Below the pieces are notes generated by a model that ran no database searches, was not told the origin of the DNA, and saw nothing but the letters and a program-made list of their open reading frames with translations. The translations under genes and the position numbers were made by a program. A stretch of DNA of 63,519 nucleotides, filler included, from Octopus bimaculoides (lineage: Eukaryota): assembly GCF_001194135.2 (NCBI RefSeq). It is 9 parts of 9 records of this genome, joined end to end, with 100 filler letters (N's around TTAATTAATTAA, not from the genome) between each part and the next. Parts side by side here need not be neighbours in the genome. Positions count along the whole stretch, not along the records: positions 42,414 to 44,092 come from NW_026363451.1; 8 more parts are not named here. One strand, given 5' to 3'. This document shows, one piece after another, positions 1 through 63,519 of this stretch. How positions within the stretch are numbered: position 1 is the first letter of the stretch; every line of letters begins with the position of its first letter.

Positions 1-39
<39 letters not shown>

Positions 40-216
40 CATACATACAGATACATATATATACATGTACACACACATATACATATACATATGCATAAAC
101 ACACACATACACACATACACACACATATGTATATGCATACATGCGTACATACATACGTACATACATACATACATACATACATACTTACATACATACATAC
201 ATACACACGCACATAT
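1..216. repeat. Compound (TA)n/(TACA)n microsatellite
   Basis: Direct inspection. Confidence 0.95.
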
Positions 217-2069
217 TCAGGTAAATAAGATTTTCCCATAACAAGTAGAAGTATAAAGGAAAGAAGTTGAAAAATGCACTTGAAGTGTTTAAGAAGATTT
301 ATTTACATTTATTTAACCAGTTTCACAATTTTCTGATTTTTTTTTTTAAGTAATGTGTGACAGAAAGACCTGGAACTATATTCGTCTCCATTCTGAGTTG
401 AAGCAATCGCGGCATAGCTCCCAGCTGTAAAAAGACTCATAAAAATGTCAGATTATTGCATCTGATTAGTTATTCAGTTTTAGAAGCTCGAACTTCTCTA
501 AATGGCTGTAAGAAAGTTGCCAAGAAGCAGCTAAATACTAGATACTGGTATGTTTGCAGTTTTCAGAATTGTGGCTCTTGTTTTGCGAGGAAGACAGCTA
601 TTGCTTGACAAGTCTTCAACAATTATATCTATATAACAATGGCCGTTATAAATGTTGACTGGTTGGTTGGCTAGTTTTTCCATTCACACTTTGCATCGTA
701 TAGAGAGAAGGCCGGAGAGAGGGAGAGTAACAGAGAAATACAGAGAGAGTTAAACAAAAGAGATACAGGGTGAGTGCTTGGTGGCATGCAATGAGTAAAA
801 AATACTACATACAGTGAGAAAGAAAAGCTCATAGGAGAAATTGAAAGGGGAGCAGAAAGAGGAGGGGAGAGGAAGTAAATGACAGTCTTTATAAAAGGAG
901 TTATATAAATGAGATCTAAGTTTTTCTGCGAGGAGAAAATGCTACAACGATTAGCAGATTTTCGTTCGAATCTGCCGGAACGTATGAAGAATGAATAAAT
1001 ACGCTATTGTTTTGTTTTATCTAATGTTTTTAAGGTAATAAATATCTTTCTTTTGAAAATTATTATTCATTTAATCACCTTGTATAAGCAGCAAGAAATT
1101 TGATAAAAGGTAAATTATAATTATTGTATCTATGCTATATTTTCGGATATTACCAAAGTCACACCTTTTTTACTGCATAGACACGAAAGTAAAAGAAATT
1201 AGGTCATCCTGTATTGATCTGGTAATAAGAACTGCCATCATTTCCCTAATGTCAAAGTGACCAAATTATGCCATTAGGGAGAAATCTGAGAGAAAGGAAC
1301 TCAGCTTATTTAATAAACGACTATGTCATGTAATGAATCCAACAAAGTCACTTTTTATGATAACTTACGTTCTGTTATGCTAAAAGTCACCTTAAAGGCT
1401 TTGTAACTTTAATGTCAGAATAGGTTCCGATTTTGATACTCGGTCTGGTGTGACTGGCATCCATAAACAGAATAAATATAAAGGTCTGCATCTGCTGTAT
1501 ATTTATAACATACGACTTCTCTATCACCAACGTACTATTCTACTAACAAAAGAATCACAAAGCAACTTTGATGCTTCCTCGGTCCAAAGATAAGTATTTA
1601 ATTGACTACATAATCACCAAAAGACGTGACAGAATGGATGTTCTTGTCATTCGTTCATTCTATGCTACCCATTTGCTATCAAACTCCTTGTTGTGCAGTA
1701 AAATATCTTTCAGAATTTCAAATAACGATATCAAAATATCAAAGCTTCTAGACGTATAAATGTCAAGTCAATCAATGTTGGAGAATTCACAGGTAAATTA
1801 GATGCAACTTTGTCGAATGTAAATATCAGACAATGTAGAGATTTGTTGGAGAGCTGTCTCAGACAAGCAACATATTTGGCTTTCTTTGCGATACTTGGTT
1901 TGGCTAACCGAGATGGGCTCGACTAGAACAATCTTGAAATAAAGTCTGTCTCACATTGCACTCTGAGCACAGTCGGTACATTGGATGTTTAGACGAGACA
2001 CTTAGCTTAAAACAAACAAGCAAATAAACAAACAAACAAACAAAAGCTGCTACAAGAAGTTACTATTAG

Positions 2070-2830
2070 TTGAAAGCAAACTGAAATGCATCAAAACAAT
2101 TTGGAATAGAGAAAAACTAATTAAAAAATCATACTAAAGGAACTGAAATAAGGAAACTAGACCAGAACCAGACATACAAATACTTAGAAACCAATGAACT
2201 ACATGGAGTACAAAACGCACAAATGAAAGTTAAAAAGAGAATATTATAGATGAACTAGGTTAATTTGTCAAAACAGAGCTAAAGGCAAACAAAAAAAAAA
2301 AAGATAATAGGCGTTAATAGTTTAGTTGTTCCTAGTTTATAATATTTTTCACATGAAACTAAATGAACTAGTAAGACTAGGCAAGAAAATAAGGAAAATA
2401 ATGACTGCATTTAGAATACACTACCCAAAATCTGACATAGAAAGATTATATATAGAACGAATTGAAGGAGGTAGAGGCCTTACACAACTAGAAAACTACT
2501 ATAAGATATCGAGCATAGGACTGCAGAATTATCTATTTCAGAATCAAGGAAAACTGATGCAAATAACTACAAAACATGAACAAAGCAAGAAACTGTTTTC
2601 TGTCTTCAAGAAAATTAAAAAATACAAAATAGGTCGGAATAACTTATTGATATGAAGAAAAATTTGGGCTACAAGATTCTATGATAAAGTAATGGCAAGA
2701 AAGGTCCCTACATGGATAATACAGGAATAAAATGAACAGAATTGAAATAGACAAAAATTAAGTTCTAACACTGGCTGAGAAGTGCGGGTATCAGTGCAGA
2801 GACTGAAGGGTTCGTAACCGCAGCGCCAGA
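2070..2830 (+). mobile_element. Degenerate R4/Dong-like non-LTR retrotransposon, RT C-terminal region
   Basis: ORF 2326-2655 contains HYPKSDIERLYIERIEGGRGL (family motif HPKSDVDRLYLPRKEGGRGL); downstream reads ETEGFVTAA; frameshifted. Confidence 0.8.
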
Positions 2831-2859
2831 AACCACTAAAAAATATGGTGTCATCTATT

Positions 2860-3150
2860 AAGACCGGTACATGAATTGCTTTTTCTCTTGGTGGTCCCTG
2901 ATAACAATTTCTGGTCGATTAGCTTTTATCTCCCTATCTGTGTGTATTGGCATATCCCAGAGTATAGTTGCGTTGTCATTTTCTGAGACCATTTTTTTTT
3001 AGTATGCCTATACCATTTCTTTCTTTTTACTGTTGACAATCTCCGGTGCGGGCACAACTTTTAGCACATATAATTCCAACTCTGTCATGTCTATTGATGT
3101 ATTCCTTTTTGGCCAAGACTGGACAGCCATAAACGATATTATTTATTTAT
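2860..3150 (-). mobile_element. R4-like LINE Zn-knuckle/REL endonuclease fragment, inverted relative to the adjacent fragment
   Basis: Minus-strand translation gives YGCPVLAKKEYINRHDRVG and SENDNATILWD..HTDREIKANRPEIVIRD. Confidence 0.7.
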
Positions 3151-3367
3151 TGTTTCTTTCCCACCGGATTTGCTAAAAGGCTGCTAGGCTAAATAATGTG
3201 CATCTGTCACTCTTACGGTCGCTTCGGGGTACGATTTCGTTTCGTCTTGTTCCGAAGTATATTGTATTTATTACACACTATATCTATTAAGTGATATTTT
3301 ACGAGCTGACCACTGTAGCCTCTGACTTTTCTACGGTTTATGTATGTTAAGTATGTCATCTAGATAA

Positions 3368-3423
<56 letters not shown>

Positions 3424-3439
3424 AATGATGATGATGATG

Positions 3440-3498
<59 letters not shown>
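3368..3498. repeat. (ATG)n(ATA)n microsatellite
   Basis: Direct inspection. Similar arrays occur at 4240-4356 and 5480-5582. Confidence 0.95.
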
Positions 3499-3499
<1 letters not shown>

Positions 3500-3700
3500 G
3501 TTTCAAATTTTTCCACAAGCAATTTTGGTGGAGGAGATGAGTCGATTACATGGACTCCAATATTCAATTGGTACTTATTTTATCGACCACGAAAGGATGA
3601 AAGCAAAGTCGACCTCGGCGAAATTTGAGCTCAAAAAATAAAGACCGACAAAAAAATGCTAAGCATTTCGTCCAGTTAAGCATTTTCAGCTTGCTGCCCT
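3500..3700 (-). mobile_element. Nin-domain-like tRNA SINE (family C) copy
   Basis: Reverse complement of the core GTCGACTTTGCTTTCATCCTTTCGTGGTCGATAAAATAAGTACCA. Other copies at about 10975-11185(+), 18260-18400(+), 21715-21835(+), 22220-22435(-), 23570-23795(+), 25510-25690(+), 29845-31000 (cluster), 55410-55505(-) and 55895-55980(-). The Nin-domain assignment is from recalled consensus. Confidence 0.8.
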
Positions 3701-3711
3701 GCAGTACCAGA

Positions 3712-4263
3712 CAGTGGCTCTCGTGGCTTCTGATCTTAACTCGCTGGAAGTGTTATCATTTACATTGTCTTGTCTTGGTATAAAAGATGAGCCACAACAA
3801 ATATTCTGCGCAATGCCACAGATTTGCTTGTCAGTTGTTTGATCTTAACCAATTGAGTATGTCACTTAGTAGCTGACGATATGTGCATCTCTGTTCACGA
3901 GCAGAAGTAGTGGGGAGCATCATAGCCATATGTTAAGAGGAATTCTCTGAAATTTGGATAATTCACCTTTGGAAACATGGGTGTTTCATTCAACCTCCTT
4001 AAACAACCCTTTTCCAGGGATCTTATGAGCGGGATGGGCTACTCGACATGAACAAAAATCCTAAAAGGGCCCTACCTGCAGGGTCATGCGCTGTTTATCT
4101 TGATATGCGATCACCATGTCGCGGACATATGGTTGTGATGCATGTGCCTGGTGTACCCTTATCAGACGGGTAGTCATGACGTGTATACTGGGCTTCGTAT
4201 ATTTTATCCCAGTATCACTTTGGACTGCTCTCTTACTCAATAATGATGATAATGATAATGATG

Positions 4264-4355
<92 letters not shown>

Positions 4356-4356
4356 C
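3712..4356 (+). mobile_element. Interspersed repeat (family E) ending in an (AAT)n tail; probable retroposon 3' end
   Basis: Homologous pieces at about 31160-31365(+) and 38385-38830(-, with an internal duplication). Confidence 0.7.
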
Positions 4357-5478
4357 TGAGTATATGAGAAATAAGTCAGAAAGACTGATTTCGGCTGCCA
4401 GAGAAACTGCGGAAACGGCAATGGAATACAAGAAAAGAAGAAAACAGGAGCGGAAAAAAAAAACATCCGGGGAAAAGGACTTCTCGGTCAACATCTCAGA
4501 CAAACGCAGGACGTCGCAGATGGGGAGTCTTGGTTATGGCAGAAAAATGGAAACATTAAGAAAGAAACAGAAAGACCATAGTAGCAAAAAGTTTGTGTTC
4601 CCACATATTTCATGGAAGCACTTCACTCGGGTGTAGATATTCATTTCCATGTGCCGATTCGTCAGTGGCTCATACTTGTAAGGTATTGTGCATCTGGCAG
4701 TCGCATCCAGTAATTCTGCAGGAGCTAATGAATTTGTTCTTCATTTGTATATTTTTAAATGTTCTGCCGTTTTTAACTTAGTGTGTTTATTTGCCATATA
4801 TGTCTGTATAATATTTGTCATCTCTATTGCGAAGGATTTCGTCTTTGAAAAATATTGCTCTATGCGGTCACACTGGTAATAGTGGTGATGTTAAAGTTAG
4901 TAACAAGTGATGGTAATACTTTCTTTGTTATCAGAAATTGCTTCGCTTGCTTTGTTATTCGTTGTTGGTGTGTTGTTGTTAATTAGCGCTGTGGTGGCGA
5001 TGGTGATGCTTTCATTGTTGCGATACGCTGCTTTGCATGCTTTTAAAAAATTATTGTTGAAGTTGATGTTAACTGCTGCAAGGGCGGCAGTGGTGTTGAT
5101 GATAATGTTTGACAGGCTGCTGTTATCATTCTTTGGCATGTTGTTGTTGTCAGTGTTTCCGTTCATGTAAATTTTTAAAGATTTTTGTACCTTGATGAGA
5201 GGAAAGGCATCGCTTATACTCTCTTCAAACCTATCACTTCCTTTGACTGATTGGTTGTTAAAGTCATCACCATCTTTTAAATTTGTTTTCTAGAAATTCT
5301 AGAACAACATTTTTGAATATTTTCCTCCAAAGGGGCAAGAAACAAAAGCGCTAATCAGCTCACTGGCTCCTTGGTTAACTTAGCAAAGGCATATAATATA
5401 TGTTAGCAAGGAAAGTGTTAACAGATATATAAAAAAGCAAGACTTATGGAAAGTAATTGAGTACATGTTGTTGATACA

Positions 5479-5580
<102 letters not shown>

Positions 5581-5682
5581 AAATAAATTTCAATGAGTAT
5601 TACTTACTCGGGTATAGTCCAACCCTTTGTCAGCTATANNNNNNNNNNNNNNNNNNNNNNNNNNNNNNNNNNNNNNNNNNNN

Positions 5683-5694
5683 TTAATTAATTAA
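5683..5694. other. Assembly gap marker TTAATTAATTAA between N runs (artefact)
   Basis: The identical 12-mer is embedded in N runs at about 35093, 37010, 42358, 44137, 46606, 59234 and 61285. Confidence 0.95.
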
Positions 5695-5756
5695 NNNNNN
5701 NNNNNNNNNNNNNNNNNNNNNNNNNNNNNNNNNNNNNNTGTGTGTGTGTGTGTGTG

Positions 5757-5799
<43 letters not shown>

Positions 5800-6919
5800 T
5801 TATTTGCAGGATTCCCTGGTTGGATGCTATTTGTTTGGAAAATGGCACTGGCATGAGTGCATTCCATCTCATTATCTGTCCCTCTGACCACCCATCTTCA
5901 TTCTCAGACATTGTACATCTAGAACTACGTTATCCTTACTTCTCTTTGGAAAAGAAGACTGTGGGTATTATTTGCTATTTCTAGCAAGCGGAGTGCCTAC
6001 ATCGAAGCCTCCTCATTGGCTTGCGTGCCCCTTGTCTCTAAACTCATGGGGCAATAGCATAAAGCTGCTCTGTAGATAGCAATGTTGTTGTAAGAAATAT
6101 TCTTGCTGCTTGTTTTCAGAAGTGTTTGCTACAGCAGGGACTTCTACGTCTGATAAAATATCGTCGAAGATGAGTAATTTTGGCTTACATTAGGGGATAA
6201 AACATTTCTCTTTAATGTCCTATTTAGAATATTGAAATTAAAACTTTATCAGTGATAAAACATCTAATTGGCAGATAATTGTTTCTGAGGGTGAGCCACA
6301 TAGGAAAACTGAATTAATCAGATGTATCTGTAACACATAAATACCTGATTAAAAGCTTGAGGTAACCCATATATTTAGCATCTCAGATAAAGTCTATCAT
6401 TATATAACTTGCCTCCTGAATAGATATTTATGATAAGGAAAACATCAAATCTTGGCAAGGTTTAAATTTAGAACTACATTACGAAGCTGCTCTTGTGTTC
6501 TTCAAACTATAATTAATTGATCCACTAAGATTGTGACTGAAATAGTTCTGCTCATTGTTTAATGATATCAAATGTATAAGAACTTCCAAAGAGCAGAGAT
6601 GAAACAGTTGAGTGAGTTGGGAGTTCAAATGTCCTGTAAATTCATTGTAATGTCTTTCAGTAACGCTCCTTAGATCGCACAGATATGGAAATTCGGTAGT
6701 GTGTCTTCTGGGCTAGAATTCCTCATTGTTTCAATCTTCACTTTCTCTTCTTGCATGGATCAGATGTGTTTCATTGAAGCAAATTTTCTGCAACTGGATG
6801 CTCTTCCTGTCACCAATCTTTACCTGTTTCCAGGCGTAGCAGTATTTTCTCCTTGTGTGAACATGTTTTCTTTGAAGACTGCAAACAAATCCAATTGCTT
6901 GTATGATGGCGAAGTATCC

Positions 6920-7285
6920 TTTTATTTGTTTCAGTCATTTGACTGGGGCCATGCTGGAGCACCACCTTTAGTCGAACAAATCAACCCCAGGACTTATTCT
7001 TAGTAAGCCTAGTACTTATTCTATTGGTCTCTTTTGCTGAACCACTAAGTTACGGGGACATAAACACACCAACATCGGTCATCAAGCGATGGTGGGGGGA
7101 CAAACACATAAACATACACACACACATATAAATGACAGGCTTCTTTCAGTTTCCATCTACCAAATCCACTTACAAAGGCATTGGTCATCCTGAGGCTATA
7201 ATAGAAGACACTTGCTCAAGGTGTCATGCACGGGGACTGAACCCAGAACCATGTGGCTGGTAAACAAGCTACTTACCACACAGCA
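6920..7285 (-). mobile_element. tRNA-derived SINE (family B) with a central microsatellite
   Basis: Head GTGGCTGTGTGGTAAGTAGCTTG...GGTTCAGTCCC (A/B boxes), core GGCACCTTGGGCAAGTGTCTT and tail ...CCAGCATGGCC..AGTC..ATGACTGAAACAA. Further copies at about 7475-7800(-), 9680-10195(+), 11260-11645(-), 12235-12650(+), 13490-13640(-), 16335-16665(-), 20800-21000(-), 24190-24735(+), 25300-25505(-), 34770-34990(-), 41130-41345(+), 41580-41680(+), 41870-42065(-) and 42105-42270(+). Confidence 0.88.
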
Positions 7286-7313
7286 CAGTCAATGCATGAT
7301 GTCAAAACAAGGA

Positions 7314-7349
<36 letters not shown>

Positions 7350-8553
7350 ATGGGCTTCTTGACAGTTTCTACCTAATCCATTCACAAGGCTTTGGTCAAC
7401 CCAAGGTTATAGTAGAAAACTCTTGCCCATACTGCAGCACAGAGGGACTGAATGTAAGATCACATCTTTTATGTTTTATTTGTTTCAGTCATTAGACTGT
7501 GGCCATTCTGCAGCACCACTGTGAATAATTTTTAGTTGAATGAATCAACCCTATTATTCTATCAGTGTCTTTAGCCAAACTGCTAAGTTACAGGGATGTA
7601 AACACACCAACACTGGTTGTCAAGTAGCGGTGGGACACACACACACACACACACACAAACGATGGACTTCTTTCAGTTTCTGTCTACTAAATCCACTCAG
7701 AAGGCTTTGGTTGGCCCAAGACTATAGTAGCAGACACTTGCTGAAGGTGCCATGCTGTAAGATTGAACCCAGGACCACGTGGTTGGGAAGCAATTATTTT
7801 ATCATTCATCCATGCCAGATGGGAAAGAGCTGATTTTCTGATATTGAACTACCAGCTTGGAAAGCACACAGCCATATCAGTGCCTGACTTGGTTATAATA
7901 AACTGGAGTCCTATCCACAGCAAGATCTGTTTCACATTTGGATAATGCTAATCTGATGGATTCAAACTCTGCGTTTAATGAAAATATTGATTTATGTTCA
8001 GCTTGTATCAAGAACAGAATGCTGAAGTAATGTTTGAAACCTAAGTTAAGGGAGCTTGTCAAAAACTATTAAGGGTGGTTTTTGTTTAATTACGTAGTTT
8101 TGTATAATAGAATCAGGAATACTCTTGAGCAGATTGGAACCAAAATGGTTAAGGAGTAATATGTCACATGCATATAGTCAATACACAACATGATAGCTAA
8201 ATGGATAAAAGGTCAGACTCTCAGGTGTAGATTCATATTTCAATAATGCCATTATAATTCTATACTGGAAAGAAATATCATCAATTTACTCAGGCTCAAT
8301 TTCCTGTGGGAAATCAAGCAAGTAATGAGAAAATAACTCGTTAGAAAACCAAATTGATTGGAAACGGAAGCAAGCAGGTAGTTTGCACTTCTTGAGAGAA
8401 ACTTTTCTCATACACATGATTGCACAACTGGGCTGAAAAGCTAGTTTAAATAATATGAATTTCATTGTTAACATCATTTCCTCATCATTGTATAATTAAT
8501 CTTGCATTGATTCAGGACAATGTCACAAAAAGATATTTTAAATGTGTACTTAC

Positions 8554-8632
8554 ACCGTAACTTTTCATCCACATTACCTCGGGAGGTTACCGATAAGGCT
8601 TGTAGAAATTCATCAAATTCTATGTAACCATC
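8554..8632 (-). CDS. NCS1: Neuronal calcium sensor-1/frequenin coding exon (EF-hand 2 region), 79 nt
   Basis: Minus strand reads ttgcag|GATGGTTACATAGAATTTGATGAATTTCTACAAGCCTTATCGGTAACCTCCCGAGGTAATGTGGATGAAAAGTTACGGT|gtaagt = [26 protein letters not shown](W). This matches NCS-1 [27 protein letters not shown] and has canonical AG/GT splice sites. Confidence 0.95.
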
Positions 8633-8804
8633 CTGCAATTAGTAAATAATAAGAAATGGTTTATAATCAATAAGACAAGAACAATAAAGACAAACTTGTT
8701 ACCAGTTCAAATATGCTTGAGGCATATTTGAACCATAAGAAGGCCAATCACTAAATTATTTTCATGAAGAGAATTTCTTGCAGAAGACAAAAGTACAGTG
8801 AGTC

Positions 8805-8975
8805 AGCTCCAAGCATCCATGCAGGCATTTTGGCGTTAGGAAGGGCATCCAGCTGTAGAAACTCTGCCAGATCAGATTGGAGCCTGGTGCAGCCTCCTGG
8901 CTTGCCAGTCCTCAGTCAAACTGTCCAGCCCATGCCAGCATGGAAAACGGATGTTAAACAACAAGGATGATGAGC
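8805..8975 (+). mobile_element. SINE-like repeat (family A) with an RTE-type 3' tail ending in (GAT)n
   Basis: GTTAGGAAGGGCATCCAGCTGTAGAAACT...CCCATGCCAGCATGGAAA.CGGACGTTAAA.GATGATG. Copies at about 10480-10655(+), 14360-14540(+), 17195-17380(+), 18845-19330(-), 21235-21600(-), 22800-23010(+), 25855-26150(-), 30620-30790(-) and 32400-32545(-). Confidence 0.85.
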
Positions 8976-11900
8976 TCTACTTCAGCCACAGAAACTGGAC
9001 AAGGTGCACTGTGAGCTGACATGATAGAGAGTGTCCTCCTTAGGATTTTCCCATCACCATTCAATGACTGGTTGCACTAATTGATGGTTCATTGTAAAGA
9101 AAATACCCCATATTTAAGGCATAATAGAATGTGTAAGAAGGCCATTCACTATGTTTTGTGATGGAGAAAATTTTTCATTGGGGACAAATAGGTGTAAATA
9201 GACTGAGTCAGCAGCTCTCAGTTTCCCCTAACCAGGCTGGGACACATTTATTTTCCCATCATGCTTTAATGTTTATGTATAAGCAGATGGGAAATAAAAG
9301 GTTTTTACAAGATACTGGACAACTACCAGCTTGTAAATGCATTTGTAATTTCTAAGTGCAGCAAAAATATTTGAATAATAAGTGGAAATGTTACATGTTT
9401 GGTGTCTTATTAGAAAGATTAATTTTTCACACACTTATTGTATCTGAATTTTGACTAAGAACCAGTTTAATGAAGTCACAAGACTTGCTGAAGTGGCCAG
9501 GTGGATGTAATATTGGACTACCACATAATGGTTAGCAAATTCAACATGACACCATTCATTTAGAGATATTTGTCATCTCTTCTGTCCTCAACATCTCTTC
9601 CCATATTTTCCTGTTCTGACGACCTGCTCCTTAACAATACACAGAACACTTTTGCTCAATACTTATTTCCATATCAACATAGGTGCAGGAGTGGTTGTGT
9701 GGTAAGTAGCTTGCTTCCCAACCACATGGTTCCGGGTTCAATTACACTATGTGGCACCTTGGGCAAGTGTCTTCCACTATAGCCTCAGGCCGATCATAGC
9801 CTTGTGAGTGGATTTGGGAGACGGAAACAGAAAGAAGCCCATCCTATATATATANNNNNNNNNNATAATAGGATGAACTCTTTTACAAGAATTTATCAAG
9901 TAGCTAGCGTGAAAAAGAACCTCATAAGGGAAAAAATCCATCATTTATTCCCAAAATATAGTATAGTAATGCCCTTATATATATATATATATATATATGT
10001 ATCTATGTATGTATATGTTTGTGTGTCTGTGTTTTTAGCCCCAACATTGCCTGACAACTGATGCTGGTGTGTTTATGTCCCCGTCACTTTGCAGTTTGCC
10101 AAGAGAGACGGATAGAATAAGTACAAGGCTTCTCAACTAAAGGTGATGCTCCAGCAAGGCTGCAGTCAAATGACTGAAACAAATAAAAGGATAAAAAAAT
10201 GTATCTCTCTCCTCTACACTTCTAATGTACCGTTTAAATCCTAGCTGCTCTTTCAGTTCACTGATATTTTTTATCTTTTCTCTTGTTTTAATCATTAGAC
10301 TGTGGCTAGGCTGGGGCACCATCTTGAAGAATCTTTAGTTGGGCCTCAGGTAGGCAGTGATCGAGAACTTTGGTATAATGTCGTGCTTGAGAAGAAAACC
10401 CATCAAGCCAAGCAAAATCGCAGTCATGGCAGATACTGGTGTCACGCAAAAGGGCACCCATGCTGGTGGCACATAAAACCACCCATTACACTCTCGGAGT
10501 GGTGTGGTGTTAGGAAGGGCATCCAGTTGTAGAAAACCATGCCAAATCAGACTGGATCCTGGGGCAGCCTTCTTGCATGCCAGCCCTGGTCAAACTGTCC
10601 AACCCATGCCAGCATGGACAACGGACGTTAAATGATGATGATGATGATGATGATGAATTGAGCCCAGTAATTCTTTCTAAACTTGGAACTTATTCCATCG
10701 GTCTCTCATACCAAGAGTTATGGGGATGCTTGACAATCAGTGTTGGTGTGTTTATGTCCCTATAACTTAGCAGTTCAGCCAAAGAGCCAGATAGAATAAG
10801 TGTCAGGCTTAAAGAAAAGAATGAGTACTGGGGTCGATTTGTTTTACTAAAAATTCTTCAAAGCAGTGCTCCAGCATGAGCACAATCTAATGAGTGAAAC
10901 AACTAAAAGATAAAAGGTAAACTTATTGTCCAAAAGATTGATTCTTCGGACAATACTCTTAACAGAATGCAGTGAGCTAGCAGAAACAGTAGTACACCGG
11001 GCGAAATGGTTGTCGGTATTTCGGCTGACTTCACATTCTAAGTTCAAATTCTGCTGAGGTCGACTTCGCCTTTCATCCTTTCGAGGTCGATAAATTAGGT
11101 ACCAGTTGCGTACTAGGGTCGATCTAATCAACCGGCTCCACCCCACCCCCAAAATTTCAGGCCTCGTGTCTAGAGTAGAAACGAATACTCTTTAAAAGAT
11201 TTTCCAGATTGAAGACATTACTAAATCTGTATAACCCTAACCCTAACTACTCTGTTATTCTTTTACTTGTTTCACTCATATGACTGTGGCCATGCTGGAG
11301 CACCGCCTTTAGTCGAGCAAATCGACCCCAGGACTTATTCTTTGTAAGTCTGGTACTTATTCTATCAGTCTCATTTGCAGAACCACTAAGTTATGGGAAA
11401 TTAAACACACTGGCATCAGTTGTCAAGCGATGTTTGGGGACAAACACAGACACAAACATATAAACACACACACACACACATATTTACGGTGGGCTTTCTT
11501 TCAGTTTCCATCTACAAAATCCACTCACAAGGCTTTGGTTGGCCCGAGGCTATAGTAGAAAACACTTGCCCAAGGTACCATGTAGAGGGATTGAACCTGA
11601 ACCATGTGGTTGGTAAGCAAGCTACTTACTACACAGCCACTCCTACGTTGTGTACAACAGATTTTTTTTTTAAATAGTTTTTAAAAAATGTGAAATATTG
11701 GGGTTAAATTCCTCACCTACTGGACTTATTTGAGAAAAATAATATGTTAATGAATGAATTTACAATGATGAGAAAAAAACAATTTACACTTGACTGCATT
11801 TTATGGTAATACCTGACTGGAGCTGAACCAATTTTCTCAGAAGTTATAAAAATTTAATTTTTGATTATTCATAATTGATAAACAAAAGTTTAAATGTAAA

Positions 11901-12402
11901 TTTCACAACAGCCAGGAGACAATGGTACCATAAAACATAATTGATAATTGAAAGATCAATAGGTTTTTACATATAACCCATCAATTAGATGTAAGCCTCT
12001 TAGCGAAATAAATCTGAATTCAGAACAATAACAAATACTCGATAGATAGAAATCAATAACTATTTTTGAAGCCACACCAAGCAAAGACCACAGAGTGCTG
12101 GCCTATCACAGAGCTGTGCTGCCTCTAGGGCCAAGCAAAATTTAAACCTTAAATAGCATGGTCTACTCAGCCATAAATCTCTCTTTCTCTCACTCTCTCT
12201 TTGCCTGTCTGTCTCTCTCTCTATATATAGGCACAGATAAGGCTGTGTGGTTAACAAGTTTGCTTCTGATCCACATGGTTCCAGGTTCAGTCCCACTGCG
12301 TGACACCTTGGGCAAGTCTCTTTTATTATAGCCTTGAGCCAATCAGAACCTTGTGAGTTGATATGGTAAACAGTATGAACAGAAACTGAAAGAAGCCCAC
12401 TG

Positions 12403-12455
<53 letters not shown>

Positions 12456-12971
12456 TTCTTTGTCTCTGTTTGCCCTACATCACCACATGACAACTGGTGT
12501 TGGTTTGTTTACATCTGCAAACTAAGCAGTTTGGTAAAAGAGACAGATAGAATAAGTAGCAAGCTTCAAAAAAAAGAAAAAAAAAGTACCGGGTTCAGTT
12601 ATTGAGTAAAACTCTTCAAGATGGTGCTGAATAAAGTGAAAGCAGTAAATGAATGATATGGATGTACGAAAGAACTTTTTTCCTTCTTTTCTTCCCTTCT
12701 TGCCCAACGTACTGTCTCGTAGTGTTGCTACCACCAACGGTTTTTTCAAATAAGTTACATAGCAATCTTCTCTACCCACAATTATCACAATCGGTTAAAA
12801 TGTCTTACGGTTAAGCTGGTTCCTATGTATTTCCCTGAAGAGAAGATTACATCCTTATCAACATCACCTATTCCTTTGGAAGGTACAATCTGTAATCTTC
12901 GAAACATATGTTGGAAATAAAAGAATTCATTTAACATATGCGTTTTACTCCATTTACTAAATTTATATATG

Positions 12972-13006
<35 letters not shown>

Positions 13007-13989
13007 TAGTCTTGAAGCCACCCTTCAGGTGGCATTCAGGCTACCTTTGAGGCCTCTGGCCCCACTATTGGCCCACTTCACAGCCCTCTACCCTTGTGTA
13101 ATGTAATGAACTTGGACACATTCATTGTATAGGGTGTTCAAAAAGTCTCTCTACAGTAAATGCAGTAAAAATAATGGAGGGAGTCAGTGGGCCCCATGTA
13201 AACAGCCCTTCAGAAATTGAACTTCCTTACAATACTCCCAGGGAGTTCGTGGAATGAAATTCATTGTTATTACTCCGATTTGGTTGCCAATGCCATATAT
13301 TTAACTTAAAATGCAGTAAAAATAGGTAGGAGGGGGGAGTCAGAGGGGCCCCAGTTAGGCAGCCTTAAAGGACATTCTCTGGGATTAGGAGAGTTGCTGA
13401 TTTGAGTTTCATTGTCTTTGCACTAACGGTCTAGGAGGAGGTAATGGACAGAGAAACATCACTCAAATTTATAATAGGATACACACACACACATATCAGG
13501 CTTCCTTCAGTTTCCATTAACCAAATCCACTCACAAGGCTTTGGTTGACCCAAGGCTATTGCAGAACATACTTGCCCAAGGTGCCATGCAGTGTGATTGA
13601 ACTCAGAGTTGGGAAGCAAACTTCTTACCACACAGCCATTGTTGTGCCTATATGGTTAAATTTCCAAAGAAAATCAAAGTGTTAATGTAATATGTATAAC
13701 TACACACACACACACCATGAGAATGCAGCCATTACTCACTCTAAAGTACGACTTTGTACCAGCATGAACCATGCTCTTTCACTAATGGCTTCAGATGGCC
13801 AGACAGTTGCAAGCAGACATGGACACTATCACCTCACCCTTCTTGCATTTAACTTAGTGAAACATCTAAGACGTAACAGCTGAGAAAGAAAGACAACTGC
13901 ACTAACACTTAACTGACACTTTATTTACCAGTCATCAAAAGGATGGAAGCCAAATTTGACTTCAATTGGAATTTAGCTCAGAGAGAGAG

Positions 13990-14230
13990 CTGGAACAATT
14001 GACTGACATACACAAACAGGACAATTGTGTGCTGTGGTGCAGAGTCCTGTTGCCAGACACTGGGTGCTCCAGCAGACACCCTCTTGACCCAGGGTAGCAG
14101 AACCTCCTCCAGGCACTTGATGTAGACCTCCATATTGAGTCTGAGGCTGTGTGAGAATTGTCTGTCGGCAAATTGTCTGCACATGGGAACAAATACTACA
14201 GGGTGTTCTAGCCAACGCTCAAATGTCTTG
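13990..14230 (-). mobile_element. Tc1/mariner superfamily (maT/DD37D-like) transposase fragment
   Basis: LRLNMEVYIKCLEEVLLPWVKRVSAGAPSVWQQDSAPQHT, containing the QQDSAPxH catalytic motif. Confidence 0.75.
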
Positions 14231-14993
14231 GCTGATTGGCTACAAACACATACAACCCCACCCCACACACTGGCACATACACACATACATATTACAAGCA
14301 GGTTACTCATAAGTGTTACTGGTATCATGTAAACCAGTATAATCTGTTCGTGTGGGTGACACGTAAAAGCACCCACTACACTCTCTGAGTGGTTGGCATT
14401 AGGAAGGGCATCCAGCTGTAGAAACTCTGCCAAATTAGATTGGAGCCTGGTGTTGCCATCCGGTTTCACCAGTCCTCAGTCAAATCGTCCAACCCATGCT
14501 AGCATGGAAAGCGGACGTTAAACGATGATGATGATGATTTAAAGTAATTGAAAGAAACACAGACCATCTCAAAGTAAATACTGTAATGAAAGGGTTAAAG
14601 AGAGTTTGTGGCACAGGGAACCTATTCATCCTAAAAAAGAGGTCATGAAGAAGATACTATGGTTAGGTTGTGTTTGGGGCTCCCAATCTTTAGCTATGAG
14701 GATGAGAACAATTCATTATACACAGACACATTTATATATATATATGTAGAAAGAGCTGGAGCCATCATCTAATGACCATCTTCATTGCGGACATGTGTTG
14801 GAACATTTGACAGGATCCACCATATTCAAGGACTGTATTATATTCCAATGTCTCAGTTTTGGCATAGATTCTCTGGCTAGATGCCTTTCTTAATAACAGG
14901 CATTTTACAGATTCATACTGAGTCTTTTTTTTTTGTGGCACCAGTACAATTGAAGTTGCCATGCACCTAACAAGACTAAGATCCTACACACAG

Positions 14994-15057
<64 letters not shown>

Positions 15058-15746
15058 ATATACATATTTATATGCATGTATGTTTCAGGTCACTTACCTG
15101 TAGCACTCTCATGAGTGCTACAGGTTACATGGAACCCTGCACAACCTGTTGCATGACTGGGTCACTGGCAAAAAAACTGACATCTCCATTTGGCTTGCGT
15201 GGTGAGGAGGGTTGATAGAAACCCAGCACAGCAAGAATCAAAACAACACCTATCAAAAGGTTCAACGACAATCTAACAATAGCACAGGCCCTCACAAATT
15301 CTGTGTTGGCATGCTGGAAGACTGTTGGGAGCGAGGCACCCCTTAGCTTTTGTTAAAGCATGTCTTTAGAAGGTCAGTCTGATATGAAACCAAATATGCA
15401 GGGAATGGCATTGGATATTTTAGGGATCTTTTGTTTATGTGTGAGATCATGGTGCTCCCACATCCCTGAGCCTGCGACCCATATTGGCACTGGATATCTT
15501 GCCATGGCTTGTTTCTGGATCATGTTAGCAAGGTAGAGAAGATCTGCAAGGTGCTCCGCAAGATTTATTGGACCTAAAATTGTAAGTTGTGCTATTGTTA
15601 GTGAAGGTAACACTCTGATTCCCCGGTTGAGTAGGAATGTGTCATGGTGAGCATGGAAGCTGTGGATATGCATTTAGGTGAAGTCGACTGTTGGTGCAAT
15701 GATCTCATGCACAAGCATTGCTGGCATTTTGCATGAACAGTTTGTA

Positions 15747-15836
<90 letters not shown>

Positions 15837-17533
15837 GCATTATTTTTTAAGTTCTACGTAAGATTTTCATTAATTTCATAGATATTATAAGCTTCCTTCT
15901 GCAGGCCAATGATTTCCTCTGCATCTTTCCAATGGTCAATACTAAAGCATGCTTACTCACTGAAATCTATCCGTTCTTGGTACAAATAAATATCAACAAA
16001 GTGAAATTGTACTGATTGCCTTTCTCTTTAAATATCTCATGTAATCACTTGGTTCTTTATCGCTGCTGCTTTTCCATTTCCTTATTCATAACTGATTTTT
16101 GGCCAATAGCATAGATTTATCTTTTGGAATGTATTAATATTCTTGTAATATGTATATGTGTAAGTACTGTATTGTTATAATTAAGGTTTCCCAGCATTAT
16201 TCTCAAGTTGTAAGATGTTCCTTAATCTCTTGGATATTTACAGACTCCCTTTTGTATTTTTCCTTTTCATCACGGAGGTTTAGAACTGGCTACTGAAGAA
16301 TGGCTACAGGCAGCGTTTCATTTGAACAGGTATATCTTTTACTTGTTCCAGTCATTCGACTGTGGCCATGCTGGAGCATCACCTTTAGTTGAACAAATTG
16401 ACCCCCAGTACTTATTCTATCGGTCTCTTTTGCCAAACCGCTAAGTTACAGGGATGTAAATGCACCAGCATCGGTTGTCAGGTGATGGTGGACACACACA
16501 CACACATGCAGGGCTTCTTTCAGTTTCTGTCTACCAAATCCACTCACAAGGCTTTGGTCGACCCGAGGCTATAGTAGAAGACACTTTCACAAGGTGCCAT
16601 GCAGTGGGACTGAACCTGGAACCATGTGGTTGGTAAGCAAGCTACTTACCACACAGCCACGCCTGTACCTATGTGTATGATAGAATAAAAATATAAACAG
16701 ATCCACAACCAGTGCCATCTTACAAGCATTGTAGGACCTTGTGCAAATCAGTGCACAGTGCCCTATAATATTTATATACTGACAGCAAGGCAGAGCATAC
16801 ACACAGCCAAACTGGGCTTCACACCCATGGGGCCCCTGGGCAACTATCCAGTGTATCTATGCCTTAAGACAACACTACAAAACAACTGGTATTGGGTCAG
16901 ATGGTGAAAAGAAATATTCATATATTTAAACACAAAGTTTGAATTGCTACAGGAATATTGATCAAAGATTAATTGAAGAATATTCATAATGAGTATGGAA
17001 GATAGAGTATTCTCCTGGAATAATCATATGGTAAGTCTCTTCAAAATTTAATATATTAAACCAGTGTATCTTGGATAAATATCTATATAAGAGGTTGCCA
17101 GTGCCGCTGGACTGGCTCCTGTGCAGGTTGCATGTAAAATACACCATTTTGAGCATGGCCGTTGTCAGTACTGCCTGTCTGGCCTTCGTACTGGTGGCAC
17201 GTAAAAGCACCCACTACACTCTCGGAGTGGCTGGTATTTGGAAGGGCATCCAACTGTAGAAACTCTGCCAAATCAGATTGGAGCCTGGTGTAGCCATCCA
17301 GTTTCACCAGTCCTCAGTCAAATCGTCCAACCCATGCTAGCATGGAAAGCGGACGTTAAACAATGATGATGATGATGTATATATACACACACACACACAA
17401 AGTATGGGGGTTTAGTTCACAGGTGATCTAAACGATTAGGTACTCTACGTAAGTGCTGTAACAGATTATTAGGGCTCCAAGGTTATAGCTGAGATGGTAG
17501 TTATGGAGCCATTGCAGATTTCCAATATAGCAG

Positions 17534-17698
17534 ATATATAATTGTTAAAGAGGACAACAAATGTTAAGGCAAGGCAAACATCTCAAGCCGTATATGTTAT
17601 TATTATTGGAAAAAAAAATGTTCCAATAATAATATTTTATACAACTTGAGATGTTTGCCTTGCCTTAACATTTGTTGTCCTCTTTAACAATTATATAT
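17534..17698. mobile_element. Fold-back MITE-like element with 54-bp perfect inverted arms in a TA context
   Basis: 17534-17587 is the exact reverse complement of 17645-17698, and the interior is also partly self-complementary. Confidence 0.75.
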
Positions 17699-17763
17699 AT
17701 TAGACAGAATGAGATAACAAAGCCAAGGATGTGAGGAGTTTTCAGGACATTTATAATGAAATA

Positions 17764-17811
17764 GTCTTACAGCTGTTTCTGGGATATTATGGATATTCCT
17801 TCATCAGAGAC
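17764..17811 (-). ncRNA. Minimal type I hammerhead ribozyme motif (Penelope-associated type)
   Basis: GUCU-CUGAUGA-A-GGAAUAU(CCAUA)AUAUCCC-A-GAAA-C AGCU GU-A-AGAC. Both core boxes are present, stem I is GUCU/AGAC, stem II pairs 6 of 7 bp, stem III is the palindrome ACAGCUGU, and the cleavage triplet is GUA. Confidence 0.75.
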
Positions 17812-20800
17812 GTTGTGAGAAAATATTTGAGTTTGAATTATTATGGAAAAGATAGGGAATATAGACGGAAATAAGAGAATAAAAGTAGAAATAAAATATA
17901 TAAAGATATTGTAGTTGCAGTTCCAATATTCAAGGAAAATGGTGTATAGAAGTGGTAAAAAAGTCTCTTGTACATGGTATGTAAGTTCCAATAGCAGTTC
18001 ATGTTTAGTCATTTCAAAGCATGGAGTCGTGGGATCAGTGTTGCTCATTCTATGTTTGTATGTATTTATGTATGCGTGTATTACAGGATTTACATTAATT
18101 TTTCATTAAATATCATAATGGAAATGTTCAGTGAACCTGGATATTTACATAAGAGTAACTAAGCAAACAAAACAATGCTTTTGCATCTAAAGTGCTGTTC
18201 TTCCTTTTAATCAGATTAAAATCTGGGTTGCCTAGCAGCATTTCATTTGTCTTTATGTTCTGAGTTCAAATTGTACTAAAGTCAACTTTATCTTTCATCC
18301 TCCTGAGGTTGATGAAATAAGTACCAGTCATGTACTGGGTTGACTTACCCCCTCCCCTCAAAAACTACAGGCCCAGTGCCAAATTTGAAACCATTATGAA
18401 GTAAGGGTATTATCCTTTTCTTTGTTTTTTATAGAACCAGGCAATTCATCCCTACACCGATTCCATCAGATCAATAAAGTTAAAATAACACTGAAACTGC
18501 CTCTAACTAAAATCATTTAGACAAACTGAGAATTACAGGCTGTAAAAGAAGACTTCAAAACGGCAACGTCTCCAGTGGCAAATAAAAAAACAAAAAAATG
18601 GTAATCTTCACTTTTCCATTTATCAGTCATCGAGATCAAAGCAAATGCCTTTCTGAAGATGATAATAGAATAAAAAATATCCTATTGATTCTAAGTTTCA
18701 AAAGCCTTCTCACAATCAATCAAGATGCATATATAGATGTTTAACCTTTCAGCATACAAATTACTCTATTAAATGTCATACTTATTTATTTACATTTTTT
18801 TTAAATTAATCATGCACTGTCTGATAGTGTCAAGATTTCATTGCTCTCATCATCATCATCATCATCGTCGTTTAACATCCGCTTTCCATGCTAGCATGGG
18901 TTGAACAGTTTGACTGAGGACTGGTGAGCCAGAGGGCTGCACCAGGCTCCAATCTGATCTGGCAAAGTTTCTACAACTGGATGCCCTTCCTAACACCAAC
19001 CACTCTGAGAGTGTAGTGGGTGCTTTTTACATGCCACCGGCACGAGGGCCAGTCAGATGGTTCTGGCAACGACCATGCTCAAATGGTGTTTTTTACATGC
19101 TACCTGCACAGGAGCCAGTCTGGTGGCACTGGCACACAACCACACTCAAATGTTGTTTTACATGTGCCAGTAAGGCGACACTGGCAATGATCACGCTCGA
19201 ATGGTGCATTTTACGTGGCCCTGGCAACGATCACTCTCGGATGTGCTTTAAACGTTCAACTGGCTCAAGTGCCAATCAGACGATACTGTCATTGACCACG
19301 TCAGCGATTTTGATTTCACTAGCCTCAATAGGTCTTCGCAAGCAAAGTTTATCATCCAATGAATGAGGGGCATTCATAAATGGGCTGGTTACACCCACTG
19401 ACATAGGCCATGGGCTATAGCCTAACTTGGCTTGTTAGAATATTTGGGCCGGATATGGTCAGCTTAAATGCTAAAGGACAAACCGTTCTGGTAGGGGCCT
19501 TGAAATCTTTATATGTCTTGTTGTGACATCATTCCCTTAACTGATTATCAAACATTACATCCACTTTCACTGATTATGTACAACATTGGTTAATCTTGTC
19601 CACAGAAAGAAAACACAATGTCATTGAAATATTGAAGTATAACATAATGACAGCCAGAAAGGGTCTAGTGAGATTCGTTATGTTTAGGAGTTTAATGTAT
19701 GCAAGATAGCTGTCAAATTGCTGTCAGATCACATTGTCCTTCTTGAAAAACAGAAGGACAATGCAGCCACACATATGTAAAAGAAAATGGGATATGCAAA
19801 GATGTAATGCCTTTCATCATAGGCCTGCCCATTCAAGGCTTACTCGGGGCTAAACAACAACAATGATGATGTAGGTGGTGGCAATGATGATGATGATGAC
19901 AACAACTTCAACAACTATTGATAAAATGCATGAACAGGTTGACATTTATAGTCTGTGTTTGAATGAAATAACACATATCTTGATTGATTCTGAATATAAT
20001 ACGCGAGAATATGAAAATTGCGCTGATAATGGAACTGAAACTTTGGGGAATTTCCCAAGCAGTAGAGTTACTGACCCAACAGTTTTCCTAACGCAATAAA
20101 CAAATATTTTCCCAAAATTCGTTACACATTAACTAGCTTATGAAATTTGCTTCAAAGTTTTATAGGTGAGCTGAAAAATAATATCATTCCCTCTGCAAAT
20201 CAATAAATGGAATTAAAAAAGCCAAAAAAATCTACAAGAAATATAGTTTAAGAGTACATGCTTAAAATAGCTGAATATACCAAATCTTTATCAGCTGCAA
20301 AATGTTTAAAGAAATCCTATATTAATTTAGTATTTTGGGAAGAGATAAGTGAAGCTTTGCTCAGAAGAAGTAGCTGACTAGTTTTAGAGTTTATGGTGTA
20401 AATACGCAATTTAAAACGGATCATTTGAAGATTAGTAGAAAGGTAATATAGTTATGCAATATTAGAGGAATGCATTGACAAATATTCAAGCACCTTTGTG
20501 GATTTGTTAAAATAGATTAGTTGCGCAAATATCTGGCTGATATTCAAACAGATTTCCCCATACGCTTCCCTTATCAACTTCATTAACATCATCAGCAATA
20601 GTATATCAGGTCCATTTTCCCTGACCGGCTCAGCCAAACCTGTTCACAACAACACCTCATTCTTTGCCAATTTTGGAATCGGTATTGGATTACTAGCTTA
20701 AAAGCTTATGAGTTCAAACCTACTGGAAACATTTTGTTGTATAATTTGACAAAATAATAATTCATACCACAGTTTATGTAGTTGTTCAGATATCTTTTTT

Positions 20801-23158
20801 AAGTTTTGTTTGTTTCAGCTATTGGACTGTGACCATGCTGGGGCATCACCTTGAAGGGTTCTAGTCAAAAATATCAGTCCCAGTATTATTTTTTAAAATG
20901 TGATGCTTATACCATGATTGTTTTTGCCAAACAACTAAGTTACAGGGACAATACTAGTTGTCAAGTGGTGGGACACACAGACACACATTCATATATATAT
21001 ATATGCATATGTGTGTGTGTGTATAGATTGTTTGAAGTGGTTTTATATATTAAGAAAAAGGTGGGAGCTTCCCAGTTCAATTTCAGATTTTTTCAACTTA
21101 TATATATGCATAAAAGGCATAAGTTTTCTGTAAAAAAAAAATCATTCCTGATGAATCTTTGAAATGAAATGAAAGCACTGAATAAATAGGTAACCAAAAT
21201 TCTTACTACCTTCTTTTCATTAATATGTGTGTGTCATCATCATCATCGTTTAACGTCTGCTTTCCTTGCTGGCATGGGTTGGAGAGTTTAACTGGGAACT
21301 GGCAAGCCAGAAGTCTGTACCAGGCGCCAATCGGATCTGGCAAGGTTTCCACAGCTGGATGCCCTTCCCCTAATGCCAACCACTCTGAGAGTGTAGCGGG
21401 TGCTTTTTACATGCCACTGGCACGGGAGCCAGTCAGGCGGCACTGGCATCGACCACACTTAGATGGTGCTTTTTATGTGCTACCAGCATGGGAGCCAGTC
21501 AGAGGACACTGGCATCGGTCACTTTCAAATGATGCTTTTTACATGCCACCGACACGGGGAGCCAATCAGACGGCACTGGCATCAACCCATGCCTGAATGG
21601 TGCTTCGGTCGATGCCAGTGCCACCTAAATGGCTTCCTTTGAAGTGTGTGTTTATATATATATATGTGTGTGTGTAGGCATGAAGGCACATGGTCCAGTG
21701 GTTAGGGTGTTACAGAATGCCTTTCATCCTTTCGGGGTCAATTAAACAAGTACCAGTTGAGTATTAAGGGTCGATGTAATTGACCAGTCCCCCTCCCCCA
21801 AAATTTCAGGCCTTGCGCCTAGAGTAGAAAGGATTATTATACTATTTATTAACTGACTATGATTTTTCTAGGACCAACTACATTACCAAGGTAATGGAAC
21901 TCTACAATTACAAATGTACTCTAAGAGTAGCTTTGCACCGGATTTTGGTTTATTGCATATCAGTCAAATATACAGATAACATATCAATGTTTAATCACAT
22001 TTTGCCTCTTTATTTACTAAATATGGACACTATCTTAATAATTTAGCTGACCATGTATGGACATCTTAATAGTTTAACTAATCGCTAATATTCAACTTAG
22101 ACAAACAGCTGTAATACAAATTATTGTTCAGTTGTCCTATTTCTATCATATGCTCTCGCTGCTTGATTGAGCATAGCTGTGTGTGTTTTGGATGAATGCA
22201 GTCTTTTGTTTAGGTTTAATCTTTTCTACTCTAGGCACAAGGCCTGACATTTTTGGGGGAGGGTGCCAGTCGATCAGATTGACCCCAGTACGCAACTGGT
22301 ACTTAATTTATCGACCCTGAATGGATGAAAGGTAAAGTCGACCTCAGCGGAATTTGAACCCAGATCATAAAGACAGACGAGATATTGCTAAGCATTTCGC
22401 CCGGCGTGCTAACGTTTCTGCCAGCTCGCCACCTTACTTTGTTTAGGTTTAATAATTGTTAAAGCTGTCTCTTCCATCTCTAAACATATCCCCTGACACT
22501 CTTATGGCACACACCCCCCTCTCTTCCCCTCTACTACTTATACTCGCTACCACCACTGTTCACAGACCCCAATACATCTCCAACATCATCTCTTTCTCTC
22601 CCTCACTCAGACTGTCTTTCTTTCTTCCTTTCTCTCTCTCCCATCTTCCTTGTCCTACTGGGGGTGGCCAAGGATCCCCCTCTATAGTAAGACAGCAATC
22701 TCTGTCCCTCTATCTTACTCTAACCTCTTGCTTGACACACAACCACTTCCTTCGGTTCTGCTCCCTCTCTTATTTAAGGGGTCTTTGTCTTGCAAGTTAC
22801 TTGGTGACCCTGCTGGTACTGGTGCCATGTAAAAAGCAATTGTGCCAGTACCACATGAAAAGCACCCACTTTACACTCTGTAAAGTGGTTGGCATTAGGA
22901 AGGGCATCCAGCCAACTGCACCAAAACAAACAATGAAACCAGGTGCAGTCCCTTAGTTCACCAGCATCCACCTCATGAAAGCCTGGAAAATGGATGTTTG
23001 ATGATGACGTAACACAGATTATTTTCCTCACAGATAGTGGTTTCCATCTTTTCTCAGAATTACCACATGGAACTCTTTGATGTTGAAACTAAGAAAACTG
23101 AATAAATTTTTTCAGGTAGAATTCAAAAACTGTCAAAGAAATTAATTACTTTTCTTAC

Positions 23159-23248
23159 CTTATTCTCATCAAAGACATTGAAGACAAATGCAGCGAATTT
23201 GCTAGGATCACCAAATGGGAAGAACTGACGGTATATTTTTGTAAATCC
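23159..23248 (-). CDS. NCS1: Neuronal calcium sensor-1/frequenin coding exon, 90 nt
   Basis: Minus strand reads cttcttttacag|GGATTTACA...GAGAATAAG|gtaaga = [30 protein letters not shown]. It joins the 8632 exon in phase 0 (DENK|DGYIEF) and matches NCS-1 [30 protein letters not shown]. Confidence 0.96.
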
Positions 23249-24293
23249 CTGTAAAAGAAGAAAAAGAAAGGAAATATCAAAACACCAGTTCTAGTGGATT
23301 TTGAAATGCATTTCTTACCCAAAAATTCCAGTCAAGAAAAGATAAGTTAAAAACTAAATTAATTATAAAACCAATGTCTTTTATAGCTGAAAGAAATAAT
23401 GAACTTTTAAAAAATTTAACAGAAAGTCATAAATTCCTTAAATTGATAAATGGAAGTTTATAGTTTATAGAATTGAATCCAGTAGAACAAACGCAAGAGG
23501 GAGAGCTGATTCCAGTCATATTTCAATTTAGACTTCCCTTCCTTGTTAGTCCAGTATTGTACCATTTTCTAAGGCGGCGAGCTGGCAGAACCGTTAGCAC
23601 GCAGGGCGAAATGCTTAACGGTATTTCATCTGTCTTTACATTCTGAGTTCAAATTCTGCCGGGGTTGACTTTGCTTTTCATCCTTTCGGGGGTCAATAAA
23701 CTAAGTACCAGTTGCATACTGAGGTCGATCTAATTGACTGGGCCCCCTCCCCAAAAATTTCAAGCCTTGTGCCTAGAGTAGAAAAGAGTATTATTTCTAC
23801 TACAGTGAAGGCACATGGTTTGGTGGTTAGAATATTCAGCTTACAACTGTAAGGGCTTGAGTTCAATTCCTGGCAGTGTGCTGTGTCCTTGGACAAGAAA
23901 CTTTATTTCATGTTAATTCCATCCACTCAGTTGGAAAGGCTGTGCAGTAACTGTAGTTCAAAGAGAGGGTTACACTATAAATGTCAAATAGCTTTGTTAA
24001 AGTTTATCCTCCCTAGAGCAAATACAGTGTAGCAGATAGTACCTTCTTCCTTCCAGTAACTCGTATACTACCACCATCTATGACATAGCGTCATCATTTG
24101 CAGTGAGTTCATATCCTACTATGACACTATCTTATTTATTCGCTAAGGTATTCCGATATTTTTTTCTTATGCATACATACTCTTGTACTGCATAGCACCT
24201 AGGGCAAGACTCTTCTACTATAGCCTCAGGCCAACCTAAGCCTTGTGAGTAGATTTGGTAGATGGAAACTGAAAGAAGCCTACCATATATATA

Positions 24294-24529
24294 CAGGGTG
24301 GCCCAAAAGTAGGTTTACAGTTATTCAACTATCTCTTTCGCATTCATATATTAACAGTTTAGATCTTAATTATAAAAAAACTATGAAACCATTATTTTAT
24401 GCTAATTTAGTTAATTTTGTCAAACTCCCTTTTCTGTTTGTAAGATAGAAATTTAAATGTAATAAAATGTTTTAAAAGAAATTTCAAGTGCCTCCGTGAT
24501 AACTGTAAACCTGCTTTTGGGCCATCCTG
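24294..24529. mobile_element. Tc1/mariner-type MITE, 236 bp, about 31-bp TIRs, TA target site duplication
   Basis: ta|CAGGGTGGCCCAAAAGTAGGTTTACAGTTAT...ATAACTGTAAACCTGCTTTTGGGCCATCCTG|ta, inserted into the TA run of a family B SINE. Confidence 0.9.
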
Positions 24530-27262
24530 TATATGTATGTGTTTGTTGCCTCATCATCACTTGACAACTTATACTGGTGTGTTTATGTCCCTGTAACTTA
24601 GTGGTTTGGCAAAAGGGTCCGACAGAATAAGTACCAGGTTTACAAAGAATAACTCCAGGGATTGATTACATTGACTAAAAAGTGGTGCTCCAGCATGGCC
24701 ACAGTCAAAATGACTGAAACAAGTAAAAGAAAAGAAGAATACTACACGGTGTATGCTTTAAATTGATATTCTCATGCATAAAGATGGTTGTGTGCTTGTT
24801 TGTTTTTGTCGTGTGTGTGTTGGGGAAGAAATTAAAAAAAAATTCTATCAAAACATATCTAAATTTATATCATGGAAATCAACAGGAAATTAAGTTTTCT
24901 ATTACAGATTTCCACATCATGGCAAGATTTTGAAGAACACAGAATTCCATAACTTTGGTAATGCCTGTAACTTGAGACTCTGTACAAGAAACAATACCCA
25001 TCAGAAGAACCTACTAGAAACTGTACATGGATTCAGCAAAAATATCGAAAAAGAGTTTAAAATTAAACAACTTTACCGAAGAAGTAGGGGTAAATTTAAA
25101 CTCCAAATATTAAGGAAGATTTAGACATTCAAATCAGAGAATTAGAAAAATATTTTGAAGTAAATGGAACTGATAAGATATGACATGAAGAAAAAAAAAA
25201 GAGAAAAATAAGAAATAGTATTCATGAGAGTCAAAAACCAAACTCGATGCCAGGAAGGTTATGGTTAAAAATACACTAATAGAAACTATTAGTTTAATCT
25301 TTTATCTTTTACTTGTTTTAGTCATAAGACTGCAACCATGCTGGGGTATCACCTGGAAGAATTTTTAGTTGAATGGATTAACCCCCCCCCCCACTCCAGG
25401 ACTTGTTTTGTATTTTAAGTCTGGTATTTATTCTATCAATCCCTTTCGATGAACTGCTAAGTTACAGGGATGTAACCACACAAATACTGGTCAAGCAGCA
25501 GTGGGGGACACGAAATGCTGAATGGTATTTTGTCTGCCGTTACATTCTGAGTTCAAATTCCGCCGAGGTCGACTTACCTTCCATCCTTTCAGGGTCAACT
25601 AAATAAGTACCAGTTACATANNNNNNNNNNCCTTCCATCCTTTCAGGGTCAACTAAATAAGTACCAGTTACATACTGAGGTCGATGTAATAGACATAATC
25701 CTTTTCTTTGTCCTCTCTATGTTTAGTCCCCCATGTGCAATAAAGAAACAAAAAAGAATGAGTTGTACCTGTAATTCAAAAGGCCCAGCTTTGTCACATT
25801 ATGTGCCATGTTGGAATCTTCCTGAGAACCATGTTATGGGTACATGGGTCTCAACGTTCATCGTTTAACGTCCGCTTTCCAGGCTGGCATGGGTCGAACG
25901 GTTTGACTGGGGACTAGTGAGCCAGATGGCTGCACCAGGCTCCAATCTGATCTGGCAGAGTTTCTACAGCTGGATGCCCTTCCTAATGCCATCCACTCCA
26001 AGAGTGTAGTGGGTGCTTTTACATGCCGCCGACATGAGGGCCAGTCATGGGGTTCTGGCAACAGCCATGCTCAAAATGGTGTTTTCCATGTACCACCAGC
26101 ACAAGTGCCAGTAATGCGACGCTGGTAATCATCACGCTCAAATCTGTGGACATTAATCTCATGAGCAGGCTGTTCTATTGTCAGGTCAACTGGAACCCTC
26201 ATCGTTGTAACAAATGGTGTGCCAGTGCCATTTAAATGAGCAGAGTTTCATTAGAATGTATAACAAAATATTTTTCCAGTGTTTGTTTCAGCTTTCTGGG
26301 CTGCAATTTCAAATCCTGTTGAAGCTAGCTTTAATGATCCTGCCAACCCACCACCTTCAACTGGACTTGCAACATCACTTCATTTCATGTTGCTCCAGTC
26401 CACTCGGAAATGAGTAATCCTATGATGGGACCGGTGTCTCATCCAGGGGCAGGGATATATAAACATGGCAGAATCCTGGAAACTGGGTTGTAGGAGCCTA
26501 TGGCTCGGGAAGGACCTTTCATCCTTTTTGACATATAAATGTGCAGATAGGACACAATTTGATTTTCATTCTTTTAATCAACATGTTAACCTGCATGGCA
26601 TTTATCGACCAAATCTTGCTCTAGCTAGAAATTCCCCCTCCCCCCACACACAGGAAAATGATTGAATGTATAAGGGAATGGTGGGTGTGTAGGGAGTCAT
26701 GACACTTACCAATCCATAAGTGTTAGCGTTATAAACAATATGTTCATTATGGCAAACATAAAAACGAAAATGAATTGAATTCTGATCCAAAACAAATATA
26801 CCTTAGATAATACATGACCTAATGTATTTATACATAAACACATGCTACAAGTGTGAAACATGTATGCCCAGTTCCCTGTTGGCTGACTCTAATCCTCAAT
26901 ATTTATTATATTTCTAATTATGTCTAATGGCATCATTAGATGCTGCCATTAGACATAATTAGATATAACGTTACTCAATCAGAAATGGCAATTCAAAAAA
27001 CACTAATTACTCTTTTCATTCTGAGTGTAGATCATAGAAACACATTGCTATGATATCAATGGTTCTGAGATTTTTCCTGACTGTAATGGGAATGACTAGG
27101 ATTGTTACAGATGGAAGTTTTTTTGGTTTTAATTTAAATGCAACACAACAACCTCCTAAGCAGACTGAGTGCAGATATGAACAGCATATGGGAACCGGTA
27201 TTAAGGAAGGAGAGGAAAATATTTGATTTATAAGCCCTAAAATTCAATCCATAATTACCTAC

Positions 27263-27444
27263 GGGCATATTGCATAGTGGTTAAGAGTGTGGGCTACTAA
27301 CCCCAAGATTCCGAGTTCAATTCCAGGCAGTGACCTTAATAATAATAACAACAACATCAAAAAAAACCTTAGGAATGAGAACCCAGGTTCAAAATTTCCC
27401 CAAGATGCCTGATGAAGGCTGAAGGGTATATCAGCCGAAACTTT
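27263..27444 (+). mobile_element. tRNA-headed, hammerhead-tailed SINE (family H), 3'-truncated copy
   Basis: Same head and body as the copies at 31451-31926. CUGAUGA-A-GGCUG..CAGCC-GAAAC is present, then similarity ends. Confidence 0.85.
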
Positions 27445-28639
27445 CCAAAAGCTGTCCACAATTTATGTTCAGGTCAAAGATTAAATCCAAGATATCACAA
27501 ACACGAAAAGGGTTTATCGTATTTACTACTGCAACTTGAGACAAAGACAGCCAGGGTGAGATTTGAATACAAAATCAAAAGGTACATACAAGGGTTTGCT
27601 GAAGAAAAGTCCCTGGTTTTGGGTAAAAGAAAAGACAAGAGAATCAGTTAATTATCATTTTATTCAACCTATTCCTTCAGTGGTCCTTCAGTTTTCCTAA
27701 GTCCTGTAAAAGAACTCAAAATGTTGGGTTTCCAATCAGGCCTTTTCTAATCCTTGAAGCCAGGAACTTTCAGCACCCCCTCCCCCATAGTTAATTCCTG
27801 CAATATGTATGGGATTGCTGACCTGGCCTCTCGTGTATTTTTTTCAAGGTGGGAAATCAATTTCTATGCAAACAGGAAGTATCTTATTTTCAGGTAATTC
27901 TTTTTCTTCCTTTCTTTTCGTTATTACCTTAATTTCATTAACGATGACCTAAACGAATATTGGATTTGATTATAAAAGGATGGCCTTGCTCTGTACCTCT
28001 TTTGTTAATGGATGTGCTTAAACACTTTGTTAAAGATAAAATACATGGAAACTCTCTCTCTCTCTAGAGAGAGAGAGAGAGAGTGCCAATAATAAATTTA
28101 TGGAATTCAGCATTCAAAAAACTGCTGAGTTAACAATGGGAAGGAGGGAGTGTGTAACTTGCTATGGAATATAATTACACGGATGAAATAGAAATAAATG
28201 ACAATCAATCATCATCACCATCATCATTTAACGTCCGTTGTCCATGCTGGCATGGGTATATCTTTATAATCAGAAAATTTAAAGGCATTTTAGGATTAGA
28301 GAGTATTAAGCTTATTAATTTAATTATTCAGTGAGCTGTTGCAGTTGTAGTATTAAGTGCAGGTGTTAGCATTGGACAAACACAGAACATGATGCTGGAT
28401 ATTATGGTAAAATACGGCAGTCCCTATCCATGGCTGAAAATGTGAAGGTGACTAATGTGAAGGTTGAGTAATGCATAATGAATGAAAGAAGACATCTAGA
28501 TTTATATGTTATAAAGATTGGAGAAATGTTTTTTTCCAGTAAGGTGTAACTTCCAGTCTAGATGGGAATATTATTTACAATGAAGCACTGCTAGAAAGAG
28601 AGCAAGAAATAAAAGAAATATGCTACCATTTTGAGACAG

Positions 28640-28830
28640 TAGTAGTAGTTGTCATCATTGTCGTTGTCATAGAAGTAGTAGTAGTAGTAGTGGTCGTCAT
28701 TGTGGTCATAGCAGTAGAAGTTGTAGAAGTAGGTGTAGTAGTATCAGCAGTAGTTGTTGTTGTCCTCATCATTCTCATCATAGTAGCAGAAGTAGTAGTT
28801 GTAGTAGTAGTAGTAGCAGAAGTAGTATGG
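28640..28830. repeat. Degenerate (GTA/GTT)n low-complexity repeat
   Basis: Direct inspection. A similar degenerate (GTT)n tract lies at 4880-5160. Confidence 0.85.
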
Positions 28831-31450
28831 GAGAGTGCCCTGTATCAGTGTAGTGCTGCATCCACCATTAGTTGGTGATTCCCTCCTATTCCTGGAAGAC
28901 GACACCTTTGCACTGCTCAGGTGACAACCCTCCAACCGATGGACCTGTTTTGGGTAGTCATTGCTGGTGAGGGTTTTATGAGGCTGGAGTGCAAATCTCC
29001 TGTCTCACCTATTATGACATGCAGAAGAAATGTTGGGTCTATTCTTTGAGACAGACACAAAGAATCTAATTGACAGGCTCCCTCTCCAAAAATTTCGGGC
29101 CTTGTGCCTAGAGTAGAAAAGAATATTTTTTTTACATCTATCACACCATTTTGGTTACCCCATTATCATCTCACTTTTCTTCAACACCCCACTGGGTCAT
29201 TCCATCACCCCCAAGGGTGTAGTACTGAGTGCTGCAACGACAAAGAGTGCTCCAGTCTCTATAGAGATCTGTGTTGAAAATAGAGGTTGTATAGTAGTAA
29301 TAACATAAGACCGAAAGATTACTGGAAAACAAACAAGTGAAACTCATCTGGAATTTTAATAGTCAAACAGACTCGACCATGAAATCTAAATGATTGGAGA
29401 TGCTCGATGTTGATAAAGAAACAAACCAGTGTTCTATAATCAACTTTGTTATTACTGGTGATCATAATTTTGTTAAAAGGAAAAAAAAAAAAATGAGATA
29501 ATTGATAATTACTCTGAACTGAAGTCAGTGCTCTCACGAGTGTGTAGGAGGCCAAGTGAGATACCAGCAGTTGTAGGAATTCTAAGTTTAATTCCAATTC
29601 ATCCTCAACCAAACTAAACATAAAAACAAGAGTCAATGCTACAAATTGGTGATATTTTACGGAAAGTTCTTTCATATTTGAATTTTCAAACCTGATTAAA
29701 AGAAATACTTATACTTCCATTAATCAACACATAATCTCTCTCAACAGACATGAGATGATGATGATGATGAGGAGGATGAGGATTTCTTTATTTTACATTA
29801 TTTTATTAGAATAATTTCTTCTATAATATTGATTTCAAAATTCATCCTTTCAGAGCTGATAAATTAAGTACCAGTTGCATACTGGAGTCAGTCTAATCGA
29901 CTGGCTCCCCCTCCCCGAAAATTGCAGGCCTTGTGCCTAGAGTAGAAAAGAATCTTCTAAGGTGGTGAACTGGCAGAATCATTAGCATGTCAGGTGAAAT
30001 GCTTGGCGGGTATTTTGTCTCTTTATGCTCTGAGTTCAAATTCCACCAAGGTTGACATTGCCTTGCATCCTTTTGGGGTTGATAAATTAAGTACCAGTTG
30101 CATACTGGGGTTGATTTAACCAATTGGCCCCTTCCCCCAACAATTTCGGGCCTTGAGCCCAGAGTAGAAAAGAATATTGATTTTGAATTTTGGCACAAGA
30201 CCTGTGATTTCAGGGAAGGGATAAAAGCAGTTACATCAACCCCACCTCCACCCCCAGTGTTCAACTTATTTTATCAGCCCCAAAAGCATGAAAAGCAAAG
30301 TCAATATTGGTGGGATTGGAACTCAGACTGTAAGAACAGATAAAATGCGAAGAAGCATTTTGCCCCGCGTGCAGACAATTCTGCCATCTTGCTTGCCTGG
30401 ATTTCTTATAAAATCCTTTCTACTGGAAGCCTCAAATTTGGGGGAAGGGATTAAGTCAATTACATCGACCCTAGTGCGTAACTGGTACTTATTTAATCAA
30501 CCCCGAAAGTCAACCTCGGTGGAATTTGAACTCAGAATGTCATGGCAGATGAAATACCACTAAACATTTCACTAAGCATGCTAACGATTCTGCCAGCTTG
30601 CCTGTCTTAATTTCTTACATCATCATCATCATCATCATCATCGTTTAACGTCCGCTTTCCATGCTAGCATGGGTTGGACGATTTGATTGAGGACTGGTGA
30701 ACCAGATGCTACACCAGGCTCCAATCTGATTTGGCAGAGTTTCTACAGCTGGATGCCCTTCCTAACGCCAGGATGCCCTTCCTAACGCCATACTAATAAT
30801 AATTGTTAGTAACTTTGGCATAAGGTCAGAGAGAATGACAGAATTATATCCACGGCAGTATTGAACTGGTTCTTCATTTTATCAATCTCTGAAGGATTGA
30901 TAAATGCAAAGCTGAACTTGATGGAGGTTCAACTTGGAATGGAAAGAGCTAGAACACACGCAGCAAGGCAGTTTCTCCCAGTGTTCTAGTGGTTCTGCTA
31001 ATTTGTTAGCTTATATGCTTCTCTGACCAAGCCATTATTAACTTTGTCAAGTACCACTTGAAGAGGAAGGTTAATGGCCTTCAATGAGTTTCATGTAAAA
31101 TGGGCGGGAGCAGTGAGACTGTTGAGATTTAATGGGCTTCGTCTGATGACGATGACAATGATGACAAATTCTAACTGGGCCCTACATGCAAGGTCATGCA
31201 TTGACTATCTTAACATGCAGTCACCATGTTGCACACGTATGGCTGTGATACATGTGCCTGGTCTACCCTTATCAGATGAGTTGTCATGACGAATACATCA
31301 GGCTTTGTATATTTGAACATCATTGTCACTTTGATGGCACACGATGTTCTCTCAATCAATAACCATTTCTAATATCTAACATTTCTGATCATGGTAATTT
31401 CTGAGATAAAATTTAAGAGAGGAATATAGTTGATTACATTCATCCGAGTT

Positions 31451-31696
31451 CATTATTTACATTTGACGGATATTTGTCCTCATCTTGTTTGTTGTTAACA
31501 CAACGTTTCGGCTGATATACCCTCCAGCCTTCATCAGGTGTCTTGGGGAAATTTCGAACCTGGGTTCTCATTCCTAAAGTATTTTACGAGTGTTGTTGTT
31601 GTTATTATTATTATTATTATTCAGGTCACTGCCTGGAATCGAACTCGGAATCTTGGGGTTAATAGCCCGCACTCTTAACCACTATGCTATATGCCC
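31451..31696 (-). mobile_element. tRNA-headed, hammerhead-tailed SINE (family H), most intact copy
   Basis: Head GGGCATATAGCATAGTGGTTAAGAGTGCGGGCTATTAACCCCAAGATTCCGAGTTCGATTCCAGGCAGTGACC (A box TAGCATAGTGG, B box GTTCGATTC), then an (AAT/AAC)n spacer, a hammerhead motif and an AT-rich tail. Confidence 0.88.
31497..31542 (-). ncRNA. Minimal type I hammerhead ribozyme motif inside SINE H
   Basis: GACAC-CUGAUGA-A-GGCUG(GAGGGUAUAU)CAGCC-GAAA-CGU-U-GUGUU. Stem I is GACAC/GUGUU, stem II is 5 bp, stem III is a loopless palindrome ACGU, and the triplet is GUU. Confidence 0.78.
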
Positions 31697-31698
31697 AT

Positions 31699-31926
31699 GG
31701 GCTAGTGGTTAAGAGCACGGGCTACTAACCTCAAGATTCCGAGTTCGATTCCAGGCAGTAACCTGAATGATAATAATAATAATAATATCAAAAAATAGCT
31801 TAGGAATGAGAACCCAGGTTCGAAATTTCCCCAAGACACCTGATGAAGGCGGGAGGGTATATCAGCTGAAATATTGTGTTAACAACAAACAAGATGGGGA
31901 CAAATATCCATCAAATGTAAATAATG
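31699..31926 (+). mobile_element. SINE H copy in head-to-head inverted orientation to 31451-31696
   Basis: Reverse complement of the neighbour, with a small 5' deletion. Its hammerhead variant at 31835-31880 has stem III AUAU and a weakened stem II. Confidence 0.88.
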
Positions 31927-32749
31927 TAAACATTTCCTCATCTCTTAAATATAGAACTGTATTATCCATAGTTTATTGAACCCAGAACGATTAAAGACAA
32001 AGTTGACTAAGATTTTAACTAAGACCATAACTGATTCTGCTAATCTAATGCATTCTGAGAATGATGATGATGATGATGATGTTCATGATGATGACGGTAG
32101 CAACAACAATAATAATCAAATAAGAGTGTCTGATTTAAGGAAAAGGTCAGCAATTTTTACTTTATTCAATCAACCGTAAAAGGATGAAAGTAAAAGTACG
32201 CAGCAGCAGGATTTTGAATCCAGGACATAAACAGAAGCACGAAACACTGCAAACCATTTCTTCTTGTGTTCTAACAAAAAAAAACAAAAAAAAAAAACAA
32301 AACAAACCTAAAAAATCACAGTGAGGTTTACCCTGAGAGCAAATTGAAAGTGAAAGCAACAAAAACAACAAACTGTTACAAAAACAGATGACAGGAGGTC
32401 ATCATCATCATCATCGTTTAATGTCCGCTTTCCATGCTGGCATGGGTTGGACAGTTTGACTAAGGACTGGCAGGCCAGAAGGCTGCACCAGGTTCCAGTC
32501 TGATCTGGCAAGGTTTCTACAGCTGGATGCCCTTCATAACGCCGAGGACAATAGAATAAATACCAGGCTTAAAAAGAATAGGTACTGAGGTCAATTCAAT
32601 CAACCAAAAATTCTTCAAGATGGTGCCCCAGAATGGCTGCAGTCTAATGACTGAAATATGTAAGGATAAAAGATAAAACAAAATGGGAGGACATATCAGG
32701 TAATTTAGGAGAAATTGTCTATTATTACTGACCTGAAAGTTCTCCAAAT

Positions 32750-33700
32750 GAGACCACTCAGACTGTCTTTACTGGCAGCCAGAAATCTTCTCAAGTCATT
32801 GTCACTCATACCTTCCACTAATCTCTGAGAGAATGCAAGAGTTATCTTTCCACTAAATGCACTGGCAACATTGCAGGTGCCAAATGTCTGACCGAAGTCT
32901 ATGCTTGATTCAAGACTGCAGTTTGCTTAAGATGACCAACTGCAGCAAGCTGCGTCATACAGAAGAGGCCCATATCCGTTCACTATGGTTGTCATAGAAA
33001 CCAGGAGTCTCTGCAGGCATCAAACTGAGCACAAGCCAGTGAATTATTAGTAAGAGCCTCCCCCACCCAAACCATCAAGAAATGTTGGCAGCAAATAGAT
33101 TTCATGACCACAATAAGTGAAACTGCTCCTGCTCCAGCCCGGTCAGATGTTCCCTGGGACACAGTATGATGGTCAGAGAGTAAGTAGGACACCACTGAGG
33201 TTATGTAGGTACCAGTCACGTCTGCCTGACCTTTCAGGGATAATTTCCTCTAAGCCCATTTCTGTATGAGGCTGGCCACTCTGGTCTTGAGATCTGATTT
33301 AAACCAGCACTTCAACTGGACCCCCCTGTCTTGTAACGAAAAAACACTGGTAGCCAGAATGGATTTGCATAACCAGGTGCTTAATGGCAAGTCAACCCAC
33401 TTATTTTGGGTCATGCATTTCCTCATTACTTCCTGATACTCTACCAATATAATGCCAACTGCCATCTGACACCAAGATAAAGATGTCAGCTGCTTATACA
33501 CACACGGCTCTAGTCTGCTTCTGTTTGTATTGGATGTCACTCGAAATTTCCAGCCGCCACAAAAATGATAGCGGCACCAAAATATACAAGAGAAAGGTGA
33601 GGGAATATCCTTGATGGACCAAGCACTCAATGTAAAAAATGTTCCAAAAGATGGTGATTTATTTTGACCATTGAACAAGTTCCAATGCACATTGTAGTGA
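32750..33700 (-). mobile_element. Possible highly degenerate LINE-derived sequence
   Basis: Higher-complexity, GC-richer tract with interrupted frames and an LYLGV-like motif; family not recognised. Confidence 0.25.
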
Positions 33701-34984
33701 AACAGACTCTGAAGATGGGGCTGAAACCAGCAGCCCTTATGACAGATGCCAAATAGCTATGGTTGACTCTCTTGCATGCTTTAGGCTGATCCAAATTGAC
33801 AAGTTCTCCCCTGTGACCATCTATGTTTAGTCCAAGTCCGCATGTATTATTTGCATTTCTCTAGGGACAGTGAAGCTGGAAATTATTATAACTTCTTTTT
33901 GTATTGCTATTGTTGTTGTGGCTGTTATTTTTATTTATTCTTTTGGGTTTTTTTCCCTCCCTGTCATATTCGTTTGTTGGTTGGCTAATGTATCTGGTTG
34001 TTATTTGTTTTGGCACTGTCAGACATTTAGATTTTACAGGTTAGTTTTTCTCGTTCCTCTTCACTCTTTTCTCTTCTTCTATCTTCTGCTATTTTTCAGA
34101 TATCTTCTAGTCATTCTTGACATCTTCCTTATTAAAGAGTGGATTACAGCTTCAGCCATTTTCTTCCTGTTGCTGGTAGGAAGACTTCTTCAAGATGTCA
34201 TTTTTGTATACCTGTAGTATTAGAAGTTTTAGTTGATGTAGCTGCTATTGTGAATGTCATTGTTGCAGAGAATGGTTATTTTTAAGAGTGCTATTTACTT
34301 CCACAGCAGGAAGTACCACCACCCCAGGGCAAACAATATCACTTGTGTTTTTAATGGCCTGCATTTTACCATTTTGGATGTTGTTGTCATTGTTGTTATA
34401 ACTGCTGCAACAAATTTCAGGATACTTCTTGTCTCTATGCTGTGACATCATGGTTGTAGAAGTTAGTGTGGCAGTGACGTCAAACCTTGTTGCCATGGCC
34501 ACAAGATTATTGTTTGTACTCAAGTAGAATGCTGCGAAACATTCAAGTCTCCTTTCCTCTCTCTTAGAATTGTCAGTGGCTTCTCTCTCACCCCACCACT
34601 CAACCATAAATACTGTGATGGAATTTCTGGGATCTATTCAGGTTTCCAAAAGAAATTAAACAATGAGAGGACCCTGTAATGTTTTTTTTTTCCCTCAAAA
34701 ACAGAAAGAAGAACGGATTACGTTTATGAATCAATGTTATTCAAATATATCTTGTATCTTTGATTTATCATCATTTACTTCTTTCAGTCGTCGGATTACA
34801 GCCATGCTGGAGCTCCATCTTCAATGTTTTAGCTGGACAAACTGACACTAGTAATTATTCTTTTAAGCTTGGCAGTTATTCTATTATTCTCTTCTGACAA
34901 ACCACTAGGTTACAGGGATGCAAAGAAACGAACATTGGTTGTCATGTGGTGGTAGCAGAGGGGACAATCACAAACAGTTACACA

Positions 34985-35048
<64 letters not shown>

Positions 35049-35789
35049 NNNNNNNNNNNNNNNNNNNNNNNNNNNNNNNNNNNNNNNNNNNNTTAATTAA
35101 TTAANNNNNNNNNNNNNNNNNNNNNNNNNNNNNNNNNNNNNNNNNNNNATACATACATACATACATACATACATACATACATACATAGCCAGACAAATGG
35201 ACGGCCGGACGGATGGATGGATGTATAAATAATGTAACATAACAGAAATGTTATTTCTCTATATTATTTTGTAAAACAGCGAATTCCTTTCGTATGTTCA
35301 TCGTGTAGAGTTATTTGCATCGAAATATTTGTTCAGAAGAACTTCGAAACGTTGAAAGAAACGGTATAGAAACTGCAACTTTTCCTAACAGAGCGCTATC
35401 AATAATACCTAATTGTAAATCCATCAACCGTTTTATTTAGTAGTCTAACTTAGTTGTAACTGCGAAGTGTGTACTGATTGCGAGCGAGTTCCACTCCAGA
35501 GGATGTAACTTCAGGTAGCTAAAATACGTTCGTGATTTCCACGCCATACAAGTGAGAAAGGATAATTCAATCAATTAAATTGTATTTCACATAATTAGCT
35601 TCGTAAATCTCCAGCGTTTTACCAGATCAGTCGAATAGATTTGATGACACTTTTCACTTCTGTAGCTCTGCTGTTGATTGAGAACAATATGCACAGTTAA
35701 CAGATATACACTTCACTGGAATAACATGTGAGATACTATTGCGTTTCGAAATTTCGACTAAGATCATGATGACTAGTACACGCAGTCTG

Positions 35790-36310
35790 AAAGCATACGC
35801 ACATGTATACATACATACATACATACATACATACATACTTACATACATGGATGCATACATGTATACATGCATACGTAAACACACATACGTACGTACATAC
35901 ATGCATGTATGTATCCATGCATTAAATGCAAACGTTACATGGATACATGCATACAAACATACAAACATAAAGCATACATATATACATACATGCATGCAGA
36001 CAAAACNNNNNNNNNNNNNNNNNNNNNNNNNNNNNNNNNNNNNNNNNNNNNNNNNNNNNNNNNNNNNNNNNNNNNNNNCATAAATACATACACACATGCA
36101 TATATACATGAATGCATACATACATATACACATGCATACATGCATACGTACATACATATGCATACATGCATAAATACATCCATGCATACATACATACATG
36201 CATATAAACATACATGCATACATACATACATGCATACGTACATGTATGTGTAGATACATGCATACATAGACACATGCATATGAATGTATATGAACACATA
36301 CATGCAATAA
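35790..36310. repeat. Complex (TACA/TGCA)n microsatellite
   Basis: Direct inspection. It explains the spurious overlapping MHVC/HTY ORFs. Confidence 0.92.
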
Positions 36311-39094
36311 AATTTAATCAAATTTCAGTTCATAATAAAAAATTTTCCTTCACCATTTTGAAAATAATGTTTTGTTATTGTATGCTTAAAAAAGTATATC
36401 GATAACTTATATAATATAATATATGGATACATGCATACATACACGCATGCGTATGTATGTATGTATATGAATACATACATGTATGCATGCATAGATACAT
36501 ACATGCACACATAGGAATAGGAAAAGGGTTGACAGTGAGGTAAAATGTTTGCCTGCCAAAGACATGGCCCTGTCACCGGTCGTACAAATGGCTTCAGCTT
36601 GACAATTCTTCGTGAATACCATTAGATGTTGTATAGTATCAGGCAGGAAAACCTTGTAACATAACATGATTAAAAAGGAATGTATATACTTAGTGTCGAG
36701 AAAAAGGTTCTCGGGGAATAGTTTACTCCTGATTACCTCCTGTACAACTGGACTGCAACTGGGTGTCAAATGCTCAGCATATCAAAGAATCCTGTGCATA
36801 GGTAAGTTTACCGAAGTGACGAAACTGCTTAACTTGATGTGTGGCATAACTTGCACCCTTGACCGAGTTATCACGTTTTTTGAAGTTGAATTAAAATGCA
36901 TGAGTAACTAACTAATGATGACAGATTAAGAGCGAAACATATATTTAACTGTATTTCGCACTAGGNNNNNNNNNNNNNNNNNNNNNNNNNNNNNNNNNNN
37001 NNNNNNNNNTTAATTAATTAANNNNNNNNNNNNNNNNNNNNNNNNNNNNNNNNNNNNNNNNNNNNTATACATGTTACACTGGACTATTGCGCCTCCACAC
37101 CCATACATATACCCAAACGTATACACACGTATGTATGTATGTATGTATGTGTGTATGTATGTATGTATGTACGTATATGTATGTATACAATTAAGATTCA
37201 GTTGAATTAGGTACTTAAATTGAGGCACCCTATTAGGTCTGAGTAACATGTATACTCAACAATATTAAGTGAATATTAAGACTTGGTGCATAAGTGCCGC
37301 CACATGATATTCTTGTAGTGCAATGCAGATAACTAGACCCAGCTGAGTGAAGAAATCCGCTCTTAGCTATTCAGACGTACTTTACATTAAAAATACTGTC
37401 TGTAACACTTACGAAGCGTAGATTCCAGGATAGCGGAATAAAATATAGGTAGGTATCTTTGTTACTCACTTATATATGTATATGTATATACACATGTGTA
37501 TATATCAGTGTATATATATAGGTTATGAGCGAAAGTGGTGTCAATTAGACCCATAGATTTCAGGTAATGCTTAGTAAGTGCTGTGGATAGACCATAGTTA
37601 AGCTCCAGATTCGGTGATTATGTGAATAAGGGGTCCAACGTAAGTCCTATATCAGCGTGCGAATATAAGGATATCCAATAAATATCCTGGAAACAGCTGT
37701 AAGACCTATTTATAAATGTTCTATATTATACACACCCTTGGTTTTTTTATCTCATTACGAAATCCTTATATATATATATATAGATATAGATATATTCAGG
37801 CATACATTCATACACACCTGCACACATACACCTGTGCATATTTACAGATATGTATATGTGTACGTACAAACAACATTCACACATTTACATAGATTCATAT
37901 GTGTGTATATGTGTGCGAGAGAGAGTGTGTGTGTGTGTGTGTGTGTGTGCGTGTGTGTAAACATTGGTTTTGAGTAATAAAGTAATGTAATGATCTTTAA
38001 AGAGTTTCAAGTTGATAATTTGAAGAATGCACTCACTACTTATTAGTTCAGCCTTCATAGTTGAATGATCTGGCGGCATTAAACTTGTGTTAAACACTTA
38101 ATCACAAAAAATAACCGTTTGAAATAGTATGCAACCATTAAATCTAACCAATAATTCATAGAATGTTTATTAGTTTCATTGTAATGAGGAGTTGAAACTC
38201 GAAATTTTCCTTCAGAATATTGCACTTCCACAAGGAGTAGGGAAAGCTGATGATACTCAACTTTATAGAGAGAGAAAATTGATGATATTGCCCGAATAAG
38301 GGTCGTTGATAGAGAATGAACGAAACACTTATGTTTTGAGAGGAGAATTATTCAAACCCTAAAGAATCTCTCTCAACGCATAGCTTGATGCTCCCCCACT
38401 ACTCCTGCTCGTGATCAGGGATGCTCATATTGTCAGCTACTAAGGGATATTCTCAAAGTGTTATAGTCAAGCAACTGACAAGCAAATCTGTGAATTGGCT
38501 ATTACACAATTCCAGACCAATATCCTCAGCATTTTTCACCGCTCGCCAATAAAGCCCATCAATCTCGCCGAATTTTGAGAATATCTTAGCGTAACATTGT
38601 GACATAACAGAATTCTCTGGGACATTGTGAAATAAAAGCATAGCCCAGAGATGCACATATTGTCAGCCATTAAGAGACATGCTCAACTGGTTAATTTTAA
38701 ACAACCGACAAGCAAATCTGTGGTATTAAGCAGAATATTTGTTGTAGCCTATCTCTTATACCAAGACAAAACAATGTACATGATAACACTTCCAATCAGT
38801 TAAGATCAGAAGCCATGAGGGCTAATACTTGAATTTTAAACCATTATAATTATTGTTGTTGCTAGAATTTCCGTAACGGCCTAAGAGACAAGTCACTGGA
38901 AAGGTTACAAGCAGCAACGAAAGAGTTTTGAAAGAGAAAAAGGAAAACAACTCCGACTGACTGTTTAACCAAGTTAATCAAACAATTGATACGCTAGTTG
39001 CCTATTTAACCAACTGACTAGTAATAAAGGAGTGGAATTGAACCAGTGCGTGTGTTAATAATATTGGCATAATGATTTTCCTTATTTGCTATTA

Positions 39095-39370
39095 TTACTT
39101 TGAATCATTATATTCATCGTCATGTATCGCAAGCCTGTAGCGCATTGATGACCCCGCAATGAAACTCTCCCCGATTAAGCGCGAGTTCTTCAGCTGCCTT
39201 GCATTCTTGTCCAATCCGCTCTTGAAATTGTCCATCCGTTGCGTGCTCTGCCTTTCTCTTGATCTACTGCCCTCTAATCTTACTTCCATGATAATGTTTT
39301 CGAAATTTCTATTACTTTGAATATGACCATAATAGGAGTGCTTTTGCTTTTTCCCAATGCTCATGAATTG
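39095..39370 (-). mobile_element. RTE-clade LINE 3' fragment
   Basis: KQKHSYYGHIQSNRNFENIIMEVRLEGSRSRERQSTQRMDN resembles the RTE C-terminal motif RKLKYFGHI...EKLIMEGKVEGKR.RGRP..RW.D. Confidence 0.7.
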
Positions 39371-39628
39371 TTGTCTTTCCATCTATATATATATGATCAT
39401 TATCCTAGACCGTTTGAAATCATTCTTCGAACTCGGAATAGTTAAAGAACATGCTGCTTTTAAAAGCCAGCGTAACGCAACTTGTACACAATTTTCGAAA
39501 AAAAAAAAAAACAATACAAAAAAAAAACAAACAAACAAAAAAAAGCAAGACCTCACAATGTTACAACTTACCTCTGCTACCATCACGTTATTGTTTGATA
39601 GAAATATTCTACTTTATAACCCCCCCCC

Positions 39629-39683
<55 letters not shown>

Positions 39684-40844
39684 TATATGCATGCATAAAG
39701 GTATATACACGCGCGCACAGTTATATACATATAAAAGAATAAATTACTACTGTGACTAACGAAAACAAATATATTCAGTTTTGCGATTGTTCCGTGTTTG
39801 ACATCTACTTGAAGACCAGCAAAATAAAATGGAAAGAAAAAGTAGATGAATATAAAATAACTCCATTTTGCTGTGAAGAGGCGAAGTGTTAAATATTTCA
39901 CTGTAAAATCTTTTTCTTTTTATTCATTTTTCTTCTGTTTACAGCAGCTGCGTTGTCACGGTGAGTTGATGATGGCAGAAATGGTTCGAAGAGAGCGAGA
40001 CAAAATTTTGTACACCTTCTGTTTCTTTTCCTCTCAATTCCAACTTTCAAATGGATGACCATCATCGTCGACAGGAAAACCTCCAGGGGCCAAGAATGTA
40101 CTGCTATCAGCTCGCTAAATTCATGTTATCCTTCCATCGAAAGATTATAGTCTTGTTTTCATTGTAATATATAATGTTTCTTCTCTGAAAATGTATATGT
40201 TTATATAGGCCAATGGTTCGACGGGGTCCAGGCAAGCAAAATAGTAAACTGGTGACTTGTAGGAGTATATAAAGGGTCCACGGGAAAAGTTTAGATACAG
40301 ATGTATTTATTACAAGAAACAGCTCGCTTTCTTTCTCAAGTATTTTACAAGTCATTGTGTGAAAAGCAAAATAGGTATTTTGAAAGAAGTATTTAGAAAA
40401 CTAGTTTTTAAACATCGAATAGAATACTAATCGAATAGAATAATAACCAGAACAGAATAGTAATCAAAGCGGTCTATAGATTTAAAAATAGTTGAGAACC
40501 ACTCTTATAGACGGTGTTTGTATGGTTAAAAGGTTCAGCTCGAGACTTAATGATTTCCTGACTAATCCTGCTGTATGACATCTTGAGCATTTGTCTTTTA
40601 TAAACCGGGTACAACCAATACTGTGTTAGTGGATTTAGTAGATGACCATTGTGAAAGCCTTTATATATANNNNNNNNNNNNNNNNNNNNNNNNNNNNNNN
40701 NNNNNNNNNNNNNNNNNNNNNNNNNNNNNNNNNNNNNNNNNNNNNNNNNNNNNNNNNNNNNNNNNNNNNNNNNNNNNNNNNNNNNNNNNNNNNNNNNNNN
40801 NNNNNNNNNNNNNNNNNNNNNNNNNNNNNNNNNNNNNNNNGTAC

Positions 40845-41036
40845 AGAAACCTTTCTTGTCAGATGACCGCATAGAGATTTCAAACATAAAGCAAACAGCC
40901 ATTTGCTTAACATATTCACATCAAATAATTGAGCTCAAATTATTTTGAGTTTAATTATTTGATGTGAATATGTTAACGAAATGGCTGTATCTTTTATGTT
41001 TGAAGTATATGCGGACATCTGATGAGAACGGTTTCT
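40845..41036. mobile_element. Imperfect fold-back (MITE-like) element with about 85-bp arms
   Basis: 40845-40930 is approximately the reverse complement of 40953-41036. Confidence 0.7.
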
Positions 41037-41503
41037 TTCAAATAATGTAATATTTTTATTAACTAATTAAAGGAGTCGTTTGAAACGGCCGTAATGAATT
41101 GGCATCTGTACATCTTTGTTACTCATTTATATATGTGTGTGTGTGTGTTTGTCTGTCCGTCTCTGCGTCTGTTATTGTGTCACCACCATCGAGTGTTTAC
41201 CTAACCGTAACTTAGGGGTTCGGCGAAAGAAATGATAGAATAAGTATTAGGCTTACAAAGAATAAGTCTTCGACTGAGAAGTTCTTTTGAATCAGTTCTC
41301 TAGCATGGCCGCATTCAAATGACTGAAACAAGTAAAAGAATAAGAAAATATATAAATGCATAAGTATATACAAGAAGAAAGAGATATGACAAAGGAATAA
41401 ATAATTACCTTATGAATTAACAGCTGTTTCTGCTATAAGATGCAGTGCAGTAGACTTAGAGTTGACGCCCCTGAAACATGCTATATTGACTTCTACACCG
41501 GAT

Positions 41504-41580
<77 letters not shown>

Positions 41581-42267
41581 GAGTGGTTGTGTGGTAAGTA
41601 ACTTGCTTACCAATCACATGATTCCGTGTGAAGTACCATTGCGTGGCACCGTGGGCAAGTGTCTTCTACTATAGCCTAAACCTTCCAATGGTAAAAACGT
41701 AAATTCCAAGGTAATATCCATAAGCTATAGGGTTATATGGTAAAGAAAGTCACTTCTAGGAGTAATTCCCACAGGTTATGAGAATTACATCTTATTTCAA
41801 TTTTACTGGCGTAAATAACGAGGGTGAGACATTGTGGAGTGAGTTTAATGGCATGGGATGATCCATATATATATATGGCTCTGGTCGGCCCGAGGCTATT
41901 GTAGAAGACACTTACCCAAGGTGTCACACAGTGGGACTGAACTCGGTATCATGTGGTTGGTAAGCAATCTACTTACCACACAGCCACTCCTGTGTCGGTC
42001 TCTTTTACCGAACCGCTAGGTTACGGGGACGTAAACACACCAGCATCGGTAGTCAAACACAGACATACAAACACTCACACACACAAATATATATATATAT
42101 ATATGGTGCAGGAGTGGGTGTGTGGTGATTAGATTGCTTACCAACCACATGGTTTAGGGTCCAGTCCCACTGCGTGGCACCTTAGGCAAATATCTTCTAC
42201 TATAGCGACCATGCCGACCAAAGCTTTGTCAGTGGATTTGCTATACAGAAACTGAAAGATGCCAGTC

Positions 42268-42313
<46 letters not shown>

Positions 42314-42414
42314 NNNNNNNNNNNNNNNNNNNNNNNNNNNNNNNNNNNNNNNNNNNNTTAATTAATTAANNNNNNNNNNNNNNNNNNNNNNNNNNNNNNN
42401 NNNNNNNNNNNNNA

Positions 42415-43026
42415 AGCTACACAGAAATATCAGACATCAATTACGATCATCAACAACCTATCAAAAAACAAGACGGTACTACATCAATCAGCAGCGGGAA
42501 CATGGTAACAGCAAACAGAACACTGATAAACAAAGTGCTTTACACTTCNNNNNNNNNNNNNNNNNNNNNNNNNNNNNNNNNNNNNNNNNNNNNNNNNNNN
42601 NNNNNNNNNNNNNNNNNNNNNNNNNNNNNNNNNNNNNNNNNNNNNNNNNNNNNNNNNNNNNNNNNNNNNNNNNNNNNNNNNNNNNNNNNNNNNNNNNNNN
42701 NNNNNNNNNNNNNNNNNNNNNNNNNNNNNNNNNNNNNNNNNNNNNNNNNNNNNNNNNNNNNNNNNNNNNNNNNNNNNNNNNNNNNNNNNNNNNNNNNNNN
42801 NNNNNNNNNNNNNNNNNNNNNNNNNNNNNNNNNNNNNNNNNNNNNNNNNNNNNNNNNNNNNNNNNNNNNNNNNNNNNNNNNNNNNNNNNNNNNNNNNNNN
42901 NNNNNNNNNNNNNNNNNNNNNNNNNNNNNNNNNNNNNNNNNNNNNNNNNNNNNNNNNNNNNNNNNNNNNNNNNCCGACGGAAACAAAGTACTTAAACATC
43001 TGTCAGGGCACTTCGTTAATCGCTAA
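42415..43026 (+). CDS. Unassigned ORF upstream of the NS1-like gene (two pieces across an N gap), probably viral
   Basis: Stop-free SYTEISDINYDHQQPIKKQDGTTSISSGNMVTANRTLINKVLYT, then a gap, then DGNKVLKHLSGHFVNR*. It shares the A/C-rich composition of the NS1-like ORF. Confidence 0.4.
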   Translation, partial: SYTEISDINYDHQQPIKKQDGTTSISSGNMVTANRTLINKVLYTXXXXXXXXXXXXXXXXXXXXXXXXXXXXXXXXXXXXXXXXXXXXXXXXXXXXXXXXXXXXXXXXXXXXXXXXXXXXXXXXXXXXXXXXXXXXXXXXXXXXXXXXXXXXXXXXXXXXXXXXXXXXXXXXXXXXXXXXXXXXXXXDGNKVLKHLSGHFVNR

Positions 43027-43052
43027 TAACAGCGACAGCGTTTCGTAAACAC

Positions 43053-43104
43053 TGGGCGGGAAAAACCTCAATATATACAGCGACGATAACACGAATTAAA
43101 CAGT
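43053..43104 (+). promoter_or_regulatory. Putative viral promoter: GC box, TATATA and CAGT initiator
   Basis: GGGCGGG at about 43054-43060, TATATA at 43072-43077, CAGT at 43101-43104 (29 nt after the TATA start) and ATG at 43117. Confidence 0.4.
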
Positions 43105-43116
43105 CAGCCGACAGCG

Positions 43117-44092
43117 ATGGAGCCCGCAACAGACAGCACAATGTACGCTACTAAAGAAACATTCGACGCCTTCATAAAAACTTCTCAATTGTTACCGTAT
43201 ACTTGGGTATACAGATGGAACGAAGACAACGAGTTCACGTGGGACGAATCACCAACAATCGGCAAAGCGCTGGAAACTATACGTTACACACAATCACCGC
43301 AAGCGCAATATTTCATGAACATCATAACGAAACACCCTTCGATAGTCATTTATCACAAAGACGCCGCCAGTAAAATCAAACACTGCTACGATAAAAAACA
43401 TTTCCACGTGATTTCATTCCACAAAGACCATCCATCGAATCAACACAGTTTCCAAATGTTGAAAAACATTCTGAAGAACAATGTTGCCAAACCGTATAAC
43501 ATGTCCGCCATGAAAGTCTTCACACCCTTCGGGTTCTGTAAATACCTCACGCAGGACGAATCGATGAGATGGGTTGTCTGCGCCAACAACATCACCTCCA
43601 AACAACAGACAGCTCTACTAAAACAACTCACCGACAAGGAATACCACGACAGCGATACCGATTTATCGGACACCGAATCGGTGAATAAAACGAAGACTGT
43701 CAGAGGTGACAAATACGATTTCATAAAGAAAATGATGCGACAATGCAACAGCACAGACTTGGGAGANNNNNNNNNNNNNNNNNNNNNNNNNNNNNNNNNN
43801 NNNNNNNNNNNNNNNNNNNNNNNNNNNNNNNNNNNNNNNNNNNNNNNNNNNNNAAACGATCATATCGGCAGCAGCTACAGAAACTAACATAGAAACGCTT
43901 AGCACTCCCGTCTGGCAACAAATTAAGGATAAGAAAAATTTATTTATGAACAACATGAATAACTACCACGACATTCAAACATCGCTAGACATTTACGAGG
44001 AATGGCTGAAACACCACAACTTCGACCCGCGAACATTCGCGCAACAGACATTCGACATATGCCACAAGATAAACCCGAAAATAAACGGCCTA
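43117..44092 (+). CDS. Parvovirus-like NS1 (HUH endonuclease and start of the SF3 helicase region); endogenous viral element or co-assembled virus
   Basis: 216 stop-free codons containing HFHVI (HUH motif) and KYLTQD (catalytic Tyr region). After an internal gap another stop-free stretch, ...DIYEEWLKHHNFDPRTFAQQTFDICHKINPKINGL, resembles the segment just before Walker A of parvoviral NS1. Walker A itself falls in the next gap. Confidence 0.75.
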
Positions 44093-44344
44093 NNNNNNNN
44101 NNNNNNNNNNNNNNNNNNNNNNNNNNNNNNNNNNNNTTAATTAATTAANNNNNNNNNNNNNNNNNNNNNNNNNNNNNNNNNNNNNNNNNNNNTCATATGA
44201 AATCCATACAACGTGAAATTTCAATCCTGAAACTCATGTTGTCCTCTCCCCCTCTCCTCTATCTCTCTCTGTCCTCTCTGTGCGCGTGCGTACACACACG
44301 CATGTATACACACGCACACACACACACACACACACATACATTTA

Positions 44345-45660
44345 TATTTGACCTCACATGTCAGCAAGACAATGGAGCGCATCGTCAGAAAAAGGCTGAT
44401 CACGGTTCTAGAAGAAAACAACCTTCTCACAAATACGCAAAATGGCTTCTGTCCAAGGAGGAGCTGCCTCACACAACTGCTGCAGCAATTTGACTGGGCA
44501 CTGAAACAAGAGCTAAACCAGTCAGCTGTAGATGTGATATACCTCGACTTTGTCAATGTCTTCGACAAGATTGATCATGGCATGATATGTCACAGGCTGC
44601 GAAAATATGGTATTACTGAGAAATTGGGAGAGTGGCTGCATGACTTTCAGAGGGGTAGGAATCAGACAGTTGTAGCCAATGGTGCTCAGTCTGAAGAGAC
44701 ACCAATTCTCAGCGGAGTCCTACAGAGAACTGTACTGGGGCCACTACTATTCAGACATGCCCTCTGCGGTACAGCCAGCCAATCTGACCAGTTATGCTGA
44801 CGACACAAAAGTATCACAGGCAGTTAGGAATCCAGAGGATATCATACAACTTCAGAAAGACCTGAATGAAATACACAAATGGACATAACAAAAATAACAT
44901 GCAGTTCAATGCTATGAAATTTCAGGCACTCCACTATCGGCCCAACACCAGGCTAAAATCGGAATACACTAGACCAGAAGATAATACGATCCCAGAATCA
45001 GAGTCATTGCGTGACCTAAGGGTTCACATGAGCAATGATGCAACATTCCATGTGCATATTACCAAGATGGAAAAACTGTGCAGACGAGTGGTTGGATGGA
45101 TTCTGAAGACATTCAGAACCAGAAAAGAGAGGCCCTGCTACTCCTATGGAGGAGATTCGTTCTAAGTCGCTTGGACTACTGCTCCCAACTATGGTCCCCC
45201 GAGAGTGTGAAACAAACTGTGGAACTCGAAGCAATCCTGCACCAATACACAAAGAACATTGACACGATGCAAAAGATGGGCTACTGGGAGAAGCTAAAGG
45301 AGCCAAGTCTCTATTCCCTGGAGAGAAGACGAGAGAGATATGCGGTGATATATGTTTGGAAAATCTTGGGGGGTTTAGCTCTCAATTTTGGAATTGACAG
45401 CTATACTAATCCCCGAAGTGGACAGTACTGCATCGTACCAAACGTCCCGTATTCCCCATCTAAAATAAGGATACAGTACTGCAATAACCTGGGTTTCAAG
45501 GGACCCGCAATTGTTCAAGATCCTGCCAGGCAACCTTAGAGATCTACATGGCGTTGATGTGGAAGTTTTCAAGGAACGTCTGGACAGGTTTCTCTCTGAG
45601 ATACCAAATGAACTCACATCGCGGCAGGAGACGCAAAGAAGAGCAGCTCCGTCCAACTCG
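44345..45660 (+). mobile_element. CR1-group LINE reverse transcriptase, frameshifted
   Basis: TSHVSKTMERIV...QNGF...SCLTQLL...VDVIYLDFVNVFDKIDH, YADDTK, and LYSLERRRER..IYVWKIL. Confidence 0.9.
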
Positions 45661-45701
45661 CTACTTCACCAAAAACAATACCGTTTGTGTGTNNNNNNNN
45701 N

Positions 45702-46265
45702 NTTTTTTTCCGTCCAAAATGGTGTTGAAAACTGCGGAATAAATGATAATCAGATGAAGCAATGTCCAGCGAATATGGTGGGTGGGGTCATTGTTCCCAT
45801 TCAAACTGCTCCAGTATTTGGAATTCATCCTCGCTCTATGTGGCCGAGCATTATCCTAATGGAAGAACACCCTTTGTCTTGAAACCAAAGATGGTCGTTT
45901 TCTTCTAGCGCTGACTTAAGCCGTTCGCAGTAGATCTCCTTTGTTATCGTTTGGTTTGGGCTTAAAAGTTCAAAGTGAACTAAACCTTTCATATCCTATC
46001 AAACAGATAACAACACCTTACGTGGGTGAAGACCTTCTTTAGCCTGGGGTGCTGGTGGTTCTCCTTTCCCGACCCACTGTCTTTGGCACTTGGCATTTTT
46101 ATAGAGAACCCATTTCTGATCACCAGTCACTATTCGGTCCCAAAATAGTTCATCCATGAGACATGAGAGCAAAGAAGAGCACACATTCACTCTCTGCGCA
46201 TGATTAGACTCGGAAAGTTTGTGAGGAATCCATTGACCCAATTTGCTGACTTTTCCAATGGCACA
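45702..46265 (-). mobile_element. Mariner (DD34D) transposase pseudogene fragment
   Basis: GQWIPHKL, RIVTGDQKW, LHPRKVLL and PHPPYSLDIASSDYHLF motifs. Confidence 0.92.
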
Positions 46266-46274
46266 CAAATGTCG

Positions 46275-46294
46275 ATGAGCGATTGAATGACTAA

Positions 46295-46342
<48 letters not shown>

Positions 46343-46344
46343 CT

Positions 46345-46420
<76 letters not shown>

Positions 46421-46470
46421 CTATCTGTCTATCTATCTGTCTATCTACTTATCTAATCTATCTATCTATT
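46275..46470. repeat. (CTAT)n microsatellite
   Basis: Direct inspection. Another lies at about 62670-62735. Confidence 0.95.
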
Positions 46471-48368
46471 CACATATATACCGTACATACAGACGCATAA
46501 ATACACACGCACCTTTTAGCACTCTTATAGCTTAATATACAATATGTAGAGTTATATATGCNNNNNNNNNNNNNNNNNNNNNNNNNNNNNNNNNNNNNNN
46601 NNNNNTTAATTAATTAANNNNNNNNNNNNNNNNNNNNNNNNNNNNNNNNNNNNNNNNNNNNATTATTTTTCTCTCGGCTGCCGCCGAATGTCCAATCCAT
46701 ACTGGCCACAGCAGTCGACATGAATTCGCTCGACCAGTTAGCCACCATGGCGGACAAAATTATTGAGTTCACTGTGCAGCCTGCACCTCATCATACTTGT
46801 TCTGACACCGTAGTAGCTTCTTCTACTACCACTAAGTCTTCTCCCTCGTCACATGATGACATTTTGGAGAGAGTCGATGCACTGGCACGTCGCATGGACA
46901 CATTGTGGCGAGAACACGCCAGCTCTCATCGTCCTCACAGCAGAAGCCATTCTAAGTCACGGTTGACTAGATCTACTTCAACAGGTTCCAATCTCTGCTG
47001 GTATCATGCCACTTTCAAGGAGAAAGCCCGTCATTGCATCCAATCCTGTTCGTTCAAGTTGTCGACTCGCTATTATATCACTACTTTTGGACCATCCGTA
47101 TTTTCGCATCCACGGTGACTCACTACTGATCGGCTAAACAAGGCTCGTTCTGAGTTTGAACATAAGCACGTCACCAGACTTCGCTCGTATTTCTCAAGTC
47201 TTCCACCCATACATCTGCGTGACCAATTTATTCCCTCTCACGTCCCACCGGACATTGACAAATGGACTCGTGTTTTGTTCGGGATGATTCTGTCAAAGGA
47301 CCTCTCGTTTCTCCTTATAAGGGACCATTTTGTGTGCTTTCGCGCATACCCAAAACTTTTAGTCTCGACATCAATGGTCGGGCAGAGAACGCCTTATTCA
47401 CCCCTCCACCAGCCCTTGGGCATCTCTTCTACATTTGGCACGGAAAGGGGATTCAAACTTCCGCCTGGTAGGGAATTACAGACGTTTAAATGAGGTCACT
47501 GTTCCCGATCGCTATCCTACAAGGAAACTCCAGGATTTTTCTTCGAACTTGCATGGTTGTACCATTTTTTCCAAGGTTGACCTCATCTGAGTTTATCATC
47601 AGATTCCAATGAACACTGACGACATTCCCAAAACTGCCGTTACCACCCCTTTTGGAAGTTTCGAGTTACTGTTTATGAGCTTTGGTTTGCGGAATGCAAC
47701 GAGCACATTCCAGAGGTTTATCGATGAAGTTGTCCGTGGACTTGATTTTGTGTTCGCTTACGTCGATGATTTGCTCATAGCTAGCGACACGTGTGAAAAT
47801 CATCTCCAACACTTATCTCAACTTTTTCAGCGTCTTCGCATCTACAATGTGGGAATCAACCCCGATAAGTGTGTTTCCGGACAGGCCTTTCTGGAATTCC
47901 TAGTTCATTATATCGACTTTAATAGTATCTGACCTCTCTCTTCCAAAGTCGATGCAATTCAACGCATCTCACCTCCCACTTCTCTACGCCAATTGCGTCA
48001 CTTTTTGGGAATCGTCAACTTCTATAGAAGATTCATACATAAATGTGCAGACAAGTTACTTCCATTGACTCAACTACAGAAAGCAAATACAAAAAGAGAT
48101 GCTCCTATCACTCTGTCTACCGAGGCATTATCTTCTTTTGAGTCAATTAAGAAGGAAATAGCTTCTGTTCCCTTGTTTGCACATCCGGCTCCTGATGCTC
48201 GTTTCTCTTTCACACTTGATGCATTGGATTCTGCGGTTGGTGCTGTTTTGCAACATACCGTCGACAATCAAACTCGTCCTTTGGCATTTTTCTCTCGTCA
48301 GTTACAGCCAGCTGAGCGTCGTTACAGTACGTTTGATTGTGAACTCTTAACTGTCGATTCGTCACTTT

Positions 48369-49468
48369 TGTAGTGAAACTACCTCCCGCCATTAGATACA
48401 AACTACTATCGCCATTACATACAATCTCCTCATTTAAATATAAATAAATGCGAGCGTAGTAGAGAACCCATTCCTTGTCATCACGTGACTGATTATTATT
48501 CGAATCGGCAACTTCTTCGAACCGTTCCCGCCAGAACGCAAACTGACCAATCACAGCCCCTAATAAGGTCACGTGATAGAGTATTAAACTGAAGCATTCG
48601 GGAGCCAATAATTCGCCTTAAATAGATCAACTCATACCCAACAAATTTGTCTCGGTTCAGTTTCTCTTTGNNNNNNNNNNNNNNNNNNNNNNNNNNNNNN
48701 NNNNNNNNNNNNNNNNNNNNNNNNNNNNNNNNNNNNNNNNNNNNNNNNNNNNNNNNNNNNNNNNNNNNNNNNNNNNNNNNNNNNNNNNNNNNNNNNNNNN
48801 NNNNNNNNNNNNNNNNNNNNNNNNNNNNNNNNNNNNNNNNNNNNNNNNNNNNNNNNNNNNNNNNNNNNNNNNNNNNNNNNNNNNNNNNNNNNNNNNNNNN
48901 NNNNNNNNNNNNNNNNNNNNNNNNNNNNNNNNNNNNNNNNNNNNNNNNNNNNNNNNNNNNNNNNNNNNNNNNNNNNNNNNNNNNNNNNNNNNNNNNNNNN
49001 NNNNNNNNNNNNNNNNNNNNNNNNNNNNNNNNNNNNNNNNNNNNNNNNNNNNNNNNNNNNNNNNNNNNNNNNTTATTGCGTACCCAAGAACTGGTATAAT
49101 TGTTCACGTGTTATTGACTCTCTTTCTATTTGCTGTAATATTTCACATACACATACATGTATCACTCACATACACACTTTTCTTTGTACGACGGCCTGTC
49201 TTTGATTATGTTCTTATATGTCGCATTCACACTCTCACACAGACATACATCTTTAACGCCATAATAAATATCTCTGTTATTCATCTAATACGGTTGTGGT
49301 CTTTCATTACTGGTCATCTATGTTATCGTCGCATAACATATCGTGTATATCATTATTTGATATATAATTGTGTGTTCGACCGTGTGACACGTTTAAATAA
49401 AAGGAGTCCTCTGTTTTTCCATTCGTCACCGTTTCTCCTTTTTTGAGTTCGCACGGTCGTACCTTACA
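48369..49468. mobile_element. Solo LTR nested in the Gypsy RNase H, with a 4-bp CTTT target site duplication
   Basis: cttt|TGTAGTG...CCTTACA|cttt. Removing it restores CGT CAC TTT CAA CAT CAA ([12 protein letters not shown]). Confidence 0.85.
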
Positions 49469-51074
49469 CTTTCAACATCAACTCGAGGGTCAGGATTTTG
49501 TGATTTATACTGATCACAAGCCTCTTACGTTTGCTCTGTCATCCAAATCGGACAGACACTCGCCTCGTGCTTTTCGTCACCTGGACTACATTTTCCAGTT
49601 CACAAGTGACATTCGGCATATACCTGGAACAGAGAACATGCCTGCTGATGCACTCTGTCATCTCCCTGTATGTTCTCTTTCAACTCCTGCTGCAATCGAT
49701 TTAATTACCATTGCGCAAGATCGGCCAGCTCTGCACACATTGGATCTAACTTACACCAAGCTGTCCTGTTGCAAGTTTGCCTATCTTCCACTTCCGTCTG
49801 CTGAAGGCACAATCCTTTGGGACATAGCTACTGGTTCTCCCAGACCGTTTGTACCCGCGACCCACCAGCGTTCTGTTTTCGATGCCCTACATTCACTGTC
49901 ACATCCTGGCATCACTGCCTCGGTGAAGCTTATTACGGCTCGGTTTTTCTGGCCTAATACGTGCCGTATGATCACCGCTTTGGCACGCTCTTGTGCGAAA
50001 TGCCAGCGTTCTAAAGTCTACAGACACATTTGCGCTCCTCTTGGACAGTTTTCTCCGCCGGAGACTCGCTTTCGCCATATCCACATTGATCTGGTTGGAC
50101 CATGGCCTGTCAGTCGCGGTTTCTCTTACATATTGACAAGCGTCGATCGTTTCTTTCGTTGGCCTGAAGCCATTCCAATAGTGGACATTTCCGCTGAGTC
50201 AGTTGCTCCAGCTTTCATTTTTAACTGGATTGCTCGTTTTGGTGTCCCAGCTAAAATAACCACTGATCGCGGACGCCAGTTCGAGGCTTCCCTATTTCGT
50301 GAATTATCACAAATCCTAGGCGTTCATCATATTCGTACGACCAGCTACCAACCAGCCTCCAACGGGATGGTCGAATGTCTTCACAGGCAACTGAAGGCCG
50401 CTCTACGCGTCATTCCTGATCAACAGTCTTGGAGAGAATTCCTGCCTGTCGTTCTTCTTGGTTGTCGCACTGCTGTTAAAACAGACTTAGGTTTCTCCTC
50501 TGCTGAACTTCTTTACACTACCATCCTGGCACTCTCTGGCACAATGTTGGCGCTAGATAATTCATCGCCTCATGATCCAACGTTGTATGTCACCAGACTT
50601 TGCTCGTATTTCTCAAGTCTTCCACCCATACATCTGCATGACCAGTCTATTCCCTCTCACGTTTCACCGGACATTGACAAATGGACTCGTGTTTTTGTTC
50701 GGGATGATTCTGTCAATGGACCTCTCGTTTCTCCTTATAAGGGACCATTTCGTGTACTTTCGCACACACCCAAGACTTTTAGTCTCGACATCAATGGTCG
50801 GGCAGATACCGTGTCGGTTGACAGACTTAAAAGGGCACATTTTGAAGTGTCCACACCCTTCGATGACACTCCAATCACGCTCACTTTTGATCCTTTACAA
50901 CCACCTACACATTCACCTGCACATGCACCTTTGACTACACCATCACCTACACCTCCACCTTCGTCGCCACTACCTAACACGAACAAACCCTATGTCACCA
51001 GGACTGGCCGAACTATGCATTGGCCCCCAAACTCACTAGAACTATTTACATCTAACCGTTTTTTCCTCCCGTGA
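49469..51074 (+). CDS. Gypsy RNase H C-terminus plus integrase, uninterrupted reading frame
   Basis: Stop-free to 51074. The ORF-track start at 49443 lies inside the nested LTR. Confidence 0.85.
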
Positions 51075-51723
51075 CAGACAATTGTTTTTCGTGTGCTGAA
51101 CAATACCTTGCCATTGAACTTGTAAAAATAATATTTTGTGCATGCTCCTTTTATATTGCTTGTGATTATTTTTTTCTCAATTTCACAGTTTGTATTATAT
51201 TTTGTACCACATCTTGCTGTTTGTGATCGGTGGCCATCTTTGCTTTCTTGTGCCTGCTCCAGTCATTCTAATTTCGCACTAGCGTTCTCAGTGGGGAACC
51301 TCTGTAGCGTAACACAAGAAGCCAGCGCCATTTTGTGCGAGATCTCGCCAGCAGCCATTACCATGTCCGAGACAAGAGTGAGATCTCGCCTACAACTATG
51401 TTTGCCATGCGCGAGACCACAGCGAGGCTCTGGTGGGCAACATCTATTTAAGGAGGCGTATTATTAGAAGAGTGATGGATGCACGCCAAGAAGAAAATTT
51501 GGCAACAATGTGAGACTGGTGATGATTTATTTACATCATATCTTCATAAACATATGTGACGAAACAAATGTAGAGAAAATCTATTTACGAATCTCATTTC
51601 GTGCATCAGTATGCTTTACAGTAAATGTGATTGCTTTCATTTTATATATTACACATGTACCAGTTCCATGTTATATTAAATATATCTACATTCATGTATT
51701 GGATTCATTGGTACGTCACATAG

Positions 51724-52096
51724 TGTTATAGGAATAGTGGTTACACACCATTAGGTGTGCACCTACTTTCCTATATTAAATTAGGAATAAACGGAACGCA
51801 GAACTCCAAACTATCAACTCAACAATATTTATTTAAGGTGGAAAATAGACAGCTTTACTCTTGGTTGTTGAGACGCCTTCTGTGTGTGAGAACATGGTTG
51901 CTGGGACGTTGGTATGTTGATGTGAGCTGTCTAGCGTGAGTTCGAAAGATGGAGAGAGACAGCTAGACACGTCCTTGCTCAATCGCTGGCCAGTCGAGAA
52001 AGAGACAGAATAAAGCGGGAAAGCTTGGATGTTGAATTCCATGCATGCGTGAGACTACGCATGCGTGAGACTACGCATGCGCACAGCGTTACTACA
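51724..52096 (-). mobile_element. Solo-LTR-like repeat (family F)
   Basis: TGTAGTAAC...TATAACA termini on the minus strand with an internal AATAAA. Homologues at about 55510-55900 and 61155-61240. No clear target site duplication. Confidence 0.6.
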
Positions 52097-52910
52097 GTGT
52101 CTATATGAAATTAGGGAGTGTCGCTATCGTCACATTCGGTTTCCATCGCAAAAAAAAAATCATTTCTAAGAACAATTTACTTTCACTATTTTTCGACGAA
52201 AAACTGCATGTCAACAATAAAAAGTTTCTAGCTCAGAGTAAAAGCCGACAGCATGATGTTTGTGTACGTATAGCAAAGCTACATGACACATGGGAGGTGA
52301 AATTGTGCCTTACCCTACACTGCCTACCATTACTGTGACGTAGTTTGGTCAGGCGCCGGAAGATGTCATGCGAGTGGAAGGAAGCAGCCGAAGGACCTGA
52401 CCGGAAGTGAAAGGGGAAGTGACATCAAATGAAAAAAAACATTTGAGAGGTCTCTTTTCGGCTCAGGGATTGGTTAGAACGGACCTGCAGTTGGTTGGAG
52501 TCTCAACACATTCTAGCTTCTGGCTATGGTAGGGAGCAAGGGCCCTGCAACAGGGGGTGCACTTACACCTCCTAAAATTTTATTGGAGTGCAAAATTCAT
52601 TATTGCACCAACCACTTACCTCTCCCAGGCTTAGAAAATAGTGTTTAAAAATTGATCTGTAAAATGTTGCTTGAAGTTAGGTTTCTTCACAAAATGAAAA
52701 CTAAAAAAAATAAAAAGATCCCCCCCGCCCAAATTCTGGAGATATATTACTGAACTAAAGCATCCTTAACATTAAAATTAAAATTATATATATATATATN
52801 NNNNNNNNNNNNNNNNNNNNNNNNNNNNNNNNNNNNNNNNNNNNNNNNNNNNNNNNNNNNNNNNNNNNNNNNNNNNNNNNNNNNNNNNNNNNNNNNNNNN
52901 NNNNNNNNNN

Positions 52911-52963
<53 letters not shown>

Positions 52964-53109
52964 TGAGTGTGTAAACCCACATAACTTCTGAAGTTCGCAA
53001 CTGATTTTCTCCAAACTGGGAACATACATTACTTATGTTCCAGAGATGGTTTTAGACTCTTTAAATGTTTCACATGATGAGTAATCTGGCCTCTCGGGTC
53101 AGAAAATAT

Positions 53110-53173
53110 CCTTTGCTGTGGTACGTACGACTACTGTGGTTCTCCACAGTAGTCGTACGTACCACAGCAAAGG
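53110..53173. other. Perfect 30-bp stem hairpin with a 4-nt loop
   Basis: CCTTTGCTGTGGTACGTACGACTACTGTGG-TTCT-CCACAGTAGTCGTACGTACCACAGCAAAGG. Confidence 0.95.
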
Positions 53174-53929
53174 AGGTAACTCTTTGCAAAGTAACTTTCA
53201 GGAATTGATTGCTTCTCTTACATCCAGTGCGATTAATCTGCGACTCAAATGATATAAGTAGGTTGTATTAAATACATAAACCGACGTAGACTTCAAATTG
53301 CGTTGTCAAAGTGGTATCAACGATAGCCTGCTCCCGTAGTACCATAGGTAGCAATTTGTTGGAATAAAAACCGTTTGGAACACACTATGCTAAAATATGT
53401 TAAATCCTGATCAACTATTCAACTATTTTCTTTTAACTTCAGTATCCAAATCTTCCTTCTAAGCATAGACAAAGCCCATGCAAGTATTCTTCAGTTATTG
53501 ATTATAACCCGAAATATGGCATGTACATTAACCTACTAATTTATGGTGTCTAAGAACCAACCACGTTAGTTAGAGACCGTACCCTTAATGTGACCTTGCA
53601 TGCCTGGATGCCATATGCAGAATTGTTTTCGTTTGGGAGCTGAGTTGTCCTCACAATGGTCGCACGCTGTTTACGCGAAGGAGTGTACGGTTGGGCCACA
53701 ACTATTGATTTCAAGCCAAAATATCGCATGACAGTGTTGTTTTCAAGCGCTTCCTTGCCAATCCCCCCCACCTTACCCCGTCATGTAAATTTCTCTCATG
53801 TGGTGCTATTGAGCGCGCCCACAGGCTTAATTTATCACACAATACTAACCTCTCACACAGCACCAACCACTGCTATTATAACCCAGTGCACAACCACACA
53901 CCATTGCTGTAATTAACCCACAAACTCAA

Positions 53930-55350
53930 CTCAATAATAATGCCAAATGTACAAGGTCTTTCACACTTCACAAATCGAACAAAAGTATCATATTTTAGAG
54001 ACCTTGTCCAGCGAGAAAAACAATATGTGTAACACTAAGTGAAGCGCACCTGACCCCAGATTTATTGGATGCAGAAGTACATATGTCAGGTTATGTACTA
54101 CTCAGAACTGACTTCAGAATATGGTGAAATAGCTATCTTCATCCAAGAAGACCTGGCGACAAATGTCCACCTCTCTCACTCTAACACAGTGTGCAATACA
54201 CTAATAATACATGTGATTAGCCTGAATTTGATCATAGGCATTACCTGTTGTCTTCCTGATGCAACTAACTACGAGATCATTTCAAAGATGCTTTGTCGCT
54301 CATAAGTCAAACGTCAAATGAGGCCAGTCCACAGGCCAATGTACTTTTAGCAGGGGACTTTAATTTTCCTAGTCTCAGCTAACTTGAGGGCTACATCCAG
54401 CCTGGAATTAAACAACTGAACAGGAGAGATATGAATGTTCTTCTCGACACCATTTAAGACTTACTCATACAACAAATCATTACCTATCTAACTAGGGGAA
54501 ATAACATACCCGCCCTAGTTTTTACCACAATATTCAGGTCATTCCCACAGCTATTTTCGATCACAACATTATACAATTATCTGTATATGGTTCAAAGAGG
54601 GTAACACGCACAAATAATATCAAATATGACTCACTCCCCATGAACTTGAACTTCAAGAAGGCCAAGGGGAAGGAAATCGAAACTGAAATCCTTAAACAAA
54701 CTGGTCTCAGCATATTAGCTCCTCAATGTTAACGAGGGAATGAAGTTTCTGTATGAAGAGTTAATCAGGATCTGTTGAAAGCATGCCCCATATAAATGCA
54801 CCTATTCCCACAAGCACTTGATTCCGAGAAATAGACGGACACTAATGTGTCATAGAACCAAACCAACAAACCAACTAAAAAAACCAAACTCTTTCAGCGG
54901 ATGTGATTGAGAAAGTATCAGTTTGGTCTCCCAGCCATACTGCTAAAAATGTGCAAAAGCAGCCCCGTGAAAACATTATATATACTATTTCAAAAGTCGT
55001 TAGAAACCGGCGAATTTCCAGAACTATTGAGAGACACAGTAGTAATACCTATACAAAAAGGAGGGTAGCAGGGTTGAAGCTAAATATTACAGACCTGTTT
55101 CTCTCAAATCTCACATGTCTAAAATTATCAACGCATTGTTTGAAATAGAATTAGTGCATAGTTTTTGGACTGGACAAAGTTGCCTTTCACAACTATTAAT
55201 AACGCCATAACACAATTCTTGAGAGGAAAGGACACTGATTGTATATACCTTGATTTTTCAGGCGTTCGACAAGATTGTTCATGGAATCATCTGCCATAAG
55301 TTCAGGAATCTTGGTATCACAGGAAGCTCAACTGAAACATTAAACATGTT
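53930..55350 (+). mobile_element. Degenerate CR1-group LINE (APE endonuclease and RT remnants)
   Basis: LAGDFNFP, PTRGNNI..LVFT, NYRPVSL and DCIYLDF.AFDKIVHG remnants with many frameshifts. Confidence 0.75.
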
Positions 55351-56039
55351 TATTGATATTATATGTGATTGCTCTGGCATGGAACAAGAATCAATTATTC
55401 TTTTCTATTCTAGGTACAATGCCCGAAATTTTGGGGGAGGGGGCCAGTCGATTATATTTACCCCAGTACGCAACTGGTACTTAATTTATCGACCCCCGAA
55501 AGGATTTTAAGAGAGTGGGTTATATATCTTTAGATATACACCTAACTTTCCTATATTAAATTGGAAGAACTGAACGCAGAAACTCCAAACTGATCAACAA
55601 CAACAAATATTTATTGTACGATGGAAAATAAAACAGCTACCAATCGTCCGGTTTTAGAGTAGCCTGAAATGTAGATGTACGGTTCCTCGAGCTGGTGTCG
55701 TTGTAGAGACAACTTGGTTCAACCACACTCAAATGGGAGAGCCTGCTTAGACGTCTTGCTTGGTCGCTGTCTGGCTTGGTAAAAAGACCGACTAATCGCG
55801 GGAACGCTTCGATTTTGAAAACCCACGCATGCGTGGTTAAGGATTCAGCAATGGCGCCTATGCCTTTTGGCGCCAATATGACGTCACTACAGGATGAAAT
55901 GTAAAGTCGACCTCGGCTGAATTTGAACTTAGAACGTAAAGATGGCGTGCGAACGTTTCTGCGCCAGCTCGCCGCCTTGAACAAGAATCAATTATTGCTG
56001 TTATGTTTCTGATAACGAGGATGTCCACAAAGATGTTCT

Positions 56040-56260
56040 CCTGATTACACTTCAGAGACACTAACTCAGGTTATTCTGGATGTTTTTTGTTGCCTAAACA
56101 TTGAGCTGGGCTCAAAATTATGCTGCTTTTGCCTTTGATGGCGCATGTACTATGAGCGGAAACATTTCAAACATACAAAAGAGATCAAAAGATATGTTTC
56201 CTGGTACATATTTTGTATACTGCGGAAACCACTCTCTGGACCTTGTCCTCCAAGAAATTG
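56040..56260 (+). mobile_element. hAT-superfamily transposase fragment (ZMYM1-like)
   Basis: AFAFDGACTMSG...YFVYCGNHSLDLVLQE, containing the DGA..MSG and CxxH motifs. Confidence 0.8.
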
Positions 56261-56267
56261 GATCTAC

Positions 56268-56930
56268 AGGCCAGGTATGGGAGCATGCGCTGTTGCAGTG
56301 CGTTGCTGCATCCTCCGTCTGTCGGTATATTCCCGGGTCCTCCCAGAAAACCCGTCGAGCAGAGTCTCGGTCAGTTCCCATCTCTGCGAGATACCTTTTC
56401 ATCTTCAGTAACTATATGGCATGTGGTCGACCAACACGAGCCGTCAACCTGGTTGGATCCCCGGTAAAGAGAATACGGCAAGGGTCTAACTTGGAAAATC
56501 GAACAACAATTCAGCTGGTACTCCTGAAACATACAAGTAACAGGACACATCCCAGTTACTTGTATGTTGGTTGGATACAAAATCCGACCAATGGCTACAC
56601 ATAATCCAGCGAAGTGTCCTATACCAAAGGAGTTCAAACATCTTCTAAGGTCCCGGACAGTGCCCAAGTCTCGCAACTGTACAAAAAGACAGGGAGAACC
56701 AGAGACCTGAACCTTTCTCCACCTGCACAGATATCGACAGTACCAAATACTGTCCAATGAGTCTACAACTGCACCAGCTCGTCCAAGTCATTTTCGGATT
56801 TCAGACACGCGGCTAATACTGTTACGAACCTCACTGCCGAGATAAGTGAAGCGGCCAACAACTTCGACATTCTCACTCGCAATAGAGACAGACGAGATTG
56901 AGTTCTCCAAGAATCCAACGAAGGACTGGA
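56268..56930 (-). mobile_element. RTE-clade LINE 3' end
   Basis: FRSLVLPVFLYSCETW...RYLAEMGTDRDSARR..EDP...AATHCNSACSHT, with tail GCATGCTCCCATACCTG. Confidence 0.85.
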
Positions 56931-56949
56931 TCTTTATATTTCGTCGAAA

Positions 56950-57890
56950 GGGAGTCATAATTCAAGTTAGCGTCGAACACGATGACTTGCATGTAACTGT
57001 GCTAGACCCAAATGTTAATGCTGCACCATACAATAGATAAACATTTGGAAAGGTATCCTGTACGATACGTAAAGATCCAAAAATATCCAGCAGTGCCATC
57101 ATATTTTGTTTGGAAATGTATACTTTAGCCACAGTAAGTTCAGACAGCAAGGTTGATTTATCGCAATTAACAAAATTGTTCAAAGGTTTTAAAGAATTAA
57201 AGTCCAAAAATGTTTCGGAGATTGGTAGTAGACTTGCCAATGAAGAACATATGTCGTCGTTTTGCTCTGAAAATCTATTATCTAGCTCTCCCAAGCTTTC
57301 ATGGATGATGGTGAAATAAATTTTGCAGTGAAAGATTATCCGGCCATCTTGTGATGGTACCAGGGCTTCAACAACATAATCTGAAAAACGTTGAAATCCG
57401 CTAGCTTTTCGATACATGCGTTCCTCAATAATATTAGACTGACTCATTTGATCTCATTAAATATTAATTTGGCAATCTTAAGAAGCTCAAGGCCATGGTG
57501 TGTATCACAATTGTGACTCTAAAGCTGTTTGCCTACTGGCAATTATATGCAAAAATTTGTTAAGAACAAGGGCTAGAAAAACAAACTTTTTGGAATGAAC
57601 TGGAGGTAAAATTCCAGTTGTCTCAATACGCGTTTTTGAATCTGAAGAATCGGTGTACTCGGTTAGAAATCTTAGAGTGATTTTCTGTTACAGGAGCACT
57701 GACACTGAAATGGTCCGACCACCTATGCTCCATAAAACGTGGCAATTTCAATCCTTTGTAGAGGCTAGCTGTCCTTGACCGTTTAATAAAATCATGAAGA
57801 ATATTAACGGTATCGTAGAACATAGCTAACTCTGGAAACCTGTGTTAACCACGACAAGATGCAATTGATGATTAAGACAATGAACATAGG
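56950..57890 (-). mobile_element. Second hAT transposase fragment including the C-terminal dimerisation domain
   Basis: PYVHCLNHQLHLVVV, LPRFMEHRWS, ELDNRFSE and FPNVYLLYGAALTFGSSTVTCKSSCSTL. Confidence 0.85.
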
Positions 57891-58533
57891 GTATATGTTT
57901 TTCATATATGACGTCAAAGTGGGAGGGAAAACATATGCCATGACGTAAGCTGTTTGGGGAAGAGTGAGAGCAGAGGACCTAGTAAAAGGAACTTAGTACG
58001 TGCCCATCAGGAAAAGGAATTTTGATAACAGTCAGGTTGTCAAGAAAGAAATCAGTCGAAATTAATCACACAACAGAAGTTCTGTTGGCCTTTGGCAGGA
58101 GTATCAATTAGAGAAAGAATGTAGTTTACAGTCATGTTTTGAAATCCACGCTTATATTGTCTTTACTTGTCAATAGGATCTTGTCTCCCGGGCTTCCAAC
58201 TGCCTTCAGGTATCAGTTGCCTGCGTAATGGCTGTCTGATCAGATTAAGCCTGTTTTGTTTTTTAAGCTTCAATTTCATCTGCTATATATTACCAGTTAC
58301 TGGTGTCAACAACAAATCTGATTGGATACATTTATGCTAACATCATTACATCCATGCGTTGTTGTGATCAACTTCTAAAAATTCCTACTTCTTTTCAAAG
58401 AAAGCCATTAATCAGACTTTTACTGATGCCGTTCAAAGAATTTCATGTGCCTCATCATTGGTTAGATTTATTTTAATGATCTTATCAGTCAATTTAAAAA
58501 CAAGTGCTTTGTTGCTTACTAAATTCTTCGGTA

Positions 58534-59037
58534 CTTTTTGGTTATCTCACCCCCATTAAAATATTGGGTTATCTGTTCTTTTGGTTATTTGTTATCTCCC
58601 TCAACTAAAAAAAAATTATTTAATCCTCAATAAAACAAACAAACAAAAAAGTGAAACGATGAAACCTCGTATTGAATCTGATAATATTTTTATAACAAAT
58701 CATAGAAAACTGAAAGGATCTTTTTGGTTTGACTTGCCCGTCAAATCAGAAAGATCCAACTTGAAAAGATTAATAACTATGAAAACTGAAAAGTTAATAA
58801 ATACGAAAACTGAAATAATTAAACATCTAACTGAATCTGATAACATTTTTATAACAAATCATACCGTGCCTATTGAGGAGGCCAAATGTCAATAACGTGT
58901 TGAAGTATTGAATCAAAAGGATCTGACTCTTTTAATCCAGTCTCTTGTCGCCATATAAACTCAATTTTTTTTTTTTTTGAGGAGATAAACTAGTTTATTA
59001 ATGGCAAATTTTTAATGGGGGTGAGATAACCAAAACG
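58534..59037. mobile_element. Non-autonomous DNA transposon (MITE) with about 28-bp TIRs and TA flanks
   Basis: CTTTTTGGTTATCTCACCCCCATTAAAA ... TTTTAATGGGGGTGAGATAACCAAAACG, with an internal 30-bp direct repeat at about 58673 and 58832. Confidence 0.8.
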
Positions 59038-59344
59038 TATCAATTCTTCAAATTGAAAAAAAGAATGCAGGTTCAATTTGAGGCAGAAACCAGCTTCACA
59101 AGAAAAGAAAAAAAATATTTAAGACCATGATGTGAGTAGCGAATTTTCAACAGGAGGATATTTTTGATGACGTGTAATTCGTTCAGTAGNNNNNNNNNNN
59201 NNNNNNNNNNNNNNNNNNNNNNNNNNNNNNNNNTTAATTAATTAANNNNNNNNNNNNNNNNNNNNNNNNNNNNNNNNNNNNNNNNNNNNCACCACCACCA
59301 CCTTGTATGTATGTATGTATGTATGTATGTATGTATGTTTTTTA

Positions 59345-59741
59345 ATACATAGGAAGGCATAGCTACTGACCGTGACAGGTGGAGAAGGATTGTGCATGAG
59401 GGGACAACTACATTTGAGAAATCACGAATTGCACATGAGAAATTAAGGAGGGATGTCAGGAAGGGCATCGCTGTTGCACTTCCAGATGGTAAGGGTCTTC
59501 CTATGACACTGACATGCAGTGTCTGTGCAAGACCGTGCCTCAGTAAAGCTGGGCTTATGAATCATCTTCGTAGTCATAAAGCGAGACCGATGATTGACTA
59601 CCAGGCCGATGGTGATGATGCTACACACCATACTAATCATATCTGTCGGGCATGTGGAAGGGAGTGTGATTCAGCAGGAGGACTTAGACGACACGCAAAG
59701 GTACATGGAGCCCAATTACAGCAACAGCCAGCTATTGCCAG
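59345..59741 (+). mobile_element. RTE (BovB-like) LINE C-terminus with two C2H2 zinc fingers
   Basis: ATDRDRWRRIVHEGTTTFEKSRIAHEKLRR followed by CSVC..CLSKAGLMNHLRSH and CRACGRECDSAGGLRRHAKVH; ends at a gap. Confidence 0.75.
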
Positions 59742-60529
59742 NNNNNNNNNNNNNNNNNNNNNNNNNNNNNNNNNNNNNNNNNNNNNNNNNNNNNNNNNNN
59801 NNNNNNNNNNNNNNNNNNNNNNNNNNNNNNNNNNNNNNNNNNNNNNNNNNNNNNNNNNNNNNNNNNNNNNNNNNNNNNNNNNNNNNNNNNNNNNNNNNNN
59901 NNNNNNNNNNNNNNNNNNNNNNNNNNNNNNNNNNNNNNNNNNNNNNNNNNNNNNNNNNNNNNNNNNNNNNNNNNNNNNNNNNNNNNNNNNNNNNNNNNNN
60001 NNNNNNNNNNNNNNNNNNNNNNNNNNNNNNNNNNNNNNNNNNNNNNNNNNNNNNNNNNNNNNNNNNNNNNNNNNNNNNNNNNNNNNNNNNNNNNNNNNNN
60101 NNNNNNNNNNNNNNNNNNNNNNNNNNNNNNNNNNNNNNNNNNNNNNNNNNNNNNNNNNNNNNNNNNNNNNNNNNNNNNNNNNNNNNNNNNNNNNNNNNNN
60201 NNNNNNNNNNNNNNNNNNNNNNNNNNNNNNNNNNNNNNNNNNNNNNNNNNNNNNNNNNNNNNNNNNNNNNNNNNNNNNNNNNNNNNNNNNNNNNNNNNNN
60301 ATTGGAATTTCAATATCAACAACAGGGTATTTTTGTACATATGTATGTAACCTGGATAAAGTAACTGCAGGTTTCTCAATAGTTCAACGTAGTTATTCTC
60401 TTTTTCACTAATCTTCTGTATGTATGTATGTATGTATGTATGTATGTATGTGCGTGCATGTGTGTGTATGTGTATGTATATACATACATATAAAACTACC
60501 AGTGAAGACCTCAATAAAAAGTAAGCACA

Positions 60530-60850
60530 ACAGACCTGATATAATGATTTGGGACAGAGAAGAGAAACTGCACAGTTGTGGAAATTAGCTACCCAGCGGA
60601 TGTTAACATAAAGCGGAAGATCAGCGAAAAAGAGAACACTTATGCTGAACTATTGAGAAATCTGCAGTTACTCTATCCAGGTTACAAGTTCAGGTTTATA
60701 CTGGTATATGTAACACACTGCTTAAATAACAATCTTGAGAAATTAAGTGTCTCAAAACCAGAAAGGAGAAAGCTAATTCGAAGACTACAGATCCAATCCA
60801 TCACTGGAACTGTAAAAATCTGTAAAACTTCCCAGAAGTTTATCATTTAA
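60530..60850 (+). mobile_element. R4-like LINE REL endonuclease 3' end
   Basis: RPDI.IWDREEKL..VVEISYPAD...EKENTYAELLRNLQLLYPGYKF...ITGTVKICK. An inverted partial copy lies at about 60345-60418. Confidence 0.8.
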
Positions 60851-61554
60851 ATATATATGAGCATGTCTAGATACGCAACTACATGCATAAGAATACATTC
60901 GTAAAACATACAAATCTGCATATACATACATACATATATACATACATACATACATACATGCACATATGCCAAATTTTTTAACGTGTTCTACAACTTGGAA
61001 AGTTTTCTAAAACTTGTCTATTGCGTGGCCGCTCAGACCGCATGAGACTGTGAAGCCATCATCTCCATATACGTTACCGCCAAGCCCACGTGAATAGGAA
61101 AGAAAAATGTAAACTGATTCAGTCCTTCATTCCTATCTCGAATTTCAAAAGTATAGGAAAGTTGGTTATACACCATTAGGTGTACACCTACTTTCCTATA
61201 TTAAATTCTAAATAATAACGGAACGCAGAACTCCGAACTANNNNNNNNNNNNNNNNNNNNNNNNNNNNNNNNNNNNNNNNNNNNTTAATTAATTAANNNN
61301 NNNNNNNNNNNNNNNNNNNNNNNNNNNNNNNNNNNNNNNNTATATACATATATATATATACGTATGTATATATATGTATATATATTTATGTATGTATTGC
61401 CACCCCTCTCTCTCTGGAAAACTCAGCTGCGAATATTTCGTGTATCGTGTCTTTGCCTATATTCCTCGTGCGTTAGTTTTTCGTCTAGTTTCCTGTTTGC
61501 TCTGCTTTCATCTAATTTTTTCTCCTTGTGTATACATACATGAGCGCTACTCAT

Positions 61555-61690
61555 TTTTGCTAGCTGAGTGGACTGGGGCAACGTGAAATGAAGTGTTTTG
61601 CTCAAGAACACAACGCGTCGCCCGGTCTAGGAATCGAAACCACAATCTTACGATCATGGTGCTGACACCCTAACCACTAAACCACTAGCC
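61555..61690 (-). mobile_element. tRNA-derived SINE head (family D)
   Basis: Reverse complement GTGGTTTAGTGGTTAGGGTGTCAGC..GTGGTTTCGATTCC..GTGTTCTTGAGCAAAACACTTCATTTCAC. Related pieces at about 23820-23935(+), 26370-26410(-) and 38220-38350. Confidence 0.7.
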
Positions 61691-61767
61691 TCCATATGTA
61701 TATACATATACCTGTATATATATATATGTATATATGTAAATATATTCCTAAATATATATACCTAAAC

Positions 61768-61802
<35 letters not shown>

Positions 61803-62671
61803 NNNNNNNNNNNNNNNNNNNNNNNNNNNNNNNNNNNNNNNNNNNNNNNNNNNNNNNNNNNNNNNNNNNNNNNNNNNNNNNNNNNNNNNNNNNNNNNNNN
61901 NNNNNNNNNNNNNNNNNNNNNNNNNNNNNNNNNNNNNNNNNNNNNNNNNNNNNNNNNNNNNNNNNNNNNNNNNNNNNNNNNNNNNNNNNNNNNNNNNNNN
62001 NNNNNNNNNNNNNNNNNNNNNNNNNNNNNNNNNNNNNNNNNNNNNNNNNNNNNNNNNNNNNNNNNNNNNNNNNNNNNNNNNNNNNNNNNNNNNNNNNNNN
62101 NNNNNNNNNNNNNNNNNNNNNNNNNNNNNNNNNNNNNNNNNNNNNNNNNNNNNNNNNNNNNNNNNNNNNNNNNNNNNNNNNNNNNNNNNNNNNNNNNNNN
62201 NNNNNNNNNNNNNNNNNNNNNNNNNNNNNNNNNNNNNNNNNNNNNNNNNNNNNNNNNNNNNNNNNNNNNNNNNNNNNNNNNNNNNNNNNNNNNNNNNNNN
62301 NNNNNNNNNNNNNNNNNNNNNNNNNNNNNNNNNNNNNNNNNNNNNNNNNNNNNNNNNNNNNNNNNNNNNNNNNNNNNNNNNNNNNNNNNNNNNNNNNNNN
62401 NNNNNNNNNNNNNNNNNNNNNNNNNNNNNNNNNNNNNNNNNNNNNNNNNNNNNNNNNNNNNNNNNNNNNNNNNNNNNNNNNNNNNNNNNNNNNNNNNNNN
62501 NNNNNNNNNNNNNNNNNNNNNNNNNNNNNNNNNNNNNNNNNNNNNNNNNNNNNNNNNNNNNNNNNNNNNNNNNNNNNNNNNNNNNNNNNNNNNNNNNNNN
62601 NNNNNNNNNNNNNNNNNTGTATGTATATATATATATATATATATAAATATATATATATATATGTATATATA

Positions 62672-62726
<55 letters not shown>

Positions 62727-63519
62727 CATCTATCTATACGCGCAAATATTTATATACTTCTGTGTGTGTGTTTGTGTCTGACACTATATTAAATTTGCAA
62801 GCGCATATTTCTTACCAAGACAAACGCACTGAAACTAACATACATAAATGTACACACATGCGCGTGTATTCACACACACACACACATACACACACACAGA
62901 GGCACACACATATATTGTCTTCATTGGTATCATATTACCATCTTTAAGAAAACTATCAAGTAGCAATTGCTAATCTCTTCATTGCCGTCGCTTTGACATA
63001 TCAAATAGAGATTATATTACAATTTGTTCTTTTTATGATTTCTACTGCTACGAATAGTTATTTGTCACTTGACTTTTAAGAAGGTATTTATTAAATTTTA
63101 TTTGTGTCAATTGCTTTTAGTTAGGTATATTTCATGTTTTATGTTTCTTCGTTTTATTATTTTATTCTGCTTGAATGCTAATCTCCAGATATAGAAAAAA
63201 ATAAAGAGCTCACTCTTCTTTGTTGCTATGTGTATATACATACATACATGCATATATATACATGTGTGTGTGTGTGTGTGTGAGTGTGCATGTGCGCAAT
63301 GCAAAAGAGAGTTAACGATCAAGCGTTTGCTTAAAATATTTTTAGAATCTCCGAGTACAGTCAGCAAGGAAAGAGTGAAATCGAGTCAGCTAATTAGTTT
63401 CGAGAATCATTGAAGCCAACATGTGGACTCTGTTGCTCTTCTGTGGATGTTTGTTGAGAGACAATAGTTATAACAACTGGCTGAAGAGTGTTAGAGCGAT
63501 CAGGCTAGACTCGATATAT

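What the first reader, a model, noticed from the sequence alone, without database searches (positions are those of the whole stretch)
43117..44092. Parvovirus-like NS1 with uninterrupted frames in a cephalopod-type scaffold
Seen: an abrupt switch to CpG-rich, A/C-skewed sequence; two stop-free coding stretches; HFHVI at about residue 96, KYLTQD about 45 residues later, and KINPKINGL just before a gap. Known: parvoviral NS1 has an N-terminal HUH nuclease followed by an SF3 helicase. Inference: a young or maintained endogenous parvoviral element, possibly from a mollusc-infecting lineage, lying in or upstream of NCS-1. Every other large element nearby is frameshifted except the Gypsy integrase. 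Caveat: both ends are assembly gaps, so no host junction is visible and Walker A is unsequenced.
Basis: partly seen in the sequence, partly recalled or inferred. Interest (0 to 1): 0.85.

Follow-up and report, generated by a model that had tools for sequence, protein, structure and literature searches.

The report
Parvovirus-like capsid–NS1 fragment, octopus-type lineage
The piece is a real fragment of a small parvovirus-like DNA virus: the end of its capsid gene, a promoter and the unbroken first half of its replication gene NS1. It belongs to an undescribed multi-copy lineage seen in octopus-type data, in which the capsid gene unusually lies before NS1.

Summary
ATG 43117 opens 216 stop-free codons into the gap. 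A second frame (43856-44092) gives 79 more and ends KINPKINGL. HFHVI is at residue 95 and KYLTQD at 142. CpG o/e is 1.37 and the strand is A/C-rich.

As written (87 N) the two frames are 1 nt out of phase. Two colinear relatives carry 83 nt there, which would put them in frame.

Relatives continue KINPKINGL directly into Walker A/B/C, pass Pfam Parvo_NS1, and match AAV Rep helicase. A model of the window's N-terminal domain (pLDDT 80) best matches Parvoviridae NS proteins.

It stops 90 nt before NS1, and a conserved GC-box/TATA/CAGT promoter lies between. This VP-then-NS1 order recurs in all six intact nearest ~3.5-4.7 kb metagenomic relatives. More distant relatives have NS1 first.

Sister copies are diverged (dS saturated, dN/dS about 0.1-0.2) and broken. 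One sits in an Octopus bimaculoides gene model.

This copy shows no break in what is sequenced, but no host junction, so "endogenous" is likely and unproven.

The parts
42414..42548 (+). Capsid (VP) gene fragment, open in the frame starting at 42415.
   Evidence: tblastn aligns window 42421-42546 to residues 440-492 of the intact 606-aa VP of L026 (41.5% identity). It is 72% identical in nucleotides to L003 1605-1736, upstream of that copy's NS1. 'MVTANRTLINKVLYT' matches 'MVTANRTLINEVLYT' in L003.
42549..42973 (.). Assembly gap (425 N) inside the VP gene.
   Evidence: By comparison with L026 and L003, only about 280-290 nt are expected here. The written length is probably about 135-145 nt too long, or this copy carries an insertion.
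42974..43026 (+). C-terminal end of VP (...KVLKHLSGHFVNR) with its stop codon at 43024-43026.
   Evidence: The ORF end is. The stop and the preceding codons align with L012, L013, L011 and L006. The same C-terminal motif is seen in the O. bimaculoides model P0032 and in the L006 VP.
43027..43116 (+). VP-NS1 intergenic region, read as the putative NS1 promoter. It holds GGGCGG at 43054-43059, TATATA at 43072-43077 and CAGT at 43101-43104 (30 nt after the TATA), and it ends directly before the ATG at 43117-43119.
   Evidence: These blocks are conserved among copies whose synonymous sites are saturated (alignment A6; dS). Promoter function is inferred and was not tested.
43117..44092 (+). 5' part of the NS1 gene, given as one part. 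It contains 216 codons, then the assembly gap 43767-43853, then 79 codons. It is cut off by the piece's edge immediately before the expected Walker A.
   Evidence: There are no stops or frame changes in either sequenced fragment. Relatives P0006 and P0007 continue KINPKINGL into HITGVSNSGKS.
43117..43656 (+). HUH-type nuclease / origin-binding domain of NS1 (residues 1-180). H95-F-H97 is at 43399-43407 and Tyr143 at 43543-43545.
   Evidence: The motifs are conserved across family alignment A5, including exogenous-type NS1s. Y143 is at least 90% conserved. The AF2 model has pLDDT 80.2 and pTM 0.73. Foldseek BFVD top hits are Parvoviridae NS proteins (E 3.4e-5, TMq 0.43-0.48). The PDB top hit is the HUH initiator RepB (E 0.019, weak).
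43767..43853 (.). Assembly gap (87 N) inside NS1.
   Evidence: L012 and L001 have 83 nt here. P0006 has 29 residues and P0004 has 30. The gap is in frame if its true length is 83, 86 or 89 nt.
43856..44092 (+). NS1 region leading into the SF3 helicase, ending at KINPKINGL.
   Evidence: It is 72% identical to P0006 over 79 codons and matches P0007 residues 229-306. It gets no Pfam hit of its own.

Best explanation
The piece is part of one copy of a small parvovirus-like ssDNA virus genome from an undescribed lineage.

It carries the last part of the capsid (VP) gene, a 90-nt TATA/initiator promoter, and the first ~325 codons of NS1.

In the parent virus, NS1 would use the His-hydrophobic-His metal site and Tyr143 to nick the replication origin. 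The SF3 helicase that follows would then drive rolling-hairpin replication. That helicase is unsequenced in this copy.

The lineage is arranged capsid first, NS1 second, on one strand.

This copy is most likely a recently integrated germline copy (an endogenous parvoviral element) in a cephalopod-type genome. It is one member of a multi-copy family formed by many separate integrations.

Shown: NS1 identity, the VP-promoter-NS1 anatomy, family multiplicity, decay of sister copies, and purifying selection during divergence.

Inferred: the catalytic mechanism, promoter activity, integration of this particular copy, and its youth.
For: NS1 identity:
- There are six relatives at 58-77% identity.
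- P0006 and P0007 span the gap and carry Walker A, Walker B and motif C.
- Pfam PF01057 scores 38.5 and 44.9 bits against a cutoff of 20.
- A family profile hits the AAV Rep40/68 helicase at 5.5e-11.
- Of 1302 profile hits, the full-length ones are 515-730 aa NS1s on ~4 kb contigs. The only named ones are 'Parvoviridae sp.' NS proteins and a spider endogenous copy.
- The N-terminal model matches Parvoviridae NS proteins.

Capsid gene upstream:
- The window fragment aligns to the L026 VP.
- The PLA2 domain PF08398 is found in L003 (39.5 bits), L022 (30.1 bits) and L018 (53.7 bits).

Promoter: the blocks are conserved between copies.

Family and integration:
- At least six diverged copies occur in the single run SRR11869391.
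- Every sister copy that covers much of NS1 has 1-2 frame changes.
- A fragment lies inside O. bimaculoides model A0A0L8FJ23, next to an IS1595-type transposase domain.
- In L022 a 5'-truncated NS1 abuts 2.4 kb of non-viral DNA with a weak piggyBac-type hit.
- The same 370-aa product is seen in runs from at least five accession series.

Separate integrations: pS is 0.7-1.0 (saturated) while pN is 0.15-0.33.

Youth: there are no breaks in the 295 sequenced NS1 codons, and CpG o/e is 1.37 against 0.29-0.98 in sister copies.
Against: - The piece contains no host junction, terminal hairpin or Walker A.
- Both outer ends and two internal stretches are gaps.
- An intact, CpG-rich copy is equally what an exogenous virus contig would look like.
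- No near-identical copy was found in the protein collection (best 77%), so fixation or depth cannot be judged.
- The window's own fragments get no significant Pfam or PDB sequence hit.
- The PDB fold match is weak.
- The host species of the SRA runs is unknown to me.
Confidence: 0.7

Rival explanations
1. It is a contig set from an exogenous or episomal virus that was infecting the sequenced animal (or was present in its food or a contaminant), wrongly scaffolded into the host assembly.
For: - There are no stops or frameshifts in any sequenced part.
- CpG o/e is 1.37, higher than in every sister copy.
- No host junction is present in the piece.
- The promoter elements are intact.
- Hairpin-ended relatives of exogenous type exist (L021).
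Against: - The element is broken into 135-, 793- and 239-nt contigs with internal gaps. That pattern is typical of a collapsed multi-copy repeat (inference).
- All sister copies examined are decayed or host-embedded.
- A scaffolder linked the piece to something on both sides.
Confidence: 0.25
2. It is a co-opted host gene: an old integrated NS1 kept open by selection for a host function such as antiviral interference.
For: - The frame is open across 295 codons.
- dN/dS is far below 1 against relatives.
- The upstream promoter is conserved.
Against: - The low dN/dS is measured between copies with saturated dS, so it reflects evolution as a virus and not on this branch.
- The high CpG argues against long residence.
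- The adjacent capsid gene and the viral promoter are retained as in the virus.
- No ortholog was found.
Confidence: 0.04
3. It is a non-parvoviral HUH element (Helitron, a CRESS-DNA virus Rep, a plasmid-type Rep or a bidnavirus-like element) that only resembles NS1.
For: - The window's own weak hits are to plasmid Rep: Rep_OBD at E 0.56 and RepB at E 3.9.
- The PDB fold top hit is RepB.
Against: - Relatives pass Parvo_NS1 and match AAV Rep.
- The BFVD fold hits are Parvoviridae NS proteins ahead of CRESS or microvirus Reps.
- The adjacent gene is a PLA2-bearing capsid related to IHHNV-type capsids.
- One relative is a ~4 kb genome with hairpins at both contig ends.
Confidence: 0.01

Closest known systems
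Endogenous parvoviral elements of invertebrates (for example the chapparvovirus-derived elements of arachnids and insects in PMC6631224, and IHHNV-derived elements in Penaeus monodon in PMC11357303)
   Same: - Parvovirus rep/cap sequence sits in animal genome data.
- There are several independently acquired copies per species, with stops and frameshifts in most copies and occasional unbroken ORFs.
- A spider entry (Araneus ventricosus GBO16608.1) is among the profile hits.
   Different: - The host group is cephalopod-type. No cephalopod parvovirus or endogenous copy turned up in ten literature searches.
- The capsid gene lies upstream of NS1.
- The capsid carries a PLA2 domain, which the shrimp hamaparvoviruses lack according to PMC11357303.
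- This copy has no visible host junction.
Unclassified 'Parvoviridae sp.' from bird cloacal viromes (Turdus hortulorum QTE03882.1, Turdus pallidus QTE03754.1) and unnamed ~3.5-4.7 kb metagenomic contigs (L017, L018, L019, L021, L038, L039)
   Same: - They are the nearest full-length NS1s (E 1e-29 to 1e-37 against the family profile).
- The HUH and Tyr motifs align.
- The six contigs are all VP-then-NS1 on one strand.
- In a rough NJ tree of the SF3 domain they cluster next to the cephalopod family.
   Different: - Identity to the window's N-terminal domain is only about 25%.
- They carry a small extra ORF between or overlapping VP and NS1, which the window lacks.
- They look exogenous. L021 has hairpins at both ends.
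- I could not check the gene order of the two GenBank bird-virome genomes.
AAV Rep68/Rep40 and other Parvovirinae NS1/Rep proteins
   Same: The architecture is the same, an HUH nuclease followed by an SF3 helicase. The family profile matches the Rep helicase from the Walker A lead-in through motif C (5.5e-11).
   Different: - There is no detectable sequence similarity in the nuclease domain.
- Gene order is rep-then-cap in AAV and cap-then-rep here.
- In this lineage the Lys that follows the catalytic Tyr in relatives (YLTK in P0188, YLVK in P0215) is Gln (YLTQ).
Chaphama-/ichthamaparvovirus NS1 (Hamavirinae)
   Same: They are among the best named structural matches to the window's N-terminal model (Phylloscopus proregulus Ichthamaparvovirus, Cygnus atratus Chaphamaparvovirus, Tasmanian devil-associated chapparvovirus 1). 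Genome size is also about 4 kb.
   Different: - The standard NS-first ~4 kb contigs recovered here (L034-L037, L044, L045) are much more distant (46-60 bits against 98-119 bits versus P0007) and form a separate cluster.
- According to PMC13426907, PLA2 is confined to Parvovirinae and Densovirinae, apart from one horizontal transfer into Penbrevirinae.

Membership tests
Parvoviridae NS1 (HUH nuclease + SF3 helicase) | An HUH motif in the N-terminal domain. | tested here: met
   H95-F-H97 followed by V-I-S. The column is conserved in the cephalopod-type family and aligns with HFH/HGH/HYH/HWH in the exogenous-type NS1s P0101, P0137, P0188, P0215, P0150 and P0157.
Parvoviridae NS1 (HUH nuclease + SF3 helicase) | A catalytic tyrosine motif about 45-50 residues after the HUH motif. 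| tested here: met
   Tyr143 is at least 90% conserved. It aligns with the Tyr of YLTK/YLVK/YLKC in P0188, P0215 and P0137. The following Lys is Gln in this lineage. P0101 and P0157 show His at the aligned column, which may be a misalignment.
Parvoviridae NS1 (HUH nuclease + SF3 helicase) | The N-terminal domain has the NS1/Rep nuclease fold. | tested here: met
   The AF2 model has pLDDT 80.2. The BFVD top hits are Parvoviridae NS proteins (E 3.4e-5 to 3e-4, probability 1.00, TMq 0.43-0.48). Support from solved structures is weak (RepB, E 0.019, TM about 0.3), so the overall strength is moderate.
Parvoviridae NS1 (HUH nuclease + SF3 helicase) | SF3 helicase motifs (Walker A, B, B', C) in the same protein. 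| not testable with these tools
   The piece ends at KINPKINGL, just before Walker A. In relatives the same peptide runs straight into GVSNSGKS, then TDEMW and STSN. For this copy the motifs are inferred.
Parvoviridae NS1 (HUH nuclease + SF3 helicase) | A Pfam PF01057 (Parvo_NS1) match above the gathering score. | tested here: not met
   The window's two fragments give no PF01057 hit, because the modelled helicase core is not sequenced. Relatives P0006 (38.5 bits) and P0007 (44.9 bits) pass the 20-bit cutoff.
Parvoviridae (canonical genome organisation) | The NS gene lies 5' of VP on the coding strand, or NS and VP lie on opposite strands (stated for all parvoviruses in PMC11357303). | tested here: not met
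   VP ends at 43026, 90 nt upstream of the NS1 ATG, on the same strand. The same adjacency is seen in L001, L003, L006, L011, L012 and L026 and in the exogenous-type L017, L018, L019, L021, L038 and L039.
Parvoviridae (canonical genome organisation) | A linear genome with terminal hairpins. | not testable with these tools
   None is present in the piece. Relative L021 has a 90-nt hairpin near its left end (z -5.6) and a perfect 143-nt hairpin at its right end (z -22.3). An assembler fold-back artefact is not excluded.
Parvoviridae (canonical genome organisation) | A capsid protein of parvoviral type (VP1 PLA2 and/or a parvoviral capsid family). | tested here: met
   This was met in relatives of the same family: PF08398 in L003 and L022 above the cutoff, weakly in L026, and IHHNV_capsid at E about 1e-5 in L017 and L019. 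The window holds only the C-terminal VP fragments, which align to the L026 VP.
Endogenous parvoviral element (germline-integrated) | Viral sequence flanked by host DNA. | tested here: not met
   The piece is bounded by N on both sides and contains no host DNA. Sister copies do show host context: L022 has 2.4 kb of non-viral DNA with a weak DDE_Tnp_1_7 hit, and P0032 is an O. bimaculoides model fused to an IS1595-type transposase domain.
Endogenous parvoviral element (germline-integrated) | Germline decay (stops, frameshifts, CpG loss). | tested here: not met
   The window has 0 stops and 0 frame changes in the 295 sequenced NS1 codons, and CpG o/e is 1.37. Sister copies show 1-2 frame changes in NS1 in L001, L006, L011 and L012. 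L003 has 4 frame changes and 2 stops in VP. L026 and L022 each have 1 stop in NS1, and L022 has 1 frame change in VP. Their CpG o/e is 0.29-0.98.
Endogenous parvoviral element (germline-integrated) | The same locus is present in different individuals at host copy number. | not testable with these tools
   No reads or population data were available for this copy. For sister loci, identical contigs or products recur in several runs, but I do not know whether those runs are different animals.
Established Parvoviridae subfamilies (Parvovirinae, Densovirinae, Hamavirinae, Metallovirinae, Hepanvirinae, Penbrevirinae; PMC13426907) | NS1 homology beyond the conserved domains, and phylogenetic placement with reference members. 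| not tested
   No ICTV reference sequences were available from the tools. The rough NJ tree used only unnamed contigs and three named unclassified entries.

The most novel reading that the evidence does not exclude
The piece samples a still-circulating, or very recently circulating, cephalopod parvovirus. It would belong to a deep, undescribed clade of Parvoviridae whose ~4 kb genomes carry the capsid gene before NS1 on the same strand, with NS1 driven by its own promoter between the two genes. That is a gene order not listed for any recognised parvovirus subfamily. The lineage would have integrated repeatedly into octopus-type genomes.
Probability: 0.35. Interest if true: 0.75.

Novelty: new variant of a known kind. 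Interest (0 to 1): 0.6.

Why it matters
Endogenous parvoviral elements are well known. In the literature I could search, none was reported from cephalopods, and no cephalopod parvovirus was described.

A multi-copy family with one apparently undecayed copy would give a first handle on DNA viruses of cephalopods and on how recently they entered the germline.

The family and its nearest metagenomic relatives also share a capsid-first gene order. This conflicts with the textbook statement that NS genes occupy the left side of all parvovirus genomes. If confirmed with reference phylogenies and genome termini, it would define a distinct clade with a different transcription layout, and it would affect how virome pipelines annotate such contigs.

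Tried and rejected
Dead ends:
- Pfam and PDB sequence searches with the window's own two fragments gave nothing significant. There were only weak plasmid-Rep hints.
- The word-indexed homologue search with the 79-aa fragment found no candidates.
- The first AF2 run with a shallow alignment was unusable (pLDDT 36.7). A deeper alignment fixed this.
- A PDB profile search with the N-terminal domain alignment gave no Rep/NS1 hit.
- The search for related loci failed with alignment A3 and found nothing for P0101 in viral contigs.
- Searching papers for the SRA run numbers gave nothing, so the host of the Logan runs remains unidentified.

Ideas considered and rejected:
- VP-before-NS1 as an artefact of a circular permutation or an assembler join through terminal repeats. 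I rejected this because the VP-NS1 spacer is only 18-145 nt in the copies where I measured it directly, and in the window it carries a conserved promoter. L017 and L018 have no terminal direct repeats. Six independent contigs break in the same NS1-to-VP interval. L021 ends in hairpins.
- Two NS1-then-VP junctions as the native order. L040 is a rearranged join of a truncated NS1 to mid-VP. L022 follows a 5'-truncated NS1. I read both as head-to-tail joins.
- Helitron, CRESS or plasmid Rep identity (see the rival explanations).

The fragments were always searched separately.
Full report
**1. What is in the piece**

Only three stretches are real DNA: 42414-42548, 42974-43766 and 43854-44092. Gaps of 425 N and 87 N separate them.

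- An ATG at 43117 opens 216 stop-free codons plus two bases that run into the 87-N gap.
- After the gap, the frame from 43856 is open for 79 codons to the edge of the piece and ends KINPKINGL.
- HFHVI begins at residue 95 and KYLTQD at residue 142.
- Composition is A 38.6%, C 24.9%, G 17.3%, T 19.2%, with CpG observed/expected 1.37.
- The long open frame is not chance. It spans 225 stop-free codons, while the maximum in 2000 shuffles was 192.
- The 79-codon stretch alone would not be significant (128/2000).

The "abrupt switch" cannot be tested, because the piece has no flank.

**2. The gap inside the finding**

With 87 N as written, the second frame is one base out of phase, and the ORF finder runs into a stop at 43885-43887. 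The gap length is only an estimate.

- Two independent relatives, L012 and L001, are colinear with both flanks and have 83 nt where the window has 87 N.
- Protein P0006 reads straight through that stretch with 29 residues, and P0004 with 30.
- A true length of 83, 86 or 89 nt puts the two window frames in phase.
- The "ga" left before the gap fits the Asp that relatives have there.

Continuity is well supported. The phase is consistent with an intact gene but unproven.

**3. Identity of the protein**

The window's own fragments give no significant Pfam or PDB sequence hit. The 216-aa fragment does find six proteins at 58-77% identity, all from Logan assemblies of runs SRR11869384-94.

- P0006 spans the gap and continues KINPKINGL-HITGVSNSGKS (Walker A).
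- P0007 (406 aa) carries the HUH region, Walker A, TDEMW-type Walker B and STSN motif C in one frame.
- Both pass Pfam Parvo_NS1: 38.5 and 44.9 bits against a cutoff of 20.
- A profile of the family hits the AAV Rep40/Rep68 helicase at E 5.5e-11 and another parvoviral NS1 at 9e-5.
- A profile search of 1.84 billion representatives gave 1302 hits. The full-length ones are 515-730-aa proteins on ~4 kb contigs.
- The few named hits are "Parvoviridae sp." non-structural proteins from bird viromes and a spider genomic entry.

**4. The N-terminal domain**

In an alignment with exogenous-type NS1s, the window's H95-F-H97 sits in the HUH column. Tyr143 sits in the column of the Tyr in YLTK (P0188) and YLVK (P0215). 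In this lineage the Lys is Gln.

- A first AlphaFold run with a shallow alignment failed.
- With the deeper alignment the model reached pLDDT 80.2 and pTM 0.73.
- Against predicted viral structures, the best matches are Parvoviridae non-structural proteins (E 3.4e-5 to 3e-4, TM 0.43-0.48). These include ichthama- and chaphamaparvovirus entries, which rank ahead of CRESS and microvirus initiators.
- Against solved structures, the top hit is the HUH initiator RepB, but only weakly (E 0.019).

I take the HUH-nuclease reading as supported at moderate strength.

**5.

Capsid gene:
- Fragment 42414-42548 aligns to residues 440-492 of an intact 606-aa capsid ORF in relative L026, and to the region upstream of NS1 in L003.
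- The same frame ends at 43024-43026 with ...KVLKHLSGHFVNR. This C-terminus is conserved in L006 and in the Octopus bimaculoides model P0032.
- The capsid identity is firm. The parvoviral PLA2 domain (PF08398) scores above cutoff in L003, L022 and L018.
- The capsids of L017 and L019 hit IHHNV_capsid at about 1e-5, and the L021 capsid matches that of L018 at 2.5e-31.

Promoter:
- The 90 nt between the VP stop and the NS1 ATG hold GGGCGG (43054-43059), TATATA (43072-43077) and CAGT 30 nt later (43101-43104). The spacer runs up to the ATG at 43117.
- These blocks are conserved among copies whose synonymous sites are saturated.
- I read this as the NS1 promoter. That reading is an inference.

**6. 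Gene order**

VP lies directly upstream of NS1 on the same strand in the window and in six diverged sister copies (L001, L003, L006, L011, L012, L026). The same order holds in all six intact nearest exogenous-type contigs from four different sources (L017, L018, L019, L021, L038, L039).

- The spacers I measured directly are 18-145 nt. In L021 the two genes overlap by four bases, and some relatives carry a small ORF in between.
- L021 (4083 bp) has a hairpin near its left end (z -5.6) and a perfect 143-nt hairpin at its right end (z -22.3). L017 and L018 show no terminal direct repeats.
- More distant ~4 kb relatives (L034-L037, L044, L045) have the usual NS1-then-VP order. They score 46-60 bits against P0007, while the VP-first set scores 98-119 bits.
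- In a rough NJ tree of the SF3 domain, the cephalopod-type family is monophyletic (100/100). It sits next to the VP-first contigs and the two bird-virome entries, away from the NS-first cluster.
- Two NS1-then-VP junctions exist. L040 is a join of a truncated NS1 to mid-VP. L022 follows a 5'-truncated NS1. I read both as head-to-tail joins and not as the native order.
- A 2024 review states that all parvoviruses carry NS on the left side (PMC11357303). I found no description of a capsid-first parvovirus.
- A circular genome with a hard-to-assemble intergenic region is not fully excluded.

**7. Endogenous or exogenous**

The family is clearly present in host genomes:
- At least six diverged copies occur in one run (SRR11869391).
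- Identical contigs are seen in up to four runs.
- Thirty-two 90%-identity clusters matched P0006.
- A fragment is embedded in the O. bimaculoides model A0A0L8FJ23, next to an IS1595-type transposase domain.
- L022 has 2.4 kb of non-viral DNA with a weak piggyBac-type hit next to a truncated NS1.
- One 370-aa product recurs in at least five run series.

| Locus | Gene | Frame changes | Stops | Other |
|---|---|---|---|---|
| L001 | NS1 | 2 | 0 | |
| L011 | NS1 | 2 | 0 | |
| L006 | NS1 | 1 | 0 | |
| L012 | NS1 | 1 | 0 | |
| L003 | VP | 4 | 2 | |
| L022 | NS1 | 0 | 1 | 5'-truncated |
| L022 | VP | 1 | 0 | |
| L026 | NS1 | 0 | 1 | |
| L026 | VP | 0 | 0 | intact over 606 codons |

Between copies, pS is 0.7-1.0 (saturated) and pN is 0.15-0.33. 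The copies therefore diverged under purifying selection as replicating viruses and entered the genome separately.

The window copy stands out. It has no break in the 295 sequenced NS1 codons or in the VP fragments. Its CpG o/e is 1.37, while the sister copies range from 0.29 to 0.98. That fits a very recent integration, and it fits a virus contig equally well.

The piece contains no host junction. Its fragmentation into tiny contigs fits a collapsed repeat, but this is only an inference. My estimates are about 0.6-0.7 for a young endogenous copy, about 0.25 for an exogenous or episomal virus, and the small remainder for co-option or a non-parvoviral element.

**8. Comparison with what is known, and novelty**

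In kind, this is an endogenous or exogenous parvoviral element, which is a known class.

- It meets the NS1 features that could be tested: HUH, Tyr and the fold.
- The helicase could not be tested in this copy.
- It fails the canonical gene-order feature.
- Subfamily placement was not tested, because no reference sequences were available from the tools.
- No cephalopod parvovirus or endogenous parvoviral element turned up in the papers I could search. That library is incomplete.

I rate it a new variant of a known kind. The lineage is undescribed, the host group is new, and the layout is capsid-first, shared with unnamed metagenomic genomes that are already public.

**9. Limits**

- The host species of the window and of the SRA runs is not established.
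- The tree is a quick NJ estimate without reference taxa.
- The hairpins of L021 could in principle be assembler fold-backs.
- The promoter and the catalytic mechanism are inferred from sequence.

Noticed in passing
L021 (JGI 3300013843, Ga0181310_1099503) 1-4083: This looks like a complete ~4.1 kb parvovirus-like genome. It has a hairpin at 38-127, a 78-aa ORF, a 483-aa capsid, a 564-aa NS1, and a perfect 143-nt terminal hairpin at 3941-4083. The capsid comes first and overlaps NS1 by 4 nt.
   Followed up: partly
L040 (JACSEB010000851.1) 1-2597: This is a rearranged relative of L039. NS1, truncated near its C-terminus, is fused in frame to the middle of the capsid gene, followed by the small ORF. 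It looks like a head-to-tail join with a deletion, either a defective genome or an assembly chimera.
   Followed up: partly
L022 3602-3763: About four to six direct repeats of a ~23-nt unit, each with a TATA-like core, lie between a 5'-truncated NS1 and the start of the PLA2 capsid gene. They could be a capsid promoter or NS1-binding iterons. The function is unknown.
   Followed up: no
P0032 (UniRef A0A0L8FJ23, Octopus bimaculoides): This predicted host protein is a chimera. It joins an IS1595/ISXO2-type transposase domain, the capsid C-terminus and a mid-NS1 fragment of this virus family. It is probably a gene-model artefact over a decayed insertion.
   Followed up: partly
L026 (ERR12921337) 1-4078: This is a near-complete sister element, with an intact 606-codon PLA2 capsid ORF and an NS1 that has a single stop. 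Its 370-aa NS1 product is found unchanged in runs from at least five accession series, which suggests a fixed locus or a transcript in a much-sequenced species.
   Followed up: partly
window 42549-42973: The 425-N gap appears about 135-145 nt longer than the homologous stretch in L026 and L003. Either the gap size is overestimated or this copy has an insertion in the capsid C-terminal region.
   Followed up: partly
L001-L016 compared with window 42414-44092: CpG observed/expected forms a gradient among copies: L005 0.29, L011 0.69, L003 0.78, the others 0.9-0.98, and the window 1.37. It may rank the copies by age, or by methylation exposure, in the genome.
   Followed up: no
P0101 and P0157 (alignment A5, columns about 225-235): Two exogenous-type NS1s show His where the others have the putative catalytic Tyr (…RHICTQPR, …KHILKHPR). 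This is either a local misalignment or a real active-site difference.
   Followed up: no
L017 1744-2247, L019 1871-2497, L039 1569-2204, L040 2110-2595: A 160-210-aa ORF with no Pfam match lies between the capsid and NS1, or overlaps the NS1 start, in several capsid-first relatives. It is conserved between L039/L040 and L019, and it is absent from the window's 90-nt spacer.
   Followed up: partly
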